From NCBI RefSeq assembly GCF_009914755.1, contig NC_060928.1: a DNA stretch of 64,000 nt; one strand, written 5' to 3'. Positions 1-64,000 of this stretch are shown here, piece after piece. The DNA is from the human T2T-CHM13v2.0 reference genome, Homo sapiens. Made by a program: the position numbers and the translations under genes. Below the pieces are notes generated by a model. The model made no database searches. It worked only from the letters and a program-made list of their open reading frames with translations, and had not been told where the DNA came from. Numbering within the stretch: position 1 is the stretch's first letter; every line of letters starts with the position of its first letter.

Positions 1-499
1 CAGAAATAGATACTCATCTACTCTCCCAGCAATGCAACAATCTTAATGGAATAATATTTTCAAAATGAAAACTCTGCCCTAATGAAAGTCCCCTTTTTCA
101 TGAAAATAAGGAAGAGATATAACAATGTCAAGGCTCTTCATTTACTTGAATGATCTCATAGCCTCACCAAAAATGTATACTTAAGCCCAAGGATTATTTT
201 TTAGAAATAATAATGCTAAACTAACTGCAGAATATATTTAGCTGTAGATAATACAAACCAATAGACACTCAAACATTTTTTCTAAAAATGAAACTTATAA
301 ATATTTATTTTAAAGGGTCAACAGTGTAAGTTTTTGTAGCTTAAGCAAGTTTAATGCCACCATGTAAAATAGCTGAAGTAAAGAGATTCTGTATATTTAA
401 ACCTGTAATATGTTAACATCATTAGCTGAATTTTAGAATAGCAGACTTTGTTTTCATGTCCCAGAAACCAATTTGGTAGTAAACTAAGTTGCCCTTGGG

Positions 500-503
<4 letters not shown>

Positions 504-547
<44 letters not shown>

Positions 548-564
548 ATGTGTGTGTGTGTATG
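504..564. repeat. (GT)n microsatellite
   Basis: Pure GT run 504-544, then interrupted gcgcatgtgtg... to ~564. Confidence 0.97.
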
Positions 565-740
565 TAGTGAGTGAATAGCTCTCTTCAAGTATCTGAAGAG
601 CATCTTAAGAAAGAATGATGGGATTTATTCCTTGTGGAACAGAATTAGAATGTGACTCACACTCCCTGGAACTGTGTAATATGAAGCCTGTACAACTAAA
701 TGTGGTGACCCTGGTCCAAGAAATGAAAGGGATGAAAGCT

Positions 741-1230
741 TGATGGTTCCAAATATGGAAATTGACCTCTCCTCCCAGAATCTGTGCACCTTTGCAATGA
801 GACTTTGCAAACTTTCCCACCAACTGGAGGGACCTTTTTCCTCAGTCTTTGAACCTGGAATGACCCTGTGACTCACAGAGTCTCAGAGTGATATTGTGCC
901 AGGTCCAAGCCTAAGCCTCAAAAGCCTTTGCACACCTTTCCTCTTGTTCCTAGAACGCTGCTGCTGTGACATGAATGAGTTCAAACCACCCTGGTAGAGA
1001 ATAAGGGACCACAGCAAGGACAGACCAGCCATTCCAACTGATGCCATCCCAGACCAGCCAGACCCCAGCTGATCTTCCAGCTGCCCACAGATACATGACA
1101 GAGCCCAGCCACAATCAGCCTATCCTGGCCTGGTTCAGCAGAACCCACCCAGCCCATTGACTCAAGAGCAGTAACTAATGGTTGTTATCTTAAGCTAGTA
1201 AGAGTTGGGGTGGTTGTTTATGCAGCAAAA
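741..1230 (+). mobile_element. MLT1 (G/H-like) MaLR solo LTR
   Basis: Typical MLT1 motifs 'gcacctttgcaatgagactttgc' and 'ccagctgcccacagatacatgacagagcccagcc'; 3' end 'gttgttatcttaagctagtaagagttggggtggttgtttatgcagcaa'. Confidence 0.75.
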
Positions 1231-1974
1231 TCTGTTATCTTCCATGATGAATTCAAAGCTAGAACAAGTGTTGCACTTTGAGTTTTACAACAGGTAGATG
1301 GATGGATTTGGGGCATTGAACCTTAGAAGAAACAGGGCTAACTGTGAAAGAACAGAGTGCATCCCTGAGGAAGTAGAGATGCTTTCCTTCAAATGGTCAT
1401 CTGGCTTGTGCTGGTAGCTGGGCTAGTGAGATACAGTAGCAGCCAGCATGAAAGAGACTTTTCTCCGTGTGGTCCAGCTATGTCGGCAGGACAGAGAAAG
1501 GCCTGTGCTTGCTGCACAACAGTGAGAAGTCACTGTAGAGAGGAGGTACAGGATGTGGGCTCTCCTTGCTTTGGGGTTGGAGTTGGATGGACATCCTCTG
1601 TAGGCTGCTTAGGCTCTCAATGATCTCAGGAAGGGTCACGAGGGCCCCAATTCCCCAAGAGAGCCCACTGTTCTTCTTGTCAATCAGATAGATGAAATTA
1701 AAGAAAGTTCCAAAGTAATTTGGATTCATAGAAATGCTCACATCTCAAATATTAAAGACCTATCCATATATGCTACATCAAAATTAAACATCCCTTTGTG
1801 TGTCATTTAATACACACACTGTATCTTGAATCTGTCTTGAGTAATATTCATATTATTATTCTGCCTTTCTTTTGTTTTGATTTGCCTGATATAAATTCAT
1901 TAATCTTGTTTAAAAAGTCTGTAATGTAATATGCATTTTAAAAAACATGATAACCAGGCACCACTGCCAGAGTT

Positions 1975-2060
1975 TAGGTCCAAGGTGGGGCCTGAATGTC
2001 AGCACTTAATGTACCACGTAATGTTAACGTACAGCCAGGGCTGAGAACTGCTGATCTAGA
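1975..2060. mobile_element. MER5-family hAT-Charlie fragment
   Basis: 'ggtggggcctgaatgtcagcac...tacagccagggctgagaactgctg' resembles a MER5 end and TIR. Confidence 0.5.
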
Positions 2061-2469
2061 ACTTTCCCGTTTATCCTACCCAATGCACAAAATCTTTAGC
2101 ACAGATTTACTTCTCCGCTGCACCACCATATCCCCCAGGTTTTCTTGAAAACACCTGGAATTTTATTTCTTCAAGATTTGTTCTTTTTTTTTTTTTTTTA
2201 ACATTGTGCTTCTCACCTTCTGGGAATACTTTCCCTTTCATTTCAGCCTCAATAATAACAATTATTTAGGCCTAATTATGAGTTCAGCTGGCTCCTTTGC
2301 TCATCAGTGTGTCTTCTATTCAACCTCCCCTTCCATGGAGTTTATGAGTCAATCAAGATACTTTCAGCCGCCAGGAACAGACCTCACTGTCCTCCCTCCC
2401 CATCTCACCCTACAGCAGTGGTTTGTAGAGTGGGGGCATTTGGTATTTCACAACTAGAAGCCTGGCCAT

Positions 2470-2880
2470 AGTCCCTGTTGGTTAATCTAGCAGCTCTACC
2501 ATGTCATCAAGGCACCAGGTGTTCATCTTTCTGTTCTGCCAGGCTCAGCATACCAATGAGCCCTCTTATGGTTTTAAAATGGTGACAGTGTTTCCCAGTG
2601 TTATTTGCAGACAAATAGCATCTGAGACAGAAAAAGATATTTCCTCCCATAGGGCTTAAGGAAAACTTTTTCCAGAAGCACGCAGTGTTTTCTAGAACCT
2701 AGAGATAGATTCTCCTCTCCCATCACTGGCAAGGAGAATAAGATCACCATGCCTGGCTTAGTCTAACCATGATTCATTCCTTGTGGCTGAAGAGGGGCCA
2801 GCCTCTCCTGTACACGTCTATCTGGTACTTAGACAAAATTCTGAATTCTATTAGCAAGAAAGAAGGGGCTGTTAAAATAA
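2470..2880 (-). mobile_element. Old MLT1 (J/K-like) LTR
   Basis: 'cagctctaccatgtcatcaagg' and 'ccatcactggcaaggagaataagatcaccatg...cttagtctaaccatgattc' are MLT1K-like motifs. Confidence 0.55.
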
Positions 2881-2951
2881 TGATGTTTCTTATAATACAT
2901 GTAAAAAATTTTAAATTTATTTTGTTGTGTTTTCTCAAAAGAGATGCATAG

Positions 2952-3258
<307 letters not shown>

Positions 3259-3584
3259 TCATAGATGGTAAACTTATAGGGTTTATTTATTCAAAAAAAT
3301 GTCTTAACCCTCAAACTTGAATAATACTTTGGATAGAATGTTAGTCTAGGTTACAAATACTTGTTCATGATATACTTTTAATCATTTATCAAATTTAGCC
3401 AGAATCTTAAAATTAGTTTTAAATGATTTTAAAAGTCTACACGAACGCAAAAATAAGTACGGAATAAAAACATTATAAGCAACATAAAAGACAAATAATA
3501 AAGCAAGGAAGAAAGTTGCAACTTAGAGACTAAAGGCTAATTTTCTGAATATATAGTTTAAAAAAAAATAGGAGGGGAAAAACA

Positions 3585-4135
3585 GTGCATATTGTGGTTT
3601 CTAACCACCATTTCCCACTACCAGGAAACCAAAGATGCCTGGAGAAATAGCTCACTGTTAGTCTGGGACAGAAATGTAAAGAACTGGCCTTAAGAATAAC
3701 TTGAAGAGGTTCCTACTAGCCAAATATGAAATAATGTGAACATGAAGAAGAGTATTTAATGCATTGGCTTAAAACATCAATATATTAAAATCTGTCAGTT
3801 CACAATGATGCTTCAAAACAAAAAGAAATAAGTGAACACAAACACTTTGGTTAATCCTTGGAAGTAGCTAAGGCACAGATCATTTAGTCTAAAAATTAAT
3901 TTTAAAAAAAAGCATTTATTTTGTCTTTTTGGCACAAACTGTACCTCAGGGTAACCAAAAGGCTGATGAGGGGAAGTTTCTATTTACAGAAATATTTTAG
4001 CTAGTAAATGAAGAAAGAATGATCAAGCGGGTGCATCATCATTTTACAACCCCGAGGAAGTAATGCATCTTGACATTGACTGTCAACAGCTGCCTCACAT
4101 CATGGAATGAGAACCAGACCTAATGTCTCATCATA
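3585..4135 (+). mobile_element. Old L1M (MC/ME-type) 3' UTR fragment
   Basis: 'gtacctcagggtaaccaaa...gatgaggggaagtttctatttacagaaatattttagctagtaaatgaagaaagaatgat' is characteristic of old L1M 3' ends. Confidence 0.65.
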
Positions 4136-4154
4136 GAAAGACTTAATGACAGAT

Positions 4155-4427
4155 CACAAGAAGGGTGAAGACAGTAAAATGAAATATTGAGAAAGAGAGA
4201 GAGAGATCACATTCACATAACTTTTATTACAGTATATTGTTATAATTTATTATTGTTATTAATCTATTACTGTGCTTAATTTATAAATTAAACTTTATCA
4301 TAGCCTGTTTATCTAGGAAAAAACATAGTGTATTCAGTACTTAGTATAGCGGATTCTATACAGTCCACAATTTCAGGCATCCACTGGGGGTCTTGGAATG
4401 TATCCCTATGGATAAGGGGGACTACTG
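4155..4427 (+). mobile_element. MER44/Tigger7 MITE, 3' part
   Basis: 'cacattcacataacttttattacagtatattg...caggcatccactgggggtcttggaatgtatccctatggataagggggactactg' followed by a TA target. Confidence 0.85.
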
Positions 4428-4715
4428 TATGTGGAAAAGACTTTAAATGAAATGCTCAATTATGATTAGCTTTCAGAGAATCCATTTTATTTTTTATATT
4501 TGAAATGCTCTCAAGCCTCTGAACATACTAACTCAAATTTTCAAAACTTTATATCTTTTCCATCTCATTAACTCTGCTTCCTTGGATTTTTTTCCTCAAT
4601 TTTTTTCAGACGGATTTGCTATTTCATGTTGTTTTCTTACAAAGTTTAGTGATTCCTGGCTGCCTGTTTACACTTACAAAGAAGACATAGAATTATTAAT
4701 ATTCATAGTAAGCAT

Positions 4716-4940
4716 GGCACCATTATAACTTTCATGGGCCCCTTTCTCCATACAAAAATATTAAAAATTATATTTGGTAGCTGCATTGGTATAAAGATGA
4801 ATGTATTTCATGCTAAAGTGTATTCATTTTTTAAAATTCTGATTTCAAAAGAAATTAGAACATTTTATTGGGCCCCTAACAGTGTCATGGGCCCCAGGCA
4901 CAGGCACTGTGCCCATTATGCCTAGTGGAGAGGCCTGGCA
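4716..4940. mobile_element. hAT-type MITE (family not assigned)
   Basis: Repeated 'catgggccc' near both ends and 'gggcccctaacagtgtcatgggccccaggcac...tgtgcccattatgcctagtgga' around an AT-rich core. Confidence 0.5.
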
Positions 4941-6424
4941 GTGGAAGGAGGTTGTTCTCAGTGCATGGGATTGTGGATTATAATTACAGGGAGCCATGCA
5001 AAAGAGGCATAGGCCTCTTTTCAGGGTTTACAAAGAGTCTGTGTGCCTTTAGGGTACAGGGACTCCAGCCACCTGGCAGCAGCTAGACCTTCCCTCGGGC
5101 ACGATCGTATACTTGTTTTCACCTCTAAGGCACAAGTTCAGAAAACTCAGAGGCAAATCAACCATTCTACCAGGAATGTGTTCTCTTGAATTCATGCTAA
5201 GGGCAAACCCTAAGCCCATCCACACTGAAGGTGCTGGGCAGGCTCAGTGATTTGGCAGCCTTTTAACTAGCAACCCTGCCAACTCTGGCGAGGCTTCTTC
5301 CCATTTGCCAGCCATTGCCACATATTGTAATTGTTCACCCAGAGTCCTTTTGGGAAACTTCACTTTTTCAGGGGCCTCCTTCTTTGTATTGTGTTGTGGA
5401 TTCCCCCACAACTGCTGTTACTGATTTGATCCCCTTTTCTGTTTATGCCCTAGAAATACCTCAGTGTTGCTGATCTACTGAAGTCTTTGTTCCTGACTTG
5501 CCAGGACTGCCTTGGAATCTGTCTTGTTTTTATATTACTTCTGTTATTTCAGTACAATTTGGAGATGAACAAAAATTGTCATATGTGCTTTAATAACCAT
5601 TTTAGACTGATGTGTAAAATATTAAATTTGTTGTAGATAATGTTGTAAGTATAAATAAAGAAATGTAATAGTAACTTATGTCAGCCACCTGGGTATCTCC
5701 CAGTCCTCTGGCTTGCACTAGCAAAACATATTTTTGTTGTTCAAAATATGAATGGGAAATTTATCTTTCAGCTCATCATCTCTTTAAGTTAGCTTTCCTG
5801 TTTCTTCAGAATATTTAACCTATTTTGCATCTCACTTCCTAGTGATGCTGATTTCTCTCCACCCCATTACATCCAATGATTGTTATAGCTTTCTATTACA
5901 TCTCAAAATCAGGAAGTATGATTCATCTAACTTTATTCTTCTTTTTCAAAATTATTTTGGCTATTACAGGTCATTTGTCTTTTTATATAAATTTTTAAAT
6001 CAGTGTGTATATATGTTTAAAAGGCTGTTTGGATTTTAATTGGAATTGTATTAAATCTATAGATCACTTTGGAGAGAATTTACATCTTTGCTAAATTAAG
6101 TCTTCCAACTCATTAATATATGTCTGTCCATTTATTTAGGTTTTCTTTTATTGCTTTCAGCAGTATTTTGTTGTCAGCACACACATTTTGTAAATGTTAT
6201 ATTAAATATTTTCCTAAGTATTCAGTTTTCTTTGAAGCAATTATAAATGGCATTGCCTTTTAAATTTTGGTTTCCATGTGCTCATTGTTAGTTTATAGAA
6301 ATGAGATTGATTTTTAAATCTTATATTTATGACCTTGCTGAACTCATTAATTCTAAAAGTATTTTTGTATATTCCTTGATATTTTCTATGTAGACAGTCA
6401 TGTCATCTACAAATAAGAATAGTC

Positions 6425-6727
<303 letters not shown>

Positions 6728-6946
6728 TTATTTCTTTTTTCCTAGCCTACATGAATTTTATGTCTTTTTGCTTGCTTTATTGCTCTGGCTAAGATTTTGA
6801 ATCTGATGTTGAATAAAAGGGTTTAGTGTGAACAATTATGCCTGTTCCCCATTTTAGAGAGAAAGCATTCAGTCTTTCACCACTAATAATAATGTTACCT
6901 GTAGGTTTCCTGTAGATGTTTATGATTAGGTTGAAGAAGTTCTATC

Positions 6947-7314
6947 TGTATTAGTCTGTTCTCACACTGTTAATAAAGACATACCTGGGACTGGGTAACT
7001 TACAAAGGAAAGAGATTTAATGGACTCACAGTTACAAATGCTTGGGGAGGCTTCACAATCATGGCAAAAGGCAAAGGAGGAGCAAAGTCACATCTTATAT
7101 GGCAGCAGGCAAAAGAGAGCATGTGCAGGGGAACTCCCCTTTATAAAAACCATTAGCTCTTGTGAGACTTATTCACTATCATGAGAATAGCATGGGACAA
7201 ACCTGCCCCCCATGATTCAGTTACTTCCCACCAGGCCCCTCCCTCAACATGTGGGAATTATGGGAGCTACAATTCAAGGTGAGATTTGGGTGGTAACACA
7301 GCAAAACCATATCA
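6947..7314 (-). mobile_element. THE1 (C-like) solo LTR
   Basis: tgtattagtc...aaaccatatca termini and typical THE1 body. Confidence 0.92.
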
Positions 7315-7430
7315 GTCTTCAGTGAGAGATTTTATCTTGGATGGATGTAAACTTTGTCAAATTATTTTTCTGCACCAATAGATAGAGTCCTGTGTTTTTT
7401 CTTCTATAGACTGTTAATATGGTGGGCTAC

Positions 7431-7920
7431 TGGATGACTCAAAGTTCTTTGGAGAAACAGAATGAATAAAATGTATATGCATATATACATTTTATACATA
7501 TACATACATATGTGTGTGATATTTATTATAAGGAATTGGTTTGTGTGATTATGGAGGCTGGCAAATCCAAAATCTGCAGAGCTCATGTCCCAGTTTGAAT
7601 CCAAAGGCTGGCAGGCTACTGTACAAGGAAGATCCTATGCCCCAGTGTGAAAGCCATCAGGCAGGAAGAGCCTGTGTTCTAGCCTGAAGGCTATCAGGCA
7701 GGAGAATTCTCTCTCTCTCCTGCTAAAGGGTCATTTTGTTCCATTTGAGCTTTCAACTGATTGGATGAGATCCACCCAAGTTAGAGAGGGCAATGTGCTT
7801 TACTCATTCTACTGATTTACATGTTAATCTCATCCAAAAACACCCTCATAGAAACAGATGGGATAAATATCTGGGCACCCCATGGCTCAGTCAAGTTGTC
7901 ACATAAAATTACTTATCACA
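7431..7920 (-). mobile_element. MLT2 (ERVL) solo LTR
   Basis: 'tttattataaggaattggtttgtgtgattatggaggctggcaaatcc', 'ttcaactgattggatgag', end 'caagttgtcacataaaattacttatcaca'; imperfect TSD gctac/actac. Confidence 0.88.
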
Positions 7921-8269
7921 ACTACAGTGGTCGATTTTCAAATATCAAAGCAGCTTTACATTCTCAGGATAAACCCACTTGGTAATGGATTCCATTGTAT
8001 AATATTTTTGTTGAGGTTTTTGTGTTATGTTCATGAGGGATATTGGTCTGTAGTTTTCTTTTTGTACTGTGTTTCTCTGGTGTTGATTTAGGGTAATGCT
8101 GGCCTTGTAAAATGAATTGGGGAGTACTCTCTCCACTTTTATTTTCCAAAGAGATTGTACAGCATTGTTATTTCTTCCTTAAATGTTTGTAGAATTAGAC
8201 AGTGAAACCATCAAAGCAAGTGGATTTTATTTCAGAAGATGTTTAACAATAAATTCAATTTATTTGGTC

Positions 8270-8780
8270 AACTTCAGGAAATTTTCAGTCATTATTCCTT
8301 TACCTATTTTACTAGCACTAGACCCTTTATCTTCTCCTTCTTTAACTTTAGAGACACAAATATCAGGCTTCTTGCTATTGTCCTCCTCTACTGTTGAGGC
8401 TGGATAATTTCTATTGTTCAATCTTTAAGTTCATTTACTTTCTCCTCTGTCATATCCATTCTGTTATTTAGTCCATCTAGTTAATTTTTTAATTTTTATT
8501 ATATACCTCACAGTTCCAAATTTCCATTTGCTTCTTATCTTACACTTTTCACTGTGACTTTCTATTCTTCCATCCACTTTAGCGGTGTTTGCAAACTTTC
8601 TTGAAGCATTTTTACAATTGCTGCATTCAAATCTTTGTCTGATAATACAAACATTTGTGTTGCCATGGTTATAGGGGTCTTTTCATTGTTCTTTTCTACG
8701 CAAGTTAAGATTTCACTGGTCCTCTGAATGCTAACGAAGTTTGCATTGGATAGGTACCCAGGAATGAAATGTATATTAAA
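8270..8780 (-). mobile_element. Old L1M ORF1-side fragment
   Basis: 'ggaaattttcagtcattatt', 'ataatttctattgttcaatctttaagttcattt...ccattctgttatttagtccatctag'. Confidence 0.6.
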
Positions 8781-9374
8781 AACACAATTTTGAAGGAAAG
8801 AAAAAAAACTTTTCTGCTTCAAAATTAATACCTATTTATTATAGAAGAAATGTTTTTGAAACTAATAAACAAAAAAGAAAATAAAATTACCTATAACTTA
8901 ACTATATACAGATGATTTTTTTTCCTCCACTTATATATAATCTCTCTCTGTCTCAGAATGCATCTGAAGTTTAATTTCCACATAATTAATTTGATTTACT
9001 AAGGTCTACTCTTTACTTCCTCAAATACAGATTTTAATTCTCTGATTGCAATATTAGCTTTCTTTTAATCATCCCTTTCCTCATCCTGATCCCTCCTTAT
9101 TTCATTTTGTTGCCTTTATGTCTTATCCTTTTGCCTTTTGAATTTATAATGTCATATTATTTCCCATCCTATTACCTCTCTAATCAGTTCCTGATCTCCT
9201 GTGAAGGCCATGTTCTCCTGACATTATTGAGGATTCCAAAACATTTCTAGTGTTCTTTTGGGTCCAGTGGAAGTCATTTTCCAACAACTGTGCTTCTGCT
9301 GAATTTTGAGGTGTTATTAAGTTTGCAACAATATTCATAGGTTGTTGTCACTTTACACCTTTTTCCCACTCAAG

Positions 9375-9541
9375 TGATAATGACGTTTGTAGAATTAATA
9401 TTCCTGATTTTCCCAATATAGAAAGAATAAGCGGTATGAGATAGCCTCTAAACGTCTCACTAATGATAATGAACTTTGTAGAATTAATATTCCTGAATTT
9501 CCCAATATAGAAAGAATAGGTGATATGAAGTGCCTCTAAAC
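9375..9541. repeat. 89-bp tandem duplication (~2 copies)
   Basis: tgataatga..tttgtagaattaatattcctga.tttcccaatatagaaagaata...gcctctaaac begins at 9375 and again at 9464. Confidence 0.92.
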
Positions 9542-11059
9542 TATTCCCAGCATCCATTAGACCTTTATATATTTAGATACATAAATCTATTGGACTTATG
9601 GAGTGAGGATTATGCCAGCTAGGGTGCTTTGGGTACAAGTAACATAATAACAAAGACAGGGTCGGGTTTCAGGTTTAGTAGGACCACATCTCTAAACACC
9701 TCTGTTTCCACTTTGTTTTCAGTTGGATTTTGTTTGCAGCTGTGGAAGTTCTATGCACTTCACTATCCAGAAAAATCTCTGAGATTTTATTCTATTCTCA
9801 AAATAATCAAGAGTCTCAGGTTGCATGCATTTTGGATCAACTTAAATTATGTGCTCATGCTCTAAGCTACTAGGGGCTGTCATAAGAACCTCCCAGATTT
9901 CATTTTTCATATGGTAGTAAGCAGTCTGCATCCCACCAAATCTATACACATCGTGTGAGCTATCCCTAAAGAGGAAGAGGTTGGATATTAAATATCATTC
10001 CCCCAACGTACACACACACAATGCCTACTACAAGGAAGATGTCCACACCTAGACCACTGGCACTATGAGTGAATGGAATACATGTTCTCCCAGCCACAGC
10101 TCCTACATTCAGCACTTATTTATGGAGATGAATCTCTAAGAATGTGACAGCGAATTATAATTTATCAGCCAGGCAGAGCCCGTTGGTTTTATTTAATGAT
10201 TCATGGGTATATCTCTAATTTTTTTAATCCAACATAATCAATCTTATAGCTGGCAGAAATTTCATCCCAAATTCTAACAGTAAGATATCTGTTAGGATCA
10301 ATTTCAATTTTGTTCTGCATTTTTTATAAGATGGGCCAGGTGCTAGCCATTTCCACCATAGATACTTAAATTTCTCAAAATGTTATTTTATATTCAGCTA
10401 TCTTAAGTATCAAGTTAATTTTTTTGTTCCACAAGTAATTTGAGAAACATTCAATGAAACAATTTAAAAATATCTCCCATGAATGTGAAATTCCATAGTA
10501 GATAAAAGCATAGTTTAAAAAATAAATCAAGACGATGTAATACAAAAGCACAAATACTGCAAACCAAAAAGAATAATCAGATCAATTATCCTTATTGTTT
10601 TTGGTGGAAAATTTTATTTTCTCTAATTGAGCCTCAAATTTGATTCTGAGCTTACCAGCAGCCAAAGGAAAAATGGAGACATAGTTAGATCATTCCCAAA
10701 TATCAAACTGTAATAGTTCTTTAAAAATTTAATTTTTTCATGACACTAAATATATAATGAGTATATAGGGAGTTCTGAGCATCATAGTAGAATATCTTCC
10801 TTGTCAACATTCCTTTAAGTAATACATTTGCAAGATCCTTTTAACTGTTTTTATAGTATATTTCAATATACACCAAAATAACTGAAAAGTTATAATTAAC
10901 AATAGTTTCATTAAAGACATTCTGTGAGAGGCTGAGTAATATGTTGCAAGTACATGGCCTTTCTATGATTCAATTTGATCCTAGGACAAAGTTTTAAATA
11001 TCTTGATAAATTCTTAGACTATGAATTCTTCAGATAATCTGTTTATTTCTTCTCTCAGG

Positions 11060-11237
11060 CTTTTGACAGTGTTTCATGGTCTTTCATTCAATTCTTTCAA
11101 CAACCTGAGGTAATACTCTTATTTTCACTAAGTTACATGTAAGGAAGTAGAAGCTCAGGGAATGAAATGTTTCACTGATGGTCAAACAGCAAGTAAATGT
11201 CTTGGAAGAGACTTAAACACAGGTGCTCTGATTCCAG
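11060..11237 (-). mobile_element. MIR
   Basis: 'caacaacctgaggt...aaggaagtagaagctcaggga...gatggtcaaacagcaagtaaatg...gctctgattccaga'. Confidence 0.6.
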
Positions 11238-11249
11238 ATTTTAAAACTG

Positions 11250-11345
11250 CATTTATTAAGCACCTATTGTGATTAGGCAGTGCTCTAGGGGATGGGGGTA
11301 GTTGACTAAAATATAATTCCTGCTCTCAAAGAACTAGTAGAAAAA
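11250..11345 (-). mobile_element. L2 3' end fragment
   Basis: 'atttattaagcacctattgtgattaggcagtgctctagggg...cctgctctcaaagaact'. Confidence 0.6.
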
Positions 11346-13780
11346 ACAGATACACAAAAATATCATTTTATACAATTCAGCCAATGCTCTTTGCTTTCAT
11401 TATACCAAGGATGCAAAACCAGTACTCATGGAGTAGTAATTTTGGCCATATAAGATTGTTGGATAGGAACAAACATTTCCGAACAACTCTCTCAGATCAT
11501 GGTCTAAATTGTGTGATACACTATTGCTAAAAACTCCATAAATATTGAAAGAAACACAGATGAAAAGGACGGGAGGAGTGATTGCTTCATGCAGTTACTG
11601 AGCCTCTTTTGGAAAAATCAGAAGGAAGAGGGAAAAACATTCCATTTATTCCCAGGATGATCATAACTAATTTGTACGGTTATTCTTGGCCATACTAAGA
11701 AAATAGCATTTGGTGACAAAATGTGGTTCTGAGGATGAAAAGCTTTCAAAGTCAGATGAGACTATCTTGGTTCAAATATTTCAAATTCTGAGAAGTAAAC
11801 CATTTGGTTGGTGGTGGTGCTAGTGGTGACTTTACTTAAAATGACAAATTCCTGAATGCCCTACCCTAGAAGTGGCTCAGTAGGACCTGGATGACCATCT
11901 GTGAGGAAAGTCAGAAAGGTTGACTTGGCATTAATCATGTTTCACTCATAGATAATGAAATTATCTTGGAAATCAAATCTCACATAAACTCAACATATAA
12001 AATAGATGAAAGGGGAGTTACTCTAGTTGACTGAATCCAGGGTAAGGGGAGGAGGTCCACCCACACCGTGCCTTGTCACTTTCTCACTGACCACACCTCC
12101 AGGTGATCAGTGGAAGCACTATTCGAAAAAAAAAAAAAAAATGGTGGGACTGGTCCTCCCAGTTCAAAGGGTCACAGATCCTAGGATGTTACAAAATAAT
12201 AGACAATGGTGACTTTCCCTCAAATGGCTGCTGCAGATGTTAGCAGCCTTTAGGGAAGTAATAATAATTTACATTTCTGGGTCTTTTCTAGCTGGCCACT
12301 TCAGTGGTTCAAACTCAGACAAAGTAGACAGACTCTGGGAGCAATGATTAAAAAGAAAATAAAAAAAACAGCTCACAGTAATGACTCCTCCCAAGAAAAT
12401 ACCTAGCAATCTTTCAGCTACAGTAACAGTAATCCCAAACCCACTACAGCATCTAATTGAAATATTGATTCTTCAGTTAGATCTCTAACTTAAAATTCCA
12501 GAGCAGAGAGCTCCCCACCACATACACCCCTTCACAGAATCACCGCACAGAGCACATAGTGTTTCCTTCACATTAAGCTTCCCCAGGCTTTCATTTCAAT
12601 TAGTCGTAAAAAAAAATCAAGAAGTAAAGTATTGTCGGAAAGATTCCAGTCAGTATTTTATTGCCTGAAACAGTTCTCAAGATTAACCATTTCATAGCAG
12701 AACGGGAGTTCTGCAAAAAGAGCAATGCCTTTGTTTACAGGTAGGACACTAAGGATAAAGTAAACAAAGTCTACTTTCCTGTCAGTGACTTATCCAACAT
12801 GTTTGCATTACACAATCTCATCTGTGACATTAAAATTTAAACAAGCACTCAATTTGTGCCAAGAAATTACCACAAATCCAACTTTTGCTATCCTTGTATT
12901 TTCATTTAGATTCTAAGAGCAACAAAACCCCTTGATGTTATTATCTCCTATGAATACTAATTATCTCACTACAACTGTGTGTCTGCTAATCTTCCAGAAA
13001 TAATGTGAGAATTACTGGGATGCGATAGGAGCAGAATGGAATTAGAAACCTATTTTGTGAATTTGTCAAAACTACCAGCTTTCTAAGAGTGGTAAAAGCA
13101 CACATCCAGAAATTCTTTCATAAAAGGACAAATTACCGCAATGAAGATAAATGATGATTCTTAATGGCTCACTTTGAGTACAGATGAGTTGCTAGGTCAG
13201 GGCCAGCATTCTGTGAGTTCTTTTATCCTTACAATAAGTTTATTTCACAGAACCTAGTATTTTCATCTCAGAGCACCAGCTTCAACTCCAGATAAGACCT
13301 GGTTTTAATCATGCCTAATGGTTCTGGTTCCTAGGAGAATAAGCATGAAGGTGAAAATCTCCTCTCCAGCAGGGAGGGGAATAAACTTGTTCTGGGGACG
13401 AGGACCTAATCTGCCCCTCTAAAAGCAGGAAAATATTTATCACAGCACAGTGTCTGACACGTTGTTGGTCTCAAATATTTGTAATTAGAAATTCTGAATG
13501 AAGGTGTTACTGTGCTTTGCTTATCCAGAGCTGAAAACAATATACTCATGAACTGTTGTGCTTGAAGGAACCTTTGCTGTCTTCTCCTTAGGTTGCCCCA
13601 TTTTGCAGTGGTAACTGAGACTGCAAGCAAGTAAGAAACTGAGGCATAGTAGGTGAATGGGTCTGCCACAGGAATACATGTGGTCACATCGGGCAAACCA
13701 GAATGATACTGTGTTTATTTCCTGAAACTCTGATCAATGCTCTTTCCTCTACTGCAAAATCCAAAATCCTACAGCATCTC

Positions 13781-14153
13781 TGTATTAGTCCATTCTCAGG
13801 CTACTATGAAGAAATACCCAAGACTGGGAAATTTCTAACGAAAAGAGGTTTAATTGATTCATAGTTCCTCATGGCTGGGAAGGCCTCAGGAAACTTGCAG
13901 TCATGGCAGAAAGGGAAGCAAACATGTCCTTCTTCACAAAGCAGCAGGAGAGAGCAGTGCCAATCAAAGGGAGAAAAGCCTCTTATAAAACCATCAGATC
14001 TCGTGAGGACTCACTCACTATCATGAGAACAGCATGGAGGTAACTGCCCCATGATGTAATTACCTCCCACCACTTCCCTCCCATGACACGTGGGGATTAT
14101 GGGAACTACAATTCAAGATGAGATTTGGGTGTGGACACAGCTGAATCATATCA
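13781..14153 (-). mobile_element. THE1D-like solo LTR
   Basis: tgtattagtcc...atcatatca termini; 'gaagcaaacatgtccttcttcaca' and 'aaaagcctcttataaaaccatcagatctc'. Confidence 0.92.
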
Positions 14154-14419
14154 CCTTCAAAACCAAGTGTCAGGCATTTCTCTAAGTCATTTTCTTTCCC
14201 TACCCTTGGTTCACTGCAGTGGTCTGGGTACTGTCACCTTTTTCTGGACCCTGACCACAGGCAGGGTTTCTCTAATCCCAGTCTTGCCCACTCTGATCTC
14301 TTCAAATGACTCTCAACTTCAACTAGGCTCAAAAGACCATTTTATCTATTTCATCACTGAAACCTTTCCTCATATTTTTGATCTACAGAACTGCTGAACT
14401 GCTTACGGTGTAAAGGTGT

Positions 14420-14470
14420 ATACATACACACGCGTTCACACACACACGCGTTCACACACACACACACACA
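14420..14470. repeat. Interrupted (CA)n with a duplicated cgcgtt unit
   Basis: cacacgcgttcacacacacacgcgttcacacacacacacaca. Confidence 0.85.
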
Positions 14471-15549
14471 TTCTATGTCAGTTCACCCATGACTTTATCT
14501 TTGTGGTCTCCCTTTCCTGGACCCTCCCTCCCATCCATCTGACTGGTTCCATTCCGTGCCTTTGCAGGCACCTCTCAAGCCTGCTCCTCTTCCTCCACAC
14601 TCCACAGCAGGCTTGGATTAGGAACCTCTACTCTCTGATCTCATGTTCCCAGGTATCTGTTGGTATCTGCACTAAATTTAGATATATTACATAAAACCCT
14701 CACGTGATTTTCCAGATTCAGTTGGGCTTTGTTTCTCCCAATTACTTTAACCAATGAACATGCAGGCATTGCGTGAAAACCATGTCTGTTGACTTATAAA
14801 TATTGACACGAATAGATGACAGGTAGTTAGGAAGTGTTTACACAGCCTTCGTGTAATTTCTAGGCATCTATTACTCCATCTCTTTTTCAGTTCAGTGAAT
14901 TATTTTGAATATAGCACCTGTGCTCCTTCTGATTCTCACAGAATTAGAACAGAAACTTCTGACATAATTTTACTTCTGCCTTTCAAAACCTGATATTAGT
15001 GGTGAGCAACCATGTGTTTTTCTTTAAAGAGTTCTATCATTGGGCCCATAAAATGCTGTATCTGAGAAGAATGAAATTCTTAATTGTGTTTGTGGTGAGA
15101 TATATGAATAAATAAATAGAATGCATTAATATTTTATTAATAGTTATGGCTATCTTCTAGAATGGTGTGTGCTATGCCAAGTGCAGCTGGTTGTATTTTA
15201 AGTATCTTTTTATATGTCTGTTTCCCACACTTAGTTCCAGGCTAATTGCCTGATTCAGATTGTGTGGCCAGAACCCAGCACAGTATCTGGCACATGATAA
15301 AAACTCAATACTTTTTGAATGAAACATTTATGTAGTCCTAAATTCTCTGTGGAACCTTGGCTAGCTTTCACCACTTTCCCTAATATTCCTTAAAAAAAAA
15401 GTCAGTTCACGCTTAAATTCTAGTCATACTATATCACGAAAAGAGGTTTGCCCCCTATAACTTCTACTCATTGCCTATATCTGCCCTCTAATATTAAAAC
15501 AGACCAACCGTGACCTCTACTTTAGATCTTTTAAAACCATGATTGCATC

Positions 15550-15795
15550 TCTGCCAAATCTGCATTCCTCCAAGCTAACATTTACTTGTTCTTCAATCAT
15601 TTTCAGACACTATCATCAGGGCTTAACTCCTCTAAGTAAACCCTCCAGGTGGTCAATCTCCCACTGAAGATGTGCCATCCAAACTGCACACAGCATTGCC
15701 CAGAACATCTGGCCAGATCACAGTTTAGTGAGGTTGTCACCTCCTTTGACGTTGATGGCATACCTTTGTTAATGAGGCCCAAGTGTGTTACTATT
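15550..15795 (-). mobile_element. L3/CR1 fragment
   Basis: 'gtcaatctcccactgaagatgtgccatccaaactgcacacagcat...gtcacctcctttgacgttgatggcatacctttgttaatgaggccc' resembles antisense L3. Confidence 0.5.
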
Positions 15796-15859
15796 ACTAA
15801 TAGCTAAAACTATAATCATGATGACTCCACACCAACTCTTTCTCTGTTCCCTGTTTAAG

Positions 15860-17020
15860 AAGATGCATCCCTCCTATTCTTGAAAATTTAGGGTTAATTC
15901 CTCCCACTTGGACTCCTAATCCTGTCTCACTGTGCCTTTTTGAGGATCTTACACCATCACCTATAACCCCTCTTACTTTCAATGTAATCTCTCTCTTAAC
16001 TACAGTTGCTTCCTGGTAGCTTCAAACATGCTTGATATGGTTTGGCTGTGTCCCCACCCAAATCTTATCTTGAACTGTAGCTCCCATAATCCCAACCTGT
16101 CATGGGAGGGACCCTGTGGGAGGTAATTGAATAATGGGGGTGGGTGTTTCCCATGTTGTTCTCATGACAGTGAATAAGTCTCATGAGATCTGATGGTTTT
16201 ATAAAGGGCAGTTCTCCTGCACATGCTCTCTTGCCTGCTGTCATGTAAGATGTGCCTTTGCTCCTCCTTCACCTTCTGCCATGATTGTGAGGCCTCCCCA
16301 GCCATGTGGAACTGTGAGTCCATTAAACCTCTTTTTCTTTATAAATTACCCAGTCTTGGATATGTCCTCATAGCAGTGTGAGAATGAACTAACACAGTGC
16401 TCAAGTTCCTCTCATCTTAAAAACTACATATCAACCCTCAATATTGTGTTTCCACCCTCTCCACTTCTCTCACAGTCTCATACCAAGGTCATGAATAACT
16501 TTACTTTTACCAAATCCAAAGCCTTCAGTTTTTACTTATTTGCTCCATTCGACACTATTCACAACTCCTCCTCTTTAAAACATTTTCTTTTCCCAGGTCC
16601 TGTGACATTTCTCCTTCTGGTTTTTCTTCTATCTCTGGCCACACATTCCCATCTTCCAGTATGGGTTGCTCTTCATTCACCCTTCAAATGTCTCCATCTC
16701 TCAGGCCTGTATCTTCAGCCTCTTCTCTTCTCACCTACGTATTCTCTCTGAAATTTGCCATCACCTTTCATGATTTCAATTACCATGGAAAACAGAATGT
16801 CTCTTTCAAATTCTACTTCCATTGCAAACTTTTCTCCTAAGCTTCAGAGTTAAAGGAGAAAGTGAAAGTGTACTCCCTACTCATCATTTGCGAGTAGGAC
16901 TATCCCTACTGGTGGATATTCCACACATCTCTCAAACTCAACATTGGCAAACTGAACTCCACATTCTCTGCTTCTCCCTCCTCCACGTGTCCTTCTTACC
17001 TCTCTGAATGCCAAGATCAA
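15860..17020 (+). mobile_element. L2 fragment, interrupted by a THE1 LTR
   Basis: Pyrimidine-rich L2 motifs 'ccaaggtcatgaataacttt...accaaatccaa', 'tctggtttttcttctatctctggcc', 'catctctcaaactcaacat'. Confidence 0.6.
16033..16396 (+). mobile_element. THE1C-like solo LTR
   Basis: tgatatggtttggctgtgtcccc...gaactaacaca; 5-bp TSD atgct/gtgct. Confidence 0.94.
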
Positions 17021-17307
17021 CCACCTGGTGTGCTGCAGGATGCACACAGGTGAGATGAGTTGTAGACAAATGAACTGATTTGTTGAGTGTGTGGAACTCA
17101 TGGCCATTAGGCAAGAGTTTTCTTTTTCCTACATCACTGCCGTCAACCGCTCCTGGTTAGGCCTCCCGTGCTTGCCCTTGGACCACATTTCATGGCATAC
17201 TGCATGTATTCCGAAAGACTTTTTAGTTAGAAGAGCAATCTCCTGGAGTTCTCTGTGATTCACTTTCACATATTTAAAAGTCTAGTCTTTTTAAAATCAA
17301 AACTTTA

Positions 17308-17615
17308 CCATTATCTGTAGCAAACTAACACAGGAACAGAAAACCAAATACCGCATGTTCTCACATTCAAGTGGGAGCTGAATGAAGAGAATGCATGGAT
17401 AAAGAGGGGAACAACACACATAGGACCTTTCAAAGGGTTGGGGGTGGGAGGAGGGAGAGGATCTGAAAAAACAACCTATGAGTAGTAGGCTTAATATCTG
17501 GGTGATAAAATAATTGGTACAACAAACCTCCATGACACAAGTTTATCTATGTAATAAACCTGTACTTGTACCCCTGAACTTAATATAAAAGTTAACAATT
17601 AAAATTTAAAAAATT
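17308..17615 (+). mobile_element. L1PA (13-16-like) 3' end, 5'-truncated
   Basis: 'caaactaacacaggaacagaaaaccaaataccgcatgttctcac', G-rich tract, 'gtacccctgaacttaa' and A-rich tail. Confidence 0.9.
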
Positions 17616-18804
17616 AAATGAAAACTCCAACTTCTCACTCAGTGTAAATCTTCTCCCTGCCCTGAATCATGCCTCACATCAAGCCTGACCTGTGGACCAG
17701 AGACCTATCCCCAGGGAGAGAGACAAGGCATGGTCTTCTCTTTTTTTATTTTGTCGGTCTCTTGCTCTGTGGCTTCTGTGTTTCACTCTCTTCATCTGGA
17801 AGAAGTGCCTTTAAGTCACAGAGTGACTCCAAGCCAGTAACTACCATGATTTGGCCTCCCTTTTTTTTTAAAAAATGAAGCAGTTGCAGGAAATTAAATC
17901 TAAGGGCCCTTCCAAATCTAATACTGCAAGATTCTAAGATTCTCTTTCTCTGGTGAATAACAATTCATTTGTCCACATTGCCTTGATTATTTTTGAATTC
18001 CTAGATTTCCTGCTCATCTAAAAGCTGAGTTTAAAAAACTGGGGCTGTATTAGGCATGTTTTTAAGTAAAAGCAATATATGAAGAGGCTGTGTTTCCAAA
18101 GAGTAACATCAGCAAAATGTCTTATTAACATTCTCATCTCTTCCAACGTGGCTGAGGCTAATGCAACATTTTTCATTTCATGTCACAAGTGGGCCATATA
18201 TATATTTTAAATCATGATCACACTTCAGGCAAGTAGGTCTACAGCCTTACAATGCCCAGTAAGTGCTTCATTTACCCCTGAAGTGATAATCCACAGTTGC
18301 ATCAAAACACTTTTTTTCAAATTTCTTGACTGTCATGTAATAGTCTAGTTGTTTTGAAACCATCCTCTAGTCTATAATATATGTATGCTTTTGGCTTACA
18401 AACATGAGAGTGATGTCGTTGATCAAACTTTTGTCAGCAGCTGTATGGTTTCAGATGAAACTCTTGCTATCTTGGTGTTTTCTCTAATACCTTAAATCAC
18501 AATTTTCTATGTTGGAACATAATTCACTCAAGGTGACAGCAATCACAAATTATAAAATTGTGTATTAATCTGTGTGGGAAATATTTTTAATGTAATTTTC
18601 ATGGGAATAATGTATGTACATAGTTTAAAAGCACAAATAACTGGTTCCCTATTCTATCTCTCCCTACAAATTTAAGACTTCCCTGTGGCAACATTTTTTT
18701 AAGTCTTCTAAGTATTTCTTCTGGTATTTAATGAAATATTTCTAAATAATATCTTATACCACTCATTCTTGATTGTTCGACTTCATACGTTACTTTTTCG
18801 CTTC

Positions 18805-19340
<536 letters not shown>

Positions 19341-19586
19341 AATTTTCTATTTTGAAAAAAGAGTATTTTACCCTTGTAAATAATCCCCACTAGCGTGTGC
19401 ATGCACACACACACACACATCAACTCACTTTGCATCCCTGTCCTCCTAACATAACTATTGTATCTCAATTTTGGTTAAATCAGTATTTGATGTTTACATT
19501 ACAAAATACTATTTACAAGTGGATCACATAATGTATTTCCTCCTTGCACATCAGGAGATGTATAGTATCTCCATCATATCTCTACT

Positions 19587-19937
19587 CGTATTGGTTAGCT
19601 ATTTCTTCAGTAAAGCTCAATTGCCTTAAAAGGTTACCATTAATTTCATGGATCTGCAGGCTTGACTCTGCACCATGTGTATCTCATTTTCCTCCCAGGA
19701 CCAGCCAGCTAGTGGGCTTTACATGGTGATTATAGAAGCAAGAGAAAGAAATAAGAAACACAAATCCCTTGAGACCTAGAATGAGAGCTGGCAACTCCTA
19801 CTTCAACCCGCATGCCATATGCCCAAGGAAGTCGCATGGGCAAGCTCAAAGCCAAGCTCCCCCACCATAAGAGTGTGCCAATGATGTGTCTGCAAAAAGG
19901 GGAGGAGAATTCGAGACAAATAATTTAATCTATCACA
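19587..19937 (-). mobile_element. MLT1 (H/I-like) LTR
   Basis: 'gtattggttagctatt' start, 'aggaccagccagctag', 'aggcttgactctgcaccatgtg', end 'aatttaatctatcaca'. Confidence 0.6.
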
Positions 19938-20380
19938 CCGAGAAGGTTCGATTCTGCTGCTCAATCCAATGGCTGCTCTTCAGGTCTGCTATGTACTGCT
20001 CATGATGAATTTTCCAATACTTACTAAGGAAATGTCTTCACATTCAACCTGTTTCCAGAATCCCATGTCTTCCTTTTCCAAAGATTACTCCCTTTTTTAT
20101 GGGTGCCTATATATCCTTGGCTGTCTTTCATATTTAAAACTGAAGTGAGAAATGCTATTGTCAGCTCTGTGGGTATTGAAGGTTTCACATGAGGGCACAG
20201 GGCAAAAGACTCAGCCCTTTGACAGGGGCACTCCCAAATGTCATTATTCATAAGTACTTTTCTCTTAAGTTATCAATTTACCTCAAAGAATAATTTTTCA
20301 AACTTTAATCTGGGGGAAGGTGATAGCTGGCAACATTTTCAAAGCTGAGATGGGAAAGTGTGATGTCTTCATTAAGTAAC

Positions 20381-20674
20381 TTATTATTTTTGAGACCAAT
20401 TCTCACTCTGTCACCCAGGCTGGAGTGCAATGGTGCCATCTCAGCTCACTGAAACCTCCACCTCCCAGGTTCAAGTGATTATCATGCCTCAGCCTCCCAA
20501 GTAGCTGGGATTATAGGTGCGTGCCACCACACTTGGCTAATTTATGTATTTTTTAGTAGAGATGGGGTTTCACCATGGTGGCTAGGCTGGTCTCGAATTC
20601 CTGGCCTCAAATGGTCCACCTGCCTCGGTCTCCCAAAGTGCTGGGATTACAAGTGTGAGCCACTGTGTATGGCC
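20381..20674 (-). mobile_element. Alu (S/J, Sz-like)
   Basis: Full dimer in antisense; degenerate TSD tcattaagtaactt / tcacttagtaactt. Confidence 0.95.
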
Positions 20675-20859
20675 TCACTTAGTAACTTCTAAAGGATGAT
20701 TTAGGGAAAGGAAAATGATTCCAGAAGGGAGGTCTAAGATGCAAAAAAAGAATAGTAGGTAGGCATATCTAAAATGTAAAGATGAAATACAATGGTAAAT
20801 AGTTTTCGGCAATGCCCCAGTTCTTCTATTCTTAAGTATACAACCTAGATGACATGAAT

Positions 20860-21226
20860 CGATATGGTTTGGCTGTGTGCCCCCCGATATCTCATCTTGA
20901 ATTGTAATCCCCATAATATCCACATGTCGAGGGAGAAACTGGGTGGGAGGTGATTAGATCATGGGGCTGTTCCCCCATGTTGTACTCATGATAGTGAGTG
21001 AGCTCTCACAAGATCTGATGCTTTTATAAGTGTTTGACAGTTCCTCCTTCACATGTTCACACTCTCTTGCCACCTTGTGAAGAAGGTGCCTGCTTCCCCT
21101 TTTGCCATGATTATAACTTTCCTGAGTCCTCCCTAGCCATGTGGAACTGTAAGTCAATTAAGCCTCTTTCTTTCATAAATTACCCAGTCTCTGGCAGTTC
21201 TTCATAGCAGTGTGAAAACTAATACA
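20860..21226 (+). mobile_element. THE1D/MSTA-type solo LTR
   Basis: (c)gatatggtttggctgtgt...actaataca; perfect TSD tgaat at 20855-20859 and 21227-21231. Confidence 0.92.
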
Positions 21227-21231
21227 TGAAT

Positions 21232-21767
21232 CCTCCCAAAAGCATTGTTCATAATAGAAAAACTGGAGAAACTACCTATTGGCAAGAAAATAGATAACAA
21301 ATCATGATCTCACTCAATGGAATATTATATAGCCATGGATAGGAATAAAATGCAGCTACAAAAAGCAATGTGTTTTCTGGAAAATATAATGTTGAGTTTT
21401 TTTAAAAAGCAAGTCCTAAAGCAGTATAACATTATTAAATATATCCACAAAGTTAGTTAACCTTTGTTAAAAATTTTTAAATTTAAAATGTTTCTATTGT
21501 TGCTGCAATCCAACAAATTTTTCTATTTTTCTATTGTTGCTGCAATTCAACAAATTTTTCTGTTTTTCTATTGTTGCTGCAATTCAACAAAGTTTTCAGA
21601 TAAAAACAAGTAACAAACAAAAAACATCAGAAGTGGTTCCCTCTGAGGAGGAAATAGAGGAGAAGAGGATAGAGAAAAAGTACGTAACAATTTACAGGTA
21701 ATGCAAAAGCCATACACTTGATGATGGGTATATGGATGTTCATCAATTGTCATGTTTTATAACATGG
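21232..21767 (+). mobile_element. Old L1ME 3' fragment (host of the LTR elements)
   Basis: 'agcattgttcataatagaaaaactgg', 'caatggaatattatatagcc', 'aataatgttgag...aagcaagtc'. Confidence 0.6.
21490..21597. repeat. 37-bp minisatellite, ~3 copies
   Basis: ctattgttgctgcaat(c/t)caacaaa at 21494, 21531 and 21568. Confidence 0.95.
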
Positions 21768-24331
21768 TGTATTATTCTGTTTTCATGATGCCAAAAAAGA
21801 CATATCTGAGACTGGGCAATTTACAAAAGAGGTTTAATGCACTTACAGTTTCACATGGCTGCGAAGGCCTCAGAATCATGGTGGAAGGCAATGAGGAGCA
21901 ATTAACATCTTATGTGCATGGCAGCAGGCAAAGAGAGAGCTTGTGCAGGGAACCCCCCATTTTTAAAACCCTCAGATCTTGTGAGACCCATTCACCATCA
22001 CAAGAATAGCACAGGAAAGACCTGTCCCCATAATTCAGTCATCTCCCACCAGGTCCCTCCCACAACATGTGGGAATTATGGGAGCCACCAGGTGAGATTT
22101 GGGTTAGGACACAGAGCCAAACCATATAATTCCACCCTTGGCCCCTCCCAAATCTCATATCTTTACATTTTAAAACCAATTATGCCTTCCCAACAGTCCC
22201 CAAAGTCTCAACTCATTTCAGCATTAACTCAAAAGTCCAGAGTTCAAAGTCTCATCTAAGACAAGGCAAGTCCCTTCTGCCTATAAACCTGTAAAATCAA
22301 AAACAAGTTAGTTACTTCCTAGATACAATAGGGGTACAGGAATTGGGTAAATACAGCAATTCCAAATGGGAGAAACTGACGAAAACAAAGGAGCTACAGG
22401 CCCCCAAGAAGGGACAGGCCCTGCAAGTCCAAACTCCAGCAGGGCAGTCAAATCTTAAAGCTCCAAAATGATCTCCTTGAATCCACGTCTCACATCCAGA
22501 TCACCCTGATGCAAGAGGAGGGTTCCCATGGTCCTGGGCAGCTCTATCCCTATGGCTTTGCAGGGTACAGCCTCCCTTCTGGCTGTCTTCAAGCCCTGGC
22601 ATTGAGTGTCTGTGGCTTTTCCAGGCACACGGTGCAAACTGTTGGTGGATCTACCATTCTGGGATCTGAAGGATGGTGGCCATCTTCTCACAGCTCTACT
22701 AGGCAGTGCCGCAGCAGGGACTCTGTGTGGGGGCTCTGACTCCACATTTCCCTTCTGTACTGCCCTAGCAAAGGTTCTCCATGAGGGCCCCACCCCTGCA
22801 GCAAACTTCTGCCTGGGCATTCACGTGTTTCCATACATCTTCTGAAATCTAGGTGGAGGTTCCCAAACCTCAATTCTTGACTTTTGTGCACTCACAGGCT
22901 CAACACTACAAGCTGACAAGGGTTGAGGCTTGCACCCTCCAAAGCCACAGCCTGAGCTCTGCATTGGCCCCTTTCAGCCACGGCTGGAGAGGCTAAGATG
23001 CAGGGCACCAAGTCCCTAGGCTGCACCCAACATGGGTACCCTGGGCCCGGCCCATGAAACCACTTTTTCCTCCTAGGCCTCCAGGCCTGTGATGGGAGGG
23101 GCTGCTGTGAAGACCTCTGACATGCCCTGGAGATATTTTCTCCATTGTCTTGGGGAAGAACATTTGGCTTCTCGTTACTTATGCATATGTCTGCAACGGG
23201 CTTGAATTTCTCCTCAGAAAATGGGATTTTTTTTTTCTATCACATTGTCAGGCTGCAAATCTTCTGAACTTTTATGCTCTGCTTCCCTTATAAAACTGAA
23301 TGCCTTTAACAGCACCAAAGTCTTGAATGCTTTGCTGCTTAGAAATTTCTTCCATCAGATACCCTAAATCATCTCTCTCAAGTTCAAACTTCCACAAATC
23401 TCTGAGACAGGGGCAAAATGCCACCACTCTCTTTGTTAAGAGATAACAAGAGTCACCTTTGCTGCAGTTCCCAACAAGTTCCACATTTCCATCTGAGACC
23501 ACCTCAGCCTGGACTTTGTTGTTCATATCACTATCAGCATTTTGGGCAAAGCCATTCAACAAGTTTCTAGAAAGTTTCAAAATTTCCCACATTTTTCTGT
23601 CTTTTTTTTTTTTGAGACAGAGTCTCGCTCTGTTGCCCAGGCTGGAGTGCAGTGGTGGTGTGATCTTGGCTCGTGGCAAGCTCCACCTCCCAAGTTCATG
23701 CCATTCTCCTGCCTCAGCCTCCCAAGTAGCTGGGACTACAGGCGCCCACCACCATGCCTGGCTAATTTTGTTGTATTTTTAGTAGAGACGGGGTTTCACT
23801 GTGTTAGCCAGGATGGTCTCAATCTCCTGACCTCATGATCCGCCTGCCTTGGCCTTCCAAAGTGCTGGGAGCCACCGCACCCGGCCTTTTCTGTCTTCTT
23901 CTAAGCCCTACAAATTGTTCCAACATCTGCCTGTTACCCATTTCTACTTCACTCTACTGGTATCAATTTTCTATATTAGTCCACTTTCATGCTACTGATA
24001 AAGACATACCTGAGACTGGGCAATTTACAAAAGAAAGAGGTTTAATGCACTTATGGTTCCACATGGCTGGGGAGGCCTCACAATCATGGCAGAAGGCAAG
24101 GAGGAGCAAGTCACATCTTATGTGGATGGCAGGAGGCAAAGAGAGAGCTTGTGCAGGGCAATTCCCATTTTTAAAACTATTGGATCTCATGAGACCCATT
24201 CACTATCACAACAACAGCACAGGATGCCTCCAATATTCAGTCATCTCCCACCAGGCCCCTCCCACAACATGTGGGAATTATGGGAGCTACAAGATGAGAT
24301 TTTGGTGGGGACACACAGCCAAACCATATCA
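21768..24331 (-). mobile_element. THE1 (A/B-like) provirus: LTR 21768-22129, internal 22130-23971, LTR 23972-24331
   Basis: Two similar LTRs flank THE1-int ('ttccacccttggcccctcccaaatctcat' to 'ctactggtatcaatttt'); TSD catgg/cttgg. Confidence 0.95.
23602..23886 (-). mobile_element. AluY inserted in THE1-int
   Basis: 'gcaagctccacc...ttcatgccattctcc' and 'gttagccaggatggtctcaatctcc'; TSD ttttctgtctt; lacks about 12 bp at 'gtgctggga|gccacc'. Confidence 0.95.
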
Positions 24332-24399
24332 CTTGGAAAAATTATTTTATATGTATCAAATATGTTGAATAGATTATAGAAAAGAAAAAGCAAGATAGG

Positions 24400-25005
24400 A
24401 ATAAAATACTAGAAAATAATAGCATGTTAAGCCAGAGGCAGGTTATCAGAACTGAGGTGTTTTTAGGTTCCTTGCAATGTTCTGAATGAGTGTGGAAATA
24501 TTGATAATTTGGGGCTTTAAGCTAGATAGGCATGTTAAAATTTTAAGGGTAACAAGGAGAGGAAAAAAACAGTAAAGAACTTTCAAATCAGAAGAAAATT
24601 AGGGGAAAGAAGCATAAAAAGAGAGAAAAAATTAAAAACACCAAGTAAAAGGTAAAAATAAAACTAAATACATCAGCAACCACAATGAATATAAATGGAT
24701 TTTTCACCAATTAAAAAACAGAGATGTTTAGATAAGACTTTAAAAAAATCTAGCCAAATGCTTATATGCAACACACTTAAAAGAACACAGAAAGGTAACA
24801 AGTACAGAAAACTATATATCAGGAAAATACCAAATGAAGGAAAGTTGGTTTTATGATATCAGAAAAATACTTCAAGTCCAAAAGCATTATTAGACTTGAA
24901 AAGGATCACTATATAGTGGCAATTTTTTAAAGTTTACTTCAAAAATGTAACAATTATAAACTACTTCAATATAATAACATAGTTTCAAAATATACCAGGG
25001 TAAAA
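24400..25005 (+). mobile_element. Old L1M, ORF2 5' (endonuclease) region
   Basis: 'atcagcaaccacaatgaatataaatgga...caccaattaaaaaacagagat' and 'atatcagaaaaatacttcaagtccaaaagcattattagac'. Confidence 0.6.
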
Positions 25006-25009
25006 ATCT

Positions 25010-25480
25010 ATGATAGACAACTAAGCTGCCTCCCATCTAACCTCCAGAGAAATGTGATTTCAATCCTAGACCCATTTACTTGGAATCTGTCTCCCTCCCC
25101 AACTTCACCCCACCACTCCCCACCCTGTGCTGTGCAGGCTGTGTTTCTGAGGTTCCCATGTCAGCCAGATTTTCACTGTGTTTGCCCAATGGGAAGCCAT
25201 TTTTCTCTTTCCATACCTAATGTTGCATCTCTAGCAACAGGGGCATCTCCACACTGGTTCCAAATTTTGCCTATTAATCCTCCCCTTGGTTCCAGTCATC
25301 CAAACTCCCCCTTTTGTTCCTAGAGCCTAGGAGCAGTCATCATTCCCTGTTAGTACCAATCTCTAGGTTTTCTCTGTTTTGTCTTTGACTTTTCAGCTCA
25401 TCCACCACCAGGATAACAGAGTGGATGAATTACGTTTCCCTTTTTTCAGTAACTAAGATTTACTCCTGTTTCTACTTGAA
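25010..25480 (+). mobile_element. LTR33-like ERVL LTR
   Basis: 'ttcccatgtcagccagattttcactgtgtttgcccaatgggaagcc' and 'cctaggagcagtcatcattccctgttagtaccaatctctagg'. Confidence 0.45.
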
Positions 25481-25483
25481 ACC

Positions 25484-26095
25484 TGTATTAGTTTTCCACA
25501 GTTTCAATAACAAATTACCACACATTTAGTGGCTTAAGACAATAAAAATCTATTACCTTACAGATGTGTAGGCCAAAAGTCTGGTGGATCTTTCTGGTTT
25601 CTGTGCTTCGAGTCTCATAAGGCCAAAATCAAGGTGTTGGCTAGGCTGCATTCCTTTCTGGAGACAAGAATTTGTGTACAGTGACATTCAGGTTACTAGC
25701 AGAATTTAGTTCCATGTGGTTGTAGGGCTAAGGTTCCTGATCCCTTGCTGGCCATCATCTGGGAACTGCTTTCAACTCCTAGATGCTGCCTGCCTTATGG
25801 CCTCCATCCTTCATCTTTAAAGCCAGGAAGTGTGTCAAGTCCTCATGATTCTGCATCTTTTCTATCTCTTCTGCCTCCTCCTCTTTTGCCATCTCTCTCT
25901 CATTGACTCTTTCGCCTTCCTCTTCTGACTTTACATGCCCATGCAATAATATTGGGCCTATTTGAATAATCCAGAATAATGTCCTGACTTCATGCCAGCT
26001 GATTAGCAACCTTAATTCCAACTGCAAAGTGTATTTTCCCATGCAACATCACATATTCACAAGCCTAATACCAGTGAGCAAAAATTACGGGAGAC
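25484..26095 (-). mobile_element. MLT1 (D/E-like) LTR
   Basis: 'tgtattagttttcc...aacaaattaccacacatttagtggcttaa', 'aaatcaaggtgttggctaggctgcattcc', 'gattagcaaccttaattcca'. Confidence 0.85.
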
Positions 26096-26319
26096 AAAAT
26101 TATTGTCTCCAATAATTTTGGAGACACTATATTGTTCCTAAGAATTTTTGGTTTCCTCCAGCTTGAGACTGACTTGACCTATAAGGGATGACTCCCAACA
26201 AGACCTGGTGTGAAAAGGAAAATTATTCTGAAGGTGTAGGCTTAGGCCTTGCATTGTTCTCCCAGTCCTCTGTGCTTACCCTCAGCACAGAGGGTAAGCT
26301 AAGTGATTAGGACTACATG

Positions 26320-26960
26320 CCTCCTTCCTTTTCTCATCAGCATTTTACATGTAGGAAGCAAAGGCTTAGAGAGACCAAGCCATTGCCTAAGGTCATTAAA
26401 TTAGTTAATGGCAAAGCAATGAAAATATTTTATATTCATTCATTCATTTATCTATCAAGTAACACTTGATAAGCTGCAGCATGCTGAATGCACTGGGGAA
26501 ACAAACATGAAATAAACCTCGTCCATCCACCTCGCAGAGATTCTTGTTTATCTAGGACACAAATGCAATAAACATGTTTGCATGCTTGATGCTGGTTCCT
26601 TGAAATTTCCCACACATTTTTACATAGAAATTTGATTTGCTCTAGGAACATCTGCTTTAGCTCAAATGCAGCTGTCAGAGTGGTGGGACCTGATTCAAAT
26701 CTAGGCTGTGTGTTCTCAGGCAATTTGCTCAGTAATAGTGCTTACCTAACAGGGTTTTTTGTGTGCAGGATTGAGTTGCTGCATGTAAATCATTTAAAAC
26801 TGGCGTGTAACAAGCATTTAACACATGATAGCTGTCATCATTATCATTATTATTTAACCTCCTTGAGCCTTCATTTTATTGTTTCTAAAGTGAGAATAAT
26901 AATCATCTCAAAGGGTGATTTAAGAATTAAATGACATAGTATATGTATATATAACATCCA
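26320..26960. mobile_element. Cluster of MIR and L2 fragments
   Basis: 'aggcttagagagaccaagccattgcctaaggtca' (MIR), 'attcattcattcatttatc...cacttgataagc' (L2), 'cctgattcaaatctaggct', 'tttaacctccttgagccttcatttt' (MIR). Confidence 0.6.
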
Positions 26961-28089
26961 GTTTGCACACGCCCTCACTCCCTCCTCAGCAACCTCACTA
27001 ACAAACTTATTAATTGTGTAGCTTATACCATTAAAAAGCACTTCAGGGAGGGTCTTTGGTGAAGAAGGTAAGCATCAGGCTGAGGATTTTAGGATTCTTT
27101 AATGGATCTCAAATTAGGCAAGGGGCTTGGCCTTCCAATCCTGTTTCCTCATTCATGAAGAACAGGTTGCTAAGATGTCAGATCTCAGAACCCAGAATTC
27201 TTCTGTTGCATTAGAAATGAAACCAGAATATAGTCTTCTTCTCCTGTTGAGTTTTCAGATTAACCAGAGAATTAAACCATTCTCTGGAAATGTAAACTTC
27301 CAAAATGCATTAGATTTGCACATCTCATTCAACACAAAGTTTTGGGAGTCAGTCTCCCTGCTCATCTAGTTCTCCTTTTGTTGATGTGGCTGGTCTTCCT
27401 GGGGAGCTCTTGGATAATCCAATAGATGAGACAAAGGGAGAAATCTTGCTGGTTAGGCTCATTCCCTTGTCCCCCATCACTTTTCAGGCTGGGCTTGGCT
27501 TCCCTATAGCTCAGTAGCCAGCATAGGAATCAGCTGCCCTCAAGTCCAATATTCACTACTAATTCAGGAATAACAAATAGCAACTCTTCATTCAAGAAAA
27601 TATCTAGGGTCACTTTTTGTCAATGGGGCTGTTACCCTTTGAAGGGGGTGGTGAACTGGCCGTCTCTGTGATGTGCATGTCTAGTGAATATCCATCTTTG
27701 TCCATATAACAAACATTAACTAAGAGTCTAGTTAACGGACCTGTGCCTACCAAGCCCTGGGTACTCAGGATGGGTCCATTCCTGGCCCACAAGATCCAAT
27801 CAGTGGCAGTACCTGGAAGGAAGAAGTTCCAACCTAGGAATGCATATCTCAGGGACTGGATATCCTGGCCTTATGTGTGACAGGAGGAGAAGCCAAGGAG
27901 GAAGAAGATGGCGGGTCTTGAGAGGGTGCAGTTCCAGCAGTTGTCCTGGGTGGATTTTTGCCACAGCCTTATGGGTTGTCCTTGACATAGTCACTGGTAT
28001 CACAGCCCCTCCACCCAGGTGCGTTACTTCTTGTCTGTGTTCCAGATTGTAATGCTAAAAATAATGCTCATACCTATAGGTTCATTTTT

Positions 28090-28200
28090 TTGGGAATCAG
28101 ACAGACTTGGGGTCTATCTCTGGCACTTCTCTGTGTTCTTGATAAACTCACTTAATGTCTCCAGGCTTCAGTGTCCTCATCTACAAAACTATGCTAAGAA
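28090..28200 (+). mobile_element. MIR
   Basis: 'gaatcagacagacttggg...cacttaatgtctccaggcttcagtgtcctcatctacaaaa'. Confidence 0.65.
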
Positions 28201-30149
28201 AATCTTCCTCGTATATTCCTTATACATGACCACTGTATTTGGGACACTATTTTTATAATTATTGATATGTGATTTGAAGAAAGTTTGACTCTTAAAAGCA
28301 GTGTCATTCATTCTGCAATGGGGAACAGATGAGGACTTGGAACAGAGAGAAGGAAGGACTTCCAGGGTAGCAATGTGAAGATGGAAGGGGGATGGTTTGA
28401 GGGTTCCTGAGGTCATGGGCTCCAGAGCCTGTTTCTTACATAGCACTCCCAGGGGCTTGTTGTTGCCCTGGTATGAAGGAATCAAGAGTTATAATGTCAG
28501 AGTCTAGGCCATTGTTGACTCAGGGAATCCTTGGCTGATGTGACTCTGAGAGGGGCAGGAAGGGCCTTCCCCAAAACACCACTGGAAGGCCCTATCCAGT
28601 CTCCTGTTAAATTGCTGGGATTTGAGAAGCCCAGAGAACACTGCAGGGAGAGGTCTCTCCTTTCTCCCTCCACTTGCCCTGTCAGCAGATGAAATGGTTG
28701 AATGCCCAGAGCAGCACCCAGGCATCCAGAAAGAAACATGTGATACATGGAGGGCAAACAACTAGGCATATCTTCTGTTTTTAAGACCTGGGCCATGTGA
28801 CAGTTACAGAAGCAACAATAGAAGAAAATAGAGACTAAAAATGGGTTTACCACATTGCCAAGTTTTTCCTCCAAGAACTATTTTGAGCCAAGACTGGATC
28901 TTTTGGACTGAGAAAACCTGGGGGTTCTTGGATAATTCAGAATAGGAGAGGAGGAGATATGGGCTAGTCTGCTAATATGTGTATGTGGGTGCTGCAGATA
29001 GCTTTAATCTGGAAAATCAAAGTGACACAAATCTTATACATGTCCACAGTAGGAAAAGGGGTCATACAGGCTATTGTGTTATTATTCTGGGAGTGCTACA
29101 AGGATGTAGGCCTGGAAGAGATGATCTTTCATGCTTTGTCTATAGCTCTCCAATGATTGGAGGTCTGTCCAAAGATTCATAGAGGTTCAGGTGTGTTTGG
29201 CACACTTAGAGAGAGAGTGACCAATTAACCTGCTGCACTTCAGCTATGATTACTCTGAAGTAGACTGGCCCAGGTGTCTCAGTACTGTCAGAATCTAGAG
29301 TAGAGACTGCAGAGCCAGGTCCATGACCGCCTCTGGAAGCTTGAAGTTAACATGCAGCTTTTGTCTACAACAAAACACAACAGAGCATGCTCAGAGCAGT
29401 AGGGCTGAGTGAGCTGTAAACAAAAGATGGTTTCCATTCAGTCTGGAAGCTAGCAACTTGTCCCACTTGTTATAATCTTACCCTAATACCTAATTCATCA
29501 TTTACTCTACATCTAAAGGTTCATCCTCCTCAAATCCTTTGCCCAAACTTAAGATACAATATTCAGTCTCCAAAAAGCAAAGTCATAACGGAGTTAAAGC
29601 TCAAATTCTGCTCTCTGCACAACTGTGCTATTAATTTTGGCATTTAAGCTTTACTCATGAACCACTTAACACACCACATACCAGGATGTTTTGGGTAACT
29701 ATAATGAAATTTATATAAAGAAAATAATTTAAGTATCAGTCTAATTCACATAGATTAATTTAGCTCAAATATAATTTAGTTTTTTCTGAATTTGCAATGC
29801 TCAATGAGTTATTATTTTTTAGTAAAATGCAAAAAGGGTCTTTTCTCACCCTTCCCTAGCTGTACATGGAGATGAACAAGATATGGTCATCTAGAACTTC
29901 CATTTCCATCAATGAAAATTCTAGAAGCTGTTAATGAAATAGTTCCAAGTGAATGAGTTATTGAATAAAGAAGGAATTGCCTTTTGGGGATGTATTTTGG
30001 AAGGTAAAGAGTTTAAATCTGAACTGGGAACCTGAGTGACAAAAATCATGACCCTAGAATATTACCTGTGTTAGTGTTTGGTTGAATGCATCATGTTGTT
30101 TGTGATTCTACTGAACAATATGTAAAGATACAAGAAAAAAAGAACAAAC

Positions 30150-30720
30150 ATACATTTGTACTTAACTATATGCCGGACACTGTGCTTGGTACTATGAATA
30201 CATTATTTTATTGAAGATTGTCCTTAAAGTTAACCTCTGTGTTTCCTCATTTATACACTTCAGCATAATAACAGTACTTGTACTACAGAGTGGTGAGATA
30301 ATGTGTGTAAAAGCTCAATAAATATTGCCTGTTGTTTCTGTGGCTACTGCAAGTAATGATAGAGTTAATCCTGCAAGGTAGGTACTGCATGTTTTGCACC
30401 CAGTTAAACAGGCAGAAAGCAATAAATCCTGCCCGTAGACCAGATTTCCTGACTCCAGACCCTCTGCTGTTTCTACGCTGCTTGGTAAGAACGTATAATC
30501 ACATTTTTACTCTAAATCAACTAGCAAAACATTTTTCTAATACATAGATGTGAAAGGAAGGAAAACTAGATAGTGATTCTGATACATGCTTTTGAGTAAG
30601 AGAATTCTGGTTTTAAAAATGCAGGCATCACCACCTATTAGCTGTGTCACCTTGGACACATTCTTTAACTTATCTGACCCTTACTTATTTTGTCTGTAAA
30701 ATTTAAAACTCCTCTGAGCT
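30150..30720. mobile_element. MIR fragments
   Basis: 'actatatgccggacactgtgctt', 'tgtgtttcctcatttatac', 'tattagctgtgtcaccttggacacattctttaacttatctg'. Confidence 0.55.
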
Positions 30721-30727
30721 TTAATAT

Positions 30728-31460
<733 letters not shown>

Positions 31461-31469
31461 ATGAAGATA

Positions 31470-31600
31470 TTACATAATTTCAACTTAAATCAAACATACC
31501 TCATAAAGTTTGTTGGAATCATTAAATGAAACAACATATATAAAGCATTTAACATGATGCCTACACATGGTAGGTATTCATAATTGGTAGTTATTTTATT
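31470..31600 (+). mobile_element. MIR 3' part
   Basis: 'atacctcataaagtttgttggaatcattaaatgaaacaacatatataaagcatttaacatgatgcctacacatggtaggtattca'. Confidence 0.65.
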
Positions 31601-32256
31601 AGTATAATTGTTAAATAAAGAGCTAAATAAATTAACTGAGCTTCAGAGACCTATGGGACAATATCAAACAGTCTAACATAAACATCACATAAGTCCTAGA
31701 AGAACAGAAAAGTGAGAACAGGGCAAAATAATTCAAGAAATAATGGTCAAAATTTTCCCAGATTTGATTTTTAAAAAGATTAGCTTATAGATCCAGAAGG
31801 CTAGAGAACCTCAGGCTAAATAAATACAAAAAACACCATGCCTAGGACATCATAATGAAGCTATCAAAAGTCAAAGATAAAGAGAAAATTTGAAAGCAGC
31901 CAGAATAAAAAGACACATTACATTCAGGGGAACAATAATACAATTATTACTTATCATCATAAACATAAAAGACCAACAGATAATGGAACTCCTTCCTAAA
32001 GGTGTTGGAAGGGTAAATATGTCAACCTAGAATATCAATAGCTAGTATAACTATTATTCAAAAGCAAGGATGAAATATAGATAATTTCAGATAAGCAACA
32101 GCTGAGAGCATCTGTTGCCAGCCAATATGCATTGTAAGAAAAGAAAAAGCATACTTTTCAGGTTGAAGGAAAATGACACCGGATTGAAACTCTGAAGAAA
32201 GTGTTAAAGAGCATGAGAAGTGATAAGTGTTAAATATAACGAATATACTTTATATA

Positions 32257-33803
32257 TTTTTTAACTTTTATTTTAGGTTCAGGGTACATGTGCAGGTTTG
32301 TCATATAGGTAACCTCATGTCATGGGGGTTTGTTGTACAGATTATTTCATCAGGCAGGTACTAGGCCTAATACCCAATAGTTACTTTTTATGCTTCTCTT
32401 CCTCCTCCCATCCTCCACCCTCAAAGAGGTCCCAGTGTCTGTTGTTCGCTTCTTTGTGTCCATGTGTTACCATTTAGCTCCCACTTGTAAGTGATAACAT
32501 GCGGTATTTGGTTTTGTGTTCCTGTGTGAGTTTCCTAAGGATAATGGCCTCCAGCTTCATCCATTTTCCCGCAAAAGACATGACCTTGTCCTTTATAATG
32601 TCTGCATAGTATTCCATGTTGTATATGCACTACATTTTCTTTATCCAATCTGTCACTGACAGGCATTTACGTTGATTCCACGTCTTTGCTATTGTGAATA
32701 GTGTTATAGTGAACATTCATGTGCATGTGTCTCTGTGGTAGAATGATTTCTATTCCTCTGGGTATATACCCAGTAATGGGACTGCTGAGTTGAATCGTAG
32801 TTCTGTTTTTAGCTCTTTGAGGAATCGCCGCACTGCTTCCCACAATGGTTGAACTAATTTACACTCCCACCAACAGTGTATAAATGTTCTCTTTTCTCCG
32901 GAACCTCACCAGCATCTGTTATTTTTTGACTTTTTAATAACAGCAATTCTGACTGGAGTGAGATGGTATCTCACTGGAGATCCCAGTTGAGAGATTCCAC
33001 ACAGTGAAGAGAAACAGGATTCAGGATCCAGGTGAATAAGCAGTCTGACTGGTTCTCTGTAGAGCTACTGGGCTGTGCTGGGGGGCTGCTCCAGTCCCTA
33101 GTTCCCTCTGACTCCTAGAGCCCTAAGGCAACAATGACTAGGGCTGTGAAACAGCAAAGATGGTGGCCCACCCCTCCTCCTGGGAACCATGTCTCAAGGA
33201 GGTGTTATGCTGCTACCTTTGGCTGGTTGGAGTTCCACGCCAGTGGGTCTTACCCTGCAAGGTGCGGTGGAAGCGGGACCTACAGGCCGTCACTGCTCAG
33301 CCCCCTGGAGTCAGCCCCTTTCCTAGGTGTATGTACAGGAATCTAACCTCCCACTTTGCTGGAGTTTCAGCTGGTTTTTCCAGGAAGCCTGAGAATCTAA
33401 GTCTCCCAGGACTACACATATTGCCTGGGCAGCGGCTCTGCTGAGACTCCATGTAGGTCTGCATGTCAGACTGAAGGCCCTGGTGGAATGGGTTCACGAG
33501 ATGATCTCCTGACCTTAGGGCTGCAAAGATCCACGGGAGAAGCATGGGTTCCCAGGGTCACTCACTCACTTGCCACTTCCCTGAGCAGGGGAGGTTCCCC
33601 TGGCTTCATGTCACTCCTGGGTGGGTGGTCATCCTGCCTTACTTGTCTCCATTCTCTGTGGGTCGAGTTTTCTCCATGATTAGTCCTGATGTGTATACCC
33701 GAATGTTTCAATTAGAGGTGCTGTATTCACTTACCCCTGCTGTTCCTCTTCCTGAGAATAGTGCATACTACCTGTTTCTAGGTGGCCATCTTGGCCAACC
33801 CCC
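32257..33803 (-). mobile_element. Internally deleted L1PA13-16-like element (5' UTR joined to 3' end)
   Basis: 3' end antisense at 32257-32975 ('aacttttattttaggttcagggtacatgtgcaggtttg'); 5' UTR at 32976-33803 ends 'ggccatcttggccaaccccc' (sense GGGGGTTGGCCAAGATGGCC); degenerate TSD atactttatatattt / atatttcatattttt. Confidence 0.85.
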
Positions 33804-34148
33804 ATATTTCATATTTTTATTATCCTTAAAAGACAACTTTTAAAACAAATGATTAAAGTAAAAAATTATTTTAAATGTATTTAATTAATATTATATATTA
33901 GTATTAAGAATATTATTCGAAACATATATATATATATTTATGCATGGTAGAAGCAAAAATATGGCAACAATAGCACAAAGGGATGCGGAGTAAGTGTTTT
34001 AAAGTAATTACAGTTTTGAAGTGGGGAATGGAAAGTGCCAAGTGAAAAGTTTTAAGGGGAATTTTAAGGGTACACTATGGACTCTAAACAGACTTTGATA
34101 AATTAAGGATACATAATGTTAGCCCTAGATCAAACACTAAAGCATAAT

Positions 34149-36302
<2,154 letters not shown>

Positions 36303-37869
36303 TAAAGCATAATTTTAAAAGATATTAATAAGAAGCCAATACAAAAAACAAAATAGAATTTTTGTTCTAAAAAAATAACTGATTAATCCAAAAGAAGGCA
36401 GGAAATTAGCATGAGAAAAAAACAGAAGGAACAAATGAATAATAAGGAGCAAAATAATAAGTTTAAACTCTAAGATGTTAGTAGTACATTAAATATAAAT
36501 TAACTATCTAATTGAAAGGCAGAAGGTGTATAACTGGACTTTAAAAAGCAAAAAATATATATGCTACACAAGATATAATTTAAATAGTAAGGTAAAAATA
36601 AGTTGAAAACTAAAATTACTCTCTGTCCTGAGTTGTCCCCATAAAATATTAAAATATTAATATGTTTTTCAAAGAAAATTAAAGTAGGACAAGAACAGAA
36701 GTCAATAAAATAGTAAAACAACAGACAATAGGAAAATTAACAGTTAAAAGTTGGGTCTTTGAAAATTAATAAAATTGATAAACTGCAGTAAGACTAACCA
36801 TGAACTAAAAAATACACAAATGACTAATATCAACAAAAAGGGGAACAGGGGAGGAATATCACTACAAACCTTTCAAACATTAAAAGGGTAATAAAGAAAT
36901 AAAAACAAGTGTATTTCCAAAAATCCTGAAACAGATGAAATGGACAAATTGCTTGAGAACACAACTTACAAAAACTAAAGCAGACTCAAAAAGAAATGGA
37001 AAATCTAAATGGTCCTATAGCTGTCTAAAAAATTGAATTCAAACACAAATAGCCACATAGAAAACCACAGGTACAGATGATTTTACTAGTCAATTCTATT
37101 AAATATTTACAAAGGAACAAATACCAATATTACCCAAAATCTTTCAGAAAATAGAGAAAAGAACACTTCTCAGCTCACTTTTTGAGGTTAATGTAATCCT
37201 GCTATCAAAACCAGACAAAGACATTACAAGGGAAAAAAATAACAGCCAATATCTCTCACGTGCATAGACACAAATGTCATTTTAAAAGCAGCAAACCACA
37301 ATATATAAAAAGAATAAAAGTTATGACCAAATGAGCTTTTACCCAGGAATGCAAGGTTCATTCAATATTTGAAAATCAGTCCATATAATTTGCCACATTA
37401 ACCAAATAAAGGAAAAAAAAATGTGATCTGAATAGATGCAGGAAAAACATTTAACAAAGTGCAGCACACATTCCTGATAAAACCCTTAAAAAACCAGGAA
37501 TAGAAGAAAATTTTCACAATTTGATAAAGAACACCTACAAAAAAACTACACTGATCATAAATCAAGTACCCAGTAAGCCCCAATAGCTAGATCCTGTATG
37601 AGAGATCACCAAGACTAAGCAGATCAAACTTCCACACCTGAAATATTCTGACAGCATTGTCAATCTCAGGATTTTGTCTTGCTTCCCTGTCTTCCAGCAG
37701 CAGTGCTATACTGTGCTGATGAGGTGTTCATAGATCACCTGAAATATGTTTAAAGACAGCTCACATGTGCCTGCTGCAAAGCGTTGTAGGAGTAATCCTT
37801 TTCCAATGGCTGGGGAAAATTCAGGGGGCAAAGAAAAAAAAATAGCTGAAAAAAAAAATATGATTCTTA

Positions 37870-38165
37870 GGCTGGGCACGGTGGCTCAGGCCTGTAATCC
37901 CAGCACTTTGGGAGGTCAAGGCGAGCAGGTTGCTTGAAGTCAAGAGTTCAAGAGCAGCCTGGCCAACATAGGAAAACCCCATCTCTACAAAAATTACAAA
38001 AATTAGCCAGGTGTACTGGCACACACCTGTAATTCCAGCTACTCGGGAGGCCAAGGCACGAGAATCGCTTGAACCTGGGAAGCAGAGGTTTCAGTGAGCT
38101 GAGATCGTGCCACTGCACTCTAGCCTGGGCGACGGAGTGAGACTCTGTCTCAAACATATATATAT
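37870..38165 (+). mobile_element. AluS (Sx/Sz-like) with a (TA)n tail
   Basis: Full dimer; TSD atatgattctta on both sides. Confidence 0.95.
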
Positions 38166-39369
38166 ATATGATTCTTAGGGTCCTTCGAGTCTGTTTATAG
38201 ATTAGCATTCTCCTCTTTCCTCTTCTCTTCTTAACATTAATATATATTAACCGAATGTGCATTAAAAACACTCAGCAAAAGACAATATCTTATTTAAATA
38301 ATGGTATTTAAGTAAAGTGCTGTTTTATAAATTATTATACGTTTCCGCCCAGCCCTCTCATTTCATGGTTTAAAAAAAAAAAAGGAAGATTCACCATCAC
38401 AGTTTGAAAAATAATAAAGAGCTTGGCAGCATTTCTTCAACAGTTACTTCCTATTATGCCAAACACTCTCCTTTTAAGCTAGCAAGATGCAACTGAAAGT
38501 TGTAAAATAATTGTCCAAAATAAACATAACTATACTATTGTATATCAAAGGACCTCATAGGTTAAGAATAAAATGGTGACTCAAGCTCATAAACGCTAGA
38601 AAAGACTAAGTATAAAAGTCTGACCTAGAGTCTGAACATCATTCATTTGGCATCTTGCCAAGCATCATAATAAAATTTTTAAAATCATCAAACATTGCCT
38701 TCAAATCATCCTTCCAAAGAAAAGTCAGCTCAGGCTCAAATCAAACTCTTGGAATGCTGTAATTCACCAGTATTGCTGAGCAGAGGGGACTCTAAATCAT
38801 GGTCAAGGGGAGCTGGGTCTAGAACCATCTCTGATGCCAACTTGCTCTGTTGTGCCTCTCTCTGGGCCCATTTCTTCACCTGCAGATGAACTTGTACAAC
38901 TCTTGGGCAATGCTAAAATTCTCAACACTAAGGGAAGATGATTGGCAGTATGAAAGAGAGTGGAAGCTGAGGAGGACAGAATCAAGCTTCTTGATACAAG
39001 CAGGGGAGCTCTCTGGGGAGATGGGATTTAAGATGAAAGGAAACTCACTCCCCCCAGGGAGGGAGGCCAGGCATGTGTGGAGTGGACCTACGAAGAGCAT
39101 GAAATATAAAGCCTTATCTGAAGAGGAGGATCTGGAAGGAAGTAAAGAGAGGAAATGTCTGAAGAATTTTAAAAGAGAGCAGCAGATTCAGGAGCAGAGT
39201 GTAGGACAAAGTCAGAGAATCCCTTGACCCTCTCTTCCAATTCACTCTCTACAAAGGCTACAGATACATTTTTCTGCCACCCAATTAAAATTATATCCTT
39301 TTCCTGTGCAGAATCTTTTAATAACCACCTATTACCCTCAGGACTAAAATAAAAGCGAAATCCTACTAT

Positions 39370-39992
<623 letters not shown>

Positions 39993-40009
39993 CGTGATTT
40001 GTGCTTTCT

Positions 40010-40520
40010 TATCATAACAAGGATGGTCCCCAGTGGCCAAGCCCTTGCCAACCTCACTCTCTCCTACCTCATACTCATTTATCTCCACCATGCTGTGTTC
40101 CAGATATAGAGTCCTTATCACGGCCTTATGCTACAGTTTTGTCCCCAACTATGGCTTTATACAAGCTTTCCCCACTGCATGAAATAGCTCTACTCCATCT
40201 TTTCACTTGGAAAAATACCTTGCACATTTCAAAGCCCATTTCAAAGTCTGCTTTTTCTATAAGGCCATCCTTTCCCTGTGCAGAACATTTTAATGCCCCT
40301 GTCCCCAGCCCTCTCTGTGGTCTGCACAGGGCTGGCTACTCACTTTTCTGTGCACTTAATCATCTACACACAATAGCATGGGCTGTTTATTATAACCACC
40401 TCTTTACAGGACAGTGTTCCTCCTCTGGTCTGTAGGCTCCTGACAGGCAGCGCCTGCCCTACTTATCTCTGACCTCAGCATCTGGCAGAGTTCCTAGTAC
40501 TAGAGAATGCCTGCTGGATT
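40010..40520 (+). mobile_element. L2 (also ~39230-39365)
   Basis: 'ggtctgtaggctcctgacaggcagcgcctgcc...cctcagcatctggcagagttcctagtac'. Confidence 0.6.
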
Positions 40521-40959
40521 ATGGGAGGCATTCAGCAAAGAGCAGTCCACCAATTCATTACTCCAGGAAGAAATGAACTAAACAGCCACCACCACAGTCA
40601 TTACTGACCCAAAACAAATAAGGAGACTTAGGAGCAAAGGCAGAGAGCTCTCCAACCTCCTTCTCCCAACAGATCCTCTGGTCCTGCACTATCTCTGTCT
40701 CTACTCACACCAACAGGAACAGAGTGTCCTACCAAGGTCTCCTAAAAGCTGCAGAGCTAAAACATTCTCCTTCCCAGGCCCTCCCGAATAAGGACAAAGG
40801 CTAAGTTGTCTCCTACCAATGGTGGCTGAGTATGCAAACGAGACAGTCATCAGGAGGCCTGGACAGAGAACACTCAGCTACCTTTAGCGCCATAATTCTG
40901 ATTCCAATATAGATGGAATAAATAATAGTAATCAGAACAACAATGATACTGGCAAAGAG

Positions 40960-41150
40960 CTTCAAGCTTCAAGGCTTACAAAGCACTTTTACTTACCTTT
41001 TCTCACTTAATCAAATTCGCACACTCTGTATAGCAGATATTGTTATGGTGCCCAATTAATAGATGAGAAAACTGAAGCTCAGAGAGAATCAGCATTAGTA
41101 ATAAAGGCTCAAAAGCTAATAAAAAGGAGCTGGGGTTACAAGCAGATTGA
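40960..41150 (-). mobile_element. MIR
   Basis: 'ttacaaagcacttttac...cccaattaatagatgagaaaactgaagctcagagag'. Confidence 0.75.
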
Positions 41151-41154
41151 TGTG

Positions 41155-41497
<343 letters not shown>

Positions 41498-41929
41498 TCA
41501 AAGCCACAGGAAAAAGAGAGGACATAAATTTGGTGGAATAGGCTGACATAGTACTGCTGGGAAAGGCAGAAAAGGAGGTTATGGTTCTATGTGTAGAAAA
41601 GTGCAGAGCTTTAATACCAGGGAAGAGAAAATGTTGTGACTACAATAAGAACTGGAATTAGAAGAAAAATCTGCTGGCTAAGGGATCAAGGGTACCACAA
41701 AACTGAGATGAGTGGGGCCAAGGATCTACTTCTGATTAAAAGCAATATATAATTATTACAGAGAATTTAGAAAAACTAGAAAAAAGAAAGAAAAAAATTT
41801 ATTTAAGAACATTTTAAAAACATGCTAAGATTCCATTATATAAAGTAAAGCTCCCAATTGTTTGCTATACCCTATTTTAATTTAATGGAGTATTTTTATT
41901 AACATGGATAGTCTCTTGCTTTTACCTTC

Positions 41930-42510
41930 CTTACCTTACCACTGGATGAGAGTAAATATTTTACTTACCCTCATCAACTTTCAATATTATTATTTCATTT
42001 TAAATATCAGATAATTGTGGGGAAATTTTGGAAGAAGGGCTGTAACATCCTATTATTGTTTTAATTTACATTTAATTGGTTAATAAGGCAAATTAAATTT
42101 TTTTTCAGTTTTTACCAATATATTTCATATTTGTCTTTTGCCTATTTTTGTTCTTTTTCCATTTGTTTACTGAGGTCCTGGTATTACTGAATGTATATGA
42201 GTTTTATATTTATTTAAAAGAGTTACCCTTTGTTGAATTCTCTACAACATTATTCCAAGTTTTATTGATTGCTTTTTAATCTTGGTGATTTTTTTGATGT
42301 ATGAAAGTTTTAAATTTTTATGTAGTCAGATCTGTCATTCACATCTTTAGTGATTTATTCTGTCAACTTTAAGCTGAGAAACCCTCCCCCTGAGGAGGTT
42401 TCATAAATATTCACATCTATTTTCTTCTAGAATTTCTAACAGTTTAGGTTTTTAAATATTTAACTCTTTAAACCATCTGGAATTTATTTTGATGTTCTGA
42501 GTGAGGTTAA
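41930..42510 (-). mobile_element. Old L1ME ORF2 fragment
   Basis: 'aagttttaaatttttatgtagtcagatctgtc' and 'atttaactctttaaaccatctggaatttattttg'. Confidence 0.65.
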
Positions 42511-44923
42511 AAGATGTTCAAAACGCTTTTAAAAAATAATAAAACACTTAGCACCTCATATTTTTAGCTGATTTGGCATAAACCTTAAAGTCCAAGTGGA
42601 ACCCCCATTAAACGCTACAAATTTCTTAATAGTGTTTATTATTTTCTTTCTAATAGCACAGGATACAAAATACACCTACTTGCCAGTCACTGCTCCAAGT
42701 GAGTTTATCAGCAAGCCACACACCCAACACATGGTCTCTCTTTTATTATTAAGAAAAGTAGGTAATACATAAGAAGCGGGGCTCCCACCAATCATTAGCA
42801 AATCCTCCAAAGAAAATCCAGCACATATCGGATGAAGTCTTTTCCCTAGTGGACTTGTGAAATTTCTCTGACTGAATCATTTAAGCAAAGAAAACTTTCC
42901 TCCCTTCCAATCATGGTCTCTCCTTCATAGTATGTGGTGCTCATTCAAAAGAGTACATGCAGAAGAAACCAGAATATATATGTTTGCTCTCTCTCCATGC
43001 GGGGTAAACAGTCCTGCCTTTCTCTGCCTTCCAACCCAAAGGTGGCCACGCCAGGTGCTGCACTGAAAAAGATTTGTGGCTTATTGTCCTGATGGATGCC
43101 AGAGTAATGGAATAGCTCTGTAGTATGTCCTGGAAAGGCAGGCCAACAAAGCATTGTGCTATTGATGGCTCACATTATAATGGAGAAATATTAGGGGGAT
43201 ATTTCAATAGCCACCCAGAGGAGAAACAGCAGCTATAAGAATGCCACAGACTGTTTCCAAGGAGAATAAAAGTGACATAAAAAAGGGGGAGGGGGCTGAA
43301 AAGGGGGTAAAAATGCTTCAGGGGGAAAAAAGTCCACTCCAAGAATATATGCGAATGCACAAGCTGTTTGCTAGCTTGGTTCTCTAGAGAAGGGGAGTAA
43401 CAATCCCCAATATGTGAACTCCACAATTACAGCATTATTAATTTATACAGCACCAGAGACCACACATGAGACCTCATGGTAATTAAGTTACAGATAAAGC
43501 CAGGTTACTTTTCCTCTGAATATAAACAACTGTGTTCTGTTTAACATACACTCAAAAGAAAAACTGGTGGATTTTAAACTAAAGAACAGTGTCTGGTAAA
43601 CCTATATTCAATGAAGATCTGTCAGTAATATAATGTTTAAAAAAAAAAAAAAAAGAACTGCCCAGCAATAGATTCAGGAGAGAAGTAGAATGATGAAGAT
43701 TTAGTCAGTAAGCTACTCTCTTAGAGAGTAGGCAAATTGGAGGCAGGAGGTTTAATGAGTCTCTCCTATAAGGCCTGAATTAGAAATGTGCAAATGTTCA
43801 AGCAAATGCTGGACACGGGGATAAAATCTATTGCCATAGTCCCCTGGAATGGCAAGAATTAGGCTACAACATAACCTTTACAAGTGGGGTAGACTTTGAT
43901 CCAGCAATTTTACTTCTAAAAACCCATTCTAAGCAAATAATCCTGGACATGTGCAACGATTTTGCTCCAAAGATGTTCATCACAGCATCACCTATAATAG
44001 CAAAACTCTGCAGTCGATTTACCCTTTTCATCTCACATTTTACTGTAAGCAAATCTCCATGTCTATAGGTATATTTGTGGACTCTCATCTTAAATAACTA
44101 CATAGTCTTCCACTTATGAATACATCATAGTTTAATCGATATATATAGGAATTTAAGAATGATATTACATTAACCCTTTATCATGTTCACAACATTGAAA
44201 AGAGTGCACTGAATAGACATTATACATTTTAATTTCCTGTTTGCAGAACCTCTCAGGAGTACCCTCACCAGCAATTTCAACAAGATTCTAATAAATTTAT
44301 TTGTTTTATTTCCAATAAAATTCCTACTTACAAGACATTTTTATTGTATCTAGTTTGCCATTTAAATGACCTAATTTTATGTCAGACTCTCTAATTCATG
44401 TCTCTGAGCAATGCACATATCAGATACATGCTCAAGTTACCATTTATTTTCAAGATTGCAAAAACTGTACACAGAAGTAAAGCCATTAGAGGATAGTGGA
44501 ATTGCATCCAAAGAAAATGTTAAGACAGTGTGTTACTCATCTATTGCTGCATAGTAAATTACCCCAAAATTTAGTGACTTAAAGTGTCAAACATTTATTA
44601 TCTCATAGTTTCTGAGAGTCAGAAATGCAGGCATGACTCAGCTGGGGCCTCTGGCTCTGATCTTCTATGAGGCCACCATCAAGGTGTGGGCCAGATCTGC
44701 AGTAATCTTAAAACTCAACTGGGAGTCGAACCACTTTTAAGTCCATTCAAGTGGTTGTTGACAGGAGTCAGTTCCTCATGGATTGTTAGACTGAGACCTC
44801 CTTTGGTACTTGTTCAACATCTACAGGGCATCTCACAGCATGGCAGCTGGTTTGGCCAGAGTGAGAAAGGAAGAAGGCAACAGAGGGAGTACAAACAAAA
44901 CAGAAATCACCATCTTTTAGAGC

Positions 44924-58519: not shown

Positions 58520-59140
58520 GCACATAAAAACAGTGGTTGGAAAGAACCAGGCTTGGTGTCAGGAGAATGGAGTCAGTCCCCTCTCCCCATCATGAGCTAG
58601 GTGACCATGGGTGAGTAAATTAACCTCTCTGAGCCTTGTAATCCTGAAATATCTATAAAACTGGGAAAATAAGGCCTGTTATGCCACTCTCGACGAATTT
58701 AAAAGCTAAAAATGCATGAAAATATAAGCTAGTGTTATTATTTTGAACTGCTGCTATGCTGAGAAAATTCCTAAAAATTCTGGGAGCATCGACAATGATT
58801 TTTAGCCCATGCCAAGCAATCTGAAACTTAGGCTGGAAAAATATTTTGAAATTATAAAAGACTGTGCCAATTACATTTATGATAAATTTAAGGCATCTCA
58901 GTGGGGAAAACTGTCATTTATTGAGTGTTTATTATGGGTCTGACCCTGTGCTCAGGGCTTTACATACATTACTCGAATTTTAATCCAGTGAAGTTGGGTG
59001 ATATTCCAGCCCCATTCTTCTCAAGGGAGAAGTCAGGCTCAGAGAGGCTGGATTGCACATCCATGATCTTCTTGGTGGGAGACAGAAGAGCTAGGATCTA
59101 ACCCAGGAAGTCAGGATCCAGAAACTGCTCACTTCACTGA
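58520..59140. mobile_element. Two MIRs (+ ~58520-58740; - ~58910-59140)
   Basis: 'gagctaggtgaccatgggtgagtaaattaacctctctgagcct'; 'catttattgagtgtttattatgggtctgaccctgtgctcagggctttacatacatt...aggctcagagagg'. Confidence 0.75.
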
Positions 59141-59339
59141 CACTAGGCTCTTACATGAAAGACGAAGATAAACAATAGCAACAGAAGACAATGGCTGCAG
59201 AAGCCTTATGCAAACCCTCACGACCAGTGTTGATCACATAAATAAAAAAATCACTTGAGGCAGTGAATCATAAAAACGATACACATAAACTTTAACTGTT
59301 TTATTTAAAATATATAAATATCCACTCGTTTCATAGAAC

Positions 59340-61150
59340 CATTATTTGAAAGTTAAGAAAAAGAACATGGTTTTTGAAGTGTACTTTTGAAGCATGTACA
59401 TTTGTTATGCTGTAATATAGTTGGCTGCTGATTCAATAAAACAAAACTCTACCCAGGGCAGCTTTGGCTTCTAAATGTGAAGATTTGGGCTCTGGACTTG
59501 GTATATCACACTTCCTTTCCCCTCTTTTCTTTATTTTTTGATTTATGTATTTCTATCATGGCCTTAATGAATCTTCCCTGGCCCTTAGTATATATTGCAT
59601 AAATAGGAATCATTAGTTCATTGTCATATATTATCTTTTTTTAAATCACTGGAAACTCCAATTTTGTCTGGGTTCAGTTACCAAACTGATTTAACTCTTA
59701 ATCAATCTCTTGTAGTCCAAAATGTTTCTAATGTTGTCAACTTCAGGCAATATTTTTTTTTTCTCTAAGACTTAGTAAATGTCAAACTGGGAATTTCACT
59801 CCCCACTAAACGCTACATGAAAAGAAAATAACCTTTTAATGTTAATTATTTTTAATGTATGGTGCCTATATATTCTTATCTTCTATTTTTTCCTAAAATG
59901 AAACTCCAAAATTATTTTTAAAACATTTTATAGCTCATTGATCCATAACTTGGAACAAGGACGTTGCATTCTGTTATAAAAACCTGGCATTTATTTAAAT
60001 CACTTTCTTTACATTATTCATAACCAAAACATGGAGCATTATTTTAGACCAAAGGCCTTCAAAGTTTTTGCCAGAAATACAAGACAAATTTTACATGACA
60101 GCTAGGAATTTTATATCATGTATACGTACATACATACATGCTCACACACATACACACAAAAATGTATAATAAAACAATTTTCATAAAATACCTTTACAGC
60201 ATATAATGCACACTGACATTTTCTATTCTGTTTTATTCAATTTCATTTCATTTTTGAAAATCCTTTATCCCAACTCAGTAGATTTATTTCATGACCCACC
60301 AAAGAATCAAAATCTACAATTTGAAAAACATTGATAAAGAAAGCACAGGCTTTTCAGACGGCTATTTTCTTCAAGTGCTTCTTCACAACATGTATACATT
60401 CATGGGAAAGAAATCAACTTATAGAATAACTCAGTGTCTGTCCATGCTGATTTTTACGAAGAATACTTATCTTGTAAAAACAAAAAATTCATATCTCTTA
60501 AATCTTGAAGACATTTTTGTTGGCCAATAATAAAAGTCAAAATTTGAAATTCCGCTTGTATTGCTACAGGCAGCTGCTGCACATCTTTGCCTGGATTTTG
60601 TGTAAACTGGTAGCACTTGCTTTACCTTTGCACCATGCTTTTCTAGAAAATATCTTGTAATTTAGAACTGCTTTCATTCTATTGGAGAGTTATTCCCTAA
60701 TCAATTTTTTCCTTTTGATAAGTGACTTTAACTCCTCTGTAAATTTTTAAGCAGCAGATTGATTTGAGGGCAGAGGCAACTTCTGCCCTCCAAGACCCAA
60801 TACCTGGACACCCTGGCTTTTCCTATATTCAAGCCATCCATCGGTTGCTACAGAGCTGTCAGTGCTTCCCATCTTTTGATGCAGGGCCAAGGCCTTTTTT
60901 GTAACTATCCAACTACTGATTGGCATTCTGTGTATTCTTTCTTGCATAAGCCACATCAATAATATATCAGTCCTAGTCATTAGTTTCAGTTTCTTTAAAG
61001 TAGAGCAAGAATTTAAAGACACTTGGAAAGCCATGAAATTATAGAAACTTTCTAGATGACTATATGTTCCCCCAAAACTTTTACAATTAACTCACCGTAG
61101 TTCTTCTCTTTTTTTAGCAACATTCCTTTAAATCCAAATTATTCAATGTA
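59340..61150 (-). pseudogene. Degenerate pogo/Tigger (CENP-B/JERKY-like) DDE transposase with many stops and frameshifts
   Basis: Hand translation, in order: ORF 60747-61034 LLMWLMQERIHRMPISSWIVTKKALALHQK..ATDGWL (CENP-B HTH); AACSNTSG 60551-60574; KSAWTDTELFYK 60418-60454; NNAP ~60031-60043; INARFL*QNATSLFQVMDQ ~59938-59994; EIPSLTFTKS*R..ILPE ~59742-59800; PKSSHLEAKAAL 59454-59489. Confidence 0.85.
60050..60333. mobile_element. hAT-Charlie-like MITE inserted in the transposase
   Basis: Breaks transposase colinearity; CA-rich core, 'tgacattttctattctgttttatt', end 'atttcatgacccacc...aatttgaaaaacattg'. Confidence 0.65.
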
Positions 61151-61151
61151 G

Positions 61152-61257
61152 TTTTTTTCTCAACTTTTATTTTAAGTTCCAGGGTACATGTGCAGGATGT
61201 GCAGGTGTGTTACATAGATGATCTGCACAGCAAACCACCATGGCACATGTTTGCCTC
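61152..61257 (-). mobile_element. Very short L1PA 3' end with 5' inversion
   Basis: Antisense 'aacttttattttaagttccagggtacatgtgcaggatgtgcaggtgtgttacatag' followed by sense 'atgatctgcacagcaaaccaccatggcacatgtttgcct'. Confidence 0.8.
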
Positions 61258-61461
<204 letters not shown>

Positions 61462-61519
61462 TTAAGAGAGCTTCCACTGTCCCATAGCAGAGGTCAAAGT
61501 CCAGCGGGAAGCTGTCAGG

Positions 61520-62150
61520 AAAGTATCACGGTCTGGGGCCTCCTGAAAGTAGACCCCAAGGCAAGAATTACAGTGCTGTCACTTCAATTATTACGTACAA
61601 GCCCGGGGTGCTGAGGGCTAAGGGGAAAGGTGAAATGAGGTAAGGAAAGAGACTGAGCAACACAGTTCAATGCAACAGCTACCACATCACAATTAGCAAC
61701 AAAGAGATACGGCTGGCAATTCAAGAGACATGTTTACTCACCACACAAGATCTCTCTGGGATGTTTGGAAACAGGAACTGCACAATCTCACCACAACCCA
61801 AAAGGGGCAAAAAGAGTTGGAATTTATGGACCTAGCTTCCCCTTCCATCTCCTGATTCCTGTTGTGAAAAGATCACCCTACAGCGAGTTGATTGCCCCAC
61901 ACTTCAGATTACACCTTCCAGTCTCTTGGCATCCAATCAAGGACTCAGATACCATATCCCATGGTGGGACTTTTAAGTTCTAATCTTAAAAGTCTGGAAG
62001 CAGAGGGGCTTGCTTGTAGGGCATGGAGACAATGCAGTTCAGAGCTCTAACTGTGAGTGCCAGCCAGCTCAGGGAGTTCATAAGGATGCCAGAAAATGAG
62101 GTGACAGCATTCTCCAGAAGGTGTGCAGAAGCATTAGAATAAGAGTGGTT
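61520..62150 (-). mobile_element. Possible old ERVL-type LTR
   Basis: 'ggggcctcctgaaagtagaccccaaggcaagaattacagtgc' resembles the antisense end of LTR16/33/67-type LTRs. Confidence 0.35.
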
Positions 62151-62265
62151 GAGATAATCTGAGAAGGTGAACAAGGTTTGTGTTCAACATAGCTTAAAAC
62201 CGAAAACACTGGGAAAGTAAGGACATTCCAGGAAGAATAATGATGCATTTCAACACTCAGTAGGT

Positions 62266-62945
62266 AATATCTGCACCCCCAGTTGCAGCATTGTGCACAT
62301 CAGCCAACATAGGGAAACTGCCCAAATGCCCACTGGCAAATGAATGGATAAAGAAAATGTAATATATACATGCAATGGAATATTAATCAGCCTTTAAAAT
62401 AAAGAAGGAAATTCTACCATTTCTGACAACATGAATGAACCTGGAGGAAGTTATGCAAAGTGAAATAAGCCAGACACAGAAGGACAAATACTGCATGATT
62501 CCACTTATATGTAGTATCTAAAATTGTCAGGCTCATAGAAGCAGGAAATAGAATGGTAGTTGCCAGGGGCTGGAAAGAAGGGGAAATGGCGAATTGTTGC
62601 TCAGTGGGTATAAAGTTTCAGTTATCCAAGATGAATAAGTCCTAGAGATCTGCTGTACAATATAATTTAGCCTATAGTTCATCGTACGGTATTTTGCACT
62701 TTAAAGGATGTTAAGAGGATAGAGCTCATGTTAAATGTTCTTATCACAAAAAAATGAAATAACAGTAACAACAAAATTTATAAAAGAACACAAGGAAATG
62801 TTTGTAGGTAATGGATATGTTTAGTACCTTGATGATGGCAATGGTATCACAGGTGTATGAATATGTCCAAATCCATCAAAATGTATACATTAACTATGTA
62901 AAATTTTTGTATATCAATTGTACCTCAATAAAGCTTTAATAAAAT
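62266..62945 (+). mobile_element. L1MA9/MA10/MB1-like 3' end
   Basis: 'tgaaataagccagacacagaaggacaaatactgcatg', 'gatgaataagtcctagagatctgctgtacaa', 'tacctcaataaagct'. Confidence 0.9.
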
Positions 62946-63799
62946 ACTCGATGAAAGGAAATAGTGTGGTTTTTTCTGCAGTGTAAAGAGTAACTTGTGG
63001 ACGGTGTGCGGAGGCATTCTAGAGTAGGATGGGAGCAAGCTCATCTCATTTCACTATGGCAGCCCTGTTACACTACTGACTTACAAAAAACTTAGAGTCA
63101 ACTAAAACCCCCTACATTGTCTTTTTCACACATTCAGACCAGATTAGCACTCAGGTGTCCTGATTCCTGATTCTCAGCCACCACACTGCATGCCCACTAG
63201 AAAATATCCTTCTCATGAGAGCGGGGTCTTAGGGAAAATATGGAGTACAGACAAGGCTTGAAGAAAGTAAAACTGCTTATTTCTTTCAAATAATGCAGTC
63301 TACATATTTCACAGAACTAATATTGACAGAATTCACAGAGTTTAGGGAAAAGCAAGAGCCAGCGCACACGTGATTTCTTCCAGCCATTTCAAAGCTCACA
63401 ATTTCTCTGCCATTGGTAACCTACCATGGAGAATTCATTTCATGCCTGTCTACTCTGGTAAAACCTTGGAATGAATTGAATTGTTACAAAAAGGTGAAAA
63501 TTAAGAATGCCAAGAGTCATTTGCTGCAGCTAATTAAGAGTCGTCATCTCTGCAGTTTTGCACGTGTTCCTGACTTGCTTTACTCGTACTTTCTGAAGTT
63601 TTATCTGATAAAAGAATTGTGAGAAACCCCTTCGTCTGTTGCCAGAGAGAAGGTCTTATCTCTTTACGCTGAGGCATTGGAGAAAAATATTCACTTTCAA
63701 GCGATCTTTCTACTATTGGAATTATTTTGATCAAACTAAAAACCTCTGAGCCAAAATGTAGTTCAATTATGTGCTGGGTGTAGGAGATGGGGAAATGAA

Positions 63800-64000
63800 A
63801 GAAATGAAACTGTCCCCTCCAATGACTTGTACTGCATTTAGATGAAAATCCGAGCCCCTTTACCTGGGTTGGCAATGCCGTAACCCTCTGACCTCACCTT
63901 CATTTATGTTCCCATCACTGCCAGCACCACCACAGCAACCTCTTCTCTTCCTCAAACACATCATGCTTGTTCCCATCTCAGGCCTCTGGACTTGCTGCCC
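63800..64000 (+). mobile_element. L2
   Basis: 'ccctccaatgacttgtactgcatttagatgaaaatcc...ttcctcaaacacatcatgcttgttcccatctcaggcctctggacttgctg'. Confidence 0.75.

What the first reader, a model, noticed from the sequence alone, without database searches (positions are those of the whole stretch)
59195..61155. Fossil of an apparently autonomous Tigger15-like transposon with a nearly complete DDE transposase
Seen: on the minus strand, pogo/Tigger transposase motifs occur in the correct order over ~1.8 kb. They run from the HTH region (..SLNSCSTLKK..LMWLMQER..PISSW..KKALALHQK..ATDGWL) through AACSNTSG, KSAWTD, the second catalytic motif (..NNAP), FL*QNATSLFQVMDQ (cf. FLPPNxTSLxQPMDQ) and EIPSLTFTKS*R..ILPE, to the C-terminal KSSHLEAKAAL, followed by a TIR-like end. 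Only one 95-aa piece appears in the ORF track. Recalled knowledge: the HTH part and the last ~140 bp resemble Tigger15a, a short deletion derivative that stops just after 'KALALHQKI'. Inference: ~59340-60870 would be catalytic and C-terminal sequence of the parental autonomous element absent from that consensus, useful for reconstructing an ancient transposase related to the JRK/JRKL/TIGD family.
Basis: partly seen in the sequence, partly recalled or inferred. Interest (0 to 1): 0.8.

Follow-up and report, generated by a model that had tools for sequence, protein, structure and literature searches.

The report
Decayed long copy of Tigger transposon
This stretch is the worn-out remains of an ancient cut-and-paste transposon that still carries traces of its own transposase gene, whereas every other copy sampled in the genome is a short version with that gene deleted; it is an ordinary genomic fossil of modest use to people who catalogue repeats.

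Summary
All 13 motif strings checked lie on the minus strand in the stated order.

- **Protein remnants beat chance.** A frameshift-tolerant alignment to a profile of 14 human pogo-derived ORFs was reached by 0 of 200 shuffles for the HTH part (z 8.3), the DDE N-part (z 5.7) and the DDE C-part (z 7.9). 0 of 170 real window tiles reached the DDE score.
- **Pfam is weaker.** Its best matches are HTH_Tnp_Tc5 (16.9 bits) and DDE_1 (15.0 bits), both under their cut-offs.
- **Deletion junction confirmed.** A DNA profile built from 20 other genomic copies hits the window in two adjacent pieces, 61098-60868 and 59331-59196.

Corrections to the finding:
- About 265-290 bp of the 5' end, TIR included, are missing; homology stops at 61155 against a poly(A).
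- An unrelated repeat sits at 60155-60344.
- The C-terminal motif is at chance level (44 of 200).
- Candidate D1 and D2 residues are substituted.

No second long copy was found. The name "Tigger15a" and absence from Dfam could not be tested. This is an ordinary fossil of low interest.

The parts
60868..61155 (-). 5' part shared with the short (internally deleted) family. It holds the degenerate N-terminal coding region and the first two thirds of the HTH_Tnp_Tc5 domain. Homology starts abruptly at 61155.
   Evidence: The family profile from 20 other loci hits 61098-60868 at E 2.2e-46. Profiles extended upstream hit 61155-61000, 61155-61017 and 61155-60982, starting at profile position 266 of 439, 260 of 410 and 201 of 400. 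All 11 hits to this part end at or before 60868.
59332..60867 (-). Internal 1,536 bp absent from all 20 short copies sampled. It holds the rest of the HTH domain, DDE remnants, a nested repeat and an undiagnosable C-terminal/3' region.
   Evidence: The flanks are adjacent in the family profile, at positions 311 and 313. No other copy of this DNA was found in the genome. None of the 17 non-self hits lies here, apart from the 6 that fall in the nested repeat.
60747..61091 (-). 114-aa stop-to-stop open frame (95 aa from its first Met) carrying the HTH_Tnp_Tc5 remnant. It crosses the deletion junction in frame.
   Evidence: PF03221 at 16.9 bits, E 0.006, cut-off 22.2, aa 43-88. tblastn E 6e-6 to 3.5e-5 against four human pogo-derived ORFs.
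60636..60761 (-). Linker and candidate first catalytic region (NRMKAVL aligned to n-a-d-e-T-g-l). Met sits at the D1 position; two in-frame stops.
   Evidence: Chain segment, profile 146-187, 18.0 bits.
60424..60598 (-). DDE N-part remnants in two other frames: KSRQRCAAAACSNTSG (frame 2) and KYSS*KSAWTDTELF (frame 0).
   Evidence: Chain segments of 15.9 and 17.8 bits. DDE N-part z 5.7, reached by 0 of 200 shuffles. tblastn pieces of the L021 and L019 ORFs on 60595-60424.
60155..60344 (.). Nested unrelated interspersed repeat (minimum extent) splitting the DDE domain between profile positions ~278 and ~305.
   Evidence: 6 other genomic copies. The profile built from them hits 60335-60185 at E 2.6e-29; single-sequence matches span 60344-60155. 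Leaving out 60101-60344 changes the DDE score only from 81.8 to 80.1.
59911..60043 (-). DDE C-part: candidate second catalytic position (NNAP, Asn in place of Asp, not significant alone) and the FL*QNATSLFQVMDQ*AIKCFKNN block, which retains the third Asp.
   Evidence: Chain segment, profile 305-332, 30.9 bits. Pfam DDE_1 at 15.0 bits, E 0.019, cut-off 22, profile 102-140 of 177. tblastn 44.8% identity over 29 aa to the L020 ORF. DDE C-part z 7.9. The D2-D3 candidate positions lie 100 nt apart.
59196..59331 (-). 3' part shared with the short family; the element's 3' end lies near 59196-59215.
   Evidence: Family profile positions 313-455, E 2.6e-9. Pairwise match to L008 over 106 nt at 70% identity.
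61156..61470 (.). Younger retroelement block abutting the truncated 5' end. Its poly(A) sits next to 61155. From memory I read it as a LINE-1 3' end plus a partial Alu.
   Evidence: 61446-61259 matches multiple places in 11 of the 16 loci compared at 74-87% identity, and 61216-61165 matches L028 at 85%. The names are recalled, not tested.

Best explanation
Window 61155-59196 (minus strand) is a dead, 5'-truncated copy of the long, transposase-encoding form of an ancient pogo/Tigger-type DNA transposon.

In life (inferred from the family's known biology) the element encoded one protein of about 500 aa. That protein had N-terminal helix-turn-helix DNA-binding domains that recognise the element's terminal inverted repeats, and a DDE_1 (D,D,D) catalytic domain that cuts the element out and pastes it into a TA site.

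An internal deletion of about 1.25 kb of element sequence produced a short non-coding derivative that kept both ends. This is the 1,536 bp now lying between 60868 and 59331, less the repeat that inserted later. The short derivative was mobilised in trans and became the common form; 20 of 20 other copies sampled are of this kind.

The window copy has since decayed neutrally to the same degree as the short copies. It also took an unrelated repeat insertion inside the DDE domain and lost its 5' end next to a retroelement insertion. It has no function now.
For: Shown by tool results:
1. The short-family profile, built without the window, hits the window in two pieces adjacent in the profile and 1,536 bp apart in the window. 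In one search, 18 of 20 short copies align across the junction in one piece. The other two carry Alu-like insertions and resume after them.
2. The coding frame and the Pfam HTH_Tnp_Tc5 match run across the 5' junction without a break.
3. HTH and DDE remnants lie colinear with pogo-derived proteins. tblastn gives E 6e-6 and 1e-5. Chain scores are reached by 0 of 200 shuffles for HTH, DDE N-part and DDE C-part, and by 0 of 170 real tiles. Pfam's best matches for the read-through pieces are HTH_Tnp_Tc5 and DDE_1.
4. The candidate D2 and D3 positions are 100 nt apart, about 33 codons. This fits the DD29-36D range given for Tigger in PMC7386202 (passages).
5. Divergence from the family consensus is K2P 0.26 (5' part) and 0.33 (3' part). 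The 20 short copies give 0.21-0.43.
6. Estimated original length is about 2 kb: 1,960 bp, plus about 265-290 bp missing, minus a nested repeat of at least 190 bp. This lies within the 1,018-4,525 bp range reported for complete Tigger elements in PMC9219625 (passages).

Inferred rather than shown: trans-mobilisation of the short form, the order of events, and past autonomy.
Against: - Both Pfam domain matches are below the curated cut-offs (16.9 against 22.2 bits; 15.0 against 22 bits). No CENP-B_N match was found.
- The sub-ranges used in the shuffle tests were chosen after I had seen the first alignment.
- The D1 and D2 candidate residues are Met and Asn. The D2 stretch alone scores -2.5 bits.
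- The C-terminal quarter is not distinguishable from chance (44 of 200 shuffles).
- No TIR pair or TA duplication can be shown, because the 5' end is absent from the window.
- Only one long copy exists among those sampled, so the internal sequence has no second witness. Searches for one have low power, since copies are only about 70-78% identical to each other.
- The search for homologous proteins returned nothing for the 114-aa ORF.
Confidence: 0.85

Rival explanations
1. A short copy of the family into which a fragment of a different pogo/Tigger element later inserted. On this reading the internal 1.5 kb is not the family's own coding sequence.
For: Only one long copy was seen. Nested insertions do occur here. 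The 3' junction at 59331 has no coding continuity that could be checked.
Against: The reading frame and the HTH_Tnp_Tc5 domain continue across the 5' junction in one stop-free, ungapped segment at the right profile position. A foreign fragment would have to land in frame at exactly the homologous residue. The internal part also ends exactly where the short family's 3' part begins (profile 311/313).
Confidence: 0.05
2. A processed pseudogene of a host pogo-derived gene of the TIGD/JRK/JRKL type.
For: The best single-protein chain scores are to the intact ORFs at C11:96.40 Mb (z 7.5) and C4:92.44 Mb (z 6.5). From recalled map positions I take these to be JRKL and TIGD2.
Against: Amino-acid identity is only 22-31% to every intact human pogo-derived ORF tested. 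That is far too low for a pseudogene of any of them at this nucleotide divergence. Both ends are shared with a dispersed repeat family of at least 20 copies. No poly(A) tail lies at the 3' end.
Confidence: 0.02
3. The DDE-like motifs in the internal segment are chance resemblances in AT-rich DNA. Only the HTH part would then be real.
For: Pfam DDE_1 is sub-threshold at 15.0 bits, E 0.019. Four of the six internal stop-free pieces (30-64 aa) scanned and two of the read-through pieces gave no Pfam match; the best match of one read-through piece was an unrelated family (BCL9, 13.8 bits). The D1 and D2 residues are not Asp.
Against: The DDE N-part and C-part were each reached by 0 of 200 shuffles (z 5.7 and 7.9). 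0 of 170 real tiles reached the DDE score. The reversed profile and the opposite strand score at background level. The pieces are colinear with the protein and on the same strand as the HTH part.
Confidence: 0.05
4. This rival concerns novelty only: the internal segment is already covered by a catalogued full-length Tigger model in a current Dfam or Repbase release, under this or another name.
For: Dfam has grown greatly since 2018. I could not query it.
Against: The Repbase list of human Mariner/Tc1 consensus sequences in PMC5753468 (passages) has Tigger15a and no Tigger15. A whole-word full-text search for 'Tigger15' found 0 papers. No other genomic copy of the internal DNA was found from which a consensus could have been built.
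Confidence: 0.3

Closest known systems
Tigger15a (Repbase/Dfam non-autonomous Tigger family).
   Same: It has a 5' part with a degenerate N-terminal ORF that breaks off just after the K-A-L-A-L-x-Q-K-I stretch, joined directly to a 3' part of about 140 bp. The window shares both parts.
   Different: The window carries 1,536 extra bases between the two parts. Identity of the rebuilt family with the database entry was not tested, because no Dfam or Repbase sequence was on hand.
Autonomous/non-autonomous Tigger pairs, such as TIGGER7 with MER44A-D (PMC5753468, passages)
   Same: The same relation holds: a rare coding element and abundant internally deleted derivatives that keep the ends.
   Different: Here the coding partner is known from a single decayed, 5'-truncated copy rather than from a consensus.
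Intact human pogo-derived ORFs at G000 C11:96.40 Mb and C4:92.44 Mb (taken from recalled positions to be JRKL and TIGD2; classed as Tigger-derived in PMC7386202)
   Same: The same domain order, HTH_Tnp_Tc5 then DDE_1. These give the best single-protein chain scores (z 7.5 and 6.5). tblastn gives E 6e-6 and 1e-5.
   Different: Only 23-25% identity. The ORFs at C8:143.81 Mb and C20:3.82 Mb match the HTH part about as well (26% and 31%), so no special kinship is shown. Those genes are intact and conserved host genes; this is a dead transposon copy.
Tigger1-type copies and the intact ORF at C2:233.04 Mb (taken to be TIGD1)
   Same: The FLP-x-N-x-TS-x-LQPMDQ block is 44.8% identical over 29 aa.
   Different: The HTH part matches poorly (E 0.61) and the overall chain z is 5.1. 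There is no DNA-level similarity to the Tigger copies examined, beyond 53-65 nt at the PMDQ motif.

Membership tests
pogo/Tigger DNA transposon (DDxD) | HTH_Tnp_Tc5 DNA-binding domain | tested here: met
   Pfam PF03221 is the top match at 16.9-17.0 bits (E 0.006), which is under the 22.2-bit cut-off. tblastn to four intact human pogo-derived ORFs gives E 6e-6 to 3.5e-5. Own profile gives z 8.3, reached by 0 of 200 shuffles. I count it as met as a decayed remnant.
pogo/Tigger DNA transposon (DDxD) | CENP-B_N / psq-type N-terminal HTH | tested here: inconclusive
   Pfam gives no match on the read-through of 61157-60984. Own-profile segments there score only 9-12 bits. The first ~10 codons are missing.
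pogo/Tigger DNA transposon (DDxD) | DDE_1 catalytic domain | tested here: met
   Pfam PF03184 is the only match of the read-through piece 60000-59851, at 15.0 bits and E 0.019, under the 22-bit cut-off. Own profile: the N-part (z 5.7) and C-part (z 7.9) were each reached by 0 of 200 shuffles, and 0 of 170 real tiles reached the DDE score. I count it as met as remnants only.
pogo/Tigger DNA transposon (DDxD) | Catalytic triad D, D(29-36)D (PMC7386202) | tested here: inconclusive
   The third Asp is retained in VMDQ. The candidate second position is Asn (NNAP), 100 nt or about 33 codons upstream, which is within the range. The candidate first position is Met. The D2 stretch is not significant alone. 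Substitutions are expected in a copy about 26-33% diverged.
pogo/Tigger DNA transposon (DDxD) | Short terminal inverted repeats flanked by a TA duplication (PMC9219625) | tested here: inconclusive
   The 5' end is absent from the window and no inverted pair was found. A search for TIRs in 7 short copies gave only weak 10-13-nt pairs, E 0.02-0.5. The 3' end is homologous to the family's 3' end.
Tigger15a (database family) | Similarity to the Repbase/Dfam consensus | not testable with these tools
   No Dfam, Repbase or RepeatMasker was available. Only the recalled description could be compared with the rebuilt family.
Autonomous (self-mobilising) element | Uninterrupted transposase ORF and both termini | tested here: not met
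   At least 5 in-frame stops and 2 frame changes within the six strongest aligned segments. A nested repeat lies in the DDE domain. About 265-290 bp of the 5' end are missing. It is a fossil of a coding element, not an autonomous element.

The most novel reading that the evidence does not exclude
This locus is the only surviving copy in the human genome of the coding progenitor of a catalogued non-autonomous Tigger family. On this reading its ~1.25 kb of otherwise unrecorded internal sequence is the only human sequence so far that records that transposase. With orthologues and copies from other mammals, the transposase could be placed among the Tigger lineages, including those that gave rise to the JRKL/TIGD2-type host genes.
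Probability: 0.3. Interest if true: 0.35.

Novelty: new member of a known kind. Interest (0 to 1): 0.2.

Why it matters
If the internal 1.25 kb is not yet in the repeat libraries, it would let curators extend a non-autonomous model to its coding parent. It would also allow about 1.3 kb of currently unexplained sequence here to be annotated, and the family to be placed in the pogo/Tigger tree. It has no bearing on gene function at this locus, where no gene or functional element is annotated. It does not change what is known about how such elements work.

Tried and rejected
- **Whole-frame translations to Pfam** failed because of the stop codons. I then used stop-free pieces and read-through pieces with X at stops.
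- **Inverted repeats in 58900-61700:** 20 pairs, none plausible as TIRs.
- **TIR search in 7 short copies** with both end regions: only weak pairs. I could fix the family's exact termini only to within about 20 nt.
- **Upstream extension from single copies** found only the seeds themselves.
- **Second long copy:**
  - DNA searches with 60345-60760 and 59195-60100 returned only the window itself.
  - The 64-aa ORF gave one weak hit (E 0.025), and that locus shows no family DNA.
  - The read-through DDE piece gave three hits at E 0.4-1. Those loci do not match the family profiles, with best E values of 0.21 and 0.44.
- **The search for homologous proteins** with the 114-aa ORF against longer proteins: 206 candidates, none at E <= 0.001.
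- **An ORF picked from L025** turned out to be Alu-derived. I ignored its many window hits.
- **The processed-pseudogene and chance readings** were rejected, as set out under Rival explanations.
Full report
**What is in the sequence**

One search places 13 of 13 in the stated order, from SLNSCSTLKK at 61019-60990 to KSSHLEAKAAL at 59486-59454. The strings are spread over all three frames. The only long open frame is 114 aa from stop to stop (61091-60747).

**Is it more than chance?**

Pfam gives HTH_Tnp_Tc5 as the best match for the 114-aa frame: 16.9 bits, E 0.006, cut-off 22.2. Four of the five other stop-free pieces from the internal segment scanned (31-64 aa) gave nothing. Whole-frame translations were rejected because of their stop codons. 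I therefore read pieces through with X at the stops. The piece 60000-59851 then gives DDE_1 as its only match: 15.0 bits, E 0.019, cut-off 22, profile positions 102-140 of 177. The N-terminal piece gives no CENP-B_N match. Both Pfam matches are below the curated cut-offs, so I made an independent test.

The window's own genome is searchable. A DDE_1 search in it returned intact pogo-derived ORFs, and I fetched more of them.

- tblastn of these ORFs against the whole 64-kb window puts the L019 ORF (aa 92-247) on 60962-60543 at E 6e-6.
- The L021 ORF falls on three colinear pieces, 60965-60693, 60595-60533 and 60531-60424, at E 1e-5.
- The L022 and L024 ORFs match the HTH part at E 1.9e-5 and 3.5e-5.
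- The L020 ORF (aa 358-386) matches 59994-59908 at 44.8% identity, E 0.07.
- The hits of the L025 ORF in that table are Alu-derived, and I ignored them.

From 14 ORFs I built a 533-position profile. I aligned it to the DNA with a chaining algorithm that allows frame changes and jumps. Results, each against 200 dinucleotide-preserving shuffles:

| Region tested | Observed (bits) | Shuffles | z | Shuffles reaching it |
|---|---|---|---|---|
| Whole interval | 135.8 | 72.7 +/- 5.2 | 12.2 | 0 of 200 |
| HTH part | 51.6 | 21.8 +/- 3.6 | 8.3 | 0 of 200 |
| DDE N-part, 60345-60760 | 41.5 | 22.7 +/- 3.3 | 5.7 | 0 of 200 |
| DDE C-part, 59700-60110 | 44.3 | 19.3 +/- 3.2 | 7.9 | 0 of 200 |
| C-terminal tail, 59195-59700 | 15.4 | 13.6 +/- 2.3 | 0.8 | 44 of 200 |

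The reversed profile and the opposite strand score at background level. As a harder control, I scored 170 real tiles of the same length from the rest of the window, on both strands. They reach at most 60.4, against 81.8 for the DDE region, so 0 of 170 reach it.

Two caveats apply. I chose the sub-ranges after seeing the first alignment. The 'NNAP' stretch taken alone scores -2.5 bits.

**The short family and the deletion junction**

A DNA search of the genome with the whole interval gave 17 non-self hits.

- 11 cover only query positions 69-288, which is window 61087-60868.
- 6 cover query positions 821-996, which is window 60335-60160.
- None covers the rest.

Protein and DNA searches added more copies, for a total of 20 distinct loci. 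A profile of the 5' part found all 20 of 20.

I then built a profile seeded from one short copy and iterated it on those 20 loci, with the window left out. It hits the window twice:

- positions 76-311 on 61098-60868, E 2.2e-46;
- positions 313-455 on 59331-59196, E 2.6e-9.

The two pieces are adjacent in the family and 1,536 bp apart in the window. In one search, 18 of 20 copies align across the junction in a single piece. The other two are interrupted by Alu-like insertions and resume afterwards. One copy was also checked pairwise: in L008 the two parts lie about 43 bp apart.

The internal DNA is the native continuation of the element, not a foreign insert. One ungapped, stop-free segment of the profile alignment crosses the 5' junction (profile 78-114 on 60968-60858, 35.8 bits). 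The Pfam HTH_Tnp_Tc5 match also straddles the junction, at about aa 75 of the ORF.

**Corrections to the finding**

1. *The 5' end is missing.* Family profiles extended upstream match the window only from 61155 downwards. The matches start at profile position 266 of 439, 260 of 410 and 201 of 400 for three seeds, and nothing upstream of the retroelement block matches. Conservation among the short copies runs a further ~25 nt beyond those profiles. About 265-290 bp are therefore absent, including the 5' TIR and, judging from the family consensus frame, about 10 codons. The break abuts an A-run. From memory I read the sequence next to it as a LINE-1 3' end followed by a partial Alu. Its high-copy nature shows, but the names were not tested.
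2. *A nested repeat splits the DDE domain.* 60155-60344 at least is an unrelated interspersed repeat with 6 other copies found. A profile of them hits 60335-60185 at E 2.6e-29. Removing 60101-60344 changes the DDE score only from 81.8 to 80.1.
3. *The coding sequence is badly decayed.* The six strongest aligned segments (12.9-35.8 bits) contain 5 in-frame stops and use all three frames. The candidate D1 residue is Met and the candidate D2 residue is Asn. The third Asp is kept in VMDQ. The D2-D3 candidate positions are 100 nt apart, about 33 codons. This fits the DD29-36D range given for Tigger in PMC7386202 (passages read).
4. *No TIR pair or TA duplication can be shown*.

**Age and uniqueness**

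Against the family consensus the window's two shared parts are 78% and 73% identical (K2P 0.26 and 0.33). The 20 short copies range from 68 to 82% (K2P 0.21-0.43), although they contributed to that consensus and the window did not. The long copy is thus as old as the short ones. By inference from usual mammalian neutral rates, that means roughly a hundred million years or more.

No second long copy was found.

- The internal DNA finds only itself.
- The 64-aa ORF and the read-through DDE piece find only weak hits, at loci that do not match the family profiles.
- The large protein database gave nothing for the 114-aa ORF.

These searches have limited power, because copies are only about 70-78% identical to one another and the genome search scores only its best candidates.

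**Comparison with what is known**

Complete Tigger elements are described as about 2.8 kb (range 1,018-4,525 bp). They have one ORF of about 492 aa, TIRs of 8-33 bp and TA duplications (PMC9219625, passages). [quoted passage not shown]

The fossil fits this plan. Its estimated original length is about 2 kb, and its coding span is about 475 codons once the nested repeat is removed.

Single-protein chain scores are highest for the ORFs at C11:96.40 Mb (z 7.5) and C4:92.44 Mb (z 6.5). From recalled positions I take these to be JRKL and TIGD2. Identity is only 23-25%, much the same as to two other pogo-derived ORFs, so no special kinship is shown.

The Repbase list of human Mariner/Tc1 consensus sequences in PMC5753468 (passages) holds Tigger15a but no Tigger15. 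A whole-word full-text search for 'Tigger15' found 0 papers. A search for 'Tigger15a' found 12 papers, which I saw only as a listing, except for PMC5753468. I could not query Dfam or Repbase, and I opened no supplements. The family name and the claim that the internal part is uncatalogued therefore remain untested.

**Verdict**

The element is a decayed, 5'-truncated copy of the long form of an ancient pogo/Tigger family, interrupted by a nested repeat. The common form of that family is an internal-deletion derivative. This is a normal kind of genomic fossil. Its only possible value is as the single human witness of the family's transposase. Interest is low.

Noticed in passing
window 60155-60344 (perhaps ~60050-60350): An unrelated interspersed repeat is nested in the transposase remnant, with a short impure GT/AT-rich run at about 60110-60160. 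At least 6 other copies exist in the genome. I could not name the family without a repeat library.
   Followed up: partly
window 61156-61470: A retroelement block abuts the truncated 5' end. From memory I read it as a rearranged LINE-1 3' end with poly(A), followed by a partial Alu in the opposite orientation. The transposon's 5' end is not on the far side of the block, so the insertion seems to have come with a deletion or a rearrangement.
   Followed up: partly
L049 (G000 C23:17.55 Mb), locus coordinates about 1500-2100: A second, partial copy of the short family lies directly beside the first in inverted, tail-to-tail orientation.
   Followed up: no
L029 (G000 C11:74,426,335-74,427,519, + strand): [quoted passage not shown] It has no DDE part in the alignment, so it is probably a host gene derived from a pogo DNA-binding domain.
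   Followed up: no
window 52648-52818 (+) and 22049-22261 (+): Weak tblastn matches to pogo-derived ORFs (E 0.03 and 0.085). They may be chance or other Tigger debris.
   Followed up: no
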